DNA from: Candidatus Woesebacteria bacterium RIFCSPLOWO2_01_FULL_39_23
GTDB lineage: Bacteria; Patescibacteriota; Microgenomatia; UBA8517
Assembly (NCBI GenBank): GCA_001793095.1
Contig: MGHG01000007.1
Location: forward strand, 1,306 to 65,305
Reading direction: 5' to 3'
Length of the DNA: 64,000 nucleotides
A program made the position numbers and the translations under genes. The notes beneath the pieces are model-generated. The model made no database searches, was not told the origin of the DNA, and was given only the letters and a program-made list of their open reading frames with translations. Below, piece by piece: positions 1 through 64,000 of the stretch; positions within the stretch are counted from its first letter, which is position 1; every line of letters begins with the position of its first letter.

Positions 1-633
1 AACTCTGACTTTTTTTGCTAACCCGAGTTTTGTTGCAATTTCTACAATTTCAGAAACTACATCAGAGAGATTAACTATATCTTTTTTCACCTTTGCGCTC
101 TCGGCTTCGCTCCAGGCAAGATCAAGAATATTTTTCAAGGTAGTTGTGATCCTATTGTTATCTGAAAGTACTTCAGCAAGTACTTTTTTATACTCCTCGT
201 TGCTCCTTTCTTTAGTGAGAGCTATTTCGATATTACTTCGCTGCGTTGCCAGAGGAGTTTTGAGTTCGTGTGCGACATCACCTATAAATTGTCTTTCCCT
301 TTTAAAGGCTTGCAATAACCTATCTAGAAGTTGATTAAAGGAGAAAGCGAGTTCGCCAATTTCATCTTCACTTTCAATGTCAGTAACTTTTTCATTTAGG
401 TTTTTGCTTGTTATTGTCTTTATTTTCGAAGAAAGTTTAGATAATCCGTCGGTCATTTTGCGAACAATAAAAAAACCTTCAAGAGCAAGAAATATTAAAA
501 GAATGGTAAAAAAAATATTGCGATAGGGTAAAGTGTAAATATGAACCGCAAAGTAGAAAAAAGCGGTAACGGTAATAAGTGAGGTTATATACCAAAAAAA
601 GAGTTTTCCTCGGAGACTTTTTATCGGCTTCAT
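1..633 (-). CDS. Sensor histidine kinase, CopS-like; N-terminal part only, 3' end runs off the window
   Basis: Minus-strand ORF starts at ATG 633..631, 3 nt after the regulator stop. It translates to MKPIKSLRGKLFFWY..., with two TM segments and an H-box FIGDVAHELKTPLAT (rc of about 250-300). The frame stays open to position 1. Confidence 0.8.
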   Translation of the reverse strand, partial: MKPIKSLRGKLFFWYITSLITVTAFFYFAVHIYTLPYRNIFFTILLIFLALEGFFIVRKMTDGLSKLSSKIKTITSKNLNEKVTDIESEDEIGELAFSFNQLLDRLLQAFKRERQFIGDVAHELKTPLATQRSNIEIALTKERSNEEYKKVLAEVLSDNNRITTTLKNILDLAWSEAESAKVKKDIVNLSDVVSEIVEIATKLGLAKKVRV

Positions 634-636
634 AAG

Positions 637-1314
637 CTAATCAGATTCTACACTAATTTTGTAACCCACACCGTGTATGGTATGAATAAGTTTTACTTTT
701 GAACCCTTGTCAACTTTACGTCTCAAAGAAGCAACAAATACATCAACAATATTACTCATTCCATCAAAATTGTAATCCCAGACGTGCTCTATAATCATTG
801 TTCTTGTTACTACCTCATCTTTATGTCGAAGTAAAAGCTCCATTACTGAAAACTCTTTTGGAGTTAATGAAATTGGTTTACCACTCCGCTGCACTTTGTG
901 TTTTATCGGGTCTAATTCCAAATCTGAAATTTTTAAAGTCGGGGAGGGTTCTTGCTTACTTCTTCGAATTAAGGCGTGAATTCGTGAGCGAAGTTCCAGA
1001 AAAGAAAATGGCTTGGTCATATAATCATCTGCTCCAGAATCCAAACCTGCTACTTTATCTTCAACCTCGCTTTTTGCAGTAAGCATTAAAACAGGTGATC
1101 TTATATTTTTAGTTCTTAGCTCGCGGCAAATTGTTACACCATCGACCTTAGGGAGCATTATATCAAGCAAGATCAGATCATATTCTTCGGATTCGGCCAA
1201 ATATTGTCCTTCCTCTCCATCGTAAGCAGCATCAACCGCAAAGCCTTCCTCAGTTAGACCCTTTTTGATGATGTTGGCAAGCCTACGCTCATCTTCAACG
1301 ACCAATATTCGCAT
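637..1314 (-). CDS. OmpR-family two-component response regulator (receiver plus winged-helix), CopR-like
   Basis: MRILVVEDE...LILLDIMLP...LMLTA receiver motifs and a C-terminal GVGYKI winged helix. It is translationally coupled to the kinase. Confidence 0.9.
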   Translation of the reverse strand: MRILVVEDERRLANIIKKGLTEEGFAVDAAYDGEEGQYLAESEEYDLILLDIMLPKVDGVTICRELRTKNIRSPVLMLTAKSEVEDKVAGLDSGADDYMTKPFSFLELRSRIHALIRRSKQEPSPTLKISDLELDPIKHKVQRSGKPISLTPKEFSVMELLLRHKDEVVTRTMIIEHVWDYNFDGMSNIVDVFVASLRRKVDKGSKVKLIHTIHGVGYKISVESD

Positions 1315-1376
1315 TATCCCAATATTATATCAGTAATCATGAAGAAATTATGAAGATTTACAAAGTTTAGGTGTAT

Positions 1377-1508
1377 TTACTTTTTCTGTATCTGTTTCCA
1401 AAGCCAGATTCCTAAAAGTATAAGATCGATTAAAACAACGATTCCGAAAAGACTTCCAAAAACTCCAGCTCCTCCCATCATCCCCCCATATTGACCAAAA
1501 CCCATCAT
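1377..1508 (-). CDS. 43-aa Met/Gly-rich small membrane peptide (MMGFGQYGGMMGGAGVFGSLFGIVVLIDLILLGIWLWKQIQKK)
   Basis: Hand translation of the minus strand. GGGTGA lies about 8 nt upstream of a double ATG, with one C-terminal TM helix. It is not in the ORF track, which stops at 60 aa. Confidence 0.45.
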   Translation of the reverse strand: MMGFGQYGGMMGGAGVFGSLFGIVVLIDLILLGIWLWKQIQKK

Positions 1509-1543
1509 AAACATTCACCCCCCTTAAAATATAATATCAGTAT

Positions 1544-2191
1544 TCAGTTATAAGGGGCAAGTCGTGCTCTTACCACAAGCCTTCTCGGTTTTCTTGGATC
1601 TCCAGGAGGAACACAGGTAATTAGGCTAATGTAGGATCCATCGCTATTCTGCTCTAGAACTTGGATATCTTTTGGCAGCACCTCAAACTTTGTTTCAACA
1701 ACGTATTTGTAGGTAATTCCATCGTAGTTAACAATTATCTCGTCTCCTTCTTGGAATTTTGGCAGTGTCGAAAAAATTGTTTTGTAGTTTGTTGGACTGA
1801 AAAAGAGGGGTAAAGCAGAGTGACCGAATATTACACTGTTACCTGTTTTTCCAGGAACTGCAGTTCCTGGATAGTGAATAAGCGATTTTGCCAGGTCTTC
1901 GCCTCCGATAGTAACTGTTGCCGACTCAACACCCAGTTTTGGAATAGACATTGTGTAATATTTCACTTCTGTGGAGGTAAAATCTTCTTCTCTTGCACCC
2001 CCTTCAAACCAAGAACTCGCTTTAGTAGTTGCAGCTTTTGAATTAAAAGAATCATCATCTACTAATGGTGAAATAAGTGTAGGCGGAGCGGTCAACTCGT
2101 AAGAAATTATTGGAAAAACGGTAGCGAAAAGTATTGTTGAGCCTGATATAAAATTTATAGCGGCAAGAATTCGTTTAACAGTCTTACTCAT
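1544..2191 (-). CDS. Sortase family transpeptidase
   Basis: N-terminal TM anchor, a conserved His (IFGHSALP) and the catalytic TLITC motif (SLITCVPPG) followed by Arg. Confidence 0.75.
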   Translation of the reverse strand: MSKTVKRILAAINFISGSTILFATVFPIISYELTAPPTLISPLVDDDSFNSKAATTKASSWFEGGAREEDFTSTEVKYYTMSIPKLGVESATVTIGGEDLAKSLIHYPGTAVPGKTGNSVIFGHSALPLFFSPTNYKTIFSTLPKFQEGDEIIVNYDGITYKYVVETKFEVLPKDIQVLEQNSDGSYISLITCVPPGDPRKPRRLVVRARLAPYN

Positions 2192-2238
2192 TAACTACCA
2201 CTTTAATGAGTGATGAGTTAAGAAGTTATGAAGACAAA

Positions 2239-2439
2239 CTATTTTTGTAAAGCTTCAGCTTGTTTAGGTGGACATTTTATATCTGCATAAGAGCAAAATA
2301 CGCAACAATCGCCTTCTTTTGGTTTTAGCATTTCTCCACAATGAATACACTTATAAAAATGCTGGCAGGCATCAGTAGGCATCGTGGCTTCCTGCTTTTT
2401 CCCACATTTGGGACAAGTTAATATTGCTTCAGTTTTCAT
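2239..2439 (-). CDS. GDCCVxC-type Cys-rich zinc-ribbon mini-protein
   Basis: CPKCG...C..HFYKCIHCG...KEGDCCVFCSYADIKCPP. The GDCCVFCSY motif is typical of small metal-resistance-locus proteins. Confidence 0.7.
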   Translation of the reverse strand: MKTEAILTCPKCGKKQEATMPTDACQHFYKCIHCGEMLKPKEGDCCVFCSYADIKCPPKQAEALQK

Positions 2440-2457
2440 ATTGTGTCCTTACCTCTC

Positions 2458-2580
2458 TTATTTCTCTTCTTTACTTTCCTCCGGTACTAAATCCATTCCA
2501 CACTTCGGACAACTTCCTGGTTTATCCGACTTAACTTCCGGGTGCATTGGACATGTATATTTTTGTTTCTTTTCCTCCAC
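2458..2580 (-). CDS. 40-aa heavy-metal-binding-domain (CPMHPEV...CPxCGM) mini-protein
   Basis: Hand translation [43 protein letters not shown] start with GGAGGTGA 6 nt upstream. This is the CPMHP HMBD motif seen at the N-termini of CopA/CusB-type proteins. It is not in the ORF track. Confidence 0.6.
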
Positions 2581-2616
2581 AGGCTATCACCTCCTTTAAC
2601 CAAACTTTGTCGTTCA

Positions 2617-3033
2617 TTAATACCCCCAATCTTTTTGCCACTCCCGCATCATTTCAATCTCATCAGTTTGGGCGGCAATAATATCATCGGCCATTTGTTT
2701 GATCTCATCGTGCAAGGCAGCTGTTTTAGCTTGTTGGGCCATATCTATTGCCCCTTGATGGTGAACAATCATTGCTTCCATAAAGGCTTTATCAAAATCA
2801 TCACCCGTTTTGCCTTCCATAGACTCCATCATTTCCTCCATACTTGATGCTGTTCCCATCATCATTGATCCAACCGTATCTTCTTCTTGCTCAATCATAT
2901 TAAATCTTGCATTCATTCCCATCATCCGCATCATACCTGTGTTGTTGGCATTAACAGCATTTGAAGCAAAGAGCATTGTCAAAACAATCCCTGATAATAA
3001 ACCTATGATTCCATAAAGATATTCTTTTTGCAA
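2617..3033 (-). CDS. DUF305-family Met/His-rich metal-binding protein (CopM-like), membrane-anchored
   Basis: N-terminal TM, many Met runs (MMRMMGM, SMMMGTASSMEEMMESMEG) and the DUF305 helix motifs AFMEAMIVHHQGAIDMA and DEIEMMREW. Confidence 0.75.
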   Translation of the reverse strand: MQKEYLYGIIGLLSGIVLTMLFASNAVNANNTGMMRMMGMNARFNMIEQEEDTVGSMMMGTASSMEEMMESMEGKTGDDFDKAFMEAMIVHHQGAIDMAQQAKTAALHDEIKQMADDIIAAQTDEIEMMREWQKDWGY

Positions 3034-3069
3034 AAAATTTCACCTCCTTTCAAAAAACTTTGTTTAATT

Positions 3070-3591
3070 TTACTTTCCTTCAATGAATTGCACTAAGGCA
3101 TTTTTGTCAAGGTTATCAAATGTCTGAATTTTTCCCATCCTTGTTATCGCAATCTTTTTACTCATGTTTGAAAAAGGTGCAACATATACAAACTCGGAAT
3201 ATTTGTTTGCAATTTCTGCAAGTTTTTCTTTAAGACCGGGTTCGCATTCAAAGTCCTCGCAGTTGTAATTGATAATCACTCCAGGAGGTCCTTTTCCATC
3301 CGAATGCTCCAGCATGTGCTTTTGGACGGATAGGGACATTGGTTCATCCATAACGTGCGATGAGGGATTTTGTTCTATATGACCGGCCATGTCAGTAGGA
3401 GGTAAAATTTCTCTGTTTGTTGACCAATAATAAATGCCACCAATAAGGAGTACTGCAATAATTAAATCAATACTCCAATTACGAATTCTACCTATTAAAC
3501 TACTTTTTGATACATCTTGCGCTTTCAATGCTCTTATTTTTTTCTTGCGTTCTCTTTTTGGTAGTTCATTCCATTCTTCTGGATATTCCAT
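3070..3591 (-). CDS. Membrane-anchored extracytoplasmic protein with a His/Met-rich stretch and an NCEDFEC Cys pair (DUF3105-like)
   Basis: Lys-rich N-terminus, one TM, then HIEQNPSSHVMDEPM...KHMLEH and NYNCEDFECEP. The family assignment is tentative. Confidence 0.55.
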   Translation of the reverse strand: MEYPEEWNELPKRERKKKIRALKAQDVSKSSLIGRIRNWSIDLIIAVLLIGGIYYWSTNREILPPTDMAGHIEQNPSSHVMDEPMSLSVQKHMLEHSDGKGPPGVIINYNCEDFECEPGLKEKLAEIANKYSEFVYVAPFSNMSKKIAITRMGKIQTFDNLDKNALVQFIEGK

Positions 3592-3594
3592 ACT

Positions 3595-4116
3595 TCACCT
3601 CCTTCTACTTATTTTTATATTACATATTCCTAGAACCCTTTTAGACGTGTAGTAAAGCGTTAAAAGCATAATGATAATTGAAAGTAAGAGTATCATTTGT
3701 CTGTATTTCAGCAAAAGCAACACCCCTCCCAAACCTAAAAATCCAAAAATAGATCCCACACAGGAAGCGCAAGACGCAGTGGGACCAAAAATTGAACCCA
3801 ACATTCCAGACAAAGTACTAAAACTACTACGTCCAACTGTTGCTGTACTTAGAGAATTTTTTAACTCATTTCTAATAACAAAAATATTCATTGTTAAAGA
3901 GAGGGAGGTAAGGCTAGAGAGTAAGACAAGTAAAAACCAATCTTTCAGAGTAAAAATGGAAATTTGAAAAGAAAAAGTATTACCTGGAATTTGCCTGACA
4001 GGAATATAAATAAAAAACCAAAGAGCTAGAATTGACAAAGCAAAGAAGGTGATCAAAAAAATTTTCTCTTTAAAAACATTTTTCACCGCAAGAATAACCA
4101 ATTGAATATAATGCAT
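3595..4116 (-). CDS. Polytopic membrane protein with an intramembrane CASC (CxxC) motif
   Basis: Four or five hydrophobic segments and GPTASCASCVGSIFGFLGLGG. It sits 6 nt downstream of the DsbA-like gene. It is not recognisably DsbB or VKOR. Confidence 0.55.
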   Translation of the reverse strand: MHYIQLVILAVKNVFKEKIFLITFFALSILALWFFIYIPVRQIPGNTFSFQISIFTLKDWFLLVLLSSLTSLSLTMNIFVIRNELKNSLSTATVGRSSFSTLSGMLGSIFGPTASCASCVGSIFGFLGLGGVLLLLKYRQMILLLSIIIMLLTLYYTSKRVLGICNIKISRRR

Positions 4117-4122
4117 GTTTTA

Positions 4123-4905
4123 TCATGATTCTTTGAGCATGTTGTCTATCTCCGTTTTAAAGTTTTCGAATGGTAATGCTCCGGGAATTAATTTAGTTTT
4201 GCCTGTTTTTGTATCAAGCAGTATATTTCCGGGTGTTCCTGTTACACCGGCTTTTGCACCACTTTGGAAATCGCTTTCTACATGAGCTGCCGTCTTGCCA
4301 CTATCAAGACACGTCTTGAACGCACTTTGATTAAGGCCGACCTCACCTGCCAATTTGGGTAAATCATCCAGGTTCAAACCGTTATTGGAAGGGGTAACCT
4401 CAAAGATTTTATCGGTCAATTTCCAGAAACCATCATTACCCGCCAGTTCATATGCACACTCGGTAGCCTCAGCCTCTTTATCTGCTTTTTGATGGATTTG
4501 GTCTAATGGAAAATGCCTATAAACCCAAGCAACCTGACCTTTATATTCATCAACTATTTGTTTAGCAGTTGGATGAAATCTCTTGCAGAATGGGCATTCC
4601 AAGTCTGAATATTCAATTAGAAGCATCCTTGCATTCTTATCGCCTCTTACATGATCGTCGTTTCTCAACTTATCAACTTGGTCAGCATTACCGAAGGAAG
4701 GCTGAACTCCTCCTGCAGCTGGTTGTCCTCCTTGAGCACCTCCGGCGGCTCCAGCTTGTGTTCCGGCGATACGTGTGGTTCCACCACCTTCCAAGTTTTT
4801 GACTTTCTGCCAAAGCATTCCTACTGCAAAAGCAAGTCCAATTGACGCAACAAGAAGAATTGGAACTAATTTTTCAAGAAGATTACTCTTAGACTTTAAT
4901 ATCAT
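4123..4905 (-). CDS. DsbA-like thiol:disulfide oxidoreductase (thioredoxin fold, CPFC active site), membrane-anchored
   Basis: LIEYSDLECPFCKRFHP, with an N-terminal TM and a Gly/Ala/Gln-rich linker. The track start at 4932 is TTG. The ATG at 4905 (MILKSKSN...) is the more likely start. Confidence 0.8.
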   Translation of the reverse strand: MILKSKSNLLEKLVPILLVASIGLAFAVGMLWQKVKNLEGGGTTRIAGTQAGAAGGAQGGQPAAGGVQPSFGNADQVDKLRNDDHVRGDKNARMLLIEYSDLECPFCKRFHPTAKQIVDEYKGQVAWVYRHFPLDQIHQKADKEAEATECAYELAGNDGFWKLTDKIFEVTPSNNGLNLDDLPKLAGEVGLNQSAFKTCLDSGKTAAHVESDFQSGAKAGVTGTPGNILLDTKTGKTKLIPGALPFENFKTEIDNMLKES

Positions 4906-4912
4906 AGATATA

Positions 4913-4925
4913 CTACGAAGTGTAG
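4913..4925 (-). promoter_or_regulatory. Candidate BlaI/CopY-type operator copy (CTACGAAGTGTAG) just upstream of the dsbA-like start
   Basis: Same 13-mer (1 mismatch) as at 6250..6262. In both places TTCGTAGTATAT precedes the ATG on the coding strand. Confidence 0.45.
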
Positions 4926-4960
4926 TAGACAATAGTAAAGGTTGTCAATAAGTAAAAGGG

Positions 4961-5911
4961 TTAGTCAACGTTATTATTAAAAGAGGCGAATGTTGACTGA
5001 AATGCGGGGGTAATGTAAGAGCTTTGGTTAATATTATTTGTTGGGCAGTGTGTAGAACAGAGGTTATCCTCACAATTTGAAAGGTCTGAATTACCCATCG
5101 CCTGAATAGTATGAGTATCTCCTGGAAACTTGAAAAGGAAAAGACCAGCTAGAATGATTACCACAAAAACTAAAAAGTTAATCCTTTTGATTTTGTAGTC
5201 GGTTCTTCTTGAAAAGTTTGGGTAAATTTTGAAACGATTTTGAGAACTTACCGTTTCAAGTGCTAAATTCAGATGTCTTGTGGTCTTTTGTTGATTAGAA
5301 ACAAAAAGATCTGCTTCCTTCTCTAATACAGTTCTCATTTTCCTTGTTAAATCTCTTAAAACAGGCAGCATTAGTAGTGATGAAGATAAAATTTCCCCGA
5401 CAATAAGTAATAGTGGATGTCGATTTTTTAAATGGTAATATTCATGAAGTGTTACTGCTTCAAGCTGATTCTGATTTAGTTTTTCTATTAAGCTGGTCGA
5501 AATAACTATTTTTGGTGAAAACCAATCTATTGTAAAAGCATAAACATCTACCTCTTCTACAATAATAATTAAATCTTTTCGGATACCGTTTCTTTCTAGA
5601 ATAAATTTAAGTTTTTGAGGTAAAGAATAAATTTGTTTTTGCAAAAGTACCTCTAATTTTCTTTTTGTTTTAATACATGAAAGTAAAGTTTTTAGAAATA
5701 GTCCTAATGTAATCATTAAAACAATAGCTGTGAGAATAAATCCTACATAATGGGCTCCGGTTGAGAAAAAGCTCGAAGCAATAACTTTGCAAGTCTCTCG
5801 GAAATGTTCGAAGGTTAGACCCGAGTATCTTTTAAAGAGAGTAAAAAGAGAAACAACTGAGAAAGTAAAAACTAACAAAATGCTTAGGAAATAACTTATT
5901 TCTTTTTTCAT
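4961..5911 (-). CDS. BlaR1/MecR1-type M56 zinc metallopeptidase with a short Cys-rich extracytoplasmic tail instead of a penicillin-binding sensor domain
   Basis: Three N-terminal TMs, HEXXH (TLHEYYHLKNRHP), a later TM, then a roughly 50-aa tail containing NCEDNLCSTHCP. Confidence 0.8.
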   Translation of the reverse strand: MKKEISYFLSILLVFTFSVVSLFTLFKRYSGLTFEHFRETCKVIASSFFSTGAHYVGFILTAIVLMITLGLFLKTLLSCIKTKRKLEVLLQKQIYSLPQKLKFILERNGIRKDLIIIVEEVDVYAFTIDWFSPKIVISTSLIEKLNQNQLEAVTLHEYYHLKNRHPLLLIVGEILSSSLLMLPVLRDLTRKMRTVLEKEADLFVSNQQKTTRHLNLALETVSSQNRFKIYPNFSRRTDYKIKRINFLVFVVIILAGLFLFKFPGDTHTIQAMGNSDLSNCEDNLCSTHCPTNNINQSSYITPAFQSTFASFNNNVD

Positions 5912-5919
5912 ACAATCTC

Positions 5920-6246
5920 TTACTTGTGTCGTTTAAGTTCATCTGTAAATGCAGTTACCGCTTCGTGTCCGTATTGGTCAACTAAAGAGTTAACAATTTT
6001 TTTAACTATCCCTTTTGCGGTTTGCTCTTTGGTTTTTTTAGGTGAATATACATATGCCTTACCTTCCATCTTTCTTGCTAAAAAGCCTTTCTCGGTCAAA
6101 CGTGTCATTATTGTCATTACTGTTGTATAAGCAATTTTGCGTTCCTTTTGAAGACATTGATGGATATCCGAAACTGAAGCATTTTTCTCTTTCCACAGAC
6201 AATCCATTACTTCTTGCTCAAGCGGTCCTAAGTTATAGCTAGTCAT
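5920..6246 (-). CDS. BlaI/MecI/CopY-family winged-helix transcriptional repressor
   Basis: 108 aa. YTTVMTIMTRLTEKGFLARKMEGKAYVYSP winged helix, 8 nt upstream of the M56 gene. There is no C-terminal CxC metal motif. Confidence 0.85.
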   Translation of the reverse strand: MTSYNLGPLEQEVMDCLWKEKNASVSDIHQCLQKERKIAYTTVMTIMTRLTEKGFLARKMEGKAYVYSPKKTKEQTAKGIVKKIVNSLVDQYGHEAVTAFTDELKRHK

Positions 6247-6249
6247 ATA

Positions 6250-6262
6250 CTACGAATTGTAG
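6250..6262 (-). promoter_or_regulatory. Candidate BlaI/CopY-type operator copy (CTACGAATTGTAG), 4 nt upstream of the blaI-like ATG
   Basis: TAC-N-GTA dyad ends reminiscent of cop/bla boxes (TACAnnTGTA). It is duplicated at 4913. Confidence 0.45.
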
Positions 6263-6290
6263 GAGATTTAGAAGAAACTATCAATACCAT

Positions 6291-6884
6291 TCAGTAACTA
6301 ATCAGTCGTATTAAAAAAGGTACTATTCTAATAGTCGGCAACTTATAGTTATAGGCAACTTTGTAGTAGATACTTGTGTATTTGTTTACTTGATCGATTA
6401 GTTTTGTCTCAAATTCCTTATCATTCTCAATTATACTTAAGGAATTTCCAGCTACTCTTTCGATCGCTGGATAAAGCAACTGCTTTTGATAATCTTCCGC
6501 CGCAGTAGAATATTGGTCTAGTTTTTCACCTGAAAGTTTCGACAGCTCACTTTCGATTTCCAGATAAATTTTTATGGATGATGGAAGTCTTCTATATGGA
6601 GAGTCTGGTTCTATATTAAACAGGACAAGATCTCTAGCTTGTTTATATTCAAAAACCAAAACATTTGACAACTTTTTGATTACCTTTACCGATTTCTTGC
6701 CTTTGTATTTTTGGTTGTAAGTGGCATCTCCCTGATAGGAATAAATCAAACCGATAATACAGATAAGCTTACCTTTATTTTTCTTAAATCCGAAAAGGTC
6801 GAAAAACTTCTTGAAACTTATTCCCAACTTAAAGCGAGGGTTGAACCGATGTCCTACGTTGCAGCACAAAAGAAGCTCAAACAA
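6291..6884 (-). CDS. Hypothetical protein
   Basis: 197-aa ORF with no recognisable motifs. It overlaps small opposite-strand ORFs, so its start is uncertain. Confidence 0.35.
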   Translation of the reverse strand: MFELLLCCNVGHRFNPRFKLGISFKKFFDLFGFKKNKGKLICIIGLIYSYQGDATYNQKYKGKKSVKVIKKLSNVLVFEYKQARDLVLFNIEPDSPYRRLPSSIKIYLEIESELSKLSGEKLDQYSTAAEDYQKQLLYPAIERVAGNSLSIIENDKEFETKLIDQVNKYTSIYYKVAYNYKLPTIRIVPFLIRLISY

Positions 6885-6912
6885 ATGCTTTATTTATCGG
6901 GTAAAAAATAAA

Positions 6913-7092
6913 ATGCAACTATCCAAAGAGGCTATAGACGAATTCGTGGTAATCTGGAAAAAGGAGTATGGTAAATCAATAAGCGAAACTCTGGCTACGG
7001 TTTATGCCAATAAACTAATCAACCTTTTTACTGCTATTTACAGACCAATAACAAATGTGAATAAAATAAATCTTGAAGAAGATAAGGGTTAG
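6913..7092 (+). CDS. Hypothetical 59-aa protein upstream of the recombinase (possible accessory or directionality factor)
   Basis: ATG at 6913 (MQLSKEAIDEFVVIWKKEYGKSI...). Position only. Confidence 0.3.
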   Translation: MQLSKEAIDEFVVIWKKEYGKSISETLATVYANKLINLFTAIYRPITNVNKINLEEDKG

Positions 7093-7106
7093 ATATATGA
7101 TTATAT

Positions 7107-7186
7107 TGAACTCAAAAATACCTTTCGGCTTTTTTAATGGCCGTCTCAGACAAGTCCGAAAGGGTTTGAGTTCAACTGGGACGGCC
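7107..7186. other. Nested imperfect palindrome, a candidate recombinase att/recombination site
   Basis: ttgaactcaaa (7107-17) pairs with tttgagttcaa (7164-74). cctttcgg (7121-28) pairs with ccgaaagg (7156-63). ggccgtc (7139-45) pairs with gacggcc (7180-86). It lies 10-90 nt upstream of the recombinase start. Confidence 0.45.
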
Positions 7187-7195
7187 ATTTAAGTT

Positions 7196-8887
7196 ATGGA
7201 AAACAAACTAATATACGTCCAGTATTCAAGAAAATCATCAGAGTCTAGAGAAAAACAGGCATTATCTATTGATGAACAAAAAGAAGAGTGTGTAAAACTT
7301 GAAAAATTATTGGACTTGAACATCCCCTACAAATTAGAAGAATCCCGTTCCGCATACAAACCAGATAATAGACCTGAATTTGATAAGCTGATTTCATTAA
7401 TAGAAGCTGGAAAAGTAAATGCCATACTAACCTGGAAGCCTGATAGGCTTTGCCGTAATCCAAAAGAAGGTGGTTATTTACTCCAATTACTACAAGGTGG
7501 TGTCTTAAAAGAGATTCGGTGTGCTGATGGTGAAACTTATACTCAAGATTCAGACCATTTAATACTCCAAATTCATTTTGGCATGGCAAACCAATACTCA
7601 AGAAATTTAAGCAAGAATGTAAAACGCGGGAACAGCTATAAGTTCTTAAATAACAAACAATGGCTTGGTCCCGCTAAACCAGGGTACTTGAATGCTCAAG
7701 AAGGTAAAGATAAGACAATAGTTGTCGATGAAGAACGTTATCCGATAATTGAAAAGGCTATTAGGTTGATTCTCTCTGGAACTCATACTCCGATGGAAGC
7801 TCTAAATGTGTTGAATAAAAAATTTGGATATAGGAGTCGGAAAACAAAATGCCAAGGTGGTAAACCAATGCATAAAAGTGGTTGGTATCGCTATCTGAGT
7901 GACCCGTATCTTTATGGTTTAATGAAGAGGAAAGAAGGAGAAGTTATGGGTGATTTCAAACCGATGTTATCTAAACCAGAATTTGACAGGTTGCAAATTA
8001 GGTTGGGTAGAAGAGGCACCAGAATTTCCAAGCACGAGATACCCTATCGAGATGTGCTCAAGTGTGGAAGCTGCGGTGGCACTGTATGTGGTGACGATAA
8101 ATGGCAAGTATATTGTCCTGCCTGTAAGGAGAAGTTTCATAAGGGGAAGAATACAACCGAATGTAAATACTGCCACACTCCAATTGAACGGATGAAAAAT
8201 CCTACAATCCTTCATTACGTTTATCTGTTCTGTACAAAAAATAAAAACCCGAATTGTACTCAAAAGATAATCTCGGTTAAAGATTTTGAGAAACTTGTTG
8301 ATGATGAGCTCCTAAAGTTTACAATTCCAGATTCTTTTCGTGATTGGGCTATCAAACACCTGAATAATTGCAACACGAAAGAGGTGGGAGATAGAGAAAT
8401 TGTCAGAACAAACCTAAAAACTGCTTATGATGACTGTGTAAAAAAGCTAGATAGCTTACTTAGTCTCAAAATCAGCCCACAGAATATCGATGGTTCGGTA
8501 ATATCTGATGAAGAGTACAACACCAAACGAAAAACGCTCCTTGATGAAAAGACCAGTCTACTGGAACAGATAAATGGAGTAGATAAGAGGCAGAATGATT
8601 GGATGGAATTATCCGAAAGAACCTTTGATTTTGCAGTTTACGCACGGCATTGGTTGGAACATGGAGACGCTAAACAAAAAAGCTCAATTCTTGCAGCTCT
8701 CGGTTCGAACATAAGGATAATGGACAAGAAACTGCTGATAACACGGCATAAACAGTATTTCTTAATAGAAAAAGGGGTAGGAGAAATTAAACAATTAGCA
8801 AGACAATTCGAACCTGGTAAAACACCCGTATTATCGGAGCATTTACTCTCTTTTGAGCCTATTCGTTCTGCTTGGCTGGGAGACTAG
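7196..8887 (+). mobile_element. Large serine recombinase (resolvase/invertase catalytic domain, recombinase domain, zinc ribbon)
   Basis: N-terminal YVQYSRKSSESREKQALSIDEQ with catalytic Ser, then the TWKPDRLCRN region, then Cys clusters (CGSCGG...C..C, C.YC...C). 563 aa. Confidence 0.9.
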
Positions 8888-8947
8888 GATTCGAACCTAG
8901 ATATACAGATCCAGAATCTGTAGTCCTACCGTTAGACGATCTCCCAA
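8876..8947 (-). tRNA. tRNA-Gln (anticodon CUG)
   Basis: Cloverleaf read on the minus strand: TGGGAGA / D-arm GTCT..GGAC / anticodon stem ACAGA-TTCTGGA-TCTGT / T-arm CTAGG-TTCGAAT-CCTAG / TCTCCCA. Its 3' end overlaps the recombinase stop codon. Confidence 0.85.
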
Positions 8948-9017
8948 TACAAAACTCTGATTAAATTCGATCTTTTAGGAATCTACGCCCGAAGCCTGTT
9001 TTAAAATATTTTTCTCT
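8929..9017. repeat. Direct repeat copy 1: the last 18 codons of the GIY-YIG gene, an intergenic spacer and the first 19 nt of tRNA-Gln
   Basis: About 80% identical to 9283..9371. Seen by eye alignment. Confidence 0.7.
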
Positions 9018-9197
9018 TTTGATTGCTTTATTCTTATCTAAACAAGCTTCATAATAAACCAATTTGATTGGCAACCGAAATTTAGTTGAACTAACTAGTC
9101 CTAATTTGTGTTTATTTACTCTTTTCTCAAGATCATTACTCCATCCAACATAGCGTTTACCATCTCTTTTACTTAACAGCACATAAGTATAATACAT
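8961..9197 (-). CDS. GIY-YIG nuclease-family small protein (YhbQ/UPF0213-like)
   Basis: MYYTYVLLSKRDGKRYVGWSNDLEKRVNKH...LVYYE...KREKYFK, the classic GIY-YIG core. 78 aa. Confidence 0.8.
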   Translation of the reverse strand: MYYTYVLLSKRDGKRYVGWSNDLEKRVNKHKLGLVSSTKFRLPIKLVYYEACLDKNKAIKREKYFKTGFGRRFLKDRI

Positions 9198-9282
9198 AAA
9201 CGCTTCCTACCCGCCCGCCATCGCAAGCCCTGGCCGCCTCGCACTGCTCAGTAAGCAGGTTGGCTCAGGCGTTGCGGGCAGG

Positions 9283-9371
9283 CCATTAGACGATCTCCCA
9301 ATACAAAACTCTGGCTAAATTCGATTTTTCAAAAATCTTCTTCCAAAACCCGTCTTAAAATATTTTTCTCT
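9283..9371. repeat. Direct repeat copy 2: a GIY-YIG 3' remnant (encodes REKYFKTGFGRRFLKNRI*), spacer and a 19-nt tRNA-Gln 5' fragment
   Basis: The minus-strand translation of the remnant keeps the same peptide as copy 1 with mostly synonymous changes (one D to N). The tRNA fragment TTGGGAGATCGTCTAATGG diverges after nt 19. Confidence 0.7.
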
Positions 9372-9399
9372 TTGAATTATACCAAAAATGAGGCTGGAG

Positions 9400-10050
9400 T
9401 TACATCGAGGCTTCGAGTTCCAAGTTGGTCAAATTTTTTACTATAAATTTTTGACTTTTCCGAAAGATTAACCCTTTGCTTTGTAGTTTTTCTATGGAGA
9501 TACTTGCAGTTTCTCGTGTAATACCCGCCAAATTTGCGATATCCTGATGCGTAAGGGGAATATCAATGAGAACATTTTTATTTTTGAAACTCTTCCCGAA
9601 TCTTTTAGCAGAAACTATAAATGCTGAGGCGACCCGTTTATATGCGTTACCGTAAAGTAGCTGTTGGGTAGTTGATAAAAGTCCATCCATGCCGACCAAA
9701 AGGCGCCTAGTCAAATCATACAAAACATCCGGGTTGTCGTTGATGAATTTTAGTGCATCTCCTCTTGTGGCTTTAAAAACTTCAGTTGAAGTCATAGCCT
9801 GATAAAAGTAAGCATTATCCGAATCAGCGATTGCCCATAACATTGGGAAGAATGCACCTTGTTTAAAAATATTAACAGTCAGCTCTGACCCGTTTTCGAA
9901 AATAGACGCCATTTTTACGTAGCCGTTTATCATATAAAAAACTCCAGGCGGTTCTTCCTCGGCTCTTATCAATATTTCACCTCGTTTATATGACTGAAGA
10001 ACGTGTTTAGAGAAAAAACCCAGTAATTTTTGATTAATATCTTTATCCAT
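9400..10050 (-). CDS. Crp/Fnr-family transcriptional regulator (cNMP-binding domain plus HTH)
   Basis: 216 aa. C-terminal HTH LTHQDIANLAGITRETASISIEKL with an N-terminal beta-roll. Confidence 0.85.
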   Translation of the reverse strand: MDKDINQKLLGFFSKHVLQSYKRGEILIRAEEEPPGVFYMINGYVKMASIFENGSELTVNIFKQGAFFPMLWAIADSDNAYFYQAMTSTEVFKATRGDALKFINDNPDVLYDLTRRLLVGMDGLLSTTQQLLYGNAYKRVASAFIVSAKRFGKSFKNKNVLIDIPLTHQDIANLAGITRETASISIEKLQSKGLIFRKSQKFIVKNLTNLELEASM

Positions 10051-10251
10051 TTTAGTTAAGTTAGAAATCTAACTGAATCACTATTTTGCCTATTTTAAAA
10101 TGCTTTTATTAATAATGCAAAGCGTTCTAATCCATGAGATCAGATTATATTAGGTTGGGCCACAATTTGATAGTCTAGGACACCAAATGTGGTCACGTGA
10201 GATGTCTACGATGAAATCGGGACTATCTCACCGTGAGAGGTGGTGATTTTT

Positions 10252-10635
10252 ATGATTAAAATATTAGAGAGTTTAACATTATTTAGTGAAAATGCGAAGC
10301 AATTGGCGCATTTTTATCAGGATAAAGTCGGTTTAAAAATTACTGCCGAGGCGGTTTTCGGCGAAAATGACGAAGAATACTATGAACTAGAAGCCGGTGA
10401 CGGCACCCCCATCTATATCATTGATCACTCGGAAATCAAAGGAAAAAACAAAGACCCAAAAAGATTTCTTTTTAACCTGGAAGTTGACGATATTAAAAAA
10501 GCGTTTAAGAAATTAAAAAAAGCGGGGGTGAAAAAAATTGCCGACGTCTATCATATGCAGGAGTACGGCTATATAGCGACGTTTGCGGATGTGGACGGTA
10601 ATTATTTTCAGATTGTTCAGATACGTCCAAGTTAA
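10252..10635 (+). CDS. VOC/glyoxalase-bleomycin-resistance family protein
   Basis: About 127 aa with a glyoxalase-like fold pattern. The track start at 10240 is GTG. ATG 10252 is preceded by GAGAGGTGGTGA. Confidence 0.75.
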   Translation: MIKILESLTLFSENAKQLAHFYQDKVGLKITAEAVFGENDEEYYELEAGDGTPIYIIDHSEIKGKNKDPKRFLFNLEVDDIKKAFKKLKKAGVKKIADVYHMQEYGYIATFADVDGNYFQIVQIRPS

Positions 10636-10683
10636 AAACTGAGCCTCTTCTTTGTCGACTATACTGTTAATATTGTATTTAGC

Positions 10684-11874
10684 GTGAAAAAAATATTTAC
10701 TTATATTTTCCTGGTAGTTGTCTTTTTGGTGGTTATAGTCCTTATCGCAGCAAAATATTTAAATTTAGACAGAAAGACTACAATCTCATTAATTGAACCG
10801 AGTCGAAATAATGATTTAAAGAAATTACCCCAGGGATCAACTTTAGATAAACCTCTTAATATACCGGCGGACTTCAAAATGGCAATTTATGCAGATTTGA
10901 AGAGTGCATCCCCGAGAGTATTGGAATTTGACATGAACGGAGTACTTTTAGCGTCAATTCCCGGTGAGGGTAAAATTGTTGCATTACCCGATAGAAACGC
11001 GGACGGCATTGCTGACGGGGAAAATGTAGTTATTAATGGCTTGAATAGACCTCACGGCATGGCATTTAACAATGATTTTTTCTATGTTGCGGAAACGGAT
11101 AAAGTCGTTAGATATAAATATGATCCAATAAAATTTAAAGTAAGTGAAGGAAAAATACTATTTACTTTACCGGGGGGAGGTCGACATTTTACTCGAACAC
11201 TAAAAGTACTCGGGGACAAATTGTATACATCTGTCGGTTCATCTTGCGATACATGTGTGGAATCTGACGACAAAAGAGCGGCCATTCTAGTATCGGATTT
11301 GGACGGAGGCAATTTAAAGGTTTTTGCACAAGGCTTAAGAAATACAGTATTTTTTGCATTTGATCCTTCGGCAAGCTCAGGACAAGTAAGAATATGGGGA
11401 AATGATATGGGAAGAGATTTTTTGGGCGACGATCTTCCTCCTGATGAACTGAATATTGTTTCCGAAGGAAAAGATTACGGTTGGCCTTACTGTTACGGGG
11501 ACCGTATTAGAGACGCTAAATTTATGAATGACAAAGAACCCGACTACTGTCAACATACAGAGAAAGCACAGGTTTTTTATCCTGCTCATGTTGCCCCACT
11601 CGGAATTGTCTTTATTACATCCGACTTATTTCCTAAAGATGACTGGGGAAAAATTTTAGTTGCTTTTCACGGATCATGGAACAGAAGCAGCGCTGTTGGA
11701 TACAAAATAGTTAAAATAGACCCTGATACAGGCAGATTGGAAAATTTTATAACTGGGTGGCTAAATGCAAAGGGAAGTGTGTTAGGCAGACCGGTTGATT
11801 TGATATTTGCTAATAACGGAGTACTTTATATTTCAGATGATAAAGCTAATTTAATATATATCTTGACTAAATAA
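10684..11874 (+). CDS. Membrane-anchored soluble quinoprotein glucose/sorbosone dehydrogenase-like beta-propeller (GSDH family)
   Basis: N-terminal TM, then RPHGMAF, GDKLYTSVGS, DYGWPYCYG and GRPVDLIFANNGVLYISDD, typical of PQQ-dependent sugar dehydrogenases. GTG start. Confidence 0.7.
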   Translation: MKKIFTYIFLVVVFLVVIVLIAAKYLNLDRKTTISLIEPSRNNDLKKLPQGSTLDKPLNIPADFKMAIYADLKSASPRVLEFDMNGVLLASIPGEGKIVALPDRNADGIADGENVVINGLNRPHGMAFNNDFFYVAETDKVVRYKYDPIKFKVSEGKILFTLPGGGRHFTRTLKVLGDKLYTSVGSSCDTCVESDDKRAAILVSDLDGGNLKVFAQGLRNTVFFAFDPSASSGQVRIWGNDMGRDFLGDDLPPDELNIVSEGKDYGWPYCYGDRIRDAKFMNDKEPDYCQHTEKAQVFYPAHVAPLGIVFITSDLFPKDDWGKILVAFHGSWNRSSAVGYKIVKIDPDTGRLENFITGWLNAKGSVLGRPVDLIFANNGVLYISDDKANLIYILTK

Positions 11875-11925
11875 CCCTTTGAGTAAAATCTGCTACACTA
11901 GAAGCGAGATCTATGCCTTGCTAGT

Positions 11926-12666
11926 ATGAATATTTTTTGGGCGGTTTTTTTGGGTATTGTTCAGGGGTTAACTGAGTTTATTCCCGTTTCCTCCTCCGGC
12001 CATTTAGTTTTATTTCAAAATCTTATTCCGGGTTTTAACCAACCGGGAATTTTATTCGATGTTATTCTTCACCTCGCAACACTGACCGCGGTTTTTTATT
12101 TTTTCCGAAAAACATTAATGATGATCAGTAAAAAGTATATTTTACTTCTCGGTGTCGGGACTATACCAGCAGCACTAGCAGGGTATTTTTTTCATAAACA
12201 ATTTGTAGCACTCTTTGGCAGCATCAATGCTCTGGGGATAGAGTTTTTAATTACGGGATTATTAAATATGTTGGTTGATAGTGCTAAAACAGTCAAAAAA
12301 ACCATATCCTTGCCAGATTCTTTTGCAATCGGTATTGCACAGGCAATTGCAATTATTCCCGGAATTTCGCGCTCAGGTGCCACTATTTTTACGGGAGTTA
12401 AGCTGGGTATTGATCGCGAAAAAGTAGCAGAATTTTCGTTTTTATTGTCTATTCCCGCGATACTGGGTGCGAATATTTTGCAGCTTATTGATTATCAATC
12501 CGATGCAATAATTCATCCGAGCTATTATCTTGTGGGATTTATGTCAGCGTTGATTACCGGTTATCTCTCAATCGGAGTCGTTTATAAATTTATTCGTGAG
12601 AGAAAATTTCGATTATTCGGAGTTTACTGTATCCTCTTGGGGTTTCTTACGATTATTGTTCTTTGA
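11926..12666 (+). CDS. uppP: Undecaprenyl-diphosphate phosphatase
   Basis: VQGLTEFIPVSSSGHLVL and ISRSGATIFTG signature motifs. 246 aa, polytopic. Confidence 0.9.
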   Translation: MNIFWAVFLGIVQGLTEFIPVSSSGHLVLFQNLIPGFNQPGILFDVILHLATLTAVFYFFRKTLMMISKKYILLLGVGTIPAALAGYFFHKQFVALFGSINALGIEFLITGLLNMLVDSAKTVKKTISLPDSFAIGIAQAIAIIPGISRSGATIFTGVKLGIDREKVAEFSFLLSIPAILGANILQLIDYQSDAIIHPSYYLVGFMSALITGYLSIGVVYKFIRERKFRLFGVYCILLGFLTIIVL

Positions 12667-13035
12667 TCATTTGAGGATAAGAATAATTTTCGGCAGGAAG
12701 AGAACCGATCCTATTATTACCGATATTAATGCGGCCAGTAATACACATGCGGCAGAAACGTCCTTGGCAATTTTTGCAAATGGGCTCATCTCAGGCGAGA
12801 CTAAATCCACAAAAGCTTCCATGACAGTATTTAAAAGCTCAAGTGTGATGACGTAAAAAATTGTAAATAAAAGAAGTAACCATTCCAGGTAGCTAAGCTT
12901 CAGTATTAATCCTGTCAAGAGTGCAAGTGTACCTGCAACAATATGTATTTTTAAATTTGGTTCGGATTTAATCGCCGTTTTAAGACCAGTTATAGCGTAT
13001 GCAAAACTTCGGATTGTGGAATGCCTGATACCCAT
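12667..13035 (-). CDS. dgkA: Diacylglycerol/undecaprenol kinase
   Basis: 122 aa with three TMs and EMSPFAKIAKDVSAACVLLAAL DAGK_prokar motifs. Confidence 0.85.
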   Translation of the reverse strand: MGIRHSTIRSFAYAITGLKTAIKSEPNLKIHIVAGTLALLTGLILKLSYLEWLLLLFTIFYVITLELLNTVMEAFVDLVSPEMSPFAKIAKDVSAACVLLAALISVIIGSVLFLPKIILILK

Positions 13036-13104
13036 ATTAGTAGTCTAAGTTTAAGTCGGCGCAAATGCAAATTGCCATTTTCGGGTTGTTGTATACTTTA
13101 AATT

Positions 13105-13602
13105 ATGAATCCAATTATTATTTATAGTGAAAATAGTTTGTATCTGACTTTTATTACCTTTCTCGGAAGCTTCTTGATATGGTTCATGTTTGCCGGGCTT
13201 ATCTTTTTATGGGTAATAGACGGACGGATTAAAAAAGAAGTTGTTCTCCATGCCTTAACTGCTTGTCTAATTTCTTGGTTGATGGTATTGGTAATTAAAA
13301 GTTTATTACCGCATGCACGGCCTTTTGAGGTAAACGGCCGCTTGCCTTTGACTTTTACCATTCCGACTCCCGAAACTTCGTTCCCGTCTGCGCATTCCAC
13401 TGTCGCTTTTGCAATAGCAGCAAGTATTTGGTTACACAAGAAGAAACTTGGTATTTGGTTTATCGCTCTTGCTATATTAGTTGCCATGGGCAGGGTAGCA
13501 ACAAATGTCCATTATATGATCGATGTAGTAAGCGGGGGATTTGTCGGAGTGGGAACTGCATATTTAGTCAAAAAACTTCATGTATTTAAGCTTTTGGGAT
13601 AG
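13105..13602 (+). CDS. PAP2-family membrane phosphatase
   Basis: The SFPSAHS and GRVATNVHYMIDV motifs are the PAP2 signature pair (PSGH ... SRxxxxxHxxxD). Confidence 0.8.
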   Translation: MNPIIIYSENSLYLTFITFLGSFLIWFMFAGLIFLWVIDGRIKKEVVLHALTACLISWLMVLVIKSLLPHARPFEVNGRLPLTFTIPTPETSFPSAHSTVAFAIAASIWLHKKKLGIWFIALAILVAMGRVATNVHYMIDVVSGGFVGVGTAYLVKKLHVFKLLG

Positions 13603-13659
13603 TTTCGAGTCTTGACAATTAGCAGATAAATGTTTAGACTGCTAAAATACTAAATATCA

Positions 13660-16098
13660 ATGGAAAATCAGGTAACTAAAAATTTAAGAAGAATTCCCAT
13701 TGTCCCTATCCGGGGATCCGTTGTCTTTCCGCACACAGACGCTGTCTTGACCTTTGGCAGGAAAAAAAGTGTTGCCGCAATAAATAGCGCTTTTCAGGAA
13801 GATAAGGTTGTTGCGATATTTACACAAAAAGATCCGAGAATGGCTGAGCCTGGACAGGTTGATTTATACAAAGTTGGAACAATCGCGGTTATTACCCAGA
13901 TGATGTCGACAGAAGGTGAAATTCACGCAGTCGTTAAGGGACAAGTTAGAGTTAAGTTGGCTGAGATTATTTCACAGGAACCTTTTCTCGTGGGCATGGT
14001 CGAAGAAATTCCAGAGGAGTCTCCCCTAACCGATGAGGTAAAAGCACTGTCGAATAATCTCATTGAGCTCTTTAAGAAAGCGATTAATTTGGGAAAACAG
14101 GCTGAAATAATGACGGTTATGAATTTGGTTTCGGGTCAGCCCGAGGCATACCAGGTTGCCGACCAAGTGGCATCGCTTCTCGATATTAAAACTAGTGAAA
14201 AACAGCGACTCCTCGAAACCGTTCCAATGAAGAAACGCATTGATAAAATCCTTGAATATCTCGCACACGAGGTTAACGTCCTCGAGCTTGAGAAGACTAT
14301 TTCGACTAAAACCCAGCATAGATTTGAAGACCAAATGAGGAAAGCCATGCTTCGGGAAAAAAAGAAAACAATTGAAGAAGAGCTGGGTGAAGAAGAGCTG
14401 GGAGATTTATCTTCTGAAGAGGTTAAAACATATAGAAAGAAAATTAAGGCAGCAAGCATGCCCAGAGATGTTGAAGAAAAAGCCAGGAAGGAATTAGCCA
14501 GACTGATTCAGATGTCTCCCCACAACCCGGAGGGAGGCTACATCAGAAATTATTTAGATTGGCTGTGCGATATGCCTTGGAGTAAATTATCGCCCAACGA
14601 TGTGTCAATAAAACGTGCAGCAAAAATACTTGAAGATGATCATTATGGCTTAGATAAAGCAAAAGAAAGAATTTTGGAATATTTAGCCGTAATGAAAGTT
14701 AAAAGAGGATCTACCAAGAAATTGTTAAAAAGCGGAGATAAAGATGAAAGTCAACCGACAATTCTTTGTTTTATCGGCCCACCCGGAGTAGGTAAAACCT
14801 CAATCGGTAAATCGATAGCCAAAGCTTTAAAGAGAAAATTTGTTCGGGTTTCGCTTGGCGGTATTAGAGATGAAGCAGAAATAAGAGGTCATAGACGAAC
14901 CTATGTCGGAGCTCTTCCGGGGCGAGTTATTCAGGGGATTAAAAATGCTGGCACGAAAAATCCAGTCTTCATGCTCGACGAGATAGACAAATTGGGCGTC
15001 GATTTCAGAGGTGACCCGTCATCGGCACTCCTTGAAGCGCTTGATCCTGAGCAAAATAAGGAATTTTCAGATCACTATTTAGAAGTGCCGTTTGATCTGT
15101 CGCACGTCATGTTTATTGCTACAGGAAATGTTATGGAGAGTATTCCGGCTGCCCTAAAAGACAGAATGGAGATAATTAATTTCCCGGGTTATACGCAGGA
15201 TGAAAAGTTTAATATTGCCAAAAAGTTTTTATGGCCGAAACAACTTAGGCTGCATGGTCTGGCAGGAGAAAAACTTCAGATAAGTGATGCGGCTCTGAAT
15301 GAGATAATTGTTCGCTACACGAGAGAGGCGGGGGTAAGAAATCTGGAGAGAAATCTGGCAACAATTTGCCGAAAGGTTGCACGTTTTGTCGCCGAAAAGA
15401 AAAAGTTTTCTTTGACCTTAGACCTGCCCGAAGTCAGAAAGTTTCTCGGTCCTCAGAAATTTTCGTCATTAATTGCAGAGAAAAATGACGAAGTCGGTAT
15501 GGCAACGGGACTTGCGGTAACTGCGGCCGGAGGAGAGATTTTGTTTATCGAGGTAGCTTTAATGCCTGGTCGCGGTAAGCTTACCTTAACGGGACAGCTG
15601 GGCGATGTCATGAAAGAATCTGCCAAGGCAGCGTTTACGTGGGCTAAGGCTCACTGGAAAGAGTTGGGGCTAAAAGAAACTTTTGGTAATCGCATGGACG
15701 TACATATCCACGTTCCTGAAGGGGCTGTTCCGAAGGACGGGCCGTCGGCCGGAATTGCAATCACAACTGCACTAGTATCTGCTCTGACAGGAATACCGGT
15801 AAAAAGATATGTTGGGATGACGGGGGAAATAACACTTCGCGGCAGAGTGCTGGAGATTGGTGGCGTGAAAGAAAAAGTAATTGCGGGCCATTTAGCCGGA
15901 CTTAAAACAATTATTCTTCCGAAAGATAACGAAAAAGATATGGAAGACGTTCCCAAAAAAGTCAAAAAAGATATCAAGTTTATCTTTGCTGAACGCTACG
16001 ACGAGGTTTTGAAAATAGCTCTTAAAAAACTTCCGGAACCTAAAATTGAACAAGTTAAGAAAAGAGTTCCGTCTCCGAGCTACATTGCCACAGTTTAA
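13660..16098 (+). CDS. lon: ATP-dependent Lon protease
   Basis: LON N-domain, Walker A GPPGVGKTS and an S16 protease domain DGPSAGIAITTALVSALTG with Ser-Lys dyad context. 812 aa. Confidence 0.95.
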   Translation: MENQVTKNLRRIPIVPIRGSVVFPHTDAVLTFGRKKSVAAINSAFQEDKVVAIFTQKDPRMAEPGQVDLYKVGTIAVITQMMSTEGEIHAVVKGQVRVKLAEIISQEPFLVGMVEEIPEESPLTDEVKALSNNLIELFKKAINLGKQAEIMTVMNLVSGQPEAYQVADQVASLLDIKTSEKQRLLETVPMKKRIDKILEYLAHEVNVLELEKTISTKTQHRFEDQMRKAMLREKKKTIEEELGEEELGDLSSEEVKTYRKKIKAASMPRDVEEKARKELARLIQMSPHNPEGGYIRNYLDWLCDMPWSKLSPNDVSIKRAAKILEDDHYGLDKAKERILEYLAVMKVKRGSTKKLLKSGDKDESQPTILCFIGPPGVGKTSIGKSIAKALKRKFVRVSLGGIRDEAEIRGHRRTYVGALPGRVIQGIKNAGTKNPVFMLDEIDKLGVDFRGDPSSALLEALDPEQNKEFSDHYLEVPFDLSHVMFIATGNVMESIPAALKDRMEIINFPGYTQDEKFNIAKKFLWPKQLRLHGLAGEKLQISDAALNEIIVRYTREAGVRNLERNLATICRKVARFVAEKKKFSLTLDLPEVRKFLGPQKFSSLIAEKNDEVGMATGLAVTAAGGEILFIEVALMPGRGKLTLTGQLGDVMKESAKAAFTWAKAHWKELGLKETFGNRMDVHIHVPEGAVPKDGPSAGIAITTALVSALTGIPVKRYVGMTGEITLRGRVLEIGGVKEKVIAGHLAGLKTIILPKDNEKDMEDVPKKVKKDIKFIFAERYDEVLKIALKKLPEPKIEQVKKRVPSPSYIATV

Positions 16099-16553
16099 CA
16101 ACTAGCGGACTCTCGAAAAAAAGTGATATACTGCTATATGGTAGTAGAAATTACTCCTGCCAGATCTTCACAGTACGGGACAACTACAGGTGAACGTAAA
16201 ATGGGACATATTAATCGATGCATTACGAGTATGCGTCTCCGGGGTTTTGTTTTTGATCGGTTAAAACACCGTTTTATTAAAATTCAACCTGTTGGCGATA
16301 GATCCGATGTAAGTAAGGAAGAATCCGAACCGCCAATTAGTATTAATTAAATCAAGATATGTGACCAGGCTTTAGTCTGAACCTGCTAGCAGTATACACG
16401 CGTCTGTGATGGCTTCACGTATCCGGGATTATTTAATTTAATCTACTGAAACCCACGGTTTTGTTGTCTTTTAGCTTCAATTAAAGTAAAATTGTAGTAG
16501 TCAATCTTATTGAAGTGACGCCGTTGTCAAAAGTTAGTAAATCGAGAAAAAGA

Positions 16554-16628
16554 GGCCCCATCGTCTAGTGGCTTAGGACGTCAGGTTCTCATCCTGAAAA
16601 CTCGGGTTCGACTCCCGGTGGGGTCACC
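16554..16628 (+). tRNA. tRNA-Glu (anticodon CUC)
   Basis: GGCCCCA / D-arm GTCT-AGTGGCTTA-GGAC / TCAGG-TTCTCAT-CCTGA / T-arm TCGGG-TTCGACT-CCCGG / TGGGGTC-A. Confidence 0.85.
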
Positions 16629-16705
16629 GACCTACGCTAAAGCTTCGGCCGGCAGGCTAATATAAATAAAGGTCGTCGTCCGAAGCCTTGGCGAAGGATG
16701 AAAGT

Positions 16706-16942
16706 ATGCATTATGTCTACATACTGAAATTAAGTAATAACTCAAACTATGTAGGCCAAACATCTGATCTCAAAAATAGAATCAAAGATCACAACAAAGG
16801 AAATACAAATCACACCAAGAAATTCTTACCTGTTAAATTAATTTTCTATTGTGCTTTTGAATCAAAAAAGAAAGCATTAAATTTCGAAAAATATCTCAAA
16901 TCAGGGTCTGGAAAAGCATTTAAGAAAAAAAGATTAATATAA
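16706..16942 (+). CDS. GIY-YIG nuclease-family small protein (YhbQ-like), second copy
   Basis: MHYVYILKLSNNSNYVGQTSDLKNRIKDHNKGN...LIFY...KKKALNFEKYLKSGSGK. The track start at 16688 is TTG, so ATG 16706 is preferred. Confidence 0.75.
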   Translation: MHYVYILKLSNNSNYVGQTSDLKNRIKDHNKGNTNHTKKFLPVKLIFYCAFESKKKALNFEKYLKSGSGKAFKKKRLI

Positions 16943-17326
16943 AAGTGCAGGATTCATGAGGTTAAACTTTCTAAAATTAGTAATCTACTTCATATTTTGA
17001 GGCTAATTCCGTTTGAATCCGAGCGAGGTGTTTCTATCAAATGTTATTAGTTAAAGTATATCAATTTTGATAAACTACGATTATGGTAGAAGAAGAAAGA
17101 CAGAAGCTGGGTACTTGCGTCATTATTGTTAATTCTAAAAATGAAGTTCTACTGGGTGAACGCTTATCTGTACATGTCCTGCGTGACCATGGTAATTTGC
17201 GAGTTTGAAATAAGGGAACCTTGGCACTGCTTCGCATTGTAAGGGAACCTTGGCCGAGTCAGACTCAGTAAAATAACTTTGTGAATTGAATAAGTCGGTG
17301 AGTTTATTTGGTGTTATACTTCTTGT

Positions 17327-18100
17327 ATGAAAAAGTTCCGTAAATACGGAAAACCTCCATACATCGTAGTTGTAGTTCATGGTGGCCCTGGTGCACCCGG
17401 AGAAATGCAGCCGGTGGCAGAGAAACTATCAAAATTATACGGAGTATTAGAGCCATTGCAGACAAAAGACTATATGAACGGACTGATAGAGGAATTAAGG
17501 AAAGTAATTATTAAAGAAGGAAATCCTCCTGTATATTTAATCGGCTGGTCATGGGGAGCGTGGTTGAGCTTTATTGCTGCTTCAAAGTATCCGGAATTAG
17601 TTAAGGAATTAATCCTCGTTAATAGCGGTCCATTTGAGGCAAAATATGCAAAAAGCATCATGCAAACGAGATTGGAAAGGTTAACTAATGAAGAAAGACG
17701 AAGGGTAAAAGCGATTCTGGGTTTAATGGGAGAAGGTAATTCGGGTAATAAAATGTTAAAAGACTTCGGTTACTTAATGGGAAAAGCCGATGCTTTTAAT
17801 CCATTACCTGGTGTCAAAGACATTAATGTAAACAGTAATATTTATAAAAAAGTCTGGGGTGAAGCAGAAGAGTTAAGAAAAAGCGGAGAGCTTCTTAAAT
17901 ATGGTGAAGGTATTAAATGTCCCGTTGTCGTAATTCATGGAGATTATGATCCGCATCCTTTTATCGGAGTAAAAAAACCACTTACGAAGGTTTTAAAAAA
18001 TGTAAAATTTATCCTTCTTAAAAATTGCGGCCACTATCCATGGTTAGAAAAAAATGCAAAAATTATTTTTATCAGAAAATTAATTGAAGAAATCAGATAA
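17327..18100 (+). CDS. Alpha/beta-hydrolase fold protein
   Basis: HGGPG oxyanion region, a GWSWG nucleophile elbow and a C-terminal His (CGHYPW). Confidence 0.8.
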   Translation: MKKFRKYGKPPYIVVVVHGGPGAPGEMQPVAEKLSKLYGVLEPLQTKDYMNGLIEELRKVIIKEGNPPVYLIGWSWGAWLSFIAASKYPELVKELILVNSGPFEAKYAKSIMQTRLERLTNEERRRVKAILGLMGEGNSGNKMLKDFGYLMGKADAFNPLPGVKDINVNSNIYKKVWGEAEELRKSGELLKYGEGIKCPVVVIHGDYDPHPFIGVKKPLTKVLKNVKFILLKNCGHYPWLEKNAKIIFIRKLIEEIR

Positions 18101-18115
18101 TTTTACGAAATCTTG

Positions 18116-19063
18116 TTATTTTGAAAAATCATCAATGTGTATGTCAGTTCCGAAATAATCATTTACAGATCGACCAATAGCTCCCACACCTTCTATAATT
18201 CGTTTAGCCCAATGATAAACCGGTATGAAGCATATCTCGTTTTCGGCATGTTCCCAACTGCCAATTGATGTAACTCCTACAACTTTTCCTGTAGTACGGT
18301 CGCACCAGACACCTCCGCTTGCACCTCCTGAATCGGTACCTTCTGTCCATATTTCGCTTGGTTCGCCTTCTTCTTTTTCAGTATCAATTACATTTAATGT
18401 AAGTTCGGATATAAAGCCGCTTTCGTCTGCAACCCATGGGAACGAGACGGATACAAGAGCTTCATTATTAGGGATGTCTTTAGAAATTGTAAATGGTTCT
18501 ACTTGCTTAAATATTGGATGTTTACTTTTTAGAATCAAAACCCCCATATCAACTGGGGATGTGAAGTACGTAAATTCATCGGGTTCGAAATTACTCCTGT
18601 TTAAATTTGAGTTATTTATTTGAGGTTGGCTAATCTTCGCCCACTTTATTTCATAACCTGTTTGTGCAATCAGATGACCTGCTGTAATTAATACAGCTAT
18701 GTACTCACCGTCCGAAGTTTCTCTTTGATCAATTACGAAACCTGTTCCTTGTGATGGTCGACTTTCGCCCATTCCCTCTATTTTTACGGTATTATATACG
18801 CAGGAACGAGGTAACTTATCAAGTTCAGGGTTTATTTCAGGATTATTCTCTCGTGCTGTTTCTGTAGCGCGGACATCCTTGTCAAGTGGAGTCTCATACG
18901 ATACAGGATTCGAACACGCACCAATCAACGCCGGTAAAAGACAACCAACGGCAATTAATATTTGATCTCTCTTTCTAAATGGCTCGTGAGTTGATACTTT
19001 TTTGGGTGTACCTAATTCAGCATATTCTTCCATACTTGATAATTCTAGCGTGATGGAAGACAT
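18116..19063 (-). CDS. Secreted/lipoprotein trypsin-like (S1) serine protease
   Basis: Lipobox-like LIGACS, His motif TAGHL and Ser motif GTDSGGASGG. Confidence 0.8.
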   Translation of the reverse strand: MSSITLELSSMEEYAELGTPKKVSTHEPFRKRDQILIAVGCLLPALIGACSNPVSYETPLDKDVRATETARENNPEINPELDKLPRSCVYNTVKIEGMGESRPSQGTGFVIDQRETSDGEYIAVLITAGHLIAQTGYEIKWAKISQPQINNSNLNRSNFEPDEFTYFTSPVDMGVLILKSKHPIFKQVEPFTISKDIPNNEALVSVSFPWVADESGFISELTLNVIDTEKEEGEPSEIWTEGTDSGGASGGVWCDRTTGKVVGVTSIGSWEHAENEICFIPVYHWAKRIIEGVGAIGRSVNDYFGTDIHIDDFSK

Positions 19064-19086
19064 TTATGAAGATTAAGTTTTGCTTA

Positions 19087-19296
19087 TCATTCCATACCTA
19101 ACCCCAAAGCCGTAATTACATCATCGGCAGATTTATAAGTTCCTTCAGGAAGATGTTCCATAAACCACGTTTTATCTTCTTCTGAAAAATCTGATAAATT
19201 GTCGCATTCTGCTTTTAATTCTTCACTTGTTGCCGGATATTTTTGGTGTTTTTTAAGATGGTCAATTGCACCAGTTTTATTCTTCATAATTATCAC
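19087..19296 (-). CDS. Small conserved protein (DUF2795-like)
   Basis: 69 aa. KYPATSEELKAEC... resembles DUF2795 small proteins. Weak call. Confidence 0.45.
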   Translation of the reverse strand: MIIMKNKTGAIDHLKKHQKYPATSEELKAECDNLSDFSEEDKTWFMEHLPEGTYKSADDVITALGLGME

Positions 19297-19447
19297 CTCC
19301 CCTCACAGTGAGATAGCTTCTAAAAAGCATCTCACGTGATCCCATTGAGTGTTCTAAGAACTACTCAATTGGGACAGTTTTTTTCGAGACAGTTTCAGAG
19401 TATTACATTCGAAGCAAATAAAATCAGTAAGAAATCTAACTTTTTTT

Positions 19448-20554
19448 CTAGAAGCTTGTGACTATGAAGTCGTGAATTTGTTGCCAGTTTTCCTCGCCGT
19501 CTTTGGGTAGTAAAATATACTGTCTATCACTGCTTACTGCTTCTTTGAGGACGTTGTCGGTAGATAAAGAAACTGATTTTATTATGACGTCATTCATCTT
19601 ACCCTTCTCTTCCAGTAGTCCTATTGCAGTTTTAATGTCAATATCAGTCATGACGTTTCTTGAAAACGAATTAATTATAGGAGCTATTTTGGGGATAGAG
19701 CTGATCCTAAGGATCTTATTTTTTATGGCAATTATTAATGCCTGCTGCCTGAGACTTCTTCCGAAGTCGTTGCCGTTTGTTTCGGAATGGCGAGACCTAA
19801 CAAATTTCAGTGCATTTTCTGCATCGAGAAGAGTTTTGCCTTTGGCATAGTTAATAGTTTCAAAACGACAAGTAAATTGCTGTTCGAGAAGCTGGCCGGA
19901 CATCGTTGCCTGGATTATCTTAAGATTGTCATCACTTTTCCCGCAGGTATCCTTTTCTTTACCCGTGATCGGATAAAATTTATCTTCAAACGCATAGGGT
20001 ATATTTACTTCAACTCCTCCTAAAATAGTAATAATATTTTTGAATCCTTCGAAGCTGATGGCAATATAATTATCTATCGGAAGACCCGTAACTTTGGATA
20101 CGGTATCTTTTGCCAAGGCTCCACCACCCGCCAAACCTTTGTATTGAGGAGGTTTATTGGGGTATTTTTTATCATCGAGTCCAATGGCAAAAGCATGATT
20201 GATCTTAAATTTTTCCTCTTTTTCTGTTTCGACTTGTAATGGGACAAAGAGATCCCGCGGAATTGATATTAAGGTAATATTGTTTTCTTTGGGTACAATG
20301 TGTGCGATGATTAGTGTGTCAGTAAGAGTCGCGCCTTCATGATCTCCGCCGGCATATCCAAGCAGTAAAATATTACGGGGAGCTAGTGGATCCGGTGTCG
20401 GAGTTGGTGATGGGGTAATTTTTGTATTAAGGATTGTTATAACATTAGGTTGGTTCACAACAACCCTTTTATAGATAGTTATTAAATAAACTATAAAAAC
20501 CAAGAAAGTGATTAAAAGAAGGGGGAGGAATAGTTTTTTGATTTTTATTCGCAT
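19448..20554 (-). CDS. LytR-CpsA-Psr (LCP) family cell-envelope phosphotransferase
   Basis: TM anchor plus an LCP core (LLLGYAGGDHEGATLTDTLIIAHI, SIPRD). The start is set at MRIKIKK (ATG 20554). The track's 20749 start would add a 65-aa extension that coincides with GC-rich hairpins. Confidence 0.75.
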   Translation of the reverse strand: MRIKIKKLFLPLLLITFLVFIVYLITIYKRVVVNQPNVITILNTKITPSPTPTPDPLAPRNILLLGYAGGDHEGATLTDTLIIAHIVPKENNITLISIPRDLFVPLQVETEKEEKFKINHAFAIGLDDKKYPNKPPQYKGLAGGGALAKDTVSKVTGLPIDNYIAISFEGFKNIITILGGVEVNIPYAFEDKFYPITGKEKDTCGKSDDNLKIIQATMSGQLLEQQFTCRFETINYAKGKTLLDAENALKFVRSRHSETNGNDFGRSLRQQALIIAIKNKILRISSIPKIAPIINSFSRNVMTDIDIKTAIGLLEEKGKMNDVIIKSVSLSTDNVLKEAVSSDRQYILLPKDGEENWQQIHDFIVTSF

Positions 20555-20564
20555 TTCAAGAATA

Positions 20565-20596
20565 CCCCATCTGGAGGCGATAGCCGGAGGATGGGG
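20565..20596 (-). promoter_or_regulatory. GC-rich hairpin 1 in the LCP gene leader
   Basis: CCCCATC-tggaggcgatagccggag-GATGGGG, a 7-bp stem. Confidence 0.5.
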
Positions 20597-20645
20597 ATGA
20601 ATTGAATTAAGAATGTAACCTCGTTTAGACAGATCCGAAAGGATA

Positions 20646-20677
20646 CCCCGCCAGAGAGCGATAGCGAGAGGGCGGGG
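20646..20677 (-). promoter_or_regulatory. GC-rich hairpin 2 in the LCP gene leader, a paralogue of hairpin 1 with compensatory stem changes
   Basis: CCCCGCC-agagagcgatagcgagag-GGCGGGG. Both loops share GCGATAGC. It lies 81 nt from hairpin 1. Confidence 0.5.
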
Positions 20678-20767
20678 AGGTTTCATCTTCTTCACAAGTA
20701 ATAAATATACGTGATTTGGCTTAAAATTACCATATAAGAAAGTTAGCATTTGATACGGTGTGCATTA

Positions 20768-20796
20768 TTGACAAGATATACTCTAAGCCTTAGAAT
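20768..20796 (+). promoter_or_regulatory. Consensus sigma70-like promoter (TTGACA, 17 nt, TAGAAT) for greA
   Basis: ttgaca at 20768-73 and tagaat at 20791-96, with exact 17-nt spacing. Confidence 0.55.
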
Positions 20797-20829
20797 ACCA
20801 TCTATTCACGATATGGGTTATTAATTACT

Positions 20830-20851
20830 CCGCCTACTGGGCGGTTTTTTT
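20830..20851 (+). terminator. Intrinsic terminator-like hairpin plus T7 tract inside the greA leader
   Basis: CCGCC-TACTG-GGCGG followed by TTTTTTT, 22 nt before the greA ATG. Confidence 0.5.
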
Positions 20852-20872
20852 ACAGCCTATATAGTAATCAAC

Positions 20873-21337
20873 ATGCTTGATAGCAAACAAATACAATTTA
20901 CAAAAGTAGGATTAGCGACCTTAGAAAAAGAGCTTGACGAGCTTTTGAATGTAAAAAGGCCGAAGCTTGTCGATAGACTTTCTAATGCCAGGCTTCAGGG
21001 TGATTTAGCTGAAAATAGTGATTACCAAAACGCAAAGGACGAGCTCGAGTTTTTAGACGGAAGGCTTAATGAGTTGCAAGCTGTGTTGAAAAATGCTGTT
21101 GTTGCCGAGTCTAATAATGGTGGCGGAGTTTCAGTTGGTACAAAGGTTACCCTTAAAGTAGGCGGGACAACTCACATATATGATATAGTCGGTGATTGGG
21201 AGGCAGATCCGGTCAATAAAAAGATCTCGCACACCTCTCCCTTAGGAGTTGCTTTAGTCGGAAAGAGAGTTGGGGACAAGGTCGAAGTCGAAGCTCCGGC
21301 CGGGAAAATTACATACGAAATTCTTTCATTGGATTAG
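20873..21337 (+). CDS. greA: Transcription elongation factor GreA
   Basis: 154 aa. N-terminal coiled coil with acidic tip (DLAENSDYQNAKDE) and a C-terminal FKBP-like domain. Confidence 0.9.
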   Translation: MLDSKQIQFTKVGLATLEKELDELLNVKRPKLVDRLSNARLQGDLAENSDYQNAKDELEFLDGRLNELQAVLKNAVVAESNNGGGVSVGTKVTLKVGGTTHIYDIVGDWEADPVNKKISHTSPLGVALVGKRVGDKVEVEAPAGKITYEILSLD

Positions 21338-21483
21338 TTGTATACTTCGTTTTTATTGCATACTAGCGAAAACCACGATTATTAAATCGTGGATGGAGCT
21401 AGAATCTAAACTTGGCGGCAAAAAACCACGGGCTTTAGCCCGTGTGTAGATTATTTTGCTTTCTTTGAGATATACTTAACGCA

Positions 21484-22977
21484 ATGGCCGAAGAGAAATT
21501 GGAAGAAATAAGGAGTATTCGTCTTCATAAAATAAGTGAGCTGAAAAAACTTGGAATAAATCCTTACCCTTCAAAAGTAAAGGGATTACACGAGCCTGTC
21601 AGTATAGTAAGGACGCATTTGGATGACAAGAGAGCCGTAACGGGGAGGCTTATGGGGTGGAGAGAGCATGGTAACGTTATTTTTGCAGATCTTAAAGATG
21701 AAACTGGGAAAATTCAGTTGTTTTTTCAAAAGAAAAATCTTCAGGATAATTTTAAGATGCTTAAGTTGTTTGATGTCGGCGATTTTATTTGGTCGATGGG
21801 TAAAGTTTTTAAAACCACGGCTGGCGAGATCACTATCGATGTTTTGGATTTTCAGGTATTGTCTAAATCCATCCGGCCTTTGCCTTCAACTTGGTTTGGT
21901 TTGAAAGACGACGAGGAAAGATACAGAAAAAGGTATCTTGACCTCCTACTCAATGATGACCTGAAAGCTCTGTTTAGAAAGAAAGCTATATTTTGGCAAA
22001 GCATGCGCGATTTCCTGATAAGTAAAGGGTTTTTAGAGGTAGAGACTCCCGTTTTAGAAACTACAGCAGGAGGTGCTGATGCAAACCCGTTTATTACCCA
22101 CCACAATGCCCTAGATATTGATTTATATTTGAGGATCTCGATGGGTGAATTATGGCAAAAAAGGTTAATGGTTGCAGGTTTTTTAAAAACTTTTGAAATA
22201 GGGAGGCAGTTTAGAAATGAAGGTATTAGTCGTGAGCATCTTCAAGACTATTCACAGATGGAATTTTACTGGGCTTACGCTAATTATGATGATTCAATGA
22301 AATTAGTTGAAGACATGTATAAATATGTTGCCGAAAAGACTTTTGGTACTTTAAAATTTGTAATTAATAAGGCTGAAATTGATTTGGGAGGAACATGGAA
22401 GAAAATTGATTATTGTGCAGCAATTCAAGAACATGCAGGAATTGATATTAGGAGTGCTTCTAAAGGGGAGATTGAAGCTAAACTTAACGAGTTGAAACAA
22501 GATTTCAATAAGAATGATTCCAAAGGAAGGCTAATAGATTCCTTATGGAAGTCTGTAAGGCGGAAAATTATGGGTCCCGCCTTTTTAGTAGGACATCCCG
22601 TTGATGTATCACCTTTAGCCAAAAGGCAGGAAGAGAGACCTGACTTTGTTGAGAGGTATCAAGTTATATTGGGAGGTAGTGAAATGGGTAATGGATATTC
22701 AGAGCTTAATGATCCAATTGACCAGGCCGAGAGATTTAAGGATCAAGAAAAAATGAGAGAAGCAGGGGATTTAGAAGCTCAAATGAATGATAAAGATTTT
22801 GTTGAAGCGCTGGAATACGGCATGCCGCCAGTTTCAGGCTTCGGGGTAAGCGAAAGATTGTTTTCATTTCTGGTGGATAAACCAATTAGAGAGACTGTAT
22901 TATTTCCACTCCTACGACCAGAAAGCGAAAATATAAAAAGGCAGAGGGTTAAGAAAGCTCGCAAGAGTAAAACTTAG
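21484..22977 (+). CDS. lysS: Lysyl-tRNA synthetase (class II)
   Basis: OB-fold N-domain and class II motifs (FRNEGIS, GGSEMGNGYSELNDP..., GMPPVSGFGVSERL). Confidence 0.95.
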   Translation: MAEEKLEEIRSIRLHKISELKKLGINPYPSKVKGLHEPVSIVRTHLDDKRAVTGRLMGWREHGNVIFADLKDETGKIQLFFQKKNLQDNFKMLKLFDVGDFIWSMGKVFKTTAGEITIDVLDFQVLSKSIRPLPSTWFGLKDDEERYRKRYLDLLLNDDLKALFRKKAIFWQSMRDFLISKGFLEVETPVLETTAGGADANPFITHHNALDIDLYLRISMGELWQKRLMVAGFLKTFEIGRQFRNEGISREHLQDYSQMEFYWAYANYDDSMKLVEDMYKYVAEKTFGTLKFVINKAEIDLGGTWKKIDYCAAIQEHAGIDIRSASKGEIEAKLNELKQDFNKNDSKGRLIDSLWKSVRRKIMGPAFLVGHPVDVSPLAKRQEERPDFVERYQVILGGSEMGNGYSELNDPIDQAERFKDQEKMREAGDLEAQMNDKDFVEALEYGMPPVSGFGVSERLFSFLVDKPIRETVLFPLLRPESENIKRQRVKKARKSKT

Positions 22978-23020
22978 TATACCTTGCAGAGGTAACCCCT
23001 TAAAGGTAATTCTTAAATAT

Positions 23021-23584
23021 ATGACAAGAGAAAAGGCTCTTAAACTTCTTCATGCCCATATGCAAAACCAGAATTTGCGAAGGCATTGTTATGCTGTTGG
23101 GGCAGTAATAAAAGCGCTTGCAAAACACTTCAGTGCGAATGAGGGTTTGTGGGAGGTTGTTGGACTTCTGCACGACGGGGATTATGAAGTGACAAAAGGA
23201 ACTCCTGAGTTACACACGTTAAAAATGGTGGAATGGCTTAAAAAGGAGGACGTCAAGGATAAGGAAATTCTTGAAGCAATCTTGTCGCATAACTTCTCCC
23301 ATACAGGCCAAAACTCTCCAAAGAATATGCTTGAATGGTCGCTATATTGTTGCGACGAGTTGACGGGTTTAATTGTTGCCGTTGCTCTTGTGAAACCCGA
23401 TAAAAAACTGGCTTCTGTCAGCGTTGATTCAATTTTGAATAAGTGGAAGCAAAAATCGTTCGCAGGAGGTGTAAAACGAGAGCAAATTGAAGAGTGCGAA
23501 GAGCGTTTGGCAATTCCCCTTCGGGAATTTATCGAAATCGCCCTCACTTCGATGCAGGAAATCCACGAAGATTTAGGTTTGTGA
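23021..23584 (+). CDS. HD-domain phosphohydrolase
   Basis: H...HD (HCYAVGAV...LLHDGDY) metal-binding motif. 187 aa. Confidence 0.8.
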   Translation: MTREKALKLLHAHMQNQNLRRHCYAVGAVIKALAKHFSANEGLWEVVGLLHDGDYEVTKGTPELHTLKMVEWLKKEDVKDKEILEAILSHNFSHTGQNSPKNMLEWSLYCCDELTGLIVAVALVKPDKKLASVSVDSILNKWKQKSFAGGVKREQIEECEERLAIPLREFIEIALTSMQEIHEDLGL

Positions 23585-23625
23585 AAGCTTTATTTGAATT
23601 GCTTCAAGTGCTATAATACACGCAT

Positions 23626-23946
23626 ATGTTTGGACGAGGAAATAAAGGAAATGGTGGAAACGGGAGTAAAGAACGTGTCACGGGTAGCTTAGAACCAAGA
23701 TTCAGGGTAGTAAATCCTGTTATTGAAGAAGTTAAGGGGTATCCGGTCAACGGAAACTTACAGAAACTGGTTGTTTTAAATAGAGTGGTTACGATTCATC
23801 ATATCGGTAGTTATCTATCCAGTGAAGAAGCTAACAAGAGAGCGGCAGAATTAAATTCACAAAAACCTGCCATTCAAAGAATTAGACCCTCCTTAAGAGC
23901 AAGAGTTGAAATTGATGAGGCTGGAAATATTAATGGCCATAGATGA
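23626..23946 (+). CDS. Hypothetical protein
   Basis: 106-aa ORF with a Gly/Asn-rich N-terminus and no recognised motif. Confidence 0.35.
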   Translation: MFGRGNKGNGGNGSKERVTGSLEPRFRVVNPVIEEVKGYPVNGNLQKLVVLNRVVTIHHIGSYLSSEEANKRAAELNSQKPAIQRIRPSLRARVEIDEAGNINGHR

Positions 23947-24195
23947 TTAGATTTGACTTAGAATATTACTTTCTATAAAATAACTGAATTGATAATTAAC
24001 TAAAAGCTACGATGTTGGCTTTCCACCAACGGAGCTTCTTGGGGTAGACGGCACGCTTAGAATAGTCGATGTAAACCAAGACGTAATACCACGTAACGGT
24101 AAAATTAAGAAAATCCAGTTAGATTATCTAACAGGACGAATTTTACGCTGGCACCTCCTAAATTTTAGGGCGTAATTACCTAAAAATAAAAGGAG

Positions 24196-24402
24196 GTGAT
24201 TTTTTTGAGAGAAAATAGATTCGAATCAGAAATAGACAGAGATTACAGAAGATATTTAATTGAAGAGAAGAAAGCAAACAGGTTGAGTGTTAACAATAAT
24301 AAAATATTACCGGAACGTGGAGCAGCAAATACAGAGGACTATATAGTGGACGGAGCTTTGAATACTTTTAATAGATTTGAAGATTTACACAGAGCTAAGT
24401 AA
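24196..24402 (+). CDS. Hypothetical small protein
   Basis: AAGGAGGTGA is followed by GTG/TTG starts. The likely start is TTG at 24208. 64-68 aa. Confidence 0.35.
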   Translation: MIFLRENRFESEIDRDYRRYLIEEKKANRLSVNNNKILPERGAANTEDYIVDGALNTFNRFEDLHRAK

Positions 24403-24404
24403 CT

Positions 24405-24620
24405 TTGTTTAAAGAATGTATGGCATTTAATATATTGAAGAAAAAGCAAAATTCCCAAAAAGCTACTGAAGGTAGTAGGAGCGTTATTATCCTAAGAGAC
24501 GAATATGGTACGATTATTTCTAAGAGAGAATTAAAACCAGGTGATTTAATTGATGGAGAACTCGTTGCTAAAGGGTTACAGCAAGGTATTAGTGTTATTA
24601 TTAAGGAAAGAGGTAAATAA
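24405..24620 (+). CDS. Hypothetical small protein
   Basis: 71-aa ORF that abuts serS. No motifs. Confidence 0.35.
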   Translation: MFKECMAFNILKKKQNSQKATEGSRSVIILRDEYGTIISKRELKPGDLIDGELVAKGLQQGISVIIKERGK

Positions 24621-25867
24621 TGTTAGACATTAAATATATCCGGGAAAACCCGGACAAAGTAAAAAAGGGTGTTGCCGATAAGCAATACGACTCTACTTTG
24701 GTTGATAAAGTATTGGACTTGGATGAGAAAAAAAGAAAGCTGGGAGTAGAGATTGAAAATCTGAGAGCGGAAAGGAATAAATTAAGCAGCAAGGAGCATG
24801 TAGCAAGTAGCAAGGGAAAAGAAATTAAAGAAAATTTAAAAGAGTTGGAACCCAGTTTAGTAAAACTTGAAGATGTACTAAATGAACTGCTTAATCTAAT
24901 TCCTAACCTGCCATCAGAAAAAGCTCCGGTAGGAAAAGGGGAGAAAGAGAATGTTGAAGTACGAAAATGGGGGGAGCCGCGAAAATTTGAATTTACTCCG
25001 AAAGACCATCTGGAACTCGGTAAGAATCTTAATATTTTGGATTTTGAAACCGGTGCAAAAGTGAGCGGGTCGCAATTTTACTTTTTGTACGGTGACGGAG
25101 CGTTAATGGAGCTGGCATTGGTTCAATTTGCATTCGAATTATTATCGAAAGAAGGATTCCTTCTTGTTATTACCCCAGATTTGGCAAAATCAAGATATTA
25201 CTTGGGAACCGGTTACGCGCCGAAAGGCAATGAAGCCCAAACATATACAATCGAGGGCGAGGATTTGGGATTAATCGCTACTGCTGAAGTTACGCTCGCA
25301 GGAAAGCATGCTGATGAAGTAATACCCGAAAGCAAACTACCCTTAAAGTATATCGGTTATTCACACTGTTTCCGCCAGGAAGCAGGAGCTTACGGAAAAT
25401 ATTCAAAAGGACTTTATCGGGTTCATCAATTTACAAAAGCGGAGATGTTTATTTACTGTACTCCTGAAGAATCCGATAATATGCACGAACATATATTGGA
25501 AATGGAAGAAAAAATATATCAAAGTCTGGAACTTCCCTATCGAGTATTGGAAATGTGTACTGGAGATTTGGGAGCTATGGCCGCAAGAAAGTTCGATATC
25601 GAAACATGGATGCCGAGCAGGGGAGAATATGGAGAAGTTACTTCAACCTCAAACTGTACGGATTACCAAGCAAGAAATCTGAATATTAAATTAAGAAGAA
25701 AAGACGGGAAAGCGGAGTATCTTCATATGTTAAACGGTACTGCTATTGCCACCTCCCGTACTCCTTTGGCAATTCTTGAAAATTATCAGAACGAAGACGG
25801 ATCGGTAACTGTTCCTGAAGTATTAAGAAAATGGATGGGGAAGGATAAAATAGTAGTTGGTAGTTAG
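24620..25867 (+). CDS. serS: Seryl-tRNA synthetase
   Basis: N-terminal coiled coil and class II core (FRQEAGAYG, TWMPSRGEYGEVTSTSNCTDYQARNL, LNGTAIATSRT). Confidence 0.95.
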   Translation: MLDIKYIRENPDKVKKGVADKQYDSTLVDKVLDLDEKKRKLGVEIENLRAERNKLSSKEHVASSKGKEIKENLKELEPSLVKLEDVLNELLNLIPNLPSEKAPVGKGEKENVEVRKWGEPRKFEFTPKDHLELGKNLNILDFETGAKVSGSQFYFLYGDGALMELALVQFAFELLSKEGFLLVITPDLAKSRYYLGTGYAPKGNEAQTYTIEGEDLGLIATAEVTLAGKHADEVIPESKLPLKYIGYSHCFRQEAGAYGKYSKGLYRVHQFTKAEMFIYCTPEESDNMHEHILEMEEKIYQSLELPYRVLEMCTGDLGAMAARKFDIETWMPSRGEYGEVTSTSNCTDYQARNLNIKLRRKDGKAEYLHMLNGTAIATSRTPLAILENYQNEDGSVTVPEVLRKWMGKDKIVVGS

Positions 25868-26141
25868 TGGATGGGTAGATAGATTATTGTTGAGAATTAT
25901 TATGGGTACAATACAAGAAGCAAAAGACAGAATTAAATTAGCTTTGACTTTTCAAAATCCTGACAAGGATCGTATTTTAGCAATAAATAAAGCTAGGGAG
26001 ATTGGCCGATATAAATTAAGAAAAGGTGAGAAGGTGGGAACTGCTGTAGGGATTGAAGATAGAACGAGTGCTGTTTTAACTTTCGATAGTGGTAGTGTGT
26101 TAACCGCTAAGGTAAACACAGATGATACAACCTCTAGATAA
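25857..26141 (+). CDS. Hypothetical protein
   Basis: 94-aa ORF overlapping the serS end. The start may be the internal Met (MGTIQEAK...). Confidence 0.3.
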   Translation: MVVSGWVDRLLLRIIMGTIQEAKDRIKLALTFQNPDKDRILAINKAREIGRYKLRKGEKVGTAVGIEDRTSAVLTFDSGSVLTAKVNTDDTTSR

Positions 26142-26322
26142 TTGTGTATCCGGAGGTTTTGAGGGTCTGTTTTATTTTTTCCTCGTCAAACTCACCTTCT
26201 ACTTCGAGTGTTTCTTTTAGGTAGTTGCATGAGGCTTTGACCCCGATGTCTTCCAAATCAAGCTCGATCATCTTGGCGCAAGCTGTGCAATCCATGCCCT
26301 TTACTTTGTAACTTTTCTTCAT
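26134..26322 (-). CDS. copZ: Copper chaperone CopZ (HMA domain)
   Basis: 62 aa with a GMDCTAC MxCxxC motif and a ferredoxin-like fold pattern. Confidence 0.85.
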   Translation of the reverse strand: MKKSYKVKGMDCTACAKMIELDLEDIGVKASCNYLKETLEVEGEFDEEKIKQTLKTSGYTII

Positions 26323-26345
26323 AAGTTATAAGTTATTAGTTAGGC

Positions 26346-27356
26346 TCATTGAACTACGTTAAATGAGCCAGTATACATGCCCATTGAACAGGAAAAAGCC
26401 AGCCGGCCAGGTTTAGTCGGAGTAAATTCAATTTCTGTAACTCCAGTATCGGGGAGTATCTTTGAGATATTTAATGACGGAATAGTAAACGCCCGTGCAC
26501 AGCTGAAAACGTTATCGGTAATGAGTTTTAATTTAACTGGAACCCCGGCTTTTAAGGTACTGACATCTGGGGTATAACCTCTACCTGTGACATTAATAGT
26601 TGCTTGTTGGATACCCTGGGTGACTCCCGCGGATCTTGCAACCGGAACGAGCTTATCATTTCCACTGATAATAATCCAATAATTTCTGAGAGTATGAGGT
26701 GAACCGAAAAGACCCATTGCATTACTGAGTGCAAGTACACCGAATACAAAAATTACAATGGAGGAGATGTATGCGAAGGCTTTTTTCCGAAGTAAGCCCA
26801 GTGCAGCTACGCCAAGCGTAAAAAATACCGGGCTGGTTCCGAGGGTAAAAGCAAACATTGTTGCTCCTGCGTAGAGCGGATTTCCTGTTCCGAGTGCCAC
26901 GAGCATCATAGCTTGGGTGACGCCGCAGGGCATTAGAACTGTTAGTGCGCCCAGGATTGCCGGTGCAAAAAGAGACGTTTTCTTACTTTGGTTTCTGGCT
27001 AATCTTAATACAAACTTAGGTGGTTGAATGACGAAGTATCTGAAAAATGGATGCAAGCCCAGAAGTCTACCCGCTGTTCCGATTAGGAAGATAGCAATAA
27101 CAAGCTGCAATACAGCCAGAAACTTAGGGGAAGGAGTTAAGATGGAGCCTACTATTCCCAAAAGCACCCCAAGGATAGTGTAAGCCAAGATTTTACACCC
27201 TAAAAACATTGCAACAAACTTCCAGTTGCCACCTTTCACCTCTTTATTTTCTTTTTGTAGTGTTAATGTTGAGGTAAGAAGGCCACCCTGTACTGCAAGG
27301 CAGGAGATTCCTCCGGTTGTCAAGCCTGTAATAAAGGCCAGCCAGACGTTGTTCAT
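26346..27356 (-). CDS. Polytopic membrane permease-like protein with a C-terminal cupredoxin-like (Cupredoxin_1-type) domain
   Basis: Gly-rich N-terminal TM (FITGLTTGGISCLAVQGG) and 6-8 TMs. The C-terminus VTEIEFTPTKPGRLAFSCSMGMYTGSFNVVQ matches the F-x-C-x-M-x-M-Y-x-G tail of the 29976 protein. Confidence 0.6.
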   Translation of the reverse strand: MNNVWLAFITGLTTGGISCLAVQGGLLTSTLTLQKENKEVKGGNWKFVAMFLGCKILAYTILGVLLGIVGSILTPSPKFLAVLQLVIAIFLIGTAGRLLGLHPFFRYFVIQPPKFVLRLARNQSKKTSLFAPAILGALTVLMPCGVTQAMMLVALGTGNPLYAGATMFAFTLGTSPVFFTLGVAALGLLRKKAFAYISSIVIFVFGVLALSNAMGLFGSPHTLRNYWIIISGNDKLVPVARSAGVTQGIQQATINVTGRGYTPDVSTLKAGVPVKLKLITDNVFSCARAFTIPSLNISKILPDTGVTEIEFTPTKPGRLAFSCSMGMYTGSFNVVQ

Positions 27357-27419
27357 AGTGATAGATTTTATAGAAAATAGTGCTTATTGACAAGTCCTAA
27401 AGTTGAATGATAAAGTAAT

Positions 27420-27445
27420 ATACCCTATCCCCCGGGTAGGGATAT
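27420..27445. promoter_or_regulatory. CsoR-type operator: GC-rich pseudo-palindrome ATACCCTATCCCCCGGGTAGGGATAT
   Basis: It resembles known CsoR boxes (TACCC...GGGGGTA type). It sits between a TTGACA -35 (27387-92) and the csoR ATG, in the divergent intergenic region. Confidence 0.6.
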
Positions 27446-27449
27446 AAAA

Positions 27450-27719
27450 ATGGATGAATCTGCAAAAATCTCAGCTGCAAAACGACTGGCAATTATCAGG
27501 GGTCATCTCAATAAAGTAATAGACATGGTATCGGATGATGCTTATTGCCCTGATGTTATTCACCAATCGCAGGCGATTCAGGCAGCGTTAAAAAATGTTG
27601 ACGAAATAATCCTTCATGGCCATCTACATCATTGTGTACTCAAAGATATACACGAGAAGGGATCGAAAAAAGAGAAACTAATTAACGAAATACTTGACGT
27701 ATTCAGCAAACAAACATGA
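27450..27719 (+). CDS. csoR: CsoR-family Cu(I)-sensing transcriptional repressor
   Basis: YCPDV...HGHLHHC: the Cys, His(+25) and Cys(+29) spacing matches the CsoR Cu(I) triad. 89 aa, four-helix-bundle type. Confidence 0.85.
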   Translation: MDESAKISAAKRLAIIRGHLNKVIDMVSDDAYCPDVIHQSQAIQAALKNVDEIILHGHLHHCVLKDIHEKGSKKEKLINEILDVFSKQT

Positions 27720-28222
27720 GAGGCGAGTCAAAAATTCTTGTCGCAGCTATAATTTTTTCGGTGCTTTTAATTATTGGGTTTGTTGCACTTAGTGGAAAAT
27801 CATCTTCGGAAGAAATTAAACCTATGGGAGATGTAAGTGGTATTTCCGTCGAACCCTCTAATTACAATTTGGGTGATGTTCCAATAAAAGGAGGAACCGT
27901 TACGAAGGAGTATAAAATTAAAAATACTACAAATAATACAATTAAACTTAAAAAATTGGCAACGTCGTGTATGTGTACAAAAGCTAAGGTAAAAATTGGA
28001 GATAAGGAAACTAGGTTGTTCGGTATGGAGGGTATGGGTGATAAAAATCCTTCTGTTAACTTGGAAGTTGCTCCAAATGAAGAAATGTTGGTTACCGCGA
28101 TTTTCGATCCTGCTGCTCACGGACCTCAAGGAGTAGGACCTTTTGATAGAAGCGTGTTCTTAACATTTTCTGATCCATCTGGGGTAAGGGAGCTCAAATT
28201 TAGCGGGAAAGTAGTCAGCTAA
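27716..28222 (+). CDS. Membrane-anchored beta-sandwich protein with a CxC motif (DUF1573-like)
   Basis: N-terminal TM. VPIKGGTVTKEYKIKNTTNNTIKLKKLATSCMCTKA resembles the DUF1573 S-C-x-C-T core. Tentative. Confidence 0.5.
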   Translation: MRGESKILVAAIIFSVLLIIGFVALSGKSSSEEIKPMGDVSGISVEPSNYNLGDVPIKGGTVTKEYKIKNTTNNTIKLKKLATSCMCTKAKVKIGDKETRLFGMEGMGDKNPSVNLEVAPNEEMLVTAIFDPAAHGPQGVGPFDRSVFLTFSDPSGVRELKFSGKVVS

Positions 28223-28746
28223 TGAATAAGATAGTTTTTATAACGTTTATAATAATTATAAGTATTGTATTATTTGGATTTCCTAGGGAAATCCAGGCGC
28301 ACTGTCCGCTTTGCGTGGCCGGCGCTGGAGTTGGATTAACGCTATCAAGACTGTTGGGAATTGACGATAGCATTACCGGAGTTTGGTTGGGGGCTTTTTT
28401 GGGGGCGATGGCGTTTTGGACACAACGATTACTTGCCTCAAAAAATAAAAACTTTTCTTCTACTTTTTTTGGGATTTTTATTTACTTGGGAATTTTTGCA
28501 GCGACTATATGGTCTTTTTATAAATATAATCTGATTCTAAAACACGGAGATATTTTTGGATTAGATAAATTGACTTTCGGAATGGTAATAGGCGGATCCT
28601 TATTTTATATAGTTGATATCGTCAATGGCATTATAATCATGAGACACGGTAGGTCTTTTTTCCCATATCAAAGGTTAGTTACAGGACTTGGAAGTATGTT
28701 TTTATTAAGTGGAGCAGTCTTTATCTTAATTAACTACTATATATGA
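28222..28746 (+). CDS. Polytopic membrane protein with an HCPLC (CxxC) motif
   Basis: 174 aa. Signal/TM, then AHCPLCVAGAGVG at a membrane boundary, then three more TMs. Confidence 0.5.
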   Translation: MNKIVFITFIIIISIVLFGFPREIQAHCPLCVAGAGVGLTLSRLLGIDDSITGVWLGAFLGAMAFWTQRLLASKNKNFSSTFFGIFIYLGIFAATIWSFYKYNLILKHGDIFGLDKLTFGMVIGGSLFYIVDIVNGIIIMRHGRSFFPYQRLVTGLGSMFLLSGAVFILINYYI

Positions 28747-29948
28747 AAAAACTTAAGAAGAAACAAAAATTACTGTTGAGTAAATTTCTAACCTCTTCTT
28801 TTTTGATATTGTTTGGTTTTATTTTGAGTTTTACGTTTTTCAAAACCAATGTCCAAACTTTAAATTTCCTTCCGTCTATTTCAAATAGTGTGGCAGCAAT
28901 TAACTCTAAAGATTTAATTAAGAAATTAGAGAATAAGAATTTTACGCTAATAAATGTTCATACGCCGTATGAGGGTGAGATTGAAAAAACGGATATCTTT
29001 ATAAATTACGATGAAATTTTGGCTAGTAAGGATAAACTTCCCCAAGATAAGAATGCCGAAATAGTACTCTACTGTAAAACTGGAAGAATGAGCACAGAGG
29101 CTGCAGCAACTCTCCTGAATTTAGGTTATACAGATGTTAAACACCTGAACGGTGGAATGGACGCGTGGAAGAAAGAGGGCGGGAGCCTAATTGATTTGTC
29201 GAAACTTCCAGAACAAGTACTTCCACAGGAGGGTTTTACACTTCCTGTTTCTTGGGGTAGTTTAGGTCCGAGATTAATCCAACTTGGTGTAATCGATCAG
29301 GCAAAGTTTGAAAAGGTTGTTAAGATGGATAATACACAAAAGGAAATTTTGACCAAAGGATCGGATTCGCTAATTACAATTAATACTCAGAATAGTCAGT
29401 TTGTTGTTGATATGCTTTGGGCTGTTGGGCTCGGACAAAAGAGTCTTGTTTATGACGAAGGGCCGATGGGAAAAGAGTATAAAAATAAAGCCGGTAACTT
29501 TGCCTCAACCGGAGGGTGGAGCTTAGCGAAAGGCAGCGCGATGGCTCATTATAATAAACACGACCTGATCTCACTAACAGCTGAGCAGCATAAAAGAGTG
29601 ATGGATATCGCAGGACATGTTTATAGACCGTGTTGCGGTAATCACACGGCATTCCCCGATTGCAACCATGGTATGGCAGCCTTGGCAGCAATTGAAATGA
29701 TGGTATCCTTAAATATGAGCGATGAAAGTATTTATAAGAGCGTACTCGAACTGAATTCATTTTGGTTTGGGAGTACGTATATGACTACTGCAACTTATTT
29801 TGCCAGACAGGGTATATCCTGGGACAAGGTGGATGCTAAAGAGGTGTTAGGTGCCAAATATTCTTCAGGTCAGGGAGCAGCTGAAATAGCTAAGAAAGTT
29901 AATCCCCTGCCTTATGAAAGTAAATCAGGTGGTGGTTGCGGTGCTTAA
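28743..29948 (+). CDS. Membrane-anchored rhodanese (sulfurtransferase) fused to an unrecognised Cys/His-rich C-terminal domain
   Basis: Rhodanese with active-site loop LYCKTGRMS and ...LNGGMDAW. The C-domain carries PCCGNHTAFPDCNHGM and a terminal GGGCGA. Confidence 0.7.
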   Translation: MKKLKKKQKLLLSKFLTSSFLILFGFILSFTFFKTNVQTLNFLPSISNSVAAINSKDLIKKLENKNFTLINVHTPYEGEIEKTDIFINYDEILASKDKLPQDKNAEIVLYCKTGRMSTEAAATLLNLGYTDVKHLNGGMDAWKKEGGSLIDLSKLPEQVLPQEGFTLPVSWGSLGPRLIQLGVIDQAKFEKVVKMDNTQKEILTKGSDSLITINTQNSQFVVDMLWAVGLGQKSLVYDEGPMGKEYKNKAGNFASTGGWSLAKGSAMAHYNKHDLISLTAEQHKRVMDIAGHVYRPCCGNHTAFPDCNHGMAALAAIEMMVSLNMSDESIYKSVLELNSFWFGSTYMTTATYFARQGISWDKVDAKEVLGAKYSSGQGAAEIAKKVNPLPYESKSGGGCGA

Positions 29949-29975
29949 TTAAGTAAATTAAGTATAAAATCGTAT

Positions 29976-30332
29976 ATGGATAAACTAGTTGTTACTATTG
30001 GTGGATTGTCGGTTTTAAGTTTTATTTATTGGTTTTTCTTTGGAAAATCCAAGGATGAAATTGTTGAGGTCAAAGATAATATTGATGTTATTGTTGATGG
30101 GGGTTATAAGCCAGCCGCAATAAAAATAAAAAAAGGAAAAACAGCGACACTAAGAATAAAAAGACTGGATACAAACAGTTGTTTAGAAGAGATAATAATA
30201 CCTGACTTCAAAGTTAAAGAATATTTACCGCTAAATAAAGAGGTTGAGATTAAGATTAGCCCTAATAAAAACGGAGAGTTTAATTTCCACTGTGGAATGA
30301 ATATGTATCATGGAAAGATCATTGTCGAATAA
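29976..30332 (+). CDS. Small membrane-anchored cupredoxin-like (Cupredoxin_1/EfeO-like) protein
   Basis: TM, then a beta-rich domain ending [18 protein letters not shown]. It overlaps the copA start by 23 nt. Confidence 0.65.
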
Positions 30333-32625
30333 TAATCAAGCTAGTCAAAAATTGTCATTTCCAATAATCGGGATGCACTGCGCGTCATGCGCCAGACTTA
30401 TAGAGAGGCAGCTCGTGCGAACACCCGGTGTTTTAAGCGCTGCAGTCAATTATGGGAGTGAAACGGCTTCGGTTGAATACACATCCGACGTAAAGGAAGA
30501 AGATTTAGCTAAAGCTGTAGAAGGAGCGGGTTATAGAGCGATATTAGACCAAAGGACAAAGGACAGAGGACAAAGGACATCGGATGAAATCAAAGAGGAG
30601 GCGAAGAAGAAAGAGATTAAGGAGTTAAAGCTGAAAGTTATAGTCTCTTCAATACTTTCGGTCCTTATATTCGCCGGAAGTTTTCCGGAATGGATTACTT
30701 TTGTACCCAAAATATTGAGTAATAATATTGTTCTATTTATACTCGCTACCCCCGTTCAGTTTTGGGCAGGATGGCAATTCTATTTAGCCACGAGATCAGG
30801 CTTGAAAAATAGAACTGCAAGTATGGATACGTTAATTGCAATCGGGACTAGTGCAGCCTATGGCTATTCCGTTTGGTCAATGATCTTTGGAGGAGACAAA
30901 TATTTTGACACTGCGGTAATAATTATTACCTTAATACTTCTTGGAAGATATCTTGAAGCCAGAGCAAAACTGCATACAAGCGATGCCATAAGGAAACTTT
31001 TAGCCCTTCAGGCGAAAACCGCACGCGTCATACGGGGGTCGACTGAAGTTGATATTCCTATCGAAGAAGTTAAAGTCGGAGATATAATCCGTGTAAGACC
31101 GGGTGAAAAAATTCCGGTTGACGGTGTTATAACGGAAGGAGTGAGCTCAATTGACGAATCTATGGTAACGGGTGAATCTATCCCTGTTGATAAGACTGTA
31201 GGCAATTCCGTTATCGGTGCAACAATCAATAAATCCGGAACCTTTTTATTTAAAGCTACAAAAATCGGCTCGGATACTATGCTCGCCAGAGTAGTAAAAA
31301 TGGTTGCCGAAGCGCAAAGTTCAAAAGCCCCTATTCAAAGACTCGCTGATGTCGTTTCGTCGTATTTCGTCCCGATAGTTTTAATTCTGGCAGTTCTGAC
31401 ATTTGTTATATGGTTTGACTTCAGTCCCATATCTTCCGAAGCATTCAAGCACGCATTTACGAATATGGTAGCGGTTCTTATCATCGCCTGTCCTTGTGCG
31501 CTCGGATTGGCAACGCCCACAGCAATAATGGTAGGTACAGGGAAAGGCGCTGAGCACGGAATACTGATAAAGGATGCAGAAAGTCTGGAAATCGCAAATA
31601 AAATAAAAACTATCGTTTTTGACAAGACGGGGACATTAACGGAAGGAAAACCAACCGTTACGGACGTTATTTCAAGTCAAAAGTTAAATGTCAAAAGTCA
31701 AAAGTTGTTACAGCTTGCTGCATCTCTTGAGCAAGGTTCAGAGCATTCGTTGGCGGAAACAATAATTAAAAAAACTCATAGCTTAAAACTTAAAACTCAA
31801 AAAGTAACTAATTTCAAAGCAATACACGGGATGGGAATCGAAGGGGAAATTGAAGGGAAAAAGTATATTTTTGGGAATAGAGCATTGATGGACAAAGAGA
31901 AGATAAATTATAAAAATCAGGAGTCAAGAATTATGAATTTAGAAGAAGAAGGTAAAACTGTAATGTTATTAGCCCTTCGACAAGCTCAGGGTAAACTATT
32001 AGGAATCATCGCCGTTGCTGACACTTTGAAGGCAAGTGCAAAAGATGCTGTAGCGATGTTACAAAAGAGAAAAATAGATGTTTGGATGGTGACTGGGGAT
32101 AATGAGCGGACGGCAAAAGCCATTGCTCGTGAAGCGGGTATTAACAATGTTTTAGCCGGAGTACTTCCTAATGAGAAGGCAAGTAAAGTAAATGAATTAC
32201 GAATAAAGAATAATGTATTAAGCAATTGGGATAATTCAAAATTCATTAAACATAATACTGAACCCGTCATCGCGTTCGTTGGTGACGGTATTAATGACGC
32301 ACCTGCACTTGCAGCGGCGGATGTGGGAATTGCAATGGGCAGCGGGACAGATATTGCAATGGAGTCGGCTGGAATTACTCTCTTGAACCGTGATTTAAAT
32401 AGTGTGGTTTCGGCAATTGAGTTAAGCAAAAAAACTCTCAATGTGATAAAACAAAATCTTTTTTGGGCCTTCGGATACAATATTGTTTTAATACCCGTTG
32501 CAATGGGGGTTTTATACCCCTTTTTCGGTTGGCTTCTTAACCCTGCAATAGCAGCATTTGCTATGGCTGCCAGCTCCATTTCCGTCGTCGGGAATTCCCT
32601 TCGGCTGAAAAGTGTTAGACTTTGA
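30310..32625 (+). CDS. copA: Copper-translocating P1B-type ATPase
   Basis: N-terminal [16 protein letters not shown] motif [19 protein letters not shown], and the GDGINDAP hinge. 771 aa. Confidence 0.95.
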
Positions 32626-32691
32626 CAAGGAGAAATCGTAGTTGAGGTGGATGATGATACAGATTGGGATGATGAATTAGATTAGTCCTTG

Positions 32692-33639
32692 TTAACCTCT
32701 TATTCTGCTCAACCAGTAGATATAAGCAAGGAAGCAAAGTATTAATATTATTCCTACCCACTTACTGACCCTTTCTCCGCTGTATTTCCTTATAACTATT
32801 AAAAACAAAATTGCTGATAAGGCTAAAATCACCCAATCGGTATAAGGTATAAAAGTTTTTGTACGATAAAGATCAATTATGCCTCCTATAAAAAGTAAAT
32901 TATAAATATTACTGCCCAAGATATTGCCGATTGTTAACTTTTCCTGATGTTCCTCCTGTGCGAAAACTGTAGTAAAAAGCTCCGGAAGAGATGTCGCGAA
33001 TGCGGTAACAGTTAGGCCTAAAACTGTGGTTGAATAACCTGTTATCGTTGAAAGCATCTGGGTTGAGGTTACGGTAATATAACCACCCGCTACAATACCA
33101 ACGGCTGAAAAAACTAGAGTTATCACCTCCGAAAGTGTAAACTTTTCTTTTTTAAGGTGTTTCATTTTAGAAGAGTCTTCATGTTTCCTTCCAAAGATTG
33201 CCCAATTATATTCGGCAATAGTTAAAATAATGCCGCTGATAATAAGCACTAAGCCCGACGGAAAATTTGGAGAGATAATGGTGTTGAGGAAAATAAAGAG
33301 AGCTGTAACTGCAATTAGAATCAAGGCATTTCTCTGTGTTTTTGTCGTGCCTATTCTTAATTTTCCTATTAATATACCTATCGGAAAAACAAGTAATACA
33401 TTGACAATATTCGATCCGATGATATTACCCATTGCCAGTCCGATGTCATTCCGCATTAGTGCAACCGCAGAAACTGCCAACTCAGGAAGGGATGTACCCA
33501 GTGCGACAACCGTAATTCCGATAAACAAAGGGGAAATTTTAAAAGAGGAGGGCAACTTTTCTGCGAGTTTAACAAGGGCTCTGGCGGAAAAAAGCAGCAG
33601 TCCGATACCAAGAACGAGCTGTAGGGCAATTTCGCTCAT
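32692..33639 (-). CDS. CaCA-family cation/Ca2+ antiporter (YrbG-like)
   Basis: Two alpha-repeats containing GTSLPEL (ALGTSLPELAVS and AFATSLPELFTT). 315 aa with 10 TMs. Confidence 0.85.
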   Translation of the reverse strand: MSEIALQLVLGIGLLLFSARALVKLAEKLPSSFKISPLFIGITVVALGTSLPELAVSAVALMRNDIGLAMGNIIGSNIVNVLLVFPIGILIGKLRIGTTKTQRNALILIAVTALFIFLNTIISPNFPSGLVLIISGIILTIAEYNWAIFGRKHEDSSKMKHLKKEKFTLSEVITLVFSAVGIVAGGYITVTSTQMLSTITGYSTTVLGLTVTAFATSLPELFTTVFAQEEHQEKLTIGNILGSNIYNLLFIGGIIDLYRTKTFIPYTDWVILALSAILFLIVIRKYSGERVSKWVGIILILCFLAYIYWLSRIRG

Positions 33640-33728
33640 ACATTCATATTACTTGAATTTTCGGAAAATAATTAGTAGCTGAAAAATATTTGCAAGAAGG
33701 AATCTGATTCTTATATAATTTCGCTTCC

Positions 33729-33983
33729 ATGGCTGAAAGAGAAAAAACACCAGAGGAAAAGAGAGCTATTTCTAAAGTTTTGAGGATTGTCAGAGGAAGT
33801 ATGGTTTTTGGACCAGATCAAAAACCAGTTACTTGTCCGCGGTGCTTTAACAGAATAGGTATACTTAATAATGTCGGGATACCTGAGGGAACTTCGCTTG
33901 GCCCGATGGGTTGTGTGGGAGTAGAGGATGAAGAGTGTAAATTGCGCGAAATGTTATTTGAGCTTTATAGAAACAAACCTTAA
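33729..33983 (+). CDS. Hypothetical protein
   Basis: 84-aa ORF with a CPRC...C Cys pattern and no clear family. Confidence 0.3.
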   Translation: MAEREKTPEEKRAISKVLRIVRGSMVFGPDQKPVTCPRCFNRIGILNNVGIPEGTSLGPMGCVGVEDEECKLREMLFELYRNKP

Positions 33984-34006
33984 GAAAAAATAAAACTGTA
34001 AATGTT

Positions 34007-34264
34007 TTACATTCCTTGCTTATAAATAATAACTTTTTTACCGGGGACCATTTTAGTATCAGAAACATTAACAACGATTGCTCTTTCTCCATTCACGGTT
34101 ACTAAATTCTCATTAATCACAGTTGCTGAAGTAGGAAGGGGGTATTGTTTCCCATATGGGAGTGCTTTTAATGCCTTAATCCAACCCTTTATACTCCTTT
34201 TTGTAGCTTTAGTTTCAAGCTCAGGTTGAATATCGTAAATTTTATATTCAGTTTCTTTTCCCAT
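34007..34264 (-). CDS. Hypothetical protein
   Basis: 85-aa ORF with no motif. Confidence 0.3.
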   Translation of the reverse strand: MGKETEYKIYDIQPELETKATKRSIKGWIKALKALPYGKQYPLPTSATVINENLVTVNGERAIVVNVSDTKMVPGKKVIIYKQGM

Positions 34265-34460
34265 AAGACTAAGTTATGTTATAAAATTTAATTATTATAT
34301 GCAAACATAACAGGCTTAGTCAAAATAAGTAAGAAGGTTCGGACTGCGTTTGTTGTTGCCAATCTTTACCAAAGCAAAAACTCTCCGCAAGAAAACACTT
34401 AAAGAAATTTCAGATTTCAGTGGTAATTTGATGTATGTTAGTTTTAACTTCGTAGGACTT

Positions 34461-35468
34461 TTATATCCGGATTAACTTTTCCAACCAGGCTAAGTTTTGA
34501 CTTTTACTTTCCTTCCCACGATAGCTTTGTTCAAGTAAGTGTAGGCGCGTCCACCATAAATCTTCCCAGATATAATGAACTGCCAATTGTTTATATTTAC
34601 CGAATTTCTCAAAGTGTTTCAATAGTTTTTCGACAGATACAGGATTTTCAGGATCTTGGTCAAAAAACACTTTGGAATATATTTTTTGTTCCCATGGCGA
34701 TATATGGTTAAAGAAATCCCAATGATGAAATACGTCAAACAAGAGATACCAAACTGTAGCCGGCCCTACCCCGTAAAGTTTAAGAAGTTCTGTCATCTGT
34801 GTTTGCCTATCTTTCTTCCTTAAGATCATCTCGTCCATTAAACCTTGAGCAAAATAATCATCAATTTTCTTAATTGATTTGGCGCGATAACCGACTTTTA
34901 AGTTCCTTAATTCTTGCTCTGTCACGTTAGTAAGACTTCCTCCTTTCCAGAAACACCAAAGTTCTTTTCCGTCATATTCTAATTTTGTTCCGTAATTTTC
35001 CAATAATGCCCTGAACATCTGAACAGACCTTTTAACTGTTGCGTTTTGAAGAACTATTCCAATTATTAAATATTCATATAATGAGCTTGGATGTCCGGGT
35101 CGCATTCCATGCCACTTCTTAATTATCGGAGCCAACACTTTGTCATTTTTGAATGATTTGTAAAAATCTGTTAAGTCCAAGTCGAGGTTATACCTGAAGC
35201 GAATTTCTTTGATTAACGAGTCAATTGTTTCCTGCTTTGGTTTGCGGTCTGTCCAAATATCGATTTTTATTTTTGGTTTTTCTCTTGTTCCAATATTTAC
35301 AAACTTTAATCCGTATGGTTTACCGCCATATAGCCAGGTTTGCCACCTTGTCCCTGGTTCCCAATAATTATCACCGCTCGTAAAGTGATCTGGTTTATGA
35401 AAAGTAGCATCAAAATTAAAAGGTGAAGTTGGAGTAATTTCTATAGTAGCTACTTTTATTAGTTTCAT
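34461..35468 (-). CDS. HhH-GPD superfamily DNA glycosylase (AlkA/Ogg-like)
   Basis: LYGVGPATVWYLLFDVF helix-hairpin-helix GPD motif. The start is set at MKLIKV (ATG 35468), 1 nt after the rarA stop. The track start at 35546 would overlap rarA. Confidence 0.65.
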   Translation of the reverse strand: MKLIKVATIEITPTSPFNFDATFHKPDHFTSGDNYWEPGTRWQTWLYGGKPYGLKFVNIGTREKPKIKIDIWTDRKPKQETIDSLIKEIRFRYNLDLDLTDFYKSFKNDKVLAPIIKKWHGMRPGHPSSLYEYLIIGIVLQNATVKRSVQMFRALLENYGTKLEYDGKELWCFWKGGSLTNVTEQELRNLKVGYRAKSIKKIDDYFAQGLMDEMILRKKDRQTQMTELLKLYGVGPATVWYLLFDVFHHWDFFNHISPWEQKIYSKVFFDQDPENPVSVEKLLKHFEKFGKYKQLAVHYIWEDLWWTRLHLLEQSYRGKESKSQNLAWLEKLIRI

Positions 35469-35469
35469 A

Positions 35470-36726
35470 CTATGAGCGTCGGTAATATTTTTTATTTTTA
35501 ATTTTTTCAGGTAATGACGAACCTTTGTCATATTTCTCGTACCCACTTCCGTATCCTATTTCCTTCATAAGTTTTGTAACGGGATTTCGGATTTTTAAGG
35601 GAACCGGAAGATTGCCGTGTTTTTTAACATCCTCTAAGGCTGCTATATATGCGTTATATGCTGAGCGATCCTTTTTAGCTAAAGCGAGATAAACAACTCC
35701 ATGTGCTAAATTTTCCTGGCACTCAGGGAAGCCTATTGTTTCGCAGGCTTTGAAAACTTCATTAGCAATAACCAAAGCTGTAGGTTGGGCCATGCCAATA
35801 TCTTCCGAAGCAAAAACTACCATTCGCCTTGCAATATATAGAGGATCTTGTCCTGCAGCAACCATCCGTGCCAAATAATAGAGCGCCGCATCAACATCGC
35901 TTGCCCGCATACTTTTAATAAATGCTGATATTATGTTGTAAAAATCTTCTCCCTGTTTATCGAAAGTGAGTTGTCTTCGCTGTAGGGCAGATTCGATGTC
36001 TTTTAAACTGATTGCACCCCCGAGGTGTTTGAATTTTTCACCTCGGGGGTGGTTTGGCGCCGTTAAATTAACTGCGATTTCCAGGACATTCAGCAATACC
36101 CTCGCGTCACCATTACTTGCCGACAGTAAAAAGCTTAATGCTTTGGGTTCAATCTTAACTTGTAATTCTTTCAAGCCTCTTTTTATAATTTTTTTTAAGT
36201 CGTTTTCACTTAGTTGGTTCAGTACAACAACGCGGCACCGTGACATGAGAGGTCCAATTACTTCGAACGAGGGATTTTCGGTTGTTGCACCGATTAGGAC
36301 AATATCTCCTTTTTCAACATGGGGTAGTAGTTTATCCTGCTGGGCTTTGTTAAAGCGGTGAATTTCATCAATGAATACGATAGGAGCGGAATTCTGAATA
36401 CTGTATTGTGAATTATGAATTATGGGTTGTTGCTGACTCTTAGTGCTTGATACTTTGTTCATAATAGTGTTTATTTCTTTAATAGAGGTGTTGACGGCGG
36501 AAAACTCATAAAACTCGCGATTTAATTCATTAGCAATAATCCGTGCAAGTGTAGTTTTTCCTGATCCTGGCGGTCCCCAAAAAATGAGTGAAGGAATGAA
36601 GTTTTTACCTCCGGGATTATTCAGTAACTTGGAAATAAATCCATTTTTACCGACCAAGTGTTCCTGTCCGACGAATTCTACAAGTTTTCTCGGCCTTAAT
36701 TTTTCGGGTAACGGAATATTTTGCAT
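35470..36726 (-). CDS. rarA: Replication-associated recombination protein A (RarA/MgsA AAA+ ATPase)
   Basis: Walker [10 protein letters not shown], Walker [10 protein letters not shown], sensor and a C-terminal MgsA helical domain. It has a Ser/Gln-rich insertion. Confidence 0.9.
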
Positions 36727-36810
36727 ACAGTATTATTTTACTCTATAGCCAAAGAAAAGGCGAAAAAGGAACGTATAGATTATGCTGTTTAGTTAATTTA
36801 TACTGATTAT

Positions 36811-38628
36811 GTGATTAAAATTGCATCTTTACGAAAGTTGATAACCAATATAACGGGGAACCTTGTTCGAATGCTAGGAATTGCCTGGCAGATGGATAGA
36901 TTTATAACATTCGGATACTTTGCCTCGTCTGGTGTTGGTGCACTATTCCCGATATTAGCGAGCTATTTATTTAAAATATTTTTGGATGAGCTAATTTCCA
37001 GCAAGGGTATTGCTGTAAGCATTCCTTTAATTTTAGTAACTCTTTTAGCTTCAAGATATTTTGTAAATATTGTCTGGGATTTTGTCAGTTGGGGACTGAA
37101 AAACATATATTTTGATTTTCTTTTTCGCTCCAAAATCCAAAATGCACTTAATTTTCTTTTCTATAAAAAAGTAAGTAAACTTGACATTGCTCACTTAGAG
37201 GATACCAAGACACAGGATTTAATTGCTAAAGCTTCAGATACTTTTACCTGGCGTTCTCCTGATTTATTGAGGCATTTTTCGTACATGTTTAATAATTTCG
37301 TTTCCTATGTTTCATCTTTTATTATATTAATTCCGTTCGGATTGGTAACTCCGTTTTTTGTAACCTTAGTCACACTTCCAAGATTTTTTTTGCGTGCTAA
37401 ATACGGAAGACTTCAATGGTCAATTTATGGAGCAGGGACGCCCGATGTGAGAAAATTGTGGTATTTCCGAAGGATTCTTTCAGATAAAACTTCTGTTATA
37501 GAGTCGAGAATATTCCAATCACGCCGTGTTCTTTTAAGGAGATTCAAAAAGATTCAAAACCATCTATTTGAAATGAATAAGAAGCCCGTAGTTGAATTTC
37601 TTCGGATTCTTGCATTTCCTCAGTTGTTAGAGGGCGGAGTAATATTTTTCTTTGCTTACCTGAAACTACCCGATGTTTTAAGCGGGAAAATATCAATAGG
37701 TGATTTTACCTTTTTTATTAGTTTGCTGGACAGAATTACGACGAGTGCAGGGGATATGATTTTAAATTTCGGGGATTTGTATGACGATAATTTATATGTT
37801 AACCATTATTTCGAGGTATTGAATCTACCTAAACTTGTTAAAAAACCAAAAAATCCGAAAGAAATAGATATTGATAAACCAATAAGTTTTGAATTTAGAA
37901 ATGTTTCTTTTAAATATCCAGGAACGGAAAACTTTGTTCTAAAGGATATTAATTTCTCCATCGAACCGAAAGATAATATTGCGATTGTCGGAGCAAATGG
38001 TGCAGGAAAAACTACAATTGTAAAACTGTTGTGTCGGTTTTATGACGTAACATCCGGAGAAATTTTAGTGAATGGCGTAAATATTAAGGACTTGGATTTG
38101 GATAACTGGTATAGGTGTATAGGTACACTTTTTCAGGAGTTTATGCATTATGATTTTACGGTCAGGGAGAATATCATGCTCGGAAATCCAAAGGTAAAAA
38201 ATGAAGACAAGATGAGATTGGCTGCCAATCAGAGTGGTGTGTCGGAATTTGTGGAAGCATTGCCGAATAAATATAACCAACTTCTTGGGAGGCAGTTCGA
38301 AGGGGGAGTCGAGCTTTCGCAAGGTCAATGGCAGAAATTAGCCATAGCACGGGCTTTTTATGAAGGAGCACAAATATTGATATTGGATGAGCCTACCTCA
38401 GCAATTGACGCCGAATCAGAATATGAGATTTTTCAGAATCTTAATAAACACTATAAAGATAAAACACTTTTTTTGATTTCTCATAGATTTTCAACAGTCA
38501 GAAATGCCAATAAGATTATCGTATTAAAAGAAGGCAGGATCTTGGAGACTGGGAGTCACGATGAACTTTTACGGGTAGGGGGTCTTTATGCTAGGATGTT
38601 TAGGAAGCAAGCATTGGGCTACCAATGA
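36811..38628 (+). CDS. ABC exporter, fused permease and ATPase (MsbA/MdlB-like)
   Basis: Six N-terminal TMs, Walker A GANGAGKTT, signature LSQGQWQKLAIARAF and Walker B ILILDE. Confidence 0.9.
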   Translation: MIKIASLRKLITNITGNLVRMLGIAWQMDRFITFGYFASSGVGALFPILASYLFKIFLDELISSKGIAVSIPLILVTLLASRYFVNIVWDFVSWGLKNIYFDFLFRSKIQNALNFLFYKKVSKLDIAHLEDTKTQDLIAKASDTFTWRSPDLLRHFSYMFNNFVSYVSSFIILIPFGLVTPFFVTLVTLPRFFLRAKYGRLQWSIYGAGTPDVRKLWYFRRILSDKTSVIESRIFQSRRVLLRRFKKIQNHLFEMNKKPVVEFLRILAFPQLLEGGVIFFFAYLKLPDVLSGKISIGDFTFFISLLDRITTSAGDMILNFGDLYDDNLYVNHYFEVLNLPKLVKKPKNPKEIDIDKPISFEFRNVSFKYPGTENFVLKDINFSIEPKDNIAIVGANGAGKTTIVKLLCRFYDVTSGEILVNGVNIKDLDLDNWYRCIGTLFQEFMHYDFTVRENIMLGNPKVKNEDKMRLAANQSGVSEFVEALPNKYNQLLGRQFEGGVELSQGQWQKLAIARAFYEGAQILILDEPTSAIDAESEYEIFQNLNKHYKDKTLFLISHRFSTVRNANKIIVLKEGRILETGSHDELLRVGGLYARMFRKQALGYQ

Positions 38629-39272
38629 ATATGTGGAATTTTTTAACAGGCACGAAAGTTTTGGAAGAAGTGGAATCACCCATTAACGGTAAAATCACCG
38701 TTCAAAAAAGTTTGGGGTTGGGGACATATTTACAAGTCGGCGGCTTGACTCAATCGGGGGGGATTCTCGTTAGTATTTGGAAGTCGACAATAGACGAAGT
38801 TATTAGGCGCAAACCGCAAATATCAAGCTGCTTGATTCTCGGTTTAGGGGGAGGGAGTGTCGCGCAAATTATTAATAAGCATTGGCCTGATACAATAATT
38901 ACAGGCGTTGATTTTGATCCTGTGATAGTTAATTTGGGTAAAAAGTATTTAGGCCTCGGAAAAGTTGAGATAAGGCTTTTTGTAAATGACGCGTTTGAAT
39001 ATTGCGTGCAAGCTATAGCCGAGGAGAAAAAATTTGACCTCATTTTAATTGATCTTTATAAAGGTTCAGAGTTCCCGGTTCAGTTTGAAGGAGAAGAGTT
39101 TCCGAAAATGATTTGGAAGTTACTTTCAGGTGATGGCTTAGCAGTATTCAACAGACTTTATTCAGCAGAAAAAAGGATTAAAGCTGTAAAATTTGGAGAA
39201 AGATTGGAGAAAATATTTAGAAAAGTTGATGCTTATTACCCTGAAGCAAATGTCATGTACTTTGCCACTTAA
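38625..39272 (+). CDS. Spermidine-synthase-like class I methyltransferase-fold protein
   Basis: [11 protein letters not shown] and VDFDPVIV resemble the PABS/spermine synthase core. Confidence 0.65.
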
Positions 39273-39754
39273 TTTTTGTTACTAAGTACAGCGATCCCCA
39301 GAAGGATTAAAGTAACCGGCCAGAATTTTGCAAAATAAAATATATTGAAAAATCCAAAGTTTGAGAGAAGTAGCATGATACCCAGTGCAAGAATAAATAT
39401 GCCGATAAGAGCGCGTGAATTTGCACTTTCTGCTCTTTCTCTTACTCCACCCGCAAATTTGTAGGCTTTGTCTTTCATCTCTTTTACATTTTCATTGATG
39501 CTCTCCTCAGTAATAAGTGATGCAGATGAAGACGAAGGAATAATAAGCCACAAAATAAGATAAATTAGGATACCGCCACCTCCGAATATTGCAACAAGAA
39601 TAAATATGAGTCTAATGAGTGTCGGGTCAACGTTAAAATATTCTCCCAGCCCTCCGGCGACCCCGCTTAATACTCTATTTGTGCTTGATCTATATAAACG
39701 ATTTACCTTGTATTGGCCTTCTTTTTTGTCGTTTTTGACCACAACTTTCGGCAT
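39269..39754 (-). CDS. PspC-domain membrane protein
   Basis: [35 protein letters not shown], a canonical PspC domain, plus C-terminal TMs. Confidence 0.8.
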
Positions 39755-39830
39755 GCCTTGATATTATACCAATAATTTAGCGCTTTCAACTGATGTTTGC
39801 CAGAAATTCTATTACAGTGTAAACTAGTTA

Positions 39831-42602
39831 GTGATGTTGAAGCTATTTTCAAAATTTCTTGACGTTAATCAAAAAGAAATAGATAAGTTACAAAAAACGG
39901 TCGATAAGATTAATACTTTTAGCGACAAAACTGGTAAATTAAAGGACGAGGATTTTGCGAAAAAAACTGAAGAATTTAAAAAGCGATTTACAAAGGGTGA
40001 AACCTTGGACGATATTTTACCCGAAGCTTTTGCATTAGTCCGGGAAGCTGCTTGGAGAAGGGTTGGTATGAGGCCGTATGATGTTCAGATGATGGCAGGT
40101 ATTGCGCTTTACCAGGGAAAAGTCGCCGAGCAAAAGACGGGAGAAGGTAAAACTCTTTCTGCCGTACCCGCTCTTTATCTCCGTGCATTAACGGGTAAAG
40201 GTGCACACTTAGTTACGGTTAATGATTATCTGGCAAGACGAGACGCGGGCTGGAATGCGCCTATATTTAGCCTTCTGGGGATGAGTGTCGGGGCTATTGT
40301 CCAGGAAATGAAGTCCTATGTCTTTGATAGTGAGTATAACGATACAAGTCATGGAGATGAGAGACTTGCGCACTTAAAACCGGTAGATAGGAAAGTGGCA
40401 TATTCGGCGGATATAACCTACGGGACTAATAATGAATTCGGGTTTGATTATCTAAGAGACAATATGGTTTCGGCGCTTTCTGAGATGGCTCAAAGCCACC
40501 GGTCCGGAGGGACCTCTGGCCCGGAGGGGGAGCATTATTTTGCTATCGTTGACGAGGTAGATTCAATACTAATCGATGAGGCGAGGACGCCCTTAATTAT
40601 TTCTGCACCGGATACTGAACCGACCGATAAATATTATAAATTTGCTTCTCTTGTTAGCCAATTAAATCCCGATACGGATTTTACAATGGACGAAAAGTCC
40701 AAAAGTGCTTCCCTAACTGAGCATGGAATTACCAGAGTCGAGAAGGTTTTGGGGGTAGATAATCTTTACGAAAAGGATTTCGATGCCATCCACCACATAG
40801 AAAATGCCCTGCGTGCCACAACTCTATATTTAAGGGATAGAGAATACGTTGTTAAAGATAACCAAGTTATTATCGTTGATGAATTCACAGGACGGCTTAT
40901 GTTCGGACGTCGCTGGAGTGACGGACTTCACCAGGCTGTTGAAGCTAAAGAGGGAGTTAAAATACAACAGGAAAGTAAGACACTTGCGACGATTTCTTTT
41001 CAGAATTACTTCAGAATGTATGACGTTTTATCTGGAATGACGGGAACCGCGGCTACCGAAGCCGAGGAATTTAAAAAAATATACGATATTGATGTCATCG
41101 TAGTTCCGACTCATCGGGAGATGGTAAGGAAAGATAATCCCGATGCAATTTATAAGACATTACGCGGGAAATACGGGGCTATCGTTAAAGAGATTGAAGA
41201 TAAGAATAAAAAAGGCCAGCCGGTTTTGGTGGGTACGACTTCAATTGAGAAAAATGAAATTATAGACGACTATCTCAAGCGGAAGAGAATTCCCCACAAT
41301 GTTCTCAATGCGAAAAACCACGAAAAGGAAGCGACGATAATTGCTGATGCAGGGAAGCCGGGAGCGGTTACCGTTGCAACGAATATGGCTGGGCGCGGGG
41401 TAGACATCGTACTTGGAGGTTCTCTTCCGGACAAACCAGAGGGGATGACCAACGATAAGTGGCAAAAGTCCGCTGAAATTAAGAGGTGGAAAGACTTGCA
41501 CGAAAAAGTTGTTAAAGCCGGAGGACTCCATGTAATCGGAACCGAACGGCACGAATCCCGAAGGATTGACAACCAACTTAGAGGCCGTTCCGGCAGGCAG
41601 GGAGACCCAGGTTCATCGAGGTTTTATTTATCCCTTGAGGATGACTTGATGAGAATTTTCGGCGGTGAACAAATTGGTAGCCTGATGGACAGACTGCACT
41701 TACCTGAAGATCAACCTATCGAAAACAGGTTTGTTTCTAAAGCAATAGAATCTGCGCAAAGTAAAGTTGAGGGATTCCATTTTGATGCCAGAAAGTCACT
41801 TGTTGAATACGACGATGTTAAAAATCAACAAAGAGAGATTATCTATAACCTAAGAAGGCGAGTTCTGGAATCCGATAATTTGCACGTTGAAATAAATGAG
41901 AAAATTTCGAAAGAAGTAGATGTGATTTTGGCGGCGAGTGCGGACTTAAACGGGGATGCAATCGATTATGAAAAATTGGTAGTTGGATTGTCCGAAATTG
42001 TTCCGTTTGATGATGCTTCAAGGGACAGAGTCAAAAAGGAAGCATTAAAAATTGGGCAAGATGGAGAACTGAAAGAATTTTTAGACAAGGTTGTAAAAGA
42101 TGTTTACGGCTCCCGCGAAAAACAAGTTGGAGTCGACGTCATGAGACAAATTGAAAAGTTTGCCTACCTGGGAGCGATTGATCACATGTGGATAGATCAT
42201 CTTGATAATATCGACAGCATTGAAGATGCTGTCAAACTTCGCGGATACGGACAAAGGGATCCGTTGGCTGAATTTAAAAATGAGGCGTTCGGACTATTCG
42301 AAGGACTGATTGACAGGATTGACCAGGAATTATCAAGGCGAATATTCAGGATTGGCGTCTCAAGAATACCCCAACCCGAAATTCCTATTTCGCAAGCGAG
42401 AACAAACGTTGATCAACTCGATCAGACAGGATTGGCTCCCGCTCCTGAAGATTTGGTTGCACAAGCAGGTGAACCCGCATATGCAGAACAAAGTATTAAC
42501 AACAAAGGACAAAGTGTGAAGAAAAAGATCGGACGAAACGATCCATGCCCATGCGGGAGCGGGAAGAAATACAAGAAGTGTCATTATCCGCAATATGGGT
42601 AA
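39831..42602 (+). CDS. secA: Preprotein translocase ATPase SecA
   Basis: DEAD-like motor (QKTGEGKTL, DEVDSILIDEARTPLIIS), preprotein cross-linking domain, and a C-terminal zinc finger CPCGSGKKYKKCH. 923 aa. Confidence 0.95.
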   Translation: MMLKLFSKFLDVNQKEIDKLQKTVDKINTFSDKTGKLKDEDFAKKTEEFKKRFTKGETLDDILPEAFALVREAAWRRVGMRPYDVQMMAGIALYQGKVAEQKTGEGKTLSAVPALYLRALTGKGAHLVTVNDYLARRDAGWNAPIFSLLGMSVGAIVQEMKSYVFDSEYNDTSHGDERLAHLKPVDRKVAYSADITYGTNNEFGFDYLRDNMVSALSEMAQSHRSGGTSGPEGEHYFAIVDEVDSILIDEARTPLIISAPDTEPTDKYYKFASLVSQLNPDTDFTMDEKSKSASLTEHGITRVEKVLGVDNLYEKDFDAIHHIENALRATTLYLRDREYVVKDNQVIIVDEFTGRLMFGRRWSDGLHQAVEAKEGVKIQQESKTLATISFQNYFRMYDVLSGMTGTAATEAEEFKKIYDIDVIVVPTHREMVRKDNPDAIYKTLRGKYGAIVKEIEDKNKKGQPVLVGTTSIEKNEIIDDYLKRKRIPHNVLNAKNHEKEATIIADAGKPGAVTVATNMAGRGVDIVLGGSLPDKPEGMTNDKWQKSAEIKRWKDLHEKVVKAGGLHVIGTERHESRRIDNQLRGRSGRQGDPGSSRFYLSLEDDLMRIFGGEQIGSLMDRLHLPEDQPIENRFVSKAIESAQSKVEGFHFDARKSLVEYDDVKNQQREIIYNLRRRVLESDNLHVEINEKISKEVDVILAASADLNGDAIDYEKLVVGLSEIVPFDDASRDRVKKEALKIGQDGELKEFLDKVVKDVYGSREKQVGVDVMRQIEKFAYLGAIDHMWIDHLDNIDSIEDAVKLRGYGQRDPLAEFKNEAFGLFEGLIDRIDQELSRRIFRIGVSRIPQPEIPISQARTNVDQLDQTGLAPAPEDLVAQAGEPAYAEQSINNKGQSVKKKIGRNDPCPCGSGKKYKKCHYPQYG

Positions 42603-42765
42603 GAAATGCAAAGTCCTGAGTGAATGAAAATGGTGAGCTTCGTCGAACAAAGTCGAAGGAGAAAAAGTGCTATTATCCACAGTAACGATAAAGTCAGTTA
42701 ATTGAAGATACCGTTTTTGGTGTTGATAACTATATATAAATAATTCTTCCTGTTAAAATAAGTCT

Positions 42766-43617
42766 ATGTCGTGGCAGTTACTTGCTTTAATTAGCGTTAC
42801 TTCATTATCGGTATCGAATTTACTGGGAAGAGTATTAATGAAAGACGATAAAAGTGACCCGATAGGTTACGGGATTATTTTTCAATTTGGATTAGGATTA
42901 GTTGCTCTAGTATTTGCTTTAGTATTTAATAAGTTTGTCTGGCCACAAGGATACGGCTTTTCGATTAGGTTCTTGATTTCCACTCTTTTGTGGACTTTAA
43001 CTACTGTATTTTCGTTTTCATCAATTAAAAGAATCGGAGCCAGTGAGGCAACTATATTGGTTTCATCGGGATCTCTTGTGTCAATATTTCTTGGTATAAC
43101 TGTTTTGGGAGAAAGCATCACAATTAAATTATTTTTAGGATCTTTATTAGTTTTAGTGGCCGTTTGGATTGTAACCACAGAAAAACTAAAATTTACTTCT
43201 AGAAAAGGAGTTGTTTTTTCCCTCCTAGCAGCACTATGTTCCGGGATTGCGGTAGTGAATGACGCAATAATATTGAGAACTTATGAGGCATTTTCCTATA
43301 CCACTATTATGTCATTCTTGCCGGGAATTTTGCTTCTAATGCTTTTTCCATTAAAATTTAAGACTACCGTAGTTAACATTGATAGGAATTTTCTGTGGCG
43401 AATGTCTATTTTATGTCTTTTATATGCCGTACAGGCAATAACTTATTATTTAGCCTTTCAGGTTGGTGCTCCGGTTTCGCAACTTTCACCTATTACAAGA
43501 TCTTCGGTCGTATTAACAGTAATATTGGCTGCAATTTTTATAAATGAACGTAATAATCTTTTCAGGAAGTTAATAGCTGCAGGTGTAATGATATTCGGAG
43601 TAATACTGTTAGGATAA
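42766..43617 (+). CDS. EamA/DMT-superfamily transporter
   Basis: 283 aa with 10 TMs and a two-EamA-repeat topology. Confidence 0.8.
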   Translation: MSWQLLALISVTSLSVSNLLGRVLMKDDKSDPIGYGIIFQFGLGLVALVFALVFNKFVWPQGYGFSIRFLISTLLWTLTTVFSFSSIKRIGASEATILVSSGSLVSIFLGITVLGESITIKLFLGSLLVLVAVWIVTTEKLKFTSRKGVVFSLLAALCSGIAVVNDAIILRTYEAFSYTTIMSFLPGILLLMLFPLKFKTTVVNIDRNFLWRMSILCLLYAVQAITYYLAFQVGAPVSQLSPITRSSVVLTVILAAIFINERNNLFRKLIAAGVMIFGVILLG

Positions 43618-43771
43618 TATTATGTGATTTCCTATTCGAACAACATTAAAAAAATGTCACTATTCTCAATTACCTCCCCGCTGATTTTTCCGATATCTTC
43701 CAAAATCTGCTAATTTATTCTGAATTGTATGATATCCTTTGAATAATCCTTAATTTTCCATTGATATCCAT

Positions 43772-44281
43772 ATGAGAAATCCTTTGGGATATAAAGTGTT
43801 GAGAACTTATCAGCAAGGTGAAGAAATCTACGATTTAGTTAAACGATTTACCTCCACCCATTTGCATCTAATGTCGGATTCTCGGCTAATTGGCCATATG
43901 GACGATTCTGCTAGAAGCATACCAAGAAATATTGCCGAAGGATATGGTAGAAACAACACTAAGCAGTATTATGAATTTTTAGGGTTTTCGTTTGGTTCGC
44001 TACTGGAACTGTTAGAAGATTCACTGGAGTTGGAGAAAGATATTAAAGGAGGACGAAGGAAAACAAAGGATGACAACGGAGCATTAAAGGAGTTATCAAT
44101 AATTATAAAATTGTGTTTTGGCGAAAAGACGATGTTGACAAACCAGATGGACAGAATTGAGAAAATGGTTTGGGAGCAAGGATTAATGTCTCAAAATCAA
44201 AAATTAGCTAAAATAATGGAAGAGAATAAAAGAAAAAATGAGCAATTCGATAAATGGCTGAAGACTATTGTTAGAAAATGA
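43772..44281 (+). CDS. Four-helix-bundle protein (23S rRNA intervening-sequence protein family)
   Basis: YKVLRTYQQGEEIYDLV...SIPRNIAEGYGRNNTKQYYEFLGFSFGSLLEL pattern. Confidence 0.7.
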   Translation: MRNPLGYKVLRTYQQGEEIYDLVKRFTSTHLHLMSDSRLIGHMDDSARSIPRNIAEGYGRNNTKQYYEFLGFSFGSLLELLEDSLELEKDIKGGRRKTKDDNGALKELSIIIKLCFGEKTMLTNQMDRIEKMVWEQGLMSQNQKLAKIMEENKRKNEQFDKWLKTIVRK

Positions 44282-44305
44282 TAGAAACTTGTTCATGTTA
44301 ATTCT

Positions 44306-44842
44306 ATGAATAATAAATTTAACCCATATTCAAAAAACGTAATTTTCTTCGACTCGGAGTTTTCGAGCATGGATCCCTATATTGGGGAGATTCTTTCCGT
44401 TGGGCTTGTGAAATTGACTGGTGAGTATCTATATCTGGAATTGGAATATAACGGACCGGTTGATTCCTGGGTTGAAAAGAATATTATTCCGACTTTATTA
44501 GGACCTAAAATTAATCGGCTGGAAGCAATAAATAAAATTAATGAGTTTGTAGGCGATAGTAAACCCTACGTCGTCAGCTACGTAGATCAGTTTGATGTTA
44601 TCTACTTGCACAAGTTGTTTAAGTCTCAATCGATAAAAAACTCACCGTTTTTTTGGATACCGGTTGACTTTGCATCTATTTTATTTGGGATAGGAATTAA
44701 TCCCGAAGCATATTTTCCCAAAGATAAAGATAATTTCTTTAAAGAGATTGGAGTAGATGCTTTGGAGTTCAAACATACTCACAACGCTCTCGACGATGCT
44801 CGACTTTTAAGAGAAGTTTATTTAAAAATGTCGGATTTGTGA
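44306..44842 (+). CDS. DEDDh 3'-5' exonuclease domain protein
   Basis: FFDSEFS (DxE) and HNALDDA (H-x4-D) motifs. Confidence 0.75.
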   Translation: MNNKFNPYSKNVIFFDSEFSSMDPYIGEILSVGLVKLTGEYLYLELEYNGPVDSWVEKNIIPTLLGPKINRLEAINKINEFVGDSKPYVVSYVDQFDVIYLHKLFKSQSIKNSPFFWIPVDFASILFGIGINPEAYFPKDKDNFFKEIGVDALEFKHTHNALDDARLLREVYLKMSDL

Positions 44843-44971
44843 GGTAACTTCCAATATGGACAATATTACAAGAAGTATCATTACCCACAGTTAGGATAAA
44901 TAGTCCCTCGAATGGGTTACGATCCGTAAATTAGTAATTAAAACTCCAAATTAGTGTAAACTTCTTTATAA

Positions 44972-46156
44972 ATGACTCGGTGGCGCAACGAAAATTTATT
45001 AAGAAGTATTGCAATTGTTTTTATCTTTTTTTGCGTAGTATTTTCTTTATTTACTCTTTTCAGAATTTTACTGCTCTACCGGCTTTTGGACTTCGGTGTC
45101 TATTACCAGGCGGTAGAAAAAATTATTAATGGATGCAATCCTTACGTTTCTTCTGTCGGTGAAATGGTGTTTATTTATCCTCCTACCGCTTTATTGTTTT
45201 TGCTACCTTTGCATTTTTTCCCGATTTCTATTGCCGAAGACTTATGGACCTTAACTTCATTTATTGCATTTAATTTATCAATATATTTTTTATTAAAATC
45301 CGTAATGAAGAAGGTAAAAGTACTATGGTTTCTAATTATTTACAGCTTTTTTGTTCTATCTTTTCCTATAAAGTTTAGTTTTGGAATGGGGCAGATAAAT
45401 ATGTTTATTCTATTTTTGCTTTGTTTAACTTTCTATTTTTATACTAGAGAAAAAGATAAGTTCAGCGCTACATTTTTATCGATTGCGATTTCGCTTAAAT
45501 TGGCGCCGGCAATTTTATTATTCTTTTTTGCAAGAAAAAAGAAGTGGAAGGTTGTAACATTCACACTTTTTATTATTGCTTTATTACATTCGGTTGTTCA
45601 GTTGCTCAGCAAGCAACACTTGCTGTCTTATTATTATCTAAAAGTATTTCCCTCAATATCTTTAATAGGCAATTCGGCTTATTATAACCAAGCGTTTACG
45701 GGATTCCTTGCTCGAATGAATTTATCCGACAATACATCCTTTTTGCTGAATTATCTTTTATTAATTATTCTATTAATCTTTACATATAGAATAATTAATA
45801 CGCGAAGGATGAAGCCGGAAAACGAACTCATTCAGTTCGGAATGTTGATCGTTGTTATGCTGATTGCCGGTGGTCTTACCTGGCAGCACCATCTTGTTTT
45901 ATTAGTAATACCATATATAGGTGTTATTGTTAGCGTTTTTCCGCGGTTAAAAATATATTTAAAACACAAAGTCTTTATCATTTTTGCTATCCTACTTTCG
46001 TGTTTTCTTTTTTCAATAAATTTAAAAAACCCTTTTATATTTTCGACCGGTGCATTAGTCTTAGTCCAATCGCACGGCTTATATTCAATGCTAATATTAT
46101 TTGGAGTATTATGGTACATAAACTCGAATACTATCTTAGTACGGAACAAACGATAG
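44972..46156 (+). CDS. Polytopic membrane glycosyltransferase, GT87/DUF2029-like
   Basis: LDFGVYYQAVEKIINGCNPY...FIYPPTALLF and 9-11 TMs. Confidence 0.65.
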   Translation: MTRWRNENLLRSIAIVFIFFCVVFSLFTLFRILLLYRLLDFGVYYQAVEKIINGCNPYVSSVGEMVFIYPPTALLFLLPLHFFPISIAEDLWTLTSFIAFNLSIYFLLKSVMKKVKVLWFLIIYSFFVLSFPIKFSFGMGQINMFILFLLCLTFYFYTREKDKFSATFLSIAISLKLAPAILLFFFARKKKWKVVTFTLFIIALLHSVVQLLSKQHLLSYYYLKVFPSISLIGNSAYYNQAFTGFLARMNLSDNTSFLLNYLLLIILLIFTYRIINTRRMKPENELIQFGMLIVVMLIAGGLTWQHHLVLLVIPYIGVIVSVFPRLKIYLKHKVFIIFAILLSCFLFSINLKNPFIFSTGALVLVQSHGLYSMLILFGVLWYINSNTILVRNKR

Positions 46157-46229
46157 CTTTTAACATGTAATCAATGACACATCGTTTCGCAGACGGGATA
46201 ATGTTTGACCGATAGTTTATAATCATGCC

Positions 46230-46568
46230 ATGACACCCGACAGGCCTTATATACCACTTATAGAGTTAGGGAAAGAACTTTCTCCAAGTGACTTTGTTCC
46301 GGGTCCCAATCCGTGTGATAATCTTGATTTGTACATTCCTGTGGTTAGAATTCCTGTACATTTGATGGATACCGAAAAAGTTAAAGCGGCCCAACGGACA
46401 TTAAACAAGTGTCAAAGAATTGCCGGAAGTTATGGGGAAAAGACATCAAATATGAATAGAAAAGAATATAAAAAGGCAGCGGATGCTTTTAAGGCCGCTA
46501 CGGGTGTCGACATTTCTGAAGTATTTAGTTACGCTCGAGAACAGTTATACGAACAGGAATACTTATAA
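46230..46568 (+). CDS. Hypothetical protein
   Basis: 112-aa ORF with no motif. Confidence 0.35.
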   Translation: MTPDRPYIPLIELGKELSPSDFVPGPNPCDNLDLYIPVVRIPVHLMDTEKVKAAQRTLNKCQRIAGSYGEKTSNMNRKEYKKAADAFKAATGVDISEVFSYAREQLYEQEYL

Positions 46569-46621
46569 GGGTTGAGTAAAGAACTGAGTTATTACAACTT
46601 CGATAATGATAAAATGTTTCC

Positions 46622-47197
46622 ATGACCGCAAGAACTCATGACGCCTTTGCGTTAGCTTCCCTAATTAGTGTAGCGGCTTTTTTCCCTCCGGCATCTCTTA
46701 ATCTAACAACATTAATAGTTTCAGTTATTGGAGCCCATATCGGTGGTTTAATCCCCGATATGGACCAGGCGGGAAATCGGCTGTGGGATATGTTTCCTTC
46801 GGGAAATAGTTTGGGAAGAATATTCAGGAGAATTTTTTATAAACACAGGACTATCAGCCATTCTCTTATCGGCGTTTTTATTTTCTATAAATTTCTTGAA
46901 TTTGTTGTAACGAGGTTGATTAACACATCTTTCATTGATCCGAAACTTCTGATTGCCGGAATTATAATTGGGTATTTATCACATTTATTAGCTGACAGTT
47001 TTACAGAAGAAGGACTCCCGCTTCTTTTCCCATTAAGAATTGCGTTCGGTATACCCCCTATTAAGAAAATACGGATAAAAACAGGTCAATGGTTTGAGAA
47101 CTTGGTTATTTACCCCGCTATCTGGATTTATCTTTTCTCACTGATCCAGAATAAAAAAGAGGTGTTACTAGAAATATTAAAAATGGTGAAAAGTTAA
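46622..47197 (+). CDS. Membrane-bound metal-dependent hydrolase (DUF457/YdjM-like)
   Basis: MTARTHDAFAL...HIGGLIPDMD...SHSLIG His motifs plus TMs. Confidence 0.65.
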   Translation: MTARTHDAFALASLISVAAFFPPASLNLTTLIVSVIGAHIGGLIPDMDQAGNRLWDMFPSGNSLGRIFRRIFYKHRTISHSLIGVFIFYKFLEFVVTRLINTSFIDPKLLIAGIIIGYLSHLLADSFTEEGLPLLFPLRIAFGIPPIKKIRIKTGQWFENLVIYPAIWIYLFSLIQNKKEVLLEILKMVKS

Positions 47198-47200
47198 AGC

Positions 47201-48049
47201 ATGTATAAAGATCTTAGGCAAACCGGGGATTACACAAAATACGCAAAAAACATTGGGTGGGAGGTAGAAAGGGTAGGCAAGAACTATTGTTTTATAAAGA
47301 AATTCTCTATAGTTGGCTCTGTTGTTAAACTACAGAGACCGGGAAAAATTGGTCATAAAGATATTAAGATATTAGGATATTTAGCGAAAAGATATCGCGC
47401 TTATCAAATTGGTGTTGAACCAACAACCTCTGAACATGTTCCGTTGCTCGTGAAGTTCGGATATAAGATAAGTAGATATCCGTCTCTGCCTTCTAAAACT
47501 ATTCTTATAGATTTAAACAAGAATGATAAGGACTTGATGAACGGGATGCATTATAAAACTCGGTATAACATTGGAAAAGCAAAGAGGAATAAGTTAGCTG
47601 TTCACCGTTCGGAGAATATTAAAGAATTTGCTGATTTATGGCAGAAAAATTCAAAAAGTTGGGGCATGTTTTTACCGCAAACGAGTGAAATTACTGCTTT
47701 ATTCAAGGCATTTGATGGAGATGCAAAGATTATTTTCGCAAAGAAAGGTAAAGATATTGTAGCCGGCGTGATGGCTGTAAATACCAAGGACATCATCTAT
47801 TATATGTACGCTTTTTCGACTCCGTTGGGGAATAAACTTTTCGCACCGACTCTTTTGGTTTGGGAAATAATAAATTATGCAAAAGAAAAGGAGCTAAAAC
47901 TTTTTGATTTCGGGGGAGTATATGATGAGCGATTTCCGCTTCCGAGTTGGATTGGCTTCACCAGATTTAAGGAAAGTTTTGGGGGAATGGTCGTTGAGTA
48001 TCCCGGACTCTATGTTAAATCACTTCTTCCTTTCGGGCTTACTTTCTAA
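47201..48049 (+). CDS. FemAB-family peptidyltransferase-like protein (peptidoglycan interpeptide bridge)
   Basis: Acyl-CoA N-acyltransferase-like duplication and a conserved ...YYMYAFS...FDFGG region. Confidence 0.6.
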   Translation: MYKDLRQTGDYTKYAKNIGWEVERVGKNYCFIKKFSIVGSVVKLQRPGKIGHKDIKILGYLAKRYRAYQIGVEPTTSEHVPLLVKFGYKISRYPSLPSKTILIDLNKNDKDLMNGMHYKTRYNIGKAKRNKLAVHRSENIKEFADLWQKNSKSWGMFLPQTSEITALFKAFDGDAKIIFAKKGKDIVAGVMAVNTKDIIYYMYAFSTPLGNKLFAPTLLVWEIINYAKEKELKLFDFGGVYDERFPLPSWIGFTRFKESFGGMVVEYPGLYVKSLLPFGLTF

Positions 48050-49250
48050 TAAATAGAATGACATTGGGAAGGTTTCTACCTGGGCCGACTTTGTAGCCGC
48101 CACTCCAAAGTGCAGTTGAGCCGCCATCATCAAGGTTTAATGCATTCTCCATTCCGAGTGCTTTCATTACCCTTGCGGATTCGGCAACAGTCGCGTTATG
48201 AACGACTCCAATAAAAACAGTATTTCCTTTGTTAGCAACAAAACTTCTAGCGCCTTTTGATCCCTTTTTCGGATCGTCGTCGCCTCCAAAAGATATGTTT
48301 GAATTAAATACCAAAAGCGGGTAATTGGATAAAACCCCATTTGGGCCGGTATCTCTACCCCATTGCGATATGGCTGAAACAAATCTGATGTAGCCGTCTC
48401 CGAAAATAACACCCGGGTTGGTGCTATAAACATTATTGCCTGAATTAAAGTAAGTTTTATCTTTATTCATAACAAGTAGGTCAAAAGAGTTTGTTTTTCC
48501 GGCGCATGTCGGATATGTCGCAGGACAAAAATAGGTTCCGTTCACGCCGGCATATGCCCCGTTTCTGGAGATATAATCAGCTAAAGGAAGGACCGGACAA
48601 GCGTTTGCACAGTCGGAAGTACTCGCCGTATCGACGATAACTTTCGTACTTCCCAAATCCCCCGAAACAATATCCACCATAAATGTTCCAGCATCTACCT
48701 GCACGCTTTGTCTTCGGTAACCGGAGGACGGAGGAGTATTTTCGACCGGTAAATTTTCGGGAATCGTAAATGCAGATGAGATTTTATCCGTCTCGGCTTT
48801 AATATCATGTGACAGTTGAGTTATTTGGTCATTAGCTTTTTGATATTCCTGATTTGAAAGCAGTGTAAAAATTTCGGCCAATTGGTCGTCAAATTTAGAC
48901 GTATTTTTCGATATCGCTTTTAAATCGAGTAAACTTTCATACACGAGGACGGCATTTTTATATGCTTTTCGAATGCTCTCTATCTCGTCTTCAAGCTCTT
49001 TATTCTTCTTTCTTTGGTCTTCGTGTTCCATCTCATTTATTCTTTTTTGACTTTCTTCATAGCTTTTTGTAAGTTGGCTTTTTTCATTCTCAATAGACTC
49101 GATTTGTATATTCAGTTTCTGAGATTTTTGATATGTGAAACCTACGAAAACAAGGAGAGATAATGTTGAAAGTGATATCAAAATTAATATTAATATCTTT
49201 TTGTTGTATTTTATTTTAATCGCAGGCTTTTTAAATTTCGGAATTCTCAT
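48039..49250 (-). CDS. Membrane-anchored coiled-coil protein with a C-terminal phosphodiester glycosidase (NAGPA/DUF2233) domain
   Basis: TM, coiled coil, then NALNLDDGGSTALW, the signature of phosphodiester glycosidase family proteins. Confidence 0.65.
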   Translation of the reverse strand: MRIPKFKKPAIKIKYNKKILILILISLSTLSLLVFVGFTYQKSQKLNIQIESIENEKSQLTKSYEESQKRINEMEHEDQRKKNKELEDEIESIRKAYKNAVLVYESLLDLKAISKNTSKFDDQLAEIFTLLSNQEYQKANDQITQLSHDIKAETDKISSAFTIPENLPVENTPPSSGYRRQSVQVDAGTFMVDIVSGDLGSTKVIVDTASTSDCANACPVLPLADYISRNGAYAGVNGTYFCPATYPTCAGKTNSFDLLVMNKDKTYFNSGNNVYSTNPGVIFGDGYIRFVSAISQWGRDTGPNGVLSNYPLLVFNSNISFGGDDDPKKGSKGARSFVANKGNTVFIGVVHNATVAESARVMKALGMENALNLDDGGSTALWSGGYKVGPGRNLPNVILFIRK

Positions 49251-49277
49251 TTTTATTTTTATATAGTATTATGTTGC

Positions 49278-50549
49278 ATGATGATTAGTGCTTTTGCAAA
49301 TGCGAAAAAGCAAATTGATGACGTCGCAGAACTGTTAGGTGAGGATTATAGTAACAAAAAACGGTTTAAGATAGCCGTAGAACTTCTTAAAAAGCCCCAA
49401 AGAGTTTTAACAACTAATTTAAAAGTAAAATTAGATACCGGGAAAACAAAAAGTTTTAGAGCGTTTCGTAGTCAGCACAATAACGCCAGAGGCCCCTATA
49501 AAGGAGGCATAAGGTTTCACCCGAATGTTTCCGAAGATGAGATAAAAGCGCTCTCGACATGGATGAGCATAAAATGCGCAGTAGTCGATATTCCCTATGG
49601 TGGGGCTAAGGGTGGAATTATTTTTGACCCCAAGAAAGTATCTGAGTCGGAACTTCAACGGATTTGTCGGGCATATGCGAAGTTTCTAACTCCGCATATT
49701 GGAGCATGGGTTGACGTTCCGGCACCTGATGTTAATACGGGAGAGAAAGAAATGGCTTGGATGCTCGAAACTTATGAGGAAAAAATTGGTTATCATTCTC
49801 CTGCTACATTTACGGGTAAACCTATAGCGCTTGGAGGTTCACTTGGTAGAACAGAAGCAACTGGACAGGGCGGTGTTTTTGTTTTAGAAAGTTATGCCAA
49901 GCACCAGGGATTGGAGAGAGATAAATCAACACTAGCAGTTCAGGGTTTTGGTAACGTAGGCTATTGGTTTTCAAAATTGGCTGAAGAATTGGGATATAAA
50001 ATTGTGGCTGTTTCTGATTCGAGTGGGGGATTATACAGCTCCAAAGGATTGGAGATAGACGAGTTGGCTGAACTGAAAGAAAAACACGGATCGTTCAGCA
50101 ATCTTCCCAGGTCTAAAAACTATGAACTGATAACTAACGACAAATTACTTACTTTGAAAGCGGATATACTCGTTCCGGCAGCCTTAGAGAATGCGATATC
50201 CGTTACAAATGCTAAAAATGTTAATGTCAAAACAGTTCTTGAGATGGCGAACGGTCCGACGACTCCGGAGGGTGAAAAAATTCTGCTTAGAAAAAAAATA
50301 AATGTTTTACCGGATGTTTTATGCAACGCAGGAGGTGTGACAGTGTCCTATTTTGAGTGGGTTCAGAATCTGCACGGTTACCAATGGACTAAGGAGCGGG
50401 TGAATGAGGAACTTAAGGTTATTATTACCAATGCTTTTGAAGAAATTCACACTGTTGTCCATCAGAAAAAAATCTCCTACAGAAAAGCAGCTTACTACAT
50501 TGCAGTAAAGAGAATAATCGACGCAATGATGCTTCGGGGAAGAATTTAG
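49278..50549 (+). CDS. gdh: Glutamate dehydrogenase (Glu/Leu/Phe/Val dehydrogenase family)
   Basis: KGGIRFHP...ALSTWMSIKCAVVDIPYGGAKGG catalytic Lys region and GFGNVG Rossmann motif. Confidence 0.9.
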   Translation: MMISAFANAKKQIDDVAELLGEDYSNKKRFKIAVELLKKPQRVLTTNLKVKLDTGKTKSFRAFRSQHNNARGPYKGGIRFHPNVSEDEIKALSTWMSIKCAVVDIPYGGAKGGIIFDPKKVSESELQRICRAYAKFLTPHIGAWVDVPAPDVNTGEKEMAWMLETYEEKIGYHSPATFTGKPIALGGSLGRTEATGQGGVFVLESYAKHQGLERDKSTLAVQGFGNVGYWFSKLAEELGYKIVAVSDSSGGLYSSKGLEIDELAELKEKHGSFSNLPRSKNYELITNDKLLTLKADILVPAALENAISVTNAKNVNVKTVLEMANGPTTPEGEKILLRKKINVLPDVLCNAGGVTVSYFEWVQNLHGYQWTKERVNEELKVIITNAFEEIHTVVHQKKISYRKAAYYIAVKRIIDAMMLRGRI

Positions 50550-50558
50550 TCAAATTTT

Positions 50559-50798
50559 CTAAATATTGTTATATTTTTCTAATAGTTTTTCAATTGTTGT
50601 ATATTGAGTTTTTGCCATGCGTTCAAAAAGAGCACCCGTATCATATGCATCCCAAGTTTGAATTCCGGAATCACCGAAAGGAGGTAATTCTACTCCTTGT
50701 AATTCGAATAACTCCTTAATTATAGGAATTGCCCTAACGCCATAGTAATATTTTTCGTAACCTTTTAGAACTCCTTGTCTTGCACACTCTGCTGACAT
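50559..50798 (-). CDS. Hypothetical protein
   Basis: 79-aa ORF downstream of tdh. Confidence 0.3.
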   Translation of the reverse strand: MSAECARQGVLKGYEKYYYGVRAIPIIKELFELQGVELPPFGDSGIQTWDAYDTGALFERMAKTQYTTIEKLLEKYNNI

Positions 50799-50819
50799 AA
50801 TTTAGACTATAACACTGTA

Positions 50820-51851
50820 TTATGGAATCATTACCACCTTTCCGCTATTACCGCTTTCCATAACTTCGAATGCTTTCTCAAATTCTTCAAGCTTGAAGGT
50901 GTGAGTGACGATAGGTGAGAGATCAACTTTACTGTTATCTACTAAATTCTCTAGCTGTTCCCAGGTTGTCCACAAAAGCCTGCCGACTACTCCGTGAATA
51001 GTTATTCCTTTGAAGATAACAAACGAATTAATATCAAAATTAATTGGTTTTGGGTATAGGCCGAAAGCTATAACGTCGCCTCCCGCTCTGACGCTTTTTA
51101 TACCATCCAACATTGCTGACTCTGCTCCGGACATTTCAAGGAGTACATCAACTCCCACTCCATTGGTTTTTTCAGATATGAATAGTGGAAGATTAGTATT
51201 TTTAGGATTAACAGTAAAATTTGCGCCTAATTTTTTGGCAAAATTGATCCTGTTGCCGCTAATATCTGATGCAATAATAAGTTTAGCTTTTTGTTCTTTT
51301 GCAGCAAGTAAAGACATTAAACCCACAGGTCCACAACCAGCGATGAGAACGGTTTTTCCGGTCAATGGAATTTTGAATGCTGCATGAACAGCATTGCCAA
51401 AATTTTCCTTTAAGACAGCAATATTAACATGTAAATCTTTCGGATTTCTGCGTGCATTTTGCCAGGGAAGCGCGATATATTCTGCAAAACTTCCGTTTGT
51501 GTCAACACCTATAATTTTTGTCTCGGGAGCGACGTGACCTAAATTGTTTTTATAAAATTCACCATTGTAATCGACTATATGGCTTTCAGCGCTGATAAAG
51601 TCTCCTGTTTTAAGTTGTTTAACGTTTTTTCCCGTTTTTACAATCTCTCCGCATAGTTCGTGGCCTTGAATCAAAGGCAGATTTTTTACCCGTAACTTAG
51701 CCCAGTTGTCCCAGTTATAAATATGTAGGTCTGTCCCACAGATAGATGTCGCTTTAACTTTAATGAGAACATCACTTGACCCAACTTTAGGTGTTGCTAC
51801 ATCAACCAATTTAAGTCCGGTTGTTTTTGCGGTTTTTACTAGTGCCTTCAT
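50820..51851 (-). CDS. tdh: L-threonine 3-dehydrogenase (Zn-dependent MDR family)
   Basis: ATSICGTDLHIY...GHE zinc ligands and GCGPVG Rossmann motif. It is adjacent to kbl. Confidence 0.9.
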   Translation of the reverse strand: MKALVKTAKTTGLKLVDVATPKVGSSDVLIKVKATSICGTDLHIYNWDNWAKLRVKNLPLIQGHELCGEIVKTGKNVKQLKTGDFISAESHIVDYNGEFYKNNLGHVAPETKIIGVDTNGSFAEYIALPWQNARRNPKDLHVNIAVLKENFGNAVHAAFKIPLTGKTVLIAGCGPVGLMSLLAAKEQKAKLIIASDISGNRINFAKKLGANFTVNPKNTNLPLFISEKTNGVGVDVLLEMSGAESAMLDGIKSVRAGGDVIAFGLYPKPINFDINSFVIFKGITIHGVVGRLLWTTWEQLENLVDNSKVDLSPIVTHTFKLEEFEKAFEVMESGNSGKVVMIP

Positions 51852-51925
51852 TGAATAACTTTTCCAATAATTTCTAAATATCTTGCCTCATCTTGCTCTA
51901 TTGCTATATAGCAATAGAGCGGACA

Positions 51926-53131
51926 TTAGGTAATTACATTAAGCAAGAACCCAACCCTCTTAAAAGACTTGAGCGCTTTGTCTAAATTGTCTTTAGTGTG
52001 TGATGCACTGATCATTACTCTGATTCTGGCTTTTTCTAAGGGTACTGTAGGGTAGGTTATCGCTGTTGCAAATATTCCGCTATCAAATAATAATTTACTG
52101 AATTCTTTTGCAAGTTTAGCCTCTCCCAGCATTACCGGAACAATCGGAGTCTGTGAATTTCCAATATCAAAGCCAAGTCTTGTCATCGCGTTTTTAAAAT
52201 AATATGTGTTTTCCCAGAGTTTTTTAACTAACTCATCCGATGCTTCGAGGATTTTAACTGCTTCCAAACAAGCAGCAGTATCGGGTATCGTCATCGCCGA
52301 AGAAAACAGAAATGGTCTTGCTTTTTGTCTTAACCAATCAATTATTAATTTTCTTCCTGCAACCATGCCGCCGACTACGCCAAAAGCCTTACTCATTGTT
52401 CCTACCTCCACATCTACTTTTCCATGAAGGTTAAAGTGGTCGGTAATTCCCCGACCTTTACCCCCTAAAACACCCTCACCGTGTGCGTCGTCGACCATTA
52501 AGAGTGCACTATATTCTTCGGCAAGTTTAGTCAGTTCAGGCAGGGGAGCAATATCTCCGTCCATACTAAAAACGCCGTCCGAAATAATAAGTTTTTTCGT
52601 TACTTCGTTACTTTGTTTCTTCGTTTGAATAAATTTCTCCTCTAAATCGCTGGTGTCAAGGTGGTGATACCTTATTACTTCAGCTTTGGATAAGCGGCAA
52701 GCGTCAATAATGCTTGCGTGATTTAGTTCATCCGAGAAGATAATATCCCCTTCCCCAACAAGAGCGGGGATAGTTGCCAAATTTGCCATAAAACCAGACT
52801 GAAAAATTATAACGTCTTCGGCTTTTTTAAACTTGGCTAATGCCTTCTCAAGATCATTATGGAGGCTATTTGTTCCCGCTATGGTTCGTACAGCTCCCGG
52901 TCCAACCCCGAATTTATCAATTGCATTTTTGGCAGCTAATTTTATCTTCGGGTGATTTGCAAGCCCCAGATAATTATTAGAACAAAAGTTCAGGACACTC
53001 TTGCCGTCGATTACCAAGTTTGCTCCCATCGGACTTTCAATCTCGCGGAAATTGATAAGCAGCGACTTCTCACGGAGATTTTGCATCTCTTTTTCTATCC
53101 ATGAAATTTTCTTGGGAATTTTTGTATTCAC
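51926..53131 (-). CDS. kbl: 2-amino-3-ketobutyrate CoA ligase (glycine C-acetyltransferase)
   Basis: PLP-dependent alpha-oxoamine synthase motifs (GTMSKAFG with the PLP Lys, SNNYLGL). Confidence 0.9.
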
Positions 53132-53192
53132 TTTAGTTGTGTCGAGTGTAGCATACCGAAGCTCGGTGTTACCAGTTGTGGTATATTTAAGT

Positions 53193-55652
53193 ATGGAATT
53201 TTTGAGCTGGCATTATAGTGAGGGGATCACTTTTTATATTAAAAGATGGGTCTATGGTCTCAGATTTATTAACCACTATTTTTCACTTCCATTACTTTTG
53301 GAAACACTTTTTTCTCCCTGGAAAAGGCTTGAGTCGGACGACAATCAACCCGGATTTAATATTTCAAGATATTTCGAAAACTTAACATTTGATGTGATAT
53401 CAAGAGGAATTGGTGCGGTTGTTAGGATTACCCTTTTCATTATTGGAGTATTTTCTTTAGTTATTATTTTTGTCGGCGGTGGGGTGGGAATTCTTGTTTG
53501 GCTAATTCTCCCTTTTATCGGCTTACCCGCTTATGTCAGATTTCAAATGCGGCCGAGTATTTTTGTTAAGAAAACAATGGCTGATTATAAAAGCGGAAAA
53601 GATCCCTTTAAGTCATTTTTTGTAAATCCGGCAGGAAAATTTCTGATAGATCACCTAGGCCTGACAGCTAGTGATTTTAAAGAGATAACATTTTTAGATC
53701 GGTCAAAAATTCCCAATTTTACACCCCAATCATATACGGATATTATAGAAAAGTTTATAAAAATTAATGTTTGGCGGGAAGATATACTGAGCAAAAAGTC
53801 TTTAATTTTTGACGATCTAATGCTTACGGCAAAATGGTGGGACGATTTAAGAAAACTTCAAGCCCACCTCGACGATCACGAGAACTATGGCAGGCCGGGA
53901 TTGGGACTCGATCTTATCTTCGGTTATATTCCGATACTATCTCAATATTCATTAGATCTGACAGGCGCAAAACCCTTCCAACATAAATTAATAGGAAGAG
54001 AAGACGTTGTAAAAAGAATGGAGAGAGTGCTGTCAGGCGGAAGCAGTATTATATTACTTGGTCAACCCGGAGTCGGTAAAAAGACTGTTGTCCTGGAATT
54101 TGCACAAAAAGCAATAACGGGTGAGCTCGGTGAAAAAATGTCCTTTAAAAGAGTTTTGGAATTTGACTATAACTCTCTTTTATCCGGATCGTTTGACCTT
54201 AATACTAAAAAAACCCGGCTTGCGCATATTTTCAGAGAAGCTTCGGCAGCAGGGAATATCATCCTGTTAATTCGCGATATTCAAAGACTGACGAATCCGG
54301 AAGTTGAAGGATATGACTTTACGGATGTTTTCGAAGAGTATTTGGAAAAAAGAAATCTTAAGCTGATTGTTATCTCCTCGCCGGTTGAATATGAACGTTT
54401 TGTCGCTGGGAACCTGCGACTCCGAAAGTTTTTTGAAACCGTTGAGGTTACGCCTCCTTCGATGGAAATTGCGATGGATATATTAATAGAGGTGGCAAAA
54501 AATTGGGAGTATTCAACAAATATTACAATTACGGTTCCCTCCCTTCGCAAGATTCTTGAAGAGTCCGACCGCTATATTACTGAAACACCTTTTCCTGAAA
54601 AAGCGCTGGAGCTGTTGGACTCAATAGTAAATTACCGCAAACTTAATGGAGGAGGTGTTGTAACAATTAGCGATGCAAATACGGTTTTGGCTGAAAAGAC
54701 GGGTGTTTCTTTTTCTGCATTAACTGAAGTAGATAAAACCCGTCTTAATAATCTGGAGGAACTGATTCACAAAAGATTGATCAATCAGGAGGGAGCTGTT
54801 TCGATGATAGCAAAAAGTATGCGCGGCAGGAGTGTCGGGGCGATTAAACCCGACAGACCAATCGGATCCTTCCTTTTTATGGGGCCAACCGGTGTTGGTA
54901 AAACCGAGACGGCGAGAGTTTTAGCGTCTGTTTATTACGGTAGTGAAAATCAGATTTTACGTTTTGATATGGCGGAGTATGCAGGGGCGGAGGGTATTTC
55001 CCGGCTTATCGGCTCAGTTGCCGGAAATAGGCCAGGAGTTTTAACTACTGCCATAAAAAATCGCCCGGCATCGTTACTACTTTTGGACGAGATAGAAAAA
55101 GCGCCGAAAGATATTTTTAATCTCTTTTTAGCAATGCTCGATGAAGGTATGCTTACGGACGCTTTCGGCAGAAGGATAAATTGCAGACACCTTTTTGTTA
55201 TCGCAACTTCGAATGCAGGGGCGGAGTATGTTAGGCAATTGGTTTCAAGTGGTGTGAGAGGCGAAGAGTTGCAAAAGGAAGTTGTTAATTACGTTCTTGA
55301 AAAAGGAATATTTTCCCCCGAGCTGATTAATCGTTTTGATGGGGTGATTGTTTACGAGCCGCTATCGCGCGATGATTTGGTAAAAATAGCTCGGCTTCTT
55401 CTCGAGGATTTGGCAAAAAACTTAAAGAAACAGGATATAAATATCGAGGTATCAGAAGAAGCTGCAATAAAGTTAGCAGCTGATGGTTATGATCCGGCTT
55501 TCGGTGCCCGTCCAATGCGAAGAATAGTCGATCTCTATATAGGTGATTTAGTGAGTCGGGCAATTCTGGAAAATCAGATTACAGGAGGGGACAGGATAAA
55601 ACTTATTCCGGGTAGCGGCGTTCGAGAATTCACTTGGGAGAAAGTAGCCTAA
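53193..55652 (+). CDS. ClpA/ClpB/ClpC-like double-AAA+ ATPase with an N-terminal membrane-anchor region
   Basis: D1 ([13 protein letters not shown]) and D2 ([28 protein letters not shown]...TSNAG). The first 120 aa hold two or so TM helices. The start is set at ATG 53193 because the track start at 53001 overlaps kbl. Confidence 0.8.
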
Positions 55653-55654
55653 CT

Positions 55655-56605
55655 ATGGCATCTGCTAAAATTGATTCCTTACTGAAGTTTCTCGCGGAAA
55701 AAGGAGTTATTTTGAAGATACTCTCGATTTTAACTACCTTGATTTTAGCCTCGACACTTATATTTTTCTATTTTTTTATCTATCTGTCTCCCAAGGCAAT
55801 TCTTTTAAGAGCTTTCCATAATATTAATCAGACCGATGCGTTTAAATATTCCTTGGACTTAAACTTAAAATTTGATAGTAATTCCGGTAATTATTTAGGT
55901 AGTCAGGAGGGCGCGATTGAGGAGATAGTTAAGTCAAAAGAAACGCATCTAAACTACAGAATAGTGACAGATGGCCAAATCAGATTAAGCGGAAATGCAG
56001 ATATCGAATCAGCAGTAAATATACTGACCGATGGAAAAAAAGTAGTAAATTTTGATCTTCTTTACAAGGATGCGAGTATCTTTTTTAAGATAAATGATTT
56101 TCTTTACAAGGACTATGTGGATAAGCAGTTACAGGGTGGTTGGATAAAAATTGAAAACGATTTTTGGAAAAACAAAAATATTTTAAATGAGCTTGGTGAT
56201 ACTCCCAATATATCTACTGATTCGTCCGAGTTTTCGGTGTTCCGAAATTTTCCTTTAGTAATAACCGACAAGCTGCCTTCTGATAGGGTTCGCGGGGCCA
56301 TTAGCTATCATTTTAAATATAAGGTTAATAAAGATAAGTTAAAAAGGCTAATTTCGGAAAAAGTAAATTTTTTTAATCCAAATTTATTTAAGTTTATCGG
56401 AGGTGCAGAATTCAGTGAGGGCGATCTCTGGGTCGCTAAGGGGGGAGATCTATATAGAATTAAAGGATCTGTGCATATAGATAACGTCGGTTCAGTCGGT
56501 AATTATTTAGATTTACCATACGATATCACCTTTTATAGAAGTAATGACATAAATGACATTAAACCGCCTCAAAGTTATAAAAATATCGACGACATACTAA
56601 AATAA
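55655..56605 (+). CDS. Hypothetical membrane-anchored extracytoplasmic protein
   Basis: Start at MASAKID, 2 nt after the Clp-like stop. One TM (ILKILSILTTLILASTLIFFYFFIY), then a 270-aa hydrophilic domain. Confidence 0.5.
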   Translation: MASAKIDSLLKFLAEKGVILKILSILTTLILASTLIFFYFFIYLSPKAILLRAFHNINQTDAFKYSLDLNLKFDSNSGNYLGSQEGAIEEIVKSKETHLNYRIVTDGQIRLSGNADIESAVNILTDGKKVVNFDLLYKDASIFFKINDFLYKDYVDKQLQGGWIKIENDFWKNKNILNELGDTPNISTDSSEFSVFRNFPLVITDKLPSDRVRGAISYHFKYKVNKDKLKRLISEKVNFFNPNLFKFIGGAEFSEGDLWVAKGGDLYRIKGSVHIDNVGSVGNYLDLPYDITFYRSNDINDIKPPQSYKNIDDILK

Positions 56606-56716
56606 TTTTAGCCTCAAACTTGATTCATCGGTACAAATATGTACCGGTATACTATTATTAGTACTTGACTTCGAAATGCATAGGTCTAATACTGGAATAA
56701 TTGGTGCACATAAATC

Positions 56717-57922
56717 ATGAATCCTCGTGTATTGATGATTGGCTGGGAGTTACCGCCTTTTAATAGTGGCGGTCTCGGTGAGGCTTGTTTGGGGCTTGCA
56801 AAAGCGCTTTCAAAGAAGGGAGTTAAAATTACTTTCGTTCTACCCCAGAAAGTTGATATCAATGTTGATTTTATGGATGTCGTTTTTGCTGACATTGAGG
56901 ATAGTTTAAAAATGATGTTAAGCTCGTACGTGACATACTCAGAATGGGCAAAACAATTCGGTACGGATGGAAAAAACATTAATCCGTTCGATTTTTTAGG
57001 TGGAGCTTTAGAATACGCAGAAAAGATTGGAAAAATTGCGAGAAGGTGTAACTTTGATCTAGTACATTCTCATGATTGGTTAACATTTCCGGCAGGTATA
57101 GTTGCCAAGAAATTAAGCAATAAGCCTTTCGTGACCCATGTCCATCAGACTGAAATGGACCGTACGGGTGGTCATAATTTAAATCCTATTGTCTATAATA
57201 TTGAAAAAGTGGGAATGGAAAAAGCGGATAAAGTTATTTCCGTCAGTCAGTTTACAAAAAATATCTTGGTTAATAATTATGCGATAGACCCAAATAAGAT
57301 AACCGTAGTTCATAATGGGATTGAAGAAATTTCCAGGAAAAGACTTCCCCCGGCTTTGGCCGCGATGAAAAAATTAAATTACAAACTCGTGCTCTTTTTA
57401 GGGAGAATTACCCTAATGAAAGGACCGGAATATTTTGTCAGGGCTGCAAAGACGGTTCTAGAACATCGACCAAAGACAATATTTGTCGTAGTCGGATCCG
57501 GCGATATGCAGGAGCAAATGATGGCTGAAGCGGGCAATTTGGGTATTATGGATAACTTTCTTTTTACCGGTTTTTTAAGAGGTGAGGAGAAGAATAGAAT
57601 TTGGCAGTCAGCAGATCTTTTTGTCATTCCTTCTGTTTCTGAACCTTTCGGAATAACCGCACTTGAGTCGATAGCCAATGGAACTCCAGTCCTCTTATCT
57701 AAGCAATCAGGAGTTGCTGAAGTTTTATCACACGTTCTGAAGGTGGACTTTTGGGATACAGATGAGATGGCTAATAAAATTATTTCAGTCCTTGCTTATC
57801 CATCATTGAAAAAAGTGCTGAAACAGGAAAGTTCAAAGGAACTTCCGCTTATCAATTGGGATAAATCAGCCGACAAGTGTATTGGAATTTATAGAAGCAT
57901 TCAAGAAAACCACGGGTTTTGA
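56717..57922 (+). CDS. GT4/GT5-type glycosyltransferase (glycogen/alpha-glucan synthase-like)
   Basis: N-terminal GWELPPFNSGGLGEA and a C-terminal EPFGITALES motif, typical of the GT-B retaining family. Confidence 0.75.
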   Translation: MNPRVLMIGWELPPFNSGGLGEACLGLAKALSKKGVKITFVLPQKVDINVDFMDVVFADIEDSLKMMLSSYVTYSEWAKQFGTDGKNINPFDFLGGALEYAEKIGKIARRCNFDLVHSHDWLTFPAGIVAKKLSNKPFVTHVHQTEMDRTGGHNLNPIVYNIEKVGMEKADKVISVSQFTKNILVNNYAIDPNKITVVHNGIEEISRKRLPPALAAMKKLNYKLVLFLGRITLMKGPEYFVRAAKTVLEHRPKTIFVVVGSGDMQEQMMAEAGNLGIMDNFLFTGFLRGEEKNRIWQSADLFVIPSVSEPFGITALESIANGTPVLLSKQSGVAEVLSHVLKVDFWDTDEMANKIISVLAYPSLKKVLKQESSKELPLINWDKSADKCIGIYRSIQENHGF

Positions 57923-57925
57923 CCC

Positions 57926-59281
57926 GTGGATGAATTGAACGCTTATATGTCATCCTCCTTTAGAGGAAACCCTGCCTTTAAAGGCAGGGAGGATGTCATA
58001 ACCAACTACTATGAAATTTTCCATTTACCATTTGTCATTTATCACTTGTTATTTATATTGATGCCTTCTATCTGTCTTTATTTTCAGGTTCATCAGCCGA
58101 TGCGGGTTAAAAAATACCGCATTTTTGACGTTGGGACTGATCATGACTACTTTAACGATACAGGTGAATCCAATCTTAATAATAAAAAAATTCTCAGGAA
58201 GGTTGCTGATAAGTCTTATCTGCCTGCAAATAAGTTACTCTTGAAACTTCTGAAAAAATATCCTGAACTTCGTCTCAGTTATTCTTTTTCGGGAGTTTTT
58301 CTGGAACAGCTTAAAGACCAGCTTCCGCATGTTCTAGGCTCATTTAGGGATTTGGTAAAGACCGGACAAGTTGAAATATTAAATGAAACTTATTATCACT
58401 CGTTGGCGTTTTTCTACTCGAGGGCAGAATTTGAGAGCCAAGTTAACATGCATAAAGATTTAATATGGAAACTGTTCAAAGTAGAATCTGAGGTTTTCAG
58501 AAACACCGAGCTCGCTTACAATAATGATTTGGCTATGTGGGCTGATTCGAAGGGATATAAAGGCATTTTAGCTGAAGGTTGGGATTCGTTCCTCGGCTGG
58601 CGGAGTCCGAATTTTGTCTATCAACCGACAGGTACTAAAAAAATTAAACTGCTTCTTAAAAATTATAAATTATCGGACGATATCGCATTCAGGTTTTCAG
58701 AGAAAAGCTGGAAAGAATGGCCGCTGACCGCGGATAAGTTTGCGCGGTGGGTTGATGCAATAAACGGCAATGGCCAGATAGTTAATCTTTTTATGGATTA
58801 TGAAACTTTTGGTGAACATCAATGGAAGGAACAGGGCATTTTTGGGTTTTTAGAGCACTTGCCGTCAGAAATATTAAAACACCAAGACAATAATTTTGTG
58901 ACGCCCAGTGAGGCTGTAAAAAAATATCCGGCAATGGATGAGGTTGACGTTCCCGGTGTTGTAACATGGGCAGATACGGAAAGAGATCTGTCTGCGTGGG
59001 TCGGTAATTCTATTCAATCGTCTGCTCTTACGCTTTTATACAAAATGGAAAAAAAGATCTTAGATACCGGAAACCCCAAAATTATTCAAGACTGGCGCAG
59101 GCTCCAAACATCGGACCATTTTTATTATATGTGTACAAAATGGTTCTCTGATGGCGATGTGCATAAATATTTTAACCCCTACGAATCTCCTTATGATGCG
59201 TTTATCAGTTATATGAGCGCGCTGAGTGATCTTAAGTTAAGGACAAAGGCGACCAGGAAAAGGAGAGTGAAAAATGTCTAA
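57926..59281 (+). CDS. Glycoside hydrolase family 57 (alpha-amylase, branching or 4-alpha-glucanotransferase type)
   Basis: HQP motif (FQVHQPMR), catalytic region DYETFGEHQW and GH57 (beta/alpha)7 barrel pattern. Confidence 0.8.
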   Translation: MDELNAYMSSSFRGNPAFKGREDVITNYYEIFHLPFVIYHLLFILMPSICLYFQVHQPMRVKKYRIFDVGTDHDYFNDTGESNLNNKKILRKVADKSYLPANKLLLKLLKKYPELRLSYSFSGVFLEQLKDQLPHVLGSFRDLVKTGQVEILNETYYHSLAFFYSRAEFESQVNMHKDLIWKLFKVESEVFRNTELAYNNDLAMWADSKGYKGILAEGWDSFLGWRSPNFVYQPTGTKKIKLLLKNYKLSDDIAFRFSEKSWKEWPLTADKFARWVDAINGNGQIVNLFMDYETFGEHQWKEQGIFGFLEHLPSEILKHQDNNFVTPSEAVKKYPAMDEVDVPGVVTWADTERDLSAWVGNSIQSSALTLLYKMEKKILDTGNPKIIQDWRRLQTSDHFYYMCTKWFSDGDVHKYFNPYESPYDAFISYMSALSDLKLRTKATRKRRVKNV

Positions 59282-61268
59282 AGCTGCTGTACTCGGTAAC
59301 GGAAAAGTATTAATCGGTTATGACCATTTCGGTCAGATTAAAGACCTTTACTACCATTATCCGGGACTTGAAAATCACATAGGCCGGGATATGGCTCATA
59401 AAATAGGAGTTTGGGCTAACGATAGATTGAGTTGGTTTTCCGATCAGGTTTGGGATGTAAAGGTTAGAAGCGTAGATGGCACCATGGCTGTGAATGTAAG
59501 CGCAGAAAGTCAGGATTTGGGGCTTAAGTTTGTATTTAACGATGTCGTTTATAACGAAAAGAACATTTTTGTAAGAGAGATTGGTGTTGAGAACCTGTTC
59601 GATGTCAGACGAACGGTAAAAGTATTTTTTAATCAGGAATTTAATATCAGCCAGACTCAAAAGGGTGATACATCTTATTATGATCCTGAAGATAATGTAA
59701 TTATTCATTATAAGGGGAGGCGCGTATTTCTTGTAAATATAGAATGCGATGGTCGTGGGTTTGACGATTACAGCGTCGGACTAATAGGTATTGAAGGCAA
59801 AGATGGAACTTTTAAGGACGCCGAGGATGGTAAATTAAGTAAGAATCCGATAGAACACGGGCAGGTGGATTCCATAATAGGAATAAGCTTGGATATAGGA
59901 GCACGGGATAAAAAGACTTTTTACTACTGGATGACGATCGGCAAGTCTATATTAAATGTCAAAGCACTTAACAAACTTGTCAAAGAGAGAACACCTGGGG
60001 ATATTATAAAAAGTACGGAAGATTATTGGCAAGCTTGGGTAGACAATCAAAATTTCAGTTTTTATTCATTGAGTGACACAATTATTAATGAGTTTAAAAG
60101 GTCACTTCTTATTATCAGAACCCATGTAAGCTATAACGGAGCTATTATTGCCTCGGGTGACTCGGATATGCTCCAGTATGGGCGGGATACTTACTCATAC
60201 GTTTGGCCGCGAGACGCTGCTTTTGCAAACCTAGCTTTGGTTAAATCCGGGGATTTTAATGCGTCCAGACGCTTTTTTGAGTTTTGCCGGGATATTATTT
60301 CTCCCGAAGGTTTCTTTATGCATAAATATCGACCCGATCATGCTCTTGGATCGTCCTGGCATCCTTGGGTGCACGAAGGAATTAAAAATCTTCCCATTCA
60401 GGAAGATGAAACAGCTCTCGTAATCTATGCTCTTTGGACGCATTTTGAGATGTCAAAGGATTTGGAGTTTATCGAGAGTCTGTATAATCCGCTAATTAAA
60501 AAAGCTGCTGAGTTTATGGCGGATTATATTGATGAAAAAACTTTACTTCCAAAGGAAAGTTACGATCTATGGGAGATGAAATATGGCGTTTCAACTTTTA
60601 CAGCAGCCTCGGTTTATGGGGCATTAGTTGTTGCTTCAAAATTTGCTGAAGTTTTGGGGAAAGATAAAAGTGCTGCGAAATATAAAGCTACGGCCGAAAA
60701 AATCAAAGATGCGATTTTAAAATATTTATATGACGATAAAGGAGGTTATTTTTATAAGCTTGTAGCTTTGGAAAAACAAGGTATTGTTATTGATAAAACA
60801 CTCGATATGTCGAGTGTTTATGGCATCTATAAATTTGGTGTTTTAGCATATAATGATCCGAGACTTAAAAAAGCATTTGAGATTACAAAAGAAAAGCTTG
60901 GGGTTAAGGGCGGGGTGGGAGGGTTAGCCAGATTTGAAGGTGACCAATACCATAATCCGGGCGGTAATATTCCGGGTAACCCGTGGATTGTAACGACACT
61001 ATGGGAAACTGAATATAATATTGATTTTCTTAAAAAACAAAGCGAACTTCCCGATGTCGTTAAGGATTTTACTTGGGTAACACAAAAAGCCCAACCTTCC
61101 GGAGTATTGCCCGAACAGCTCAATGCGTATACTGGCCAGGAGCTCTCAGCATCTCCTTTAATATGGAGCCATGCCCAATATGTTCTCGTCATCATCAAGT
61201 ATTTGGAAAAACTTGAAGAATTGGGGATTTGTAAAGCATGCTACCCCCTTGGGAAAAACAGTAAATAG
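59274..61268 (+). CDS. Glycoside hydrolase family 15 (glucoamylase/glucodextranase-like) with N-terminal beta-sandwich domain
   Basis: GH15 (alpha/alpha)6 motifs: YVWPRDAAF, LWEMKYGVSTFTAASVYGAL and SWHPWVHEG. Confidence 0.85.
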   Translation: MSKAAVLGNGKVLIGYDHFGQIKDLYYHYPGLENHIGRDMAHKIGVWANDRLSWFSDQVWDVKVRSVDGTMAVNVSAESQDLGLKFVFNDVVYNEKNIFVREIGVENLFDVRRTVKVFFNQEFNISQTQKGDTSYYDPEDNVIIHYKGRRVFLVNIECDGRGFDDYSVGLIGIEGKDGTFKDAEDGKLSKNPIEHGQVDSIIGISLDIGARDKKTFYYWMTIGKSILNVKALNKLVKERTPGDIIKSTEDYWQAWVDNQNFSFYSLSDTIINEFKRSLLIIRTHVSYNGAIIASGDSDMLQYGRDTYSYVWPRDAAFANLALVKSGDFNASRRFFEFCRDIISPEGFFMHKYRPDHALGSSWHPWVHEGIKNLPIQEDETALVIYALWTHFEMSKDLEFIESLYNPLIKKAAEFMADYIDEKTLLPKESYDLWEMKYGVSTFTAASVYGALVVASKFAEVLGKDKSAAKYKATAEKIKDAILKYLYDDKGGYFYKLVALEKQGIVIDKTLDMSSVYGIYKFGVLAYNDPRLKKAFEITKEKLGVKGGVGGLARFEGDQYHNPGGNIPGNPWIVTTLWETEYNIDFLKKQSELPDVVKDFTWVTQKAQPSGVLPEQLNAYTGQELSASPLIWSHAQYVLVIIKYLEKLEELGICKACYPLGKNSK

Positions 61269-61291
61269 TTTTGAGTTATAAGTTATATCTT

Positions 61292-62104
61292 ATGTATTTA
61301 CTATTTGATATAGGTGGGACTAAAACTCGATTGGCTATCTCAAGAGACGGTGAGAATTTTATGTCATTTGAGATAAAAGACACTCCCGAGGATTTTGAAA
61401 GCGGGATCACAATGTTTGGGGAATATGTAAAATCTCAGGGAATCGGGATCCAGAAAGTAGTGGGAGGTATTGCCGGCGTTTTGAATAGCGAAAAAACTAC
61501 TTTGACATTTTCTCCAAATCTTGCTGGTTGGATCGGAAAAAATCTGAAAAGTTCGCTTTCAAGAATTGTCGGCACAAAGGAAGTTTATCTTGAAAATGAT
61601 GCAGCCCTTGACGGATTGGGTGAGGCGGTTTTCGGATCAGGAAAGGGAGCGAGAATAGTAGCCTTTATCACAGTCAGTACCGGAGTTGGCGGGGCGCGGA
61701 TAGTTAATAAAAGAATTGATGTGAGTAATTATGGGTTTGAGCCAGGCCATCAAATTTTGGAAGTTGGCCAAAAAGGGTTAATTGATTTAGAGGGATTAAT
61801 TGGAGGAGCGTCAATACAAAAAAAATATAACATTAGTCCGATGGATTTAAAAGATGACAATATCTGGCAGGAAATTTATCATCATCTTGCTATCGGGTTA
61901 ACTAATGTATCTGTATTTTGGTCTCCGGATATTATTGTTTTGGGTGGTGGGGTTGTCGCATCAGATTACTTTTCTATAGATTCGCTGACGGCAAAGTTTA
62001 AAGAGGTTTTCAATGTTTTTCCCGAAATCCCAATTATTAAGAAATCCACTCTAGGCGATCATGCGGGATTGTATGGTGCCCTACACTTACTTAAACAAAA
62101 CTAA
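61292..62104 (+). CDS. ROK/glucokinase-family sugar kinase
   Basis: LLFDIGGTKTRLAI phosphate-1 motif and DAALDGLGEAVFG. The ATG at 61292 is preferred over the TTG at 61271. Confidence 0.7.
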   Translation: MYLLFDIGGTKTRLAISRDGENFMSFEIKDTPEDFESGITMFGEYVKSQGIGIQKVVGGIAGVLNSEKTTLTFSPNLAGWIGKNLKSSLSRIVGTKEVYLENDAALDGLGEAVFGSGKGARIVAFITVSTGVGGARIVNKRIDVSNYGFEPGHQILEVGQKGLIDLEGLIGGASIQKKYNISPMDLKDDNIWQEIYHHLAIGLTNVSVFWSPDIIVLGGGVVASDYFSIDSLTAKFKEVFNVFPEIPIIKKSTLGDHAGLYGALHLLKQN

Positions 62105-62126
62105 ATCCGGTGTATAATTAGCTCTC

Positions 62127-63215
62127 ATGAAAAACTATTTTAAATCTTCTGTGGGGAATATTCTCTTACCTCTTTTCTTTCCTGATGCAACCCAGTCGGT
62201 AGTAAAAACTTTGGACTCTTTGGATATCGAGGCGACTTCAACCCCGGGGGTCTTAGTGAATACCTATCATCTATATAGAGAGTTGGGTAATACTATTTTT
62301 GAAAAATTTGACGGTATAAGAGAATTTATGGGCTGGAAAGGTGCAGTAATTTCAGATTCGGGCGGCTTTCAAATTATGAGTATTATTAAATCCAAATCAG
62401 GGAAGGGCAAGGTTAGTGATGTTGGTATAGCCATTCATACTTCTAAGAACAAAAAAATACTTTTAACACCGGAAAAGTCTATTGGATATCAGCTTCTCCT
62501 AAGAACTGACTTGGTGGTTGTTTTGGATGATTTTACTCCAATGTCAGCAACTTATGAGGAAGCAAAAGAATCCGTTGAAAGAACGATTTCCTGGGCTATT
62601 AGGTGTAAGAAATATTTTGATGAACATACAACCAAAGATTATAAACCCTATATTATAGGCGTGGTTCAAGGAGGAAAATATTTAGATTTAAGAAAATACT
62701 GTTGTGAAGAACTGGTTAAGATAGGCTTTGACGGGTTAGGTTATGGGGGTTGGCCAATTAATGAGTCAGGAAAATTTGATTATGAGATAGCGGAGCTGAT
62801 AGCAACAAACTCACCCAAAAGTTGCCTGCTGTATGGTTTGGGAATCGGAAAGCCTGATGAAATTGTAAAGCTTGTTAAAATGGGTTATCGGATTTTTGAC
62901 TGTGTCTTACCTACGCGCGACGCTAGACACAAAAGACTGTATGTATACACCGCTAAATCAATTGATGAAATTAATTTGGATTCGGATAAATTTTACAGAT
63001 ACTACGTTCCTGACAAGCAAATGTATTTCGCAGATAAAAATCCAATATCTTCGGCTTGCGATTGTCTTCTCTGCAAGCATTACTCACGCTCGTATCTAGC
63101 GCATCTTTTTAGAATTGGTGATATGAGTGCGCTAAGGTTGTCGACCATTCACAACTTAAGATTCTACTCAATCCTCATGGAAAAATTGCAGTATAATTAC
63201 CTTCATGGAAAATAA
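62127..63215 (+). CDS. tgt: tRNA-guanine transglycosylase family protein (Tgt-like)
   Basis: DSGGFQ catalytic motif and a zinc site CDCLLCKHYSRSYLAHL (CxCxxC...H). Confidence 0.8.
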   Translation: MKNYFKSSVGNILLPLFFPDATQSVVKTLDSLDIEATSTPGVLVNTYHLYRELGNTIFEKFDGIREFMGWKGAVISDSGGFQIMSIIKSKSGKGKVSDVGIAIHTSKNKKILLTPEKSIGYQLLLRTDLVVVLDDFTPMSATYEEAKESVERTISWAIRCKKYFDEHTTKDYKPYIIGVVQGGKYLDLRKYCCEELVKIGFDGLGYGGWPINESGKFDYEIAELIATNSPKSCLLYGLGIGKPDEIVKLVKMGYRIFDCVLPTRDARHKRLYVYTAKSIDEINLDSDKFYRYYVPDKQMYFADKNPISSACDCLLCKHYSRSYLAHLFRIGDMSALRLSTIHNLRFYSILMEKLQYNYLHGK

Positions 63216-63696
63216 CACAAAAATAGTGTTTAACAGGAAAAATTTAACCATTATTGGAGTATTTGTTTTAGTTATGAGTGCAATATTGGTTAGTTCCTTA
63301 TTAATAATCGGGTCGAGATCTGCTAAAGTAGATAAAGAGGAGGTGACTCAAGTGACCGATACGACTGCAACTAATACCGAAATAAAGATAGAAGACTTAA
63401 AAGTCGGTACGGGTAAGGAGGCGAAGAGTGGTAACAAAGTCAGTGTTAATTATCTGGGAACTTTAACAGACGGAACGAAATTTGACAGTTCATATGATAG
63501 GAACCAGCCTTTTAGGTTTGGTTTGGGAGCGGGTGAGGTAATACCCGGTTGGGATCAGGGTGTTGTCGGTATGAAAGAAGGCGGGAAGAGAAAGCTCACT
63601 ATTCCACCTGCTCTTGGTTATGGTGACAGGGAAACGGGTCCTGTCCCTGCCAATTCTACACTCGTCTTCGAAATCGAGCTTCTCAAAGTCGAATAA
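63205..63696 (+). CDS. FKBP-type peptidyl-prolyl cis-trans isomerase, membrane-anchored
   Basis: YLGTLTDGTKFDSSYDRNQPFRFGLGAGEVIPGWDQGVVGMKEGGKRKLTIPPALGYG FKBP core. Confidence 0.9.
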   Translation: MENNTKIVFNRKNLTIIGVFVLVMSAILVSSLLIIGSRSAKVDKEEVTQVTDTTATNTEIKIEDLKVGTGKEAKSGNKVSVNYLGTLTDGTKFDSSYDRNQPFRFGLGAGEVIPGWDQGVVGMKEGGKRKLTIPPALGYGDRETGPVPANSTLVFEIELLKVE

Positions 63697-63767
63697 TTTT
63701 CTTGACAAGGTCTCACCTTGTCATTTGGTTTTTTATTCTGCAGGTTGAAGGTGATATTATTAAGCTA

Positions 63768-64000
63768 ATGCAAAGATTTACTCCTTTGGTTGATTTTTTG
63801 AGCCGAACCTTAACTCCTTTTAAAGTCGGAAGGGTATATATCGAACCGACGTATTGGCAAGCGGGAACAATAATAATTCTTCTTTTTCTTTTAGTCTTTA
63901 CCTTAGCCAGGATGAGGTGGTTATATGTGAACTGGCATTTGGGTAAACACTCCTTTTCGATGCTATTTTGGGGCTTTTTGTTGGCAATTATTATCGAAGG
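63768..64000 (+). CDS. Hypothetical membrane protein (N-terminal part; runs off the window)
   Basis: ATG 63768 gives MQRFTPLVDFLSR...IIILLFLLVFTLA TM. It is open to the window end. Confidence 0.4.
   Translation, partial: MQRFTPLVDFLSRTLTPFKVGRVYIEPTYWQAGTIIILLFLLVFTLARMRWLYVNWHLGKHSFSMLFWGFLLAIIIE

Follow-up and report, generated by a model that had tools for sequence, protein, structure and literature searches.

A Conserved Structured Leader, Very Probably Acting as RNA, Upstream of a tRNA-Associated Large Serine Recombinase Gene in Patescibacteria

Introduction

Directly upstream of a serine recombinase gene of Candidatus Woesebacteria bacterium RIFCSPLOWO2_01_FULL_39_23, three pairs of inverted repeats are interleaved across 87 nt. 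A sequence-only reading of the locus put this segment forward as a candidate attachment (att) site of the recombinase, with a pseudoknotted RNA leader as the alternative. Is the segment, then, under selection as DNA or as RNA, and what would it do for the gene that follows? The answer bears on how the mobile elements of Patescibacteria restrain their integrases, in a group with minimal genomes, few known regulators, and genes that mostly lack a Shine-Dalgarno site. We addressed the question in a stretch of 64,000 nt of contig MGHG01000007.1 (hereafter the window, from whose first letter all positions are counted) and in the corresponding DNA of related loci.

The Recombinase Gene and the Architecture of Its Leader

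The gene that begins just downstream of the repeats (table 1) encodes a protein identical to a hypothetical protein of Candidatus Woesebacteria RIFCSPLOWO2_01_FULL_39_23. More than 1,200 homologs were retrieved at E-values below 1e-10, almost entirely from Patescibacteria; many of them also contain a Recombinase (PF07508) and a zinc-ribbon (PF13408) domain, and 40 aligned members preserve the region of the catalytic serine, with S14, R12, and eight cysteines invariant. The nearest annotated phage relatives, for example the phi105 integrase, are only ~25% identical, and no sequence relative was found in the PDB at E below 1e-3. Judged by sequence, the window protein is a large serine recombinase (LSR) with catalytic, recombinase, and zinc-ribbon parts, the latter two recognized from its homologs.

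Table 1. Position of the leader helices, the recombinase gene, and adjoining features in the window
Feature	Position	Strand	Description and evidence
59-aa ORF	6913-7092	+	tblastn matches in 82 loci, same strand, upstream of the LSR gene; motif ...IY[RK]PIP...
Predicted sigma-70-type promoter	7073-7101	+	TTGAAG, 17-nt spacer, TATGAT; promoter scan
Arm A / A'	7106-7116 / 7165-7175	+	11 nt, 100% complementary; repeat search
Arm B / B'	7121-7128 / 7156-7163	+	8 nt, 100% complementary; repeat search
Arm C / C'	7133-7149 / 7176-7192	+	17 nt, 88% complementary; repeat search
Hairpin D	7151-7157 with 7162-7168	+	GAAA loop; present in the MFE fold and in the covariation
Large serine recombinase (integrase) gene, 563 aa	7196-8887	+	Pfam Resolvase PF00239, 1.6e-16; PHROG 95 integrase, 4e-52
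tRNA-Gln(CUG)	8873-8946	-	shares its 3' end with the final 15 nt of the recombinase ORF

The repeat search bore out the three interleaved inverted-repeat pairs of the sequence-only reading, in the order A-B-C-B'-A'-C'. The lengths given there for the first two pairs (11 and 8) stand, whereas the third, taken as 7, is 17 nt long; likewise, the feature ends not at 7186 but at 7192, 3 nt 5' of the ATG (7196). Once its single T.G is taken as a wobble, C:C' is paired at 16 of 17 positions. We refer to helix A:A' as P1 and to helix B:B' as P2; arm C lies within the loop of P2, and arm C' occupies positions -20 to -4 relative to the AUG. Hairpin D shares B' and the 5' part of A', for which positions 7151-7154 are an alternative partner. 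Relative to dinucleotide shuffles, the segment has a fold z-score of -3.0 for the + strand and of -4.2 for the - strand.

Occurrence of the Leader among Recombinase Loci

We lined up the DNA 5' of the start codons at 160 Patescibacteria loci that carry a related LSR gene. Profile and covariance-model searches recovered the same interleaved architecture in 35 of them, with arm sequences that differ in many, and all 35 covariance-model matches lie on the sense strand, immediately 5' of the recombinase ATG. A model built from the relatives matched the window once, on the + strand only (7098-7198, 80 bits, E about 1e-22). In the ~1.1 Mb of loci and in the window, a sample centered on recombinase loci, no covariance-model match was found away from a recombinase ATG; across the 35 matches of this recombinase-centered sample, the leader is constantly associated with one gene family, that of the LSRs.

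Architecture was also assessed by geometry. A test that required a pair of perfect helices, each of at least 8 bp, to be interleaved, with the second ending at most 16 nt from the ATG, was positive at 27 of 147 homologous loci and at 0 of 441 shuffled controls, and its positives include three loci (L129, L153, and L158) too divergent for the sequence model. The motif is spread over Microgenomates and Parcubacteria lineages. As an accompaniment of orthologous recombinases, the palindrome has a divided record: it is present at 35 of the 160 loci, whereas the four nearest relatives of the window protein (L006, L045, L002, and L092) have a plain AGGAG site instead. Because these closest relatives lack it, the motif is dispensable for the recombinase as such.

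A pattern scan of IMG/VR (C arm plus GGACA) returned 17 contigs, which the covariance model rejected; only L172 reached 22 bits, and inspection by eye revealed no instance. The scan and the model together gave no evidence of the motif on catalogued viral contigs.

A different conserved leader was seen over the ~95 nt before the ATG in another subfamily of these genes, at ~20 LSR loci (L119, L108, L118, L120, L126, and about 15 more). It consists of a TTGACA-N17-TAnAAT promoter followed by a long hairpin with a 3' arm (e.g., ...TTCTTAAGGC) that stops ~10 nt 5' of the ATG. It may be general in this LSR family for the gene to have a structured leader.

Covariation and the Strand under Selection

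Covariation was evaluated in two alignments. In a structure-blind MAFFT alignment of 31 leaders, made from sequence only, 89.4% of the cells were paired and both sides had changed in 29 of 36 pairs, and 0 of 500 shuffles were as good; when the partners were slid by 1-3 columns, pairing fell to 33-51%. For the other alignment, a second covariance model was fitted to P1 and P2 only, so that C:C' could be assessed without bias. Paired cells here amounted to 95.8% for P1, 89.3% for P2, and 90.4% for C:C', with double changes at 8 of 10, 8 of 8, and 12 of 17 pairs, respectively. Over both alignments, P1 is 95-96% paired and 7-8 of its 10 pairs are altered on both sides. In the covariance-model alignment, the leader helices show 3-4 different base-pair types per position, and at one pair, 30 of the 32 sequences have U.G.

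Hairpin D is also supported: it is 92-94% paired in the covariance-model and MAFFT alignments, as against at most 40% in slid controls, and at three of its pairs both partners change. The linker that follows C (L2, consensus ACAGA) tracks arm A (CUCAGA), and either can pair with A' (UCUGAG); accordingly, A, L2, and A' covary three ways, as G/G/C (15 times), A/A/T (5 times), or C/T/G (twice). Given the MAFFT alignment and no structure, RNAalifold returned a consensus made of C:C' and D.

The imperfect pairs tell the two strands apart. Non-Watson-Crick cells in C:C' comprise 62 G.U versus 3 A.C, and those of P1 and P2 comprise 22 G.U versus 10 A.C. A G.U on the sense strand corresponds to an A.C mismatch on the opposite strand and is meaningless to a protein that reads the duplex. 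Because G.U far exceeds A.C, selection acts on a single-stranded sense molecule and not on duplex DNA, and we conclude that the segment is very probably a structured RNA leader encoded on the sense strand.

A double-stranded site, either an att or accessory site of the recombinase or the operator of a repressor, would agree with the presence of palindromes, which are typical of such sites, and with the frequent location of attP next to int; moreover, the half-sites of a protein-bound palindrome can co-evolve, and the segment folds strongly on the - strand too. We nevertheless regard this reading as very improbable: the excess of G.U over A.C in C:C' has no meaning for a duplex, and with 3-4 pair types per position in three interleaved palindromes, recognition would have had to re-evolve each time. 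Strand-specific wobbles, on the other hand, fit single-stranded DNA as well as RNA, since G.T is also tolerated, and the top strand might form, for example, the origin or packaging signal of an ssDNA replicon. However, the unit is framed exactly by the conserved promoter and the start codon (see below), the local element consists of just the recombinase gene and two small ORFs and lacks genes for replication or morphogenesis, and serine recombinases act on duplex DNA, all of which leaves a DNA structure of this kind exceedingly improbable.

The Probable Attachment Junction

An integrated element should carry only the hybrid sites attL and attR, at its border with host DNA. Because the 59-aa ORF conserved upstream puts the leader inside the element, the leader is not such a border site; that the unit is interior and intact in the integrated copy is a further point against a double-stranded DNA site. 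The conservation of the whole unit, its RNA-like covariation, and a junction at the other end of the gene also told against the att-site proposal, which we therefore abandon. As a candidate LSR attachment site, the segment also had the wrong form, with three repeats over 87 nt in place of one ~40-50 bp palindrome around a central dinucleotide, and with a strand-specific G.U bias where a strand-symmetric constraint is expected.

Of the 50 loci scanned for tRNAs, almost all have an LSR ORF that runs into the 3' end of a convergent tRNA gene and stops there; the tRNA can be one for Gln, Asn, Met, Ser, Glu, or Asp. The last codons of the window gene (W-L-G-D-stop) are antisense to the CCA and acceptor stem of tRNA-Gln, and in the LSR family the CCA of the tRNA has as its antisense a Trp codon (TGG) close to the C-terminus. 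Because LSR 3' ends sit in convergent tRNAs, the integration junction should lie ~1.7 kb from the leader, within the tRNA-Gln gene of table 1, where the sequence evidence makes a true attachment junction likely. A junction thus marked at the 3' end of the gene again disfavors a duplex site in the leader, as does the search for a counterpart: in the whole 64-kb window, no further copy of the leader arms, half-site, or partner site was found. Nor did similarity between leader and tRNA exceed the non-cognate background, the longest complementary or identical stretch averaging 7.0 nt for a leader with its own tRNA region and 7.2 nt with non-cognate ones. The idea that the RNA serves as a guide in site choice or senses tRNA found no support.

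An empty site was sought by way of the neighboring Crp-like gene, and all five assemblies that contain this gene have the identical arrangement; its nearest homologs (56-60% identity) stand in non-syntenic contexts. To the left of the recombinase, a search for a displaced tRNA fragment or an inverted copy of the right end yielded nothing above chance.

Two observations concern the recombinase end of the element. A conserved 'FEP' near the C-terminus of the protein (8806-8814; alignment columns 34-43) reads TTCGAACCT in 38 of 42 ORFs. The GAACCT contained in its codons shows no synonymous variation and is invariant across 20 tRNA-Gln loci; it is the antisense of a tRNA T-loop motif and lies, directly oriented, ~84 nt before the real T-loop. 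It might be a signal at the DNA level, perhaps an att arm. At locus L035, an Rfam group I intron (4717-4896, - strand) is found where other loci have the recombinase-end tRNA, and it probably marks an intron-containing tRNA missed by ARAGORN.

Neighboring Genes and Repeats

The 59-aa ORF is annotated as a gene in five assemblies. It has no match in Pfam, PHROG, or NCBIfam and is a candidate directionality factor or regulator. Further upstream, a 197-aa ORF on the - strand (6291-6884) matches no family at all in the same three collections.

Beyond the recombinase gene, the 5' part of tRNA-Gln and the adjoining upstream sequence (8929-9024) are repeated at 9283-9378 with 83% identity, and between the two copies lie a 78-aa GIY-YIG ORF (8961-9197, - strand) and a GC-rich stretch of ~80 nt (9200-9283). 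The segment 8929-9378 looks like a small homing-type cassette in a tRNA gene, which brings a replacement 5' half. A second 78-aa GIY-YIG gene, at ~16706-16942 (deduced from L178, 1109-1345), lies just downstream of a tRNA-Glu (16554-16628), and small GIY-YIG nuclease genes may be tied to tRNA genes in this Woesebacteria genome.

On the other side, a 22-nt repeat, ATATACTACGAAnTGTAGnAGA, precedes a BlaI-like repressor gene (5920-6246) at 6245-6266 and recurs at 4908-4929, near the 5' end of a minus-strand ORF (4123-4932). It is probably the operator of the BlaI-like repressor.

Promoter and Translation Start

The predicted promoter of the window has its counterpart in 33 aligned leaders, where TTGAaA-N17-TAtAAT stands at a fixed distance and the -10 element ends 6-7 nt before an invariant G, which forms the first strong pair of P1. 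From this we infer a transcript 5' end at ~7108, near the first base of arm A. The position of the conserved promoter-like element implies that the structured unit fills exactly the interval between the predicted +1 and the start codon. The leader thus lies between the predicted transcription start and the AUG, and C' engages the ribosome-loading region in pairing.

How ribosomes load at this gene has to be seen in the context of the genome. A Shine-Dalgarno core was found at only 3 of the 37 window ORFs of at least 200 aa. Many long window ORFs have a TAnAAT-like box 7-12 nt 5' of the ATG. The start regions of the window suggest that leaderless or Shine-Dalgarno-independent initiation is widespread in this Woesebacteria genome; because Shine-Dalgarno sites are rare there, initiation probably depends on an accessible start region. 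Some members of the leader family have a GAGGG or GGGGG within C', 7-10 nt 5' of the AUG, and a CCCUC within C. This is not the case in the subfamily of the window, whose C' is without a Shine-Dalgarno-like sequence; occlusion must therefore act here through the start region generally. We also considered an upstream ORF starting from an AUG inside arm C and set it aside: six members have ATA in place of this AUG, the peptide follows a covarying helix, and the position of the stop varies.

Two Mutually Exclusive Folds

The minimum free energy fold of the sense RNA contains C:C' and hairpin D. Because D and P1 compete for one strand and both covary, the family keeps two mutually exclusive nested folds, P1 with P2 (fold 1) and C:C' closed over D (fold 2). 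Mean constrained energies over 31 members are nearly the same (-30.4 kcal/mol for fold 1 and -29.7 kcal/mol for fold 2), and the difference varies among members with a standard deviation of 5.7 kcal/mol, several of them strongly favoring one fold; for about half of them, it is the open fold, P1 with P2, that has the greater stability. For the window sequence, the corresponding energies are -27.9 and -30.5 kcal/mol. When successive prefixes of the window transcript were folded, P1 and P2 prevailed until C' was complete.

The pseudoknot named in the sequence-only reading would instead combine the helices in a single, static structure, in which P1, P2, and C:C' form together and act by constitutive damping or by binding a protein or ligand, with no switching. 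All three helices do covary, the placement of C in the loop of P2 and of C' directly after A' is the loop-to-tail arrangement known from pseudoknots, and a U-rich linker and the GGACA sequence are conserved. Yet D covaries too and cannot coexist with P1. Moreover, the linkers measure 0 nt between A' and C' and 4-6 nt on the flanks of C (0, 4-6, and 6 nt over the leader), for a P1/P2 stack of 18-19 bp and a C:C' helix of 15-17 bp; as estimated from A-form dimensions, they are too short for P1/P2 and C:C' to coexist fully. The earlier proposal is essentially right as regards an RNA leader, which the covariation and the G.U bias support; a static pseudoknot we consider unlikely, given that the covariation of D and the geometry favor two folds. 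A partial pseudoknot of P2 with all or part of C:C', but without P1, would be feasible.

The two folds suggest how the leader would work. Region 7108-7195 would serve the recombinase mRNA as its 5' untranslated leader and would function as RNA. Fold 1 would begin at the first transcribed base and leave the ~20 nt before the AUG single-stranded, which would permit ribosome loading; it should form first, because all of its parts are transcribed ahead of C'. Fold 2, by the constrained energies slightly the more stable at equilibrium in the window sequence, would free the 5' 25 nt and bury positions -4 to -20, so that initiation would be blocked. Integrase synthesis would then likely be low, pulsed, or factor-dependent, and the choice of fold might be triggered by folding kinetics, by processing of the 5' end, or by a protein or ligand.

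Two alternative folds are also the classical design of a transcription attenuator, in which C:C', with or without D, would be an intrinsic terminator before the gene and P1/P2 the antiterminator. In one subfamily (L033, L031, L013, L122, and L136), a TTTTTAT does lie between a GC-rich C' and the ATG. However, no U-tract follows the helix in the window (CATTTAAGTT-ATG) or in most members, a terminator scan found nothing at the leader, and neither arm of C:C' is sequestered by P1/P2, so that attenuation appears quite improbable. We favor, with some reserve, the interpretation that the leader probably works as a two-fold translational switch of the LSR gene.

A bolder and distinctly more doubtful interpretation is that of a responsive riboregulator of a new class, in which a cellular or element-encoded signal would set the choice of fold; the signal may be a small molecule, one of two proteins (the recombinase or the 59-aa product of the upstream ORF), or processing at the 5' end. 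If this were true, a riboregulator would time the production of a tRNA-targeting integrase in the ultra-small Patescibacteria. The leader has a clean two-state design that could be tested in vitro as a 90-nt RNA.

Comparison with Known Systems

At gathering thresholds, Rfam matched only two tRNAs in the window, and at E-values up to 10 the region 6900-7400 gave only sub-gathering chance matches (a plastid psbJ 3' UTR hairpin, sau-59, and flavi_FSE); Rfam 15 matched nothing in the leaders of 18 other instances. The literature search returned nothing relevant, either on leader structure in serine recombinase genes or on tRNA genes as the location of Patescibacteria recombinases, and we know of no structured RNA leader described for any large serine integrase gene. 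It is usually tyrosine integrases that choose tRNA genes as targets. The present serine integrases, a large family with genes that run into a tRNA gene at their 3' end, may interest those who mine genomes for serine integrases useful in genome engineering.

The attP and attB sites of phiC31, Bxb1, and phi105 resemble the leader in that it adjoins an integrase gene and forms an imperfect inverted repeat; unlike them, it stands at the wrong end of the gene and differs in strand behavior, length, and topology. With riboswitch expression platforms and with H-type (loop-to-tail) pseudoknot riboswitches, for example preQ1, SAM-II, and NAD+-II, the leader shares a length of ~90 nt, pairing of a loop to the 3' tail over the start, and exclusive helices that share a strand. 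It differs from them in having no Rfam riboswitch match and in controlling a recombinase and not a metabolic gene or transporter. Assignment to a riboswitch class was rejected, as there is no Rfam match and the conserved GGACA is explained by pairing in the alternative fold and not by a ligand pocket.

Delayed RNA folding, which together with riboswitch expression platforms and start-site-sequestering transposase leaders is the nearest functional parallel, places translation of the MS2 maturation gene and of the hok mRNA under kinetic control. There, as would be the case here, an early fold permits initiation and a stabler late fold closes the start, and the prefix folding of the window transcript agrees with this order. 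The parallel has its limits in that the timing in the LSR leader is purely inferred and that the open fold is the stabler one in about half of the members.

The stem-loop in the IS200 tnpA 5' UTR and the fold-back inhibition of IS10 and IS50, which in IS10 affects read-through transcripts only, are start-site-sequestering leaders. They share with the LSR leader a structured 5' leader that pairs the ribosome-binding region, low synthesis of the enzyme, and a location on a mobile element. They have no sequence or family relation to it, and no Rfam match links them; the LSR leader is also set apart by its two covarying folds, which begin at the first transcribed base, and by the gene that follows, which encodes an LSR. 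The leader is a new family within the known kind of mRNA leaders that control the start site.

Follow-up and report, generated by a model that had tools for sequence, protein, structure and literature searches.

A GIY-YIG nuclease gene and a G+C-rich palindrome at a split tRNA-Gln gene: a candidate selfish cassette of tRNA genes in Patescibacteria

The 64,000-nucleotide stretch of Candidatus Woesebacteria DNA analyzed here (the window) contains an intact tRNA-Gln(CTG) gene on the minus strand at positions 8873–8946 (ARAGORN; Rfam tRNA, 62.2 bits). Directly upstream on the same strand is an intact, stand-alone gene for a 78-residue GIY-YIG nuclease (8961–9197; Pfam PF01541), whose stop codon is separated from the tRNA by a 14-nt spacer (8947–8960). 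The start codon is preceded by a 7-nt leader, AGCGTTT (9198–9204, minus strand), and the leader by an incomplete, displaced copy of the tRNA-Gln 5′ end, also on the minus strand. Nucleotides 1–18 of this copy (TGGGAGATCGTCTAATGG, 9283–9300) match the intact tRNA at 17 of 18 positions, and nucleotides 19–23 (TAGGA, 9205–9209) can be read directly on the other side of a 73-nt, G+C-rich imperfect palindrome (CCTGCCCGC...GCGGGCGGG, 9210–9282), which is cleanly inserted in the D-loop of the fragment. An earlier sequence-only reading had the tRNA copy breaking off after nucleotide 19 as the result of an internal deletion. Instead, it is a 23-nt 5′ fragment with 73 nt inserted between nucleotides 18 and 19. 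The unit order proposed in that reading (tRNA, G+C-rich spacer, gene) also has to be revised, since the actual order is split tRNA 5′ fragment, gene and intact tRNA, and the supposed spacer is a conserved palindrome found beside homologous genes in dozens of genomes. The tRNA sequence continues in the same way after the palindrome at three other loci (L008, TAGGACAAC; L047; L038).

Further upstream on the minus strand lie a second copy of the 14-nt spacer (CCAGAGTTTTGTAT, 9301–9314), differing by 1 nt from 8947–8960, and the remnant of an older GIY-YIG gene (9315–9371), consisting of its last 18 codons and stop. The remnant translates as (I)(Q)REKYFKTGFGRRFLKNRI-stop, compared to ...REKYFKTGFGRRFLKDRI-stop at the end of the intact gene, and is detected by tblastn (9377–9318, E = 8e-8, 90% identity to residues 59–78); tblastn identified no further GIY-YIG gene remnant in the window. 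A repeat search of the window returned a single long direct repeat of 96 nt, with 83% identity and a spacing of 354 nt. Copy 1 (8929–9024) comprises the 3′ end of the intact gene, the spacer and tRNA-Gln nucleotides 1–18, and copy 2 (9283–9378) the gene remnant, the spacer and nucleotides 1–18 of the tRNA fragment. This agrees with the 92-nt repeat previously proposed, whose second copy (9283–9371) falls inside the measured one, and the mostly synonymous divergence suggested for the encoded C-terminus is confirmed by codon comparison: 10 synonymous and 1 non-synonymous (D to N) differences in 18 codons, with a change of stop codon from TAA to TAG. Since nearly all differences between the remnant and the intact gene are synonymous, both copies were functional genes until recently.

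Exactly at the end of the repeat homology is an extended −10-like box, TGGTATAAT (9376–9384, minus strand), read from the sequence, which is a putative promoter of the whole unit. It was not reported by a promoter consensus scan because it has no −35 match; similar boxes (TGnTAWAAT-like) precede homologous genes or tRNA fragments at other loci. The same type of scan identified no promoter-like box in the spacer between the gene and tRNA-Gln (8947–8960). The complete order is −10-like box, gene remnant, spacer, tRNA nucleotides 1–18, palindrome, nucleotides 19–23, nuclease gene, spacer and intact tRNA-Gln.

The repeat is not an assembly artefact, a possibility ruled out by at least 24 contigs, drawn from independent JGI, NCBI and ENA assemblies, in which this protein and its locus recur; the six of these that were compared show no differences over 700 nt spanning the element. 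This population comparison gave no presence/absence variation, and a search via the exact neighbor protein found no empty or polymorphic tRNA-Gln allele, all population copies being identical. A large serine recombinase gene (7196–8887) has 15 nt in common with the 3′ end of tRNA-Gln, which might suggest that the duplication is an attachment site of this neighboring enzyme. The duplicated segment, however, is the 5′ part of the tRNA together with the nuclease 3′ end, on the opposite side of the tRNA from the recombinase, and the tRNA 3′ end has no second copy in the window, in which no recombinase attachment repeat was found either. An attachment-site duplication, or a mis-join at odds with the many independent assemblies, is already disfavored and we regard it as extremely improbable. 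The best alignment for a displaced tRNA-Gln 3′ part downstream of the intact tRNA is not significant (83 of 500 shuffles score as high), and a T-loop-like repeat at 8806–8824 is therefore treated as a chance match rather than a tRNA remnant.

The 78-residue protein is a member of the GIY-YIG superfamily by profile, residues and fold. It matches PF01541 over residues 1–69 of 78 (E = 1.5e-15, 57.6 bits, cut-off 22.6). The AlphaFold model (pLDDT 96.5) consists of a three-stranded sheet and helices; its nearest folds are UPF0213, Slx1 and the catalytic domain of I-TevI, and every one of the best matches in the PDB is a GIY-YIG domain. The nearest sequence match is 1zg2, of the UPF0213/YhbQ type (E = 6.7e-5), and Foldseek aligns 1zg2 and Slx1 with TM scores of 0.66–0.71. 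Six residues (Tyr5, Tyr16, Gly18, Arg26, His30 and Glu62) are invariant among 30 homologs and, by alignment to UPF0213 and I-TevI, appear to be the catalytic-type set of the superfamily. We take them to be, respectively, the Tyr of GIY, the Tyr and Gly of YIG, the Arg, the His/Tyr and the metal-binding Glu. Classical homing endonucleases such as I-TevI and the Seg proteins have a C-terminal DNA-binding region attached to the catalytic domain and reach approximately 200–250 residues; the protein departs from this layout in that it is a catalytic domain only, with no DNA-binding domain. TIGR01453 (the NCBIfam model of the group I intron endonuclease family, I-TevI type), taken to represent full-length GIY-YIG homing endonucleases, gives it 22 bits, well short of the cut-off of 56. 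Homologs from very distant CPR lineages are 55–74% identical, which indicates strong purifying selection, and the nuclease gene tree follows tRNA type only partly. Many homologs sit on very short contigs, as is typical for repeated elements. Viral contigs contributed a single homologous locus (L210); with only this one, carriage by phages is unsupported.

The arrangement around tRNA-Gln recurs widely. Among 80 homologous genome loci, mostly from Patescibacteria, a tRNA on the same strand starts within 35 nt of the gene end in approximately 40 and within 250 nt in approximately 55, and at least 14 tRNA identities are linked to a GIY-YIG gene. In at least 30 of the 42 tightly linked loci, the 5′ part of the same tRNA is found upstream of the gene, cleanly split by a palindrome, according to an automated test in which some low values are spurious and to which inspection by eye adds further cases. 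The insertion point varies from tRNA nucleotide 5 to 22, and the tRNA resumes for 5–18 nt afterwards. A related unit is present in the window itself (16554–16942, plus strand), where an intact tRNA-Glu(CTC) (16554–16628) is followed by a distinct G+C-rich palindrome whose loop is A+T-rich (16631–16697), which folds at −32.8 kcal/mol, and by a 78-residue GIY-YIG paralog (16706–16942) that is 43% identical to the first protein; no tRNA remnant was detected downstream of this second gene.

Protein-coding genes are also occupied. The gene lies between the palindrome arms, in what we term the full-length form, at L030, L031, L035, L058, L211 and L213. In silico removal of the element from L030 yields a single uninterrupted PDDEXK_3 domain (profile positions 2–115 of 117, E = 3.9e-40), and L030 is therefore a precise insertion. 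(The target at L031 was initially regarded as an AbrB-like gene, an assignment dropped for lack of Pfam confirmation.) At L211, codons 1–11 of an epimerase gene are followed by the element, by 5 more nucleotides and by an intact copy of the gene with synonymous differences, and at L058 a 40-nt stretch at the start of a glycosyltransferase gene is repeated. L212 presents the 3′ counterpart: there, a superoxide dismutase gene ends in a replacement tail, and the nuclease gene, a palindrome and the original tail come after it. Finally, foreign tRNAs are located inside split resident tRNA genes at L037, L071, L021 and L057, with the same anticodon as the resident and different, self-consistent acceptor stems. 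The junctions of these nested tRNA cassettes resemble simple insertions rather than homologous exchanges.

The tandem arrays that had been suggested from the sequence are indeed present at other loci. Before a tRNA-Pro, L028 carries two complete units, with identical fragment-plus-palindrome segments and genes that are 73% identical (36 synonymous and 16 non-synonymous codon differences), and shows the undegraded state of the window locus; other tandem units occur at L012, L029, L036 and L059. Such arrays, and the known tendency of palindromes to promote slippage, could be taken to indicate that gene, spacer and tRNA were simply duplicated in tandem on the spot and that two deletions followed, with no mobility and an unrelated palindrome; this was the first option of the sequence-only reading. 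It does not account for a fragment-palindrome-gene-tRNA layout that recurs in many lineages, where its partners are tRNAs of at least 14 identities and also protein genes, for a tRNA copy that is interrupted by an insertion rather than deleted, or for resident tRNAs replaced by foreign ones with different acceptor stems. It is already disfavored, and we consider it improbable.

The palindrome of the window is 66% G+C, compared to a background of 38%. Across occurrences, its ends are fixed, it is found in both orientations, and its arms pair in register at 76.6% with a systematic mismatch at arm position 10. We identified 66 palindromes in approximately 300 kb of loci selected by gene presence: 46 are found upstream of a GIY-YIG gene at distances of up to 63 nt, 14 are downstream of one at up to 87 nt, and 6 are located elsewhere, 2 of which are false positives; the same end sequences adjoin homologous genes in 60 of the 66. 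A metagenome scan with the 15-mer CCCGCCCGCAACGCC was swamped by chance matches in high-G+C contigs, and its useful results are limited to L135, L151 and L152. Gene-less palindromes with the same ends measure 35–81 nt and occur in frame within a coding region (L152) and in intergenic DNA (L151). With respect to RNA, Rfam 15 gave no match to the G+C-rich segment (the tRNA is the only match in 8700–9500, both at the gathering threshold and at E ≤ 10), single-sequence folding is no better than for shuffles (z-score −0.67; this test is uninformative for G+C-rich sequence), and covariation in the arms is not above shuffles (48 of 500). An RNA role of the palindrome is thus unsupported, though possible, and, since covariation is not above shuffles, we claim no RNA structure. 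The palindrome could be the end of the element or a site at which the nuclease binds or cuts; it could also serve to break up the direct repeat, or form a hairpin at the 5′ end of the mRNA.

These properties raise the question of a true transposon, in which the G+C-rich arms would be terminal inverted repeats cut by the GIY-YIG protein, arm-bounded units (containing a gene, a tRNA or nothing) would be excised and inserted at breaks, and the window would hold a gene-less miniature beside an immobilized gene. As in MITE-type elements, terminal inverted repeats bound both gene-carrying and gene-less copies. The fixed arm ends, the two orientations and the mismatch at arm position 10 are in line with such an element, as are the arm-gene-arm copies precisely inserted in protein genes (L030, L031, L213), the short copies at L152 and L151, and the arm-tRNA-arm units inserted in tRNA genes. 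On the other hand, no target-site duplication flanks the arms, and the interrupted tRNA or gene sequence continues cleanly beyond them. No transposase of a known class is encoded, the sole protein being a GIY-YIG nuclease domain; GIY-YIG enzymes hydrolyze DNA, and strand transfer by them is not known. All three arm-flanked tRNAs reside in tRNA genes of the same anticodon, which argues for homology or selection over free transposition. Additionally, transposition does not explain why part of the target gene is duplicated next to the insertion, and the window gene lies outside the arms. We therefore regard this reading as rather unlikely, although less so than a tandem duplication.

A host function has also to be weighed, namely a housekeeping nuclease deliberately co-transcribed with tRNAs, with the palindrome as a hairpin for RNA processing or stability and the fragments as by-products. 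The purifying selection on the protein across very distant lineages, the fixation of the unit in the population, the lack of a promoter between gene and tRNA, and the G+C-rich stems that flank some tRNAs all speak for such a system. It is difficult to reconcile with tRNA partners that differ between genomes, with multiple, nested and degraded copies, with protein genes disrupted by insertions, with a palindrome found in both orientations and lacking covariation, and with the many homologs on very short contigs typical of repeated elements. A housekeeping role is, in our view, about as improbable as a tandem duplication.

We conclude that positions 8873–9384 of the minus strand are probably one transcription unit built by a small selfish GIY-YIG cassette residing in tRNA genes. 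Members of the cassette family take up the 5′ part of a target that is in most cases a tRNA gene and in some a protein gene. The native 5′ end is left behind upstream as a dead piece, interrupted by the palindrome in nearly all cases, and a complete copy of the target follows immediately downstream. The best reading of these sequences is that the cassette replaces the 5′ end of the target gene and that the window is seen after two serial invasions; mobility and cleavage are what we infer from the arrangement. The nuclease would break an unoccupied target gene, and repair would install the cassette together with a replacement end of that gene, as in mitochondrial mobile endonuclease ORFs. With no promoter of its own here, the nuclease gene would be read through from the promoter before the fragment, and RNase P would release the tRNA from the co-transcript. 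The 96-nt repeat would stem from a second occupation, in which a cassette entered a tRNA-Gln gene with an earlier cassette upstream of it; a later deletion would have spared only the 3′ end of the older gene. The duplicated ends are best read as two cassette units in succession, with the cassette bringing along or copying its flanking sequences, as the sequence-only reading had also envisaged.

The palindrome may be the element's own inverted-repeat module, with the gene held between the arms in full-length relatives and the short palindromes being gene-less derivatives. As the gene lies outside the palindrome in the window and at most tRNA loci, we infer, rather than read directly, the relation of the window to the full-length forms. 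Since the protein has no DNA-binding domain, the cassette model leaves site choice unexplained. The regenerated tRNA carries no visible protection from re-cleavage. With respect to a replacement end that is foreign and diverges more than the native one, as is characteristic of mitochondrial mobile endonuclease ORFs, the window fragment and the intact tRNA-Gln differ by only 1 nt in 18; at other loci a foreign origin is clear, from incoming tRNAs with different, self-consistent acceptor stems at L057, L037 and L071 and from synonymous differences between the gene copies of L211. A wider proposal, which we put forward tentatively and think doubtful, is that the GIY-YIG protein and the palindrome constitute an unrecognized class of prokaryotic mobile elements with autonomous (arm-gene-arm) and miniature (arm-arm) forms, in which the bare nuclease would be the mobility enzyme and a built-in copy of a gene end or of a whole tRNA would keep insertions in essential genes harmless. 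In a bolder version, the transcribed module of gene fragment, hairpin and gene fragment in front of the nuclease gene might contribute to guiding the enzyme to the gene that matches it.

CPR/Patescibacteria represent a large share of bacterial diversity and have tiny genomes. If the cassette reading is correct, their tRNA genes are routinely colonized by a selfish unit of approximately 350 nt that hijacks the tRNA promoter and overwrites the 5′ end of the gene, a bacterial counterpart of the mitochondrial mobile endonuclease ORFs. Such a unit would account for the large number of orphan annotations as "GIY-YIG family protein" in CPR genomes, as well as for their tRNA pseudo-fragments and contig breaks, and would provide a route for the exchange of tRNA alleles between lineages. 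It would also be a minimal nuclease-plus-palindrome pair, whose recognition rule could be tested directly in vitro. A full-text literature search of incomplete coverage found no description of the tRNA-linked arrangement, and a prior description is possible.

Several known systems share parts of this arrangement. The nearest matches in sequence and fold, UPF0213/YhbQ and the Slx1 nuclease domain, are likewise single catalytic domains; UPF0213 proteins, however, have no known tie to tRNA genes or palindromes, and Slx1 requires its partner Slx4 and cuts branched DNA. Integrative elements sit in tRNA genes, carry a partial tRNA copy that regenerates the gene and leave tRNA sequence directly repeated at the other end, all of which is paralleled here. 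They use integrases, duplicate the 3′ part of the tRNA and span kilobases, whereas the unit described here duplicates the 5′ part, measures approximately 350 nt and encodes no recombinase. Rickettsia palindromic elements are short mobile palindromic repeats. Yeast mitochondrial GC clusters are of the same kind (PMC4478555), and REP elements pair with RAYT transposases (PMC2817692). Like the palindromes of the cassette, mobile palindromic repeats are short, G+C-rich and imperfect in an A+T-rich genome, and are inserted in RNA genes, in intergenic DNA and in frame in protein genes (here L152); REP/RAYT additionally couples a palindrome to a single protein gene (PMC2817692). They belong to other sequence families, and the partner here is a GIY-YIG nuclease instead of a tyrosine/HUH transposase, with a low copy number (a single copy in the 64-kb window) and tight coupling to nuclease and tRNA genes.

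Phage T4 SegB is a free-standing GIY-YIG homing endonuclease in a tRNA gene cluster (PMC2330249), and shares with the cassette the catalytic fold and a gene located among tRNA genes. T4 Seg enzymes spread by cleaving the homologous locus, with repair co-converting the flanks (PMC2330249), a route that would apply equally to the cassette. They differ in their size (approximately 200–250 residues, with DNA-binding modules), in an unsplit tRNA gene with no duplicated tRNA fragment, and in the absence of a palindrome partner. From the same group of organisms, GIY-YIG-encoding insertion sequences that are not introns have been described in CPR rRNA genes (PMC11270868); to judge by their description, they are likewise GIY-YIG genes in structural-RNA genes. 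The paper deals with rRNA genes alone and makes no mention of tRNA genes, palindromes or duplicated gene ends.

The closest analogue is the mitochondrial mobile endonuclease ORF (mORF). In Allomyces atp6 and in Glomus atp6, atp9, cox2 and nad3, mORFs come with a new terminus for the gene, by which the native terminus is displaced (PMC3630166). As in the cassette, a free-standing endonuclease gene (LAGLIDADG or GIY-YIG in mORFs) is inserted in a host gene, a replacement end arrives with it and keeps the host gene complete, the displaced native end can still be found close by as a fragment, and the element is co-transcribed with the host gene (PMC3630166), as is presumably the case in the window. 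The two differ in that the host here is bacterial, the usual target is a tRNA gene and it is the 5′ end that is replaced, and in that the nuclease has only 78 residues, lacks a DNA-binding domain and is accompanied by a conserved G+C-rich palindrome. At the 3′ end of the superoxide dismutase gene of L212, the layout is exactly that of the mORFs. The pairing of a displaced with a functional copy of the target end that characterizes mORFs is found at the window locus, at at least 30 other tRNA loci, and at L211, L058 and L212.

The window contains one long direct repeat, 8929-9024 against 9283-9378 (96 nt, 83% identity, spacing 354 nt), which bears out the sequence-only reading of a repeat carrying a GIY-YIG 3' remnant. 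The tRNA-Gln(CTG) gene lies at 8873-8946 and a 78-aa GIY-YIG ORF (PF01541, E = 1.5e-15) at 8961-9197, both on the minus strand. Translated on the same strand, the second repeat copy reads REKYFKTGFGRRFLKNRI-stop; tblastn recovers it as a nuclease-gene remnant (E = 8e-8) and finds no other across the window. Ten of its 18 codons differ synonymously, and one non-synonymously, from the end of the intact gene, and the stop codon is TAG instead of TAA. As this divergence is almost purely synonymous, both nuclease genes appear to have stayed functional until recently, when a deletion took away the first 60 codons of the older copy. A mis-joined repeat had been considered as an artefact. The same locus occurs in at least 24 independently assembled contigs (JGI, NCBI and ENA; the NCBI copy is GCA_001792575.1, Candidatus Woesebacteria bacterium RIFCSPLOWO2_01_FULL_39_23), and the six copies compared are identical over 700 nt, so the repeat is real and assembly error is excluded as its source.

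The segment previously described as a GC-rich spacer (9210-9282) is not a plain spacer. Its 73 nt, with 66% G+C in a 38% G+C genome, take the form CCTGCCCGC...GCGGGCGGG, a palindrome with the same ends as those found at homologous loci; it has no Rfam match, and it folds no more stably than shuffled sequence. Nucleotides 1-18 of tRNA-Gln (9283-9300) directly precede it, and nucleotides 19-23 (TAGGA, 9205-9209) directly follow, 7 nt before the nuclease gene start. The tRNA copy is thus not truncated after nt 19, as had been supposed, since it resumes past the insertion; it is a 5' fragment of 23 nt whose D-loop is cleanly interrupted by the insert.

The AlphaFold model of the nuclease is confident (pLDDT 96.5), and its nearest solved structures are the stand-alone UPF0213 protein (1zg2) and the Slx1 nuclease domain (TM 0.66-0.71), with the I-TevI catalytic domain and the UvrC N-terminal domain also near. 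Residues Y5, Y16, G18, R26, H30 and E62 and a basic C-terminal motif, KTGFGRRFLKxRI, are invariant in 30 homologs. The 78-aa protein has no DNA-binding domain, and its match to the group I intron endonuclease model falls far below the cut-off.

A scan of one genome per species yielded 80 loci, mostly from Patescibacteria/CPR, whose proteins are 55-73% identical. About 40 of the 80 loci have the start of a same-strand tRNA gene no more than 35 nt past the ORF, and about 55 have one within 250 nt; at least 14 tRNA identities are represented. We estimate that a same-strand tRNA start would be as close at only about 0.05% of positions taken at random in such genomes. Most tRNA-linked loci carry, upstream of the ORF, a 5' part of the same tRNA that retains genome-specific acceptor-stem bases and is split cleanly by a palindrome whose ends are the same. 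An automated test, in which a few low values are spurious, detected the split fragment in 30 of the 42 loci with tight linkage: the tRNA is interrupted after nt 5-22, a further 5-18 nt of it come after the palindrome, and the start codon lies 1-29 nt beyond. At tRNA-Gln(CTG) loci from distant lineages (the window, L008, L038, L047 and L054), the palindrome follows a common insertion point, TCTAATGG, and TAGGA resumes after it in all four that were read through (all except L054). Six tRNA-Lys loci (L007, L019, L043, L051, L084, L210) are arranged differently, with a TGnTAAAAT box belonging to the nuclease gene itself, the palindrome between gene and tRNA, abutting tRNA nt 1-3, and no upstream tRNA fragment. 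Homologs outside CPR (L064, L070, L086 and others, from Planctomycetota, Terriglobia and Bacteroidales) show no tRNA linkage and are preceded by different hairpins, such as GGCAGGGC...GCCCTGCC-like forms, which hints at other palindrome partners. In the protein match table, most homologs are on contigs of only about 1-2 kb, and several have N- or C-terminal extensions that are translated palindrome (...PPATPEQA..., ...AGSRGGRV); such elements are probably a cause of assembly breaks and of distorted gene calls.

The window is no oddity in having a duplicated target end; such duplication is the rule. At L211, epimerase codons 1-11 are followed by the element, 5 nt more of the gene, 32 nt and then a complete gene copy differing at synonymous sites, and at L058 a 40-nt repeat of a glycosyltransferase gene start flanks the element. 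L212 (1400-1850) is a mirror-image case in which a superoxide dismutase gene is affected at its 3' end: its replacement tail, KEVERRFT-stop, is separated from its original tail further on, PEVSRRL-stop, by the nuclease gene, the palindrome and a 19-nt repeat, in that order. L028 carries two tandem units of split tRNA-Pro fragment and ORF before tRNA-Pro, with fragment-plus-palindrome segments identical over 75 nt and ORFs 73% identical (36 synonymous and 16 non-synonymous codon differences); it is the undegraded counterpart of the window locus. At L037, L071, L021 and L057, a palindrome-bounded segment splits a resident tRNA gene in the D-loop or anticodon arm (in the anticodon loop at L037, near the anticodon stem at L021) and holds a second tRNA that shares the anticodon but has an acceptor stem of its own, different and self-consistent. 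At L037, L071 and L057 the two resident halves still have matching acceptor strands; at L021 the resident 3' part has decayed. These segments were inserted as foreign DNA, not duplicated in place. In three of these loci (L037, 2990-3200; L071, 1760-1940; L021, 1060-1215), where the resident is tRNA-Thr, tRNA-Val or tRNA-Ile, G+C-rich inverted-repeat arms enclose the intact second tRNA with no nuclease gene inside. Plain tandem duplication, one option of the sequence-only reading, explains neither the recurrence of the layout across targets nor the foreign tRNA copies.

The 66 palindromes in about 300 kb lie mainly within 63 nt upstream of a GIY-YIG ORF (46) or within 87 nt downstream (14); two of the six elsewhere are false positives. 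Their ends are fixed (CCYGCCYGC ... GCRGGCRGG), both orientations relative to the ORF are seen, and the arms differ systematically (...GC-AACGCC versus ...GC-CA(T)CGCA). Arm positions pair in register at 76.6%, against 37-43% with a slid register, and 23 of 42 sequences have a mismatch at position 10. As covariation between the arms does not exceed shuffles (48/500), this is a conserved DNA palindrome and not a structure kept by compensatory change. The ORF lies between two arms at six loci (L030, L031, L035, L058, L211, L213). Deleting the L030 element in silico restores one uninterrupted PD-(D/E)XK domain (profile positions 2-115 of 117, E = 3.9e-40), and the element is thus a precise insertion. 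Such arm-bounded precision is what a transposon with a GIY-YIG "transposase" would produce, yet target-site duplication is absent, and duplicated gene ends and same-anticodon targeting would go unexplained. A host housekeeping role for the nuclease would fit its strong conservation and fixation; nesting, decay and gene-disrupting insertions do not fit.

Gene-less short palindromes occur alone beside a tRNA (L135), in intergenic DNA (L151) and, as two 47-48-nt copies near 210 and 10928 of metagenome contig Ga0209751_10000396 (L152), in frame inside protein-coding genes, one of them cysteine-desulfurase-like (...GHHCAQPLMSVLGI[DPPATPEQAQDLRWRTG]AACRVSFGVYNT...), like Rickettsia palindromic elements. 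Given the arm-gene-arm loci and these varied settings, the short forms look like miniature derivatives of the full element. The short, fairly constant distance from palindrome to cassette junction (5-18 nt) suggests mechanistic coupling of the two. The palindrome may serve as an element terminus, as a site where the nuclease binds or cleaves, as a 5' mRNA hairpin, or as a repeat breaker, splitting a direct repeat through which the cassette would otherwise be lost.

A large serine recombinase of 563 aa, with a Resolvase domain and weak XisF/Ccr-like matches, is encoded at 7196-8887 (+), its last 15 nt overlapping the tRNA-Gln 3' end, which is on the other strand. It may indicate that a separate element has integrated here by way of the tRNA 3' end; it is excluded as the source of the repeat, as the window holds no second copy of that end. 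A T-loop-like TTCGAACC at 8806-8824 inside its gene, 83 nt from the real T-loop (8889-8907), was rejected as a displaced tRNA 3' remnant (not significant, 83/500 shuffles). A related unit lies at 16554-16942 (+). It starts with the window's only other tRNA gene, tRNA-Glu(CTC) at 16554-16628; a different palindrome, G+C-rich and with an A+T-rich loop (16631-16697, -32.8 kcal/mol), begins within 2 nt of it, and a 78-aa GIY-YIG paralog sharing 43% identity with the first gene comes after. Both tRNA genes in the 64 kb thus have a GIY-YIG neighbour. Further short islands with 62% G+C or more stand out in the A+T-rich window (4690-4795, 15691-15752, 30369-30428, 40464-40554 and 41341-41409) and are probably coding.

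The sequences show that the unit comprises a palindrome-split fragment, the nuclease gene and the intact target gene; it recurs at many tRNA genes and some protein genes, with foreign replacement copies and serial and nested units. The 96-nt repeat would record that tRNA-Gln, already occupied once, was occupied a second time. The only promoter-like box in the window unit, TGGTATAAT, lies at 9376-9384, exactly at the repeat edge, and none lies between the nuclease ORF and tRNA-Gln; the nuclease gene would be expressed by read-through, with RNase P releasing the tRNA from the co-transcript.

Full-text searches of an incomplete literature collection gave no description of tRNA genes occupied in this way, with the 5' end replaced and a palindrome as partner. 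T4 SegB is a GIY-YIG gene in a tRNA cluster (PMC2330249), CPR rRNA genes contain GIY-YIG genes inside non-intron insertions (PMC11270868), and mitochondrial mobile endonuclease ORFs are documented to install a cassette with a replacement gene end (PMC3630166); none of the three is described with tRNA 5'-end replacement and a palindrome. Mobility and enzymology of the present element are predictions: the nuclease would start a break in an unoccupied target, and repair would put in the cassette and, along with it, a replacement for the target gene's end, as in the mitochondrial ORFs.

Follow-up and report, generated by a model that had tools for sequence, protein, structure and literature searches.

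The 64-kb stretch of DNA analyzed here (the window), which originates from the tiny uncultured bacterium Candidatus Woesebacteria RIFCSPLOWO2_01_FULL_39_23 (Patescibacteria), contains an eight-gene locus that is best read as a CsoR-repressed copper-tolerance divergon carrying an extracytoplasmic module, induced by copper, for thiol relay or Cu(I) handling, a reading to which we assign a probability of roughly 0.55. The conserved core of this module consists of a DUF1573 protein, a membrane protein with a cysteine pair and a new domain named CCxN. Known copper systems leave the DUF1573 protein, the HCPLC membrane protein and the predicted surface-anchored rhodanese-CCxN fusion of the window as an unexplained core.

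Gene arrangement and predicted control by CsoR

The cluster covers positions 26134-32625, and translation of the open reading frames confirmed the originally predicted number and order of the eight genes as well as their Cys and Met motifs. On the plus strand, csoR is followed by the genes for the DUF1573 protein, the HCPLC protein, the rhodanese-CCxN fusion, CupA and CopA. Neighboring genes of this arm overlap by 4, 1, 4 or 23 nt or are separated by a gap of 27 nt, and a search for internal terminators yielded no credible one, which argues that the plus arm is a single transcription unit. Since the same gene set was found again in related genomes and the CsoR box is single in 64 kb, the arrangement is not attributable to chance.

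The csoR gene (27450-27719, plus strand; PF02583, 74.9 bits) encodes a predicted Cu(I)-sensing repressor of the CsoR family with the fingerprint x-C33-H58-C62 along with Y32, and an alignment placed C33, H58 and C62 on C36, H61 and C65 of Mtb CsoR (2HH7). These residues assign the regulator to the Cu(I) type of CsoR. The hint at a persulfide-sensing CstR that had been given with the original prediction was rejected, since CstR proteins carry the fingerprint x-C-N-C (PMC11672702).

A predicted CsoR operator with a G/C-tract core (TATCCC-N7-GGGATA) is located at positions 27426-27444 of the plus strand, a short distance 3' of the -10 hexamer on this strand; 5 nt separate it from the ATG of csoR. 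This 19-nt box (TATCCCCCGGGTAGGGATA) has a single match in the 64-kb window, situated at the promoter, against 0.11 expected matches. The same box is present 5' of csoR in at least 13 related loci and also 5' of two stand-alone cassettes encoded apart from csoR, where it is accompanied by a separate predicted promoter with TTGACA and a -10 hexamer. A consensus scan predicted divergent sigma-70-like promoters at 27365-27416, each with 10 of 12 matches to the pattern: TTGACA (27387-27392), a spacer of 18 nt and TAAAGT (27411-27416) on the plus strand, and TTGTCA (27393-27388), a spacer of 17 nt and TAAAAT (27370-27365) on the minus strand, the two predicted -35 hexamers overlapping each other. 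The CsoR-headed divergon was confirmed as an arrangement. Control of the permease-copZ arm by CsoR is only plausible, in view of a conserved divergent pairing in which the box lies between the genes; repression of this arm is not evident, as the box is located some 30 nt upstream of the -35 hexamer predicted for the minus strand.

The copA gene (30310-32625, plus strand) encodes a P1B-1 Cu(I)-exporting ATPase that scored 629.8 bits with TIGR01511 (cut-off 397), matched the Pfam families E1-E2_ATPase, Hydrolase and HMA, and displays an N-terminal HMA domain (GMHCASC) and the motifs CPC, DKTGT, YN and MxxSS in its translation. The copZ gene (26134-26322, minus strand; 62 aa) specifies an HMA-type Cu(I) chaperone with the motif GMDCTAC (Pfam HMA, 38 bits with a cut-off of 24.8); the NCBIfam CopZ equivalogs were also matched, all below their cut-offs. 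The view that only csoR, copZ and copA are textbook members of such a locus had to be abandoned. The small membrane-anchored cupredoxin encoded at 29976-30332 on the plus strand (PF13473, 85.1 bits) is, by its sequence, a clear homologue of the Cu(I) chaperone CupA: it matched S. pneumoniae CupA (PDB 4F2E/2MRY) with E = 3.7e-20 in a phmmer search, and C69, C106, M108 and M110 (motif C106-G-M108-N-M110) correspond to all four Cu ligands, C74, C111, M113 and M115 (PMC5646241). The permease (26346-27356, minus strand) is a polytopic DsbD_2 protein of the LysE superfamily (PF13386, 91.9 bits) with conserved Cys residues in 'GGISCLAVQGG' and 'MPCGVTQ'. Its C-terminal tail is a second CupA-like cupredoxin domain (C...CSMGM; PF13473, 44.6 bits) that matches CupA 4F2E (E = 3e-7) and the CopA MBD 4F2F. 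The 5445 homologues of the permease bear the sole name 'sulfite exporter TauE/SafE family', and in some Saccharibacteria loci the protein forms a fusion with HMA. Moreover, HMA/DsbD_2 proteins (COG2836) were previously predicted as members of the CsoR meta-regulon (PMC4938975).

The cysteine cassette and its conservation

The DUF1573 protein (27716-28222, plus strand; PF07610, 43.1 bits) is signal-anchored and Ig-like, and contains the motif TSC85-M-C87-T (SCMCT), M104 and H135. Among 55 orthologues, S84, C85, C87 and M104 do not vary, T83/T88 are conserved in 96-98% and P132 and G139 in 98%, and the 'DPxAHG' motif with H135 is retained in the listed variants. The protein is a candidate for extracytoplasmic Cu(I) binding or redox shuttling.

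The adjacent HCPLC protein (28222-28746, plus strand; 174 aa) belongs to no family, and searches of Pfam, NCBIfam and PDB gave no match. It comprises a signal-like N-terminus that terminates in an AxA-type site, the sequence H-C-P-L-C, which includes both Cys residues of the protein, and four hydrophobic helices. Every name listed for its 416 homologues is 'hypothetical protein', and those with a named source derive from Woesebacteria, Curtissbacteria or unclassified Patescibacteria. The motif A-H-C-P-L-C is retained in the window and all of the 16 orthologues compared, with one exception in which the preceding residue is H.

The third gene of the cassette (28743-29948, plus strand) encodes the rhodanese-CCxN fusion, with the motif CCGNHTAFPDCNHG. 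Its first part (28743-29204, plus strand) specifies a membrane anchor and a rhodanese domain (PF00581, 46.9 bits) for which Foldseek matched GlpE and other single-domain rhodaneses, and the invariant active-site loop reads C111-K-T-G-R-M-S, with C111 unchanged in 25 homologues. Both domains are predicted to face outside, in view of the K-rich N-terminus that is followed by a TM segment and of the lipobox-containing lipoprotein versions of the fusion in DPANN.

The remaining part (29205-29948, plus strand) represents the CCxN domain of about 250 aa, which is a new protein domain without known relative: it is assigned to no known family, sequence searches of Pfam, NCBIfam and PDB gave no match, and its AF2 model (pLDDT 92.6, pTM 0.91) found no match better than E = 3.4 when compared with PDB by Foldseek, so that homology gives no indication of its chemistry. 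The family comprises 472 clusters at 50% identity and occurs in at least 597 species. It is characterized by the invariant motif R-P-C297-C298-x-N...F-P-D-C307-N-H309-G, by an ASTGGW motif and by a Gly-rich C-terminal tail ending with C399-G-A, the tail with its terminal Cys being retained in 136 of 150 family representatives. Fusions of the domain to HMA (in the order HMA-TM-CCxN), to Cupredoxin_1 and to plastocyanin-type domains were also detected.

The gene neighborhood was surveyed at species level, with the CCxN domain as the anchor of 80 loci. The copA gene is present in 57 of them (in 52 within 3 kb) and csoR in 45, giving 65 loci with copA or csoR nearby, compared with a chance expectation of about 1-2% by our own estimate for 1-Mb genomes; in the remaining loci (about 15) neither gene was within reach, many of these being short contigs. 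A DUF1573 gene accompanies the CCxN gene at a distance of no more than 3 kb in 60 loci, and in each of these the two share a strand. Exactly one of three mutually exclusive membrane proteins with a Cys pair occurs in 66 loci, namely a PCC...CCxP protein (37 loci), a DSxNPC/FPCTGG CcdA-like protein (14) or an HCPLC protein (15). An hhalign comparison (95%, E = 3.7e-8) showed homology between the PCC...CCxP and CcdA-like proteins, the latter of which weakly matches DsbD_TM/SfLAP; homology of HCPLC to CcdA/DsbD was not detectable with hhalign (probabilities 0.1-12%). HCPLC holds the slot that is occupied by CcdA-like proteins in other lineages. Redox-related ORFs recur nearby, with DsbA-like ORFs at 15 loci, VKOR-motif ORFs at 11, thioredoxin-reductase-like ORFs at 6 and thioredoxin-like ORFs at 5. 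The proximity of copA and csoR, the pairing with DUF1573 and the fusions to HMA and cupredoxin domains link the cassette to copper. These data bear out the assumption that the extra genes, conserved beside copA and csoR across Patescibacteria and translationally coupled to both in the window, are true copper-operon components and not housekeeping genes.

Possible function of the cassette

According to the preferred reading, the Cu(I)-type CsoR would bind the box overlapping the start of its own operon until released by Cu(I), upon which the P1B-1 pump CopA and the membrane-tethered chaperone CupA would be expressed; CopZ and the DsbD_2 membrane protein with its CupA-like tail are encoded on the divergent arm. 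The products of the three-gene cassette between csoR and cupA would face the cell exterior, where the membrane protein would maintain surface cysteines in reduced form; this role may be played in most other lineages by a thiol-disulfide transporter of the CcdA superfamily, for which HCPLC would be substituted here. The DUF1573 protein might be the counterpart of the N-terminal Ig-fold domain in DsbD/ScsB, a Cu(I) chaperone or both, and the CCxN domain might form a terminal, putative Cys3His(+Cys) site with a swinging C-terminal Cys that binds Cu(I) expelled by CopA or repairs copper-oxidized surface thiols. The rhodanese would be a lineage-specific add-on that adds or removes sulfane sulfur at these cysteines. 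The mutual exclusion of the Cys-pair membrane proteins and the recurring DsbA-, VKOR- and thioredoxin-type neighbors argue for a thiol relay, and its best analogy would be a system working like Scs/DsbD without being homologous to it. Against a relay count the single Cys pair of HCPLC, predicted at the outer face, and the fact that the three cassette genes encode no thioredoxin-fold partner.

Sulfur transfer, originally taken as the central theme, appears to be accessory, since the predicted extracytoplasmic rhodanese was detected in just 32 of the 80 loci and the conserved core thus operates without it. A surface rhodanese might nevertheless pass sulfane sulfur, e.g. from thiosulfate, via the swinging C-terminal Cys to the CC/C/H site, where persulfide or sulfide would capture the exported Cu(I) in a Cu-S cluster or as insoluble copper sulfide while the membrane Cys protein recycles the disulfides formed. 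A PspE-like CxxGRxS loop whose catalytic Cys is invariant, the direct fusion to CCxN that recurs in DPANN archaea, the widely retained terminal Cys of the tail and, in other lineages, rhodaneses joined to a DUF1573-like domain or encoded by an adjacent gene are consistent with such coupling; we regard it as rather unlikely in view of the Cu(I)-type regulator, the lack of sulfide-oxidation or persulfide-dioxygenase genes at the locus and the lack of a named sulfur donor.

Metal instead of electrons might be handed over along a Cu(I) thiolate path across or along the membrane, with the DUF1573 protein (CxC) acting like MerP, HCPLC (elsewhere PCC...CCxP) with its intramembrane Cys pair like MerT/MerF or as a second Cu(I) channel, and the CCxN domain as metal acceptor or donor. 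The motifs 'CCxP' and 'CPxC' open Gly/Ala-rich helices and presumably resemble the CPC of P1B ATPases and the CC motifs of MerT/MerF, metal-ion transporters are known within the LysE/DsbD superfamily, the DsbD_2 protein of the divergent arm carries Cu-chaperone domains (CupA-like, and HMA in some lineages), and a cytoplasmic HMA domain is part of one CCxN protein. This proposal is unlikely, as CopA already exports copper and import from a Cu-derepressed promoter would be counter-intuitive, the CcdA-like alternative shows the classic electron-transfer layout of one Cys per repeat, and homology to Mer proteins was absent from all profile scans. Improbable to a still greater degree is a general extracytoplasmic disulfide or surface-maturation system of Patescibacteria without direct copper chemistry, the genes of which would be no more than neighbors of copper genes in a thiol island of the cell envelope. 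The recurring redox ORFs, including thioredoxin-reductase-like ones, the CCxN loci devoid of copA and csoR, and a non-CPR CCxN member adjoining CcmF/CcmH and DsbD_TM genes would fit it; the insertion of the cassette, with overlapping codons, 3' of csoR and 5' of cupA-copA, the dedicated CsoR boxes of stand-alone cassettes, the HMA and cupredoxin fusions of CCxN relatives and a Cys/Met/His conservation in DUF1573 that is typical of Cu(I) sites speak against it.

Comparison with known copper and sulfur systems

The locus shares with Mtb CsoR and the B. subtilis CsoR-CopZA system the C-H-C Cu(I) site of CsoR, the P1B-1 ATPase CopA and the HMA protein CopZ as targets, and a G/C-tract pseudo-palindromic operator at the promoter of the regulator gene. 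In contrast to csoR-copZA operons, it contains five further inserted genes, copZ on the divergent arm behind a DsbD_2 permease, and both CupA-type and CopZ-type chaperones. [quoted passage not shown] Earlier work regarded CupA as limited to a few streptococci (PMC5646241), whereas 20 of the 80 loci from Patescibacteria contain homologues.

The S. aureus cst operon (CstR; CstA/CstB, sulfide detoxification) likewise combines a CsoR-family regulator with an adjoining rhodanese-containing protein. It differs from the window locus, which has His instead of Asn at position Y of the regulator fingerprint, a predicted extracytoplasmic rhodanese, no SQR, persulfide dioxygenase or TauE-type sulfite-exporter partners, and a copper pump with chaperones in the operon.

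CopG (DUF411, with a CxCC cluster), CusF and PCuAC are small extracytoplasmic proteins that hold Cu(I) by Cys, Met and His residues and are encoded with Cu exporters. The extracytoplasmic CopL (DUF1541), which sequesters Cu(I) at the surface, is also encoded with a Cu exporter (PMC11672702). The cassette proteins resemble this group in their Cys/Met/His residues and their position beside an exporter gene, but their CCxN and TSCxCT/M/H motif sets are distinct, and no sequence or fold relationship was detected in profile, PDB and Foldseek searches. The suppressor of copper sensitivity Scs (ScsB/ScsC/ScsD), together with CueP (Salmonella, Proteus, Caulobacter), is likewise a copper-linked envelope module, in which Scs and ScsC bind Cu(I) and depend on the DsbD-like ScsB; a Cys-pair membrane protein and extracytoplasmic Cys proteins for Cu(I) binding and/or thiol repair are common to Scs and the cassette (PMC10907172, PMC8900818, PMC5524982), the membrane partner of the latter being CcdA/DsbD-like in most lineages. 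Unlike Scs, the cassette of the window lacks a thioredoxin-fold protein, its HCPLC protein is not DsbD-like, its soluble partners are an Ig-like DUF1573 protein and a new fold, and it is placed under CsoR and not under CpxR/CueR. The cassette would thus parallel the Scs/CueP, CopL and CopG envelope systems in function with unrelated proteins, adding to the known parts of copper export a surface cysteine cassette that includes a domain without known relative.

Gene organization and copper core of the divergon

All eight genes of the original prediction were recovered as open reading frames with identical coordinates. The minus-strand arm consists of a permease gene (26346-27356), encoding a DsbD_2 domain with a Cupredoxin_1 tail, and of copZ (26134-26322). 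The plus-strand arm comprises csoR (27450-27719), a DUF1573 gene with a TSCMCT motif (27716-28222), a gene for a 174-aa membrane protein named after its HCPLC motif (28222-28746), a rhodanese fusion gene (28743-29948), the small cupredoxin gene cupA (29976-30332) and copA (30310-32625). The plus-arm genes overlap by 4, 1, 4 and 23 nt and are interrupted by a single gap of 27 nt, and a terminator scan detected no convincing terminator within this arm. The DUF1573, HCPLC and rhodanese fusion genes constitute a translationally coupled cassette that is located between csoR on one side and cupA-copA on the other. The divergon is flanked by housekeeping genes encoding SerRS, a LysRS-like protein, GreA, a Na/Ca exchanger and an ABC ATPase; an assignment of the additional genes themselves to housekeeping families was rejected, as it received no support from domain scans. 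Just past the Na/Ca exchanger gene closing the copper locus, two ORFs without Pfam match were noted, one of 84 aa with a CPRC motif and further cysteines (33729-33983, plus strand) and one of 361 aa (34461-35546, minus strand); no link of either ORF to the operon was found.

CopA is a P1B-1 Cu(I) ATPase according to the family model TIGR01511 (629.8 bits; cut-off 397) and to the CPC, YN, MxxSS and DKTGT motifs of the translated sequence. CopZ belongs to the HMA family PF00403 (38 bits; cut-off 24.8) and contains the MxCxxC motif in the form GMDCTAC; the score of the best NCBIfam CopZ model was 28.4 bits (cut-off 85). The permease is a member of the DsbD_2 family (PF13386; 91.9 bits, cut-off 24.9), is named just 'sulfite exporter TauE/SafE family' in the databases and ends in a second CupA-like domain with the motif C...CSMGM; in some Saccharibacteria the same permease additionally carries an HMA domain. 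The link of this permease to copper is not new; it may carry either electrons or Cu(I) through the membrane.

The small cupredoxin of 118 aa (Cupredoxin_1, PF13473; 85.1 bits) matches CupA of S. pneumoniae (2MRY/4F2E) over residues 35-118 with E = 3.7e-20, and its residues C69, C106, M108 and M110 align with C74, C111, M113 and M115, the ligands of the binuclear site of CupA (PMC5646241). A hydrophobic N-terminus (residues 4-22) was read from the translation as a membrane helix. Judged by its sequence, the protein is a CupA homologue, which is predicted to transfer Cu(I) to CopA. CupA was reported to be limited to a few streptococci (PMC5646241). Homologues were detected in 20 of 80 related Patescibacteria loci (L003-L062), the individual ligand positions having been compared for the window protein only. 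The streptococcal CupA is partnered by CopY and a cupredoxin-type CopA domain, whereas the Patescibacteria proteins are accompanied by CsoR and an HMA-type CopA N-terminus. CupA-type chaperones are therefore not peculiar to streptococci and are paired here with CsoR instead of CopY. CsoR, CopA, CupA and CopZ constitute a standard core for Cu(I) sensing, chaperoning and export. Of the five further proteins originally described as carrying Cys or Met motifs of unknown role, the small cupredoxin and the permease with its CupA-like tail no longer fit this description, which holds for the three proteins of the cassette.

CsoR and the predicted operators

The regulator is a member of the family PF02583 (Trns_repr_metal; 74.9 bits, cut-off 22.8). 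Its residues C33, H58 and C62 align with C36, H61 and C65 of the CsoR protein of Mycobacterium tuberculosis (2HH7), with Y32 preceding the first cysteine. Cu(I)-type CsoR proteins are characterized by the W-X-Y-Z fingerprint x-C-H-C, whereas persulfide-sensing CstR proteins show x-C-N-C (PMC11672702). Since the fingerprint of the present regulator is x-C-H-C, it is classified as a Cu(I)-type CsoR and is thus a predicted copper sensor. A CstR would be expected to show x-C-N-C, or x-C-x-C lacking the His ligand, and to adjoin genes of sulfide detoxification. The earlier hint at a CstR-like persulfide sensor was rejected with respect to His58 and to the adjoining genes, which are copper genes.

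The intergenic region of 93 bp contains two back-to-back sigma-70-like predicted promoters with overlapping -35 hexamers. Both -35 hexamers make use of the same 7 bases at positions 27387-27393 (TTGACAA read on both strands), and since these bases are common to both promoters, the two arms may compete for RNA polymerase. An inverted repeat with G/C tracts, as expected for a CsoR operator, was found in the window and in related loci as the box TATCCC-N7-GGGATA. The window copy, TATCCCCCGGGTAGGGATA at 27426-27444, is located directly 3' of the plus-strand -10 hexamer and, relative to the predicted minus-strand promoter, 5' of the -35 hexamer; it covers the start region of the plus strand only. 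It was spotted by eye and by pattern search, the inverted-repeat finder making no call there, and it is the single occurrence in the 64-kb window, even with one mismatch allowed (0.11 expected). The same box or the variant TACCCC-N3-5-GGGGTA is present immediately 5' of 27 of the 46 csoR genes in the related loci.

The cassette is separated from csoR in two genomes, and in each of them it is preceded by a promoter and a CsoR box of its own. The arrangement is TTGACA, 17 nt, TATACT, TATCCCCATAGGGGGGATA and the ATG of the DUF1573 gene in locus L052, and TTGACA, TATCCTCCTGGAGGGGATA and the ATG in locus L026. Of the computational evidence for a copper response of the cassette via CsoR, these boxes carry the most weight. 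With respect to the minus arm, a CsoR box was always found between the divergent genes (at least eight loci), and co-regulation of this arm by CsoR is likely.

The DUF1573-membrane protein-CCxN cassette

The DUF1573 protein belongs to PF07610 (43.1 bits; gathering score 26.1). Residues S84, C85, C87 and M104 are present in all 55 orthologues and T83 and T88 in 96-98% of them, and the DPxAHG motif containing H135 is likewise kept. Such a set of Cys, Met and His residues is typical of Cu(I) sites and suggests a candidate site in this protein. Membership in the OS_HP2 (seleno)protein family was rejected (NF041425; 23.2 bits against 100); the DUF1573 protein is only distantly related, with its own Cys pair where redox residues are expected.

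The rhodanese fusion protein of 401 aa is identical (100%) to a hypothetical protein of Candidatus Woesebacteria bacterium RIFCSPLOWO2_01_FULL_39_23, and its close homologues in Patescibacteria number in the thousands. Its rhodanese domain (residues 50-150 approximately) matches PF00581 with 46.9 bits (cut-off 22.2) and the folds of GlpE and other rhodaneses in Foldseek searches; sulfurtransferase activity is predicted from the catalytic cysteine, which is invariant and lies in a six-residue loop (C111-KTGRM-S). The last 250 residues are without any match and are referred to as the CCxN domain. It is defined by the invariant motif R-P-C-C-x-N-x-T-x-F-P-D-C-N-H-G-M-A-A-L-A, an invariant ASTGGW motif and a tail rich in Gly with C-G-A at its end; diverse members still have C-C, D-C-x-H-G and the Cys close to the terminus. 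With an E limit of 10, neither Pfam nor NCBIfam matched the domain alone, 45 diverse members showed only occasional fused domains when scanned, and matches of the family profile to PDB sequences were confined to the rhodanese half. Membership in the PCYCGC family (PF13798) was rejected, as there was no Pfam match. Since Foldseek matches of the full-length model were mostly to rhodaneses, the domain was also modelled separately with AlphaFold (pLDDT 92.6, pTM 0.91). A search of the PDB with this model yielded nothing better than E = 3.4; the sole partial match, CcmH (2HL7; 58 residues, probability 0.38), is too weak for use. The CCxN domain thus represents a sizeable family without annotation or structural relative, with a confidently predicted new fold and an evident candidate metal or redox site of the Cys3His(+Cys) type.

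The family comprises 472 clusters at 50% identity, with cluster look-ups giving the name 'hypothetical protein' alone for members that consist of this domain only, and was detected in genomes of no fewer than 597 species, DPANN archaea among them. The commonest architecture is TM-CCxN, besides TM-rhodanese-CCxN and, in DPANN, lipoprotein-rhodanese-CCxN. HMA-TM-CCxN proteins and fusions to a multi-TM 'CPxCG' domain also occur, and combinations with Cupredoxin_1 or plastocyanin-type domains are single cases. These architectures suggest that the CCxN domain is located outside the cell and tied to copper. A high-GC, non-CPR member with an N-terminal multi-TM domain (P0195) was found on an ENA metagenome scaffold (L086, 3205-12928) between genes for an HMA protein, two DsbD_TM-like proteins and the cytochrome c maturation proteins CcmF and CcmH. 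This context hints that CCxN domains may act in reductive envelope pathways beyond copper defence, and it may or may not be related to the weak structural match to CcmH.

Gene neighbourhoods around the CCxN domain were compared across 80 species-level loci, in which ORFs were called and searched with the window proteins. Since many loci are on short contigs, all counts are lower bounds. The genes copA (57 loci, within 3 kb in 52) and csoR (45) were frequent, and one or the other is near the CCxN gene in 65 of the 80 loci, so that the orthologue neighbourhoods bear out the predicted copper association. A DUF1573 gene was present within 3 kb in 60 loci, always on the same strand, whereas the counts for the DsbD_2-cupredoxin permease and copZ were 18 and 15. 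The slot between the DUF1573 and CCxN genes is occupied by one of three Cys-pair membrane proteins, never by two together: a protein of approximately 278 aa with the motif FAPCC...SSCCTP (37 loci), a CcdA-like protein of approximately 260 aa with DSINPC...FPCTGGP (14) or the HCPLC protein (15, essentially the Woesebacteria clade). The FAPCC and CcdA-like proteins are mutually homologous (hhalign 95%, E = 3.7e-8), and the latter weakly matches DsbD_TM/SfLAP; no kinship of HCPLC with either was detectable by hhalign. The three proteins represent a clear case of non-orthologous displacement.

The HCPLC protein is without any database family and keeps the motif A-H-C-P-L-C directly after an AxA-type signal-peptidase-like site. 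Its assignment to the CcdA/DsbD transporters was rejected, as it has no Pfam match and a single CPxC instead of two one-Cys pseudo-repeats; hhalign probabilities were 0.1-1.5% for the CcdA-like, FAPCC and DsbD_2 alignments. Homology to CcdA or to the CPxC multi-TM domains fused to CCxN proteins was also rejected (hhalign at most 12%), and an HMM search with HCPLC matched none of these fused domains. By analogy with the other occupants of its genomic slot, the protein may work in a CcdA/DsbD-like manner without being a member of that family. Other Woesebacteria encode a second paralogue with Val replacing His (A-V-C-P-[IV]-C-T-V-A-V-G-A-G-L-G), all on the minus strand (L006, 6597-7154; L007, 6294-6848; L029, 868-1401; L024, 7837-8415), near the divergent arm and downstream of copZ wherever copZ was seen. 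The window contains no such paralogue, and copZ is followed there by the SerRS gene.

Recurrent neighbours of the cassette also include VKOR-motif, thioredoxin-like and thioredoxin-reductase-like ORFs, DsbA-like genes (15 of 80 loci) and a DUF3105-like family (10 of 80), one member of which is confirmed by Pfam. In the window, a DsbA-like thioredoxin gene (Thioredoxin_4/DSBA; 4123-4932) lies 22 kb from the cassette within the minus-strand region 3070-4932, adjoined by a DUF3105-like ORF (3070-3591, weak PF11303) and possibly by a second one (3595-4116, without family). An apparently cytoplasmic family of approximately 178 aa without Pfam match (DLSTEEDL..NLISLEEHFFFT, C-terminal C-C-x-E/K) accompanies the cassette in the Parcubacteria-type loci L039 (6239-6775) and L074 (905-1420) and in 18 others. 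Membrane proteins of approximately 96 aa, probably corresponding to the gene that was assigned to DUF5676 in L001 and L003, and of approximately 147 aa (HSCP...CPP) were seen in 25 and 17 loci, respectively. Many contig records (L005, L010-L014, L016, L021 and others; TPA_asm MAGs) are titled 'uncultured Gammaproteobacteria bacterium'. These contigs display Patescibacteria gene content, with proteins 56-65% identical and Woesebacteria- or Gottesmanbacteria-like, and the titles are probably a taxonomic mislabel.

Proposed role and relation to known copper systems

We infer that the cassette encodes a thiol module that acts outside the cytoplasm and is turned on together with the pump. The CcdA superfamily is an established carrier of reducing equivalents to extracytoplasmic Cys proteins, and for an Ig-like Cys-pair shuttle the Ig-fold N-terminal domain of DsbD and ScsB serves as precedent. 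Copper-linked envelope thiol relays have a precedent in Scs/CueP (PMC10907172, PMC8900818, PMC5524982). On the basis of these three precedents, a three-step model appears most economical, in which the membrane protein, here HCPLC, would hold surface cysteines reduced, the DUF1573 protein would shuttle electrons and/or Cu(I), and the path would end at the CCxN domain with its swinging C-terminal Cys, as a site of Cu(I) binding or of repair. The rhodanese would be a lineage-specific accessory acting on sulfane sulfur at the cysteines of the cassette.

Since the HCPLC protein lacks homology to CcdA and the fold of the CCxN domain is without relative, three other explanations were kept beside the thiol-module model. 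Trapping of Cu(I) by sulfide or persulfide would fit the rhodanese domain in the operon and would give concrete form to the originally proposed coupling of copper export with sulfur chemistry; against this coupling, a rhodanese was detected in just 32 of the 80 loci (24 fused to CCxN, 5 fused to a DUF1573-like domain, 3 separate) and the regulator is not CstR, and such trapping seems unlikely. A Mer-like path handing over the metal, against which the CcdA-like occupants of the slot speak, is judged quite unlikely. Finally, a general envelope-folding system merely clustered with copper genes may be weighed between the DsbA-like neighbours and the operators of the separate cassettes, and is regarded as very improbable.

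A bolder proposal is that DUF1573-CxC, a Cys-pair membrane protein and CCxN, joined by rhodanese in Microgenomates and DPANN, make up a machine for copper defence that is very widespread among ultra-small bacteria and archaea and so far undescribed. It would combine a new fold with sulfane-sulfur and thiolate chemistry and would catch Cu(I) exported by the pump at the cell surface, either in a Cu-S cluster bound to protein or as copper sulfide. We give this proposal roughly one chance in five; if true, surface Cu-S capture would be a detoxification route without counterpart in model organisms.

To our knowledge, extracytoplasmic copper handling is well described only in Gram-negative models (CueO, CusF, Scs/CueP, CopG) and in a few Firmicutes (CopL), and Patescibacteria and DPANN are not culturable alone, with their surface biology largely unknown. 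The locus points to a different copper solution in at least 597 species of these groups and offers a likely function for the copper-associated DUF1573 subfamily. It overturns nothing and provides a testable entry to the surface copper chemistry of these organisms. No published description of the cassette was found in the literature on DUF1573 and copper, Patescibacteria CsoR, DUF3105 or rhodanese and CsoR, and the few source names listed for its members are 'hypothetical protein', 'rhodanese-like domain-containing protein' or similarly generic. We rate the locus as a regulon for copper efflux that includes an accessory module of the envelope and a widely distributed, unannotated domain family. 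The operon itself falls into the CsoR-CopA class and includes CupA as a chaperone. An Scs system needs the thioredoxin-fold proteins ScsC/ScsD and the DsbD-homologous ScsB, whereas the cassette is devoid of a thioredoxin domain and HCPLC is not DsbD-like; the cassette is distinct by homology from Scs, CopL and CopG and is likened to them in function only.
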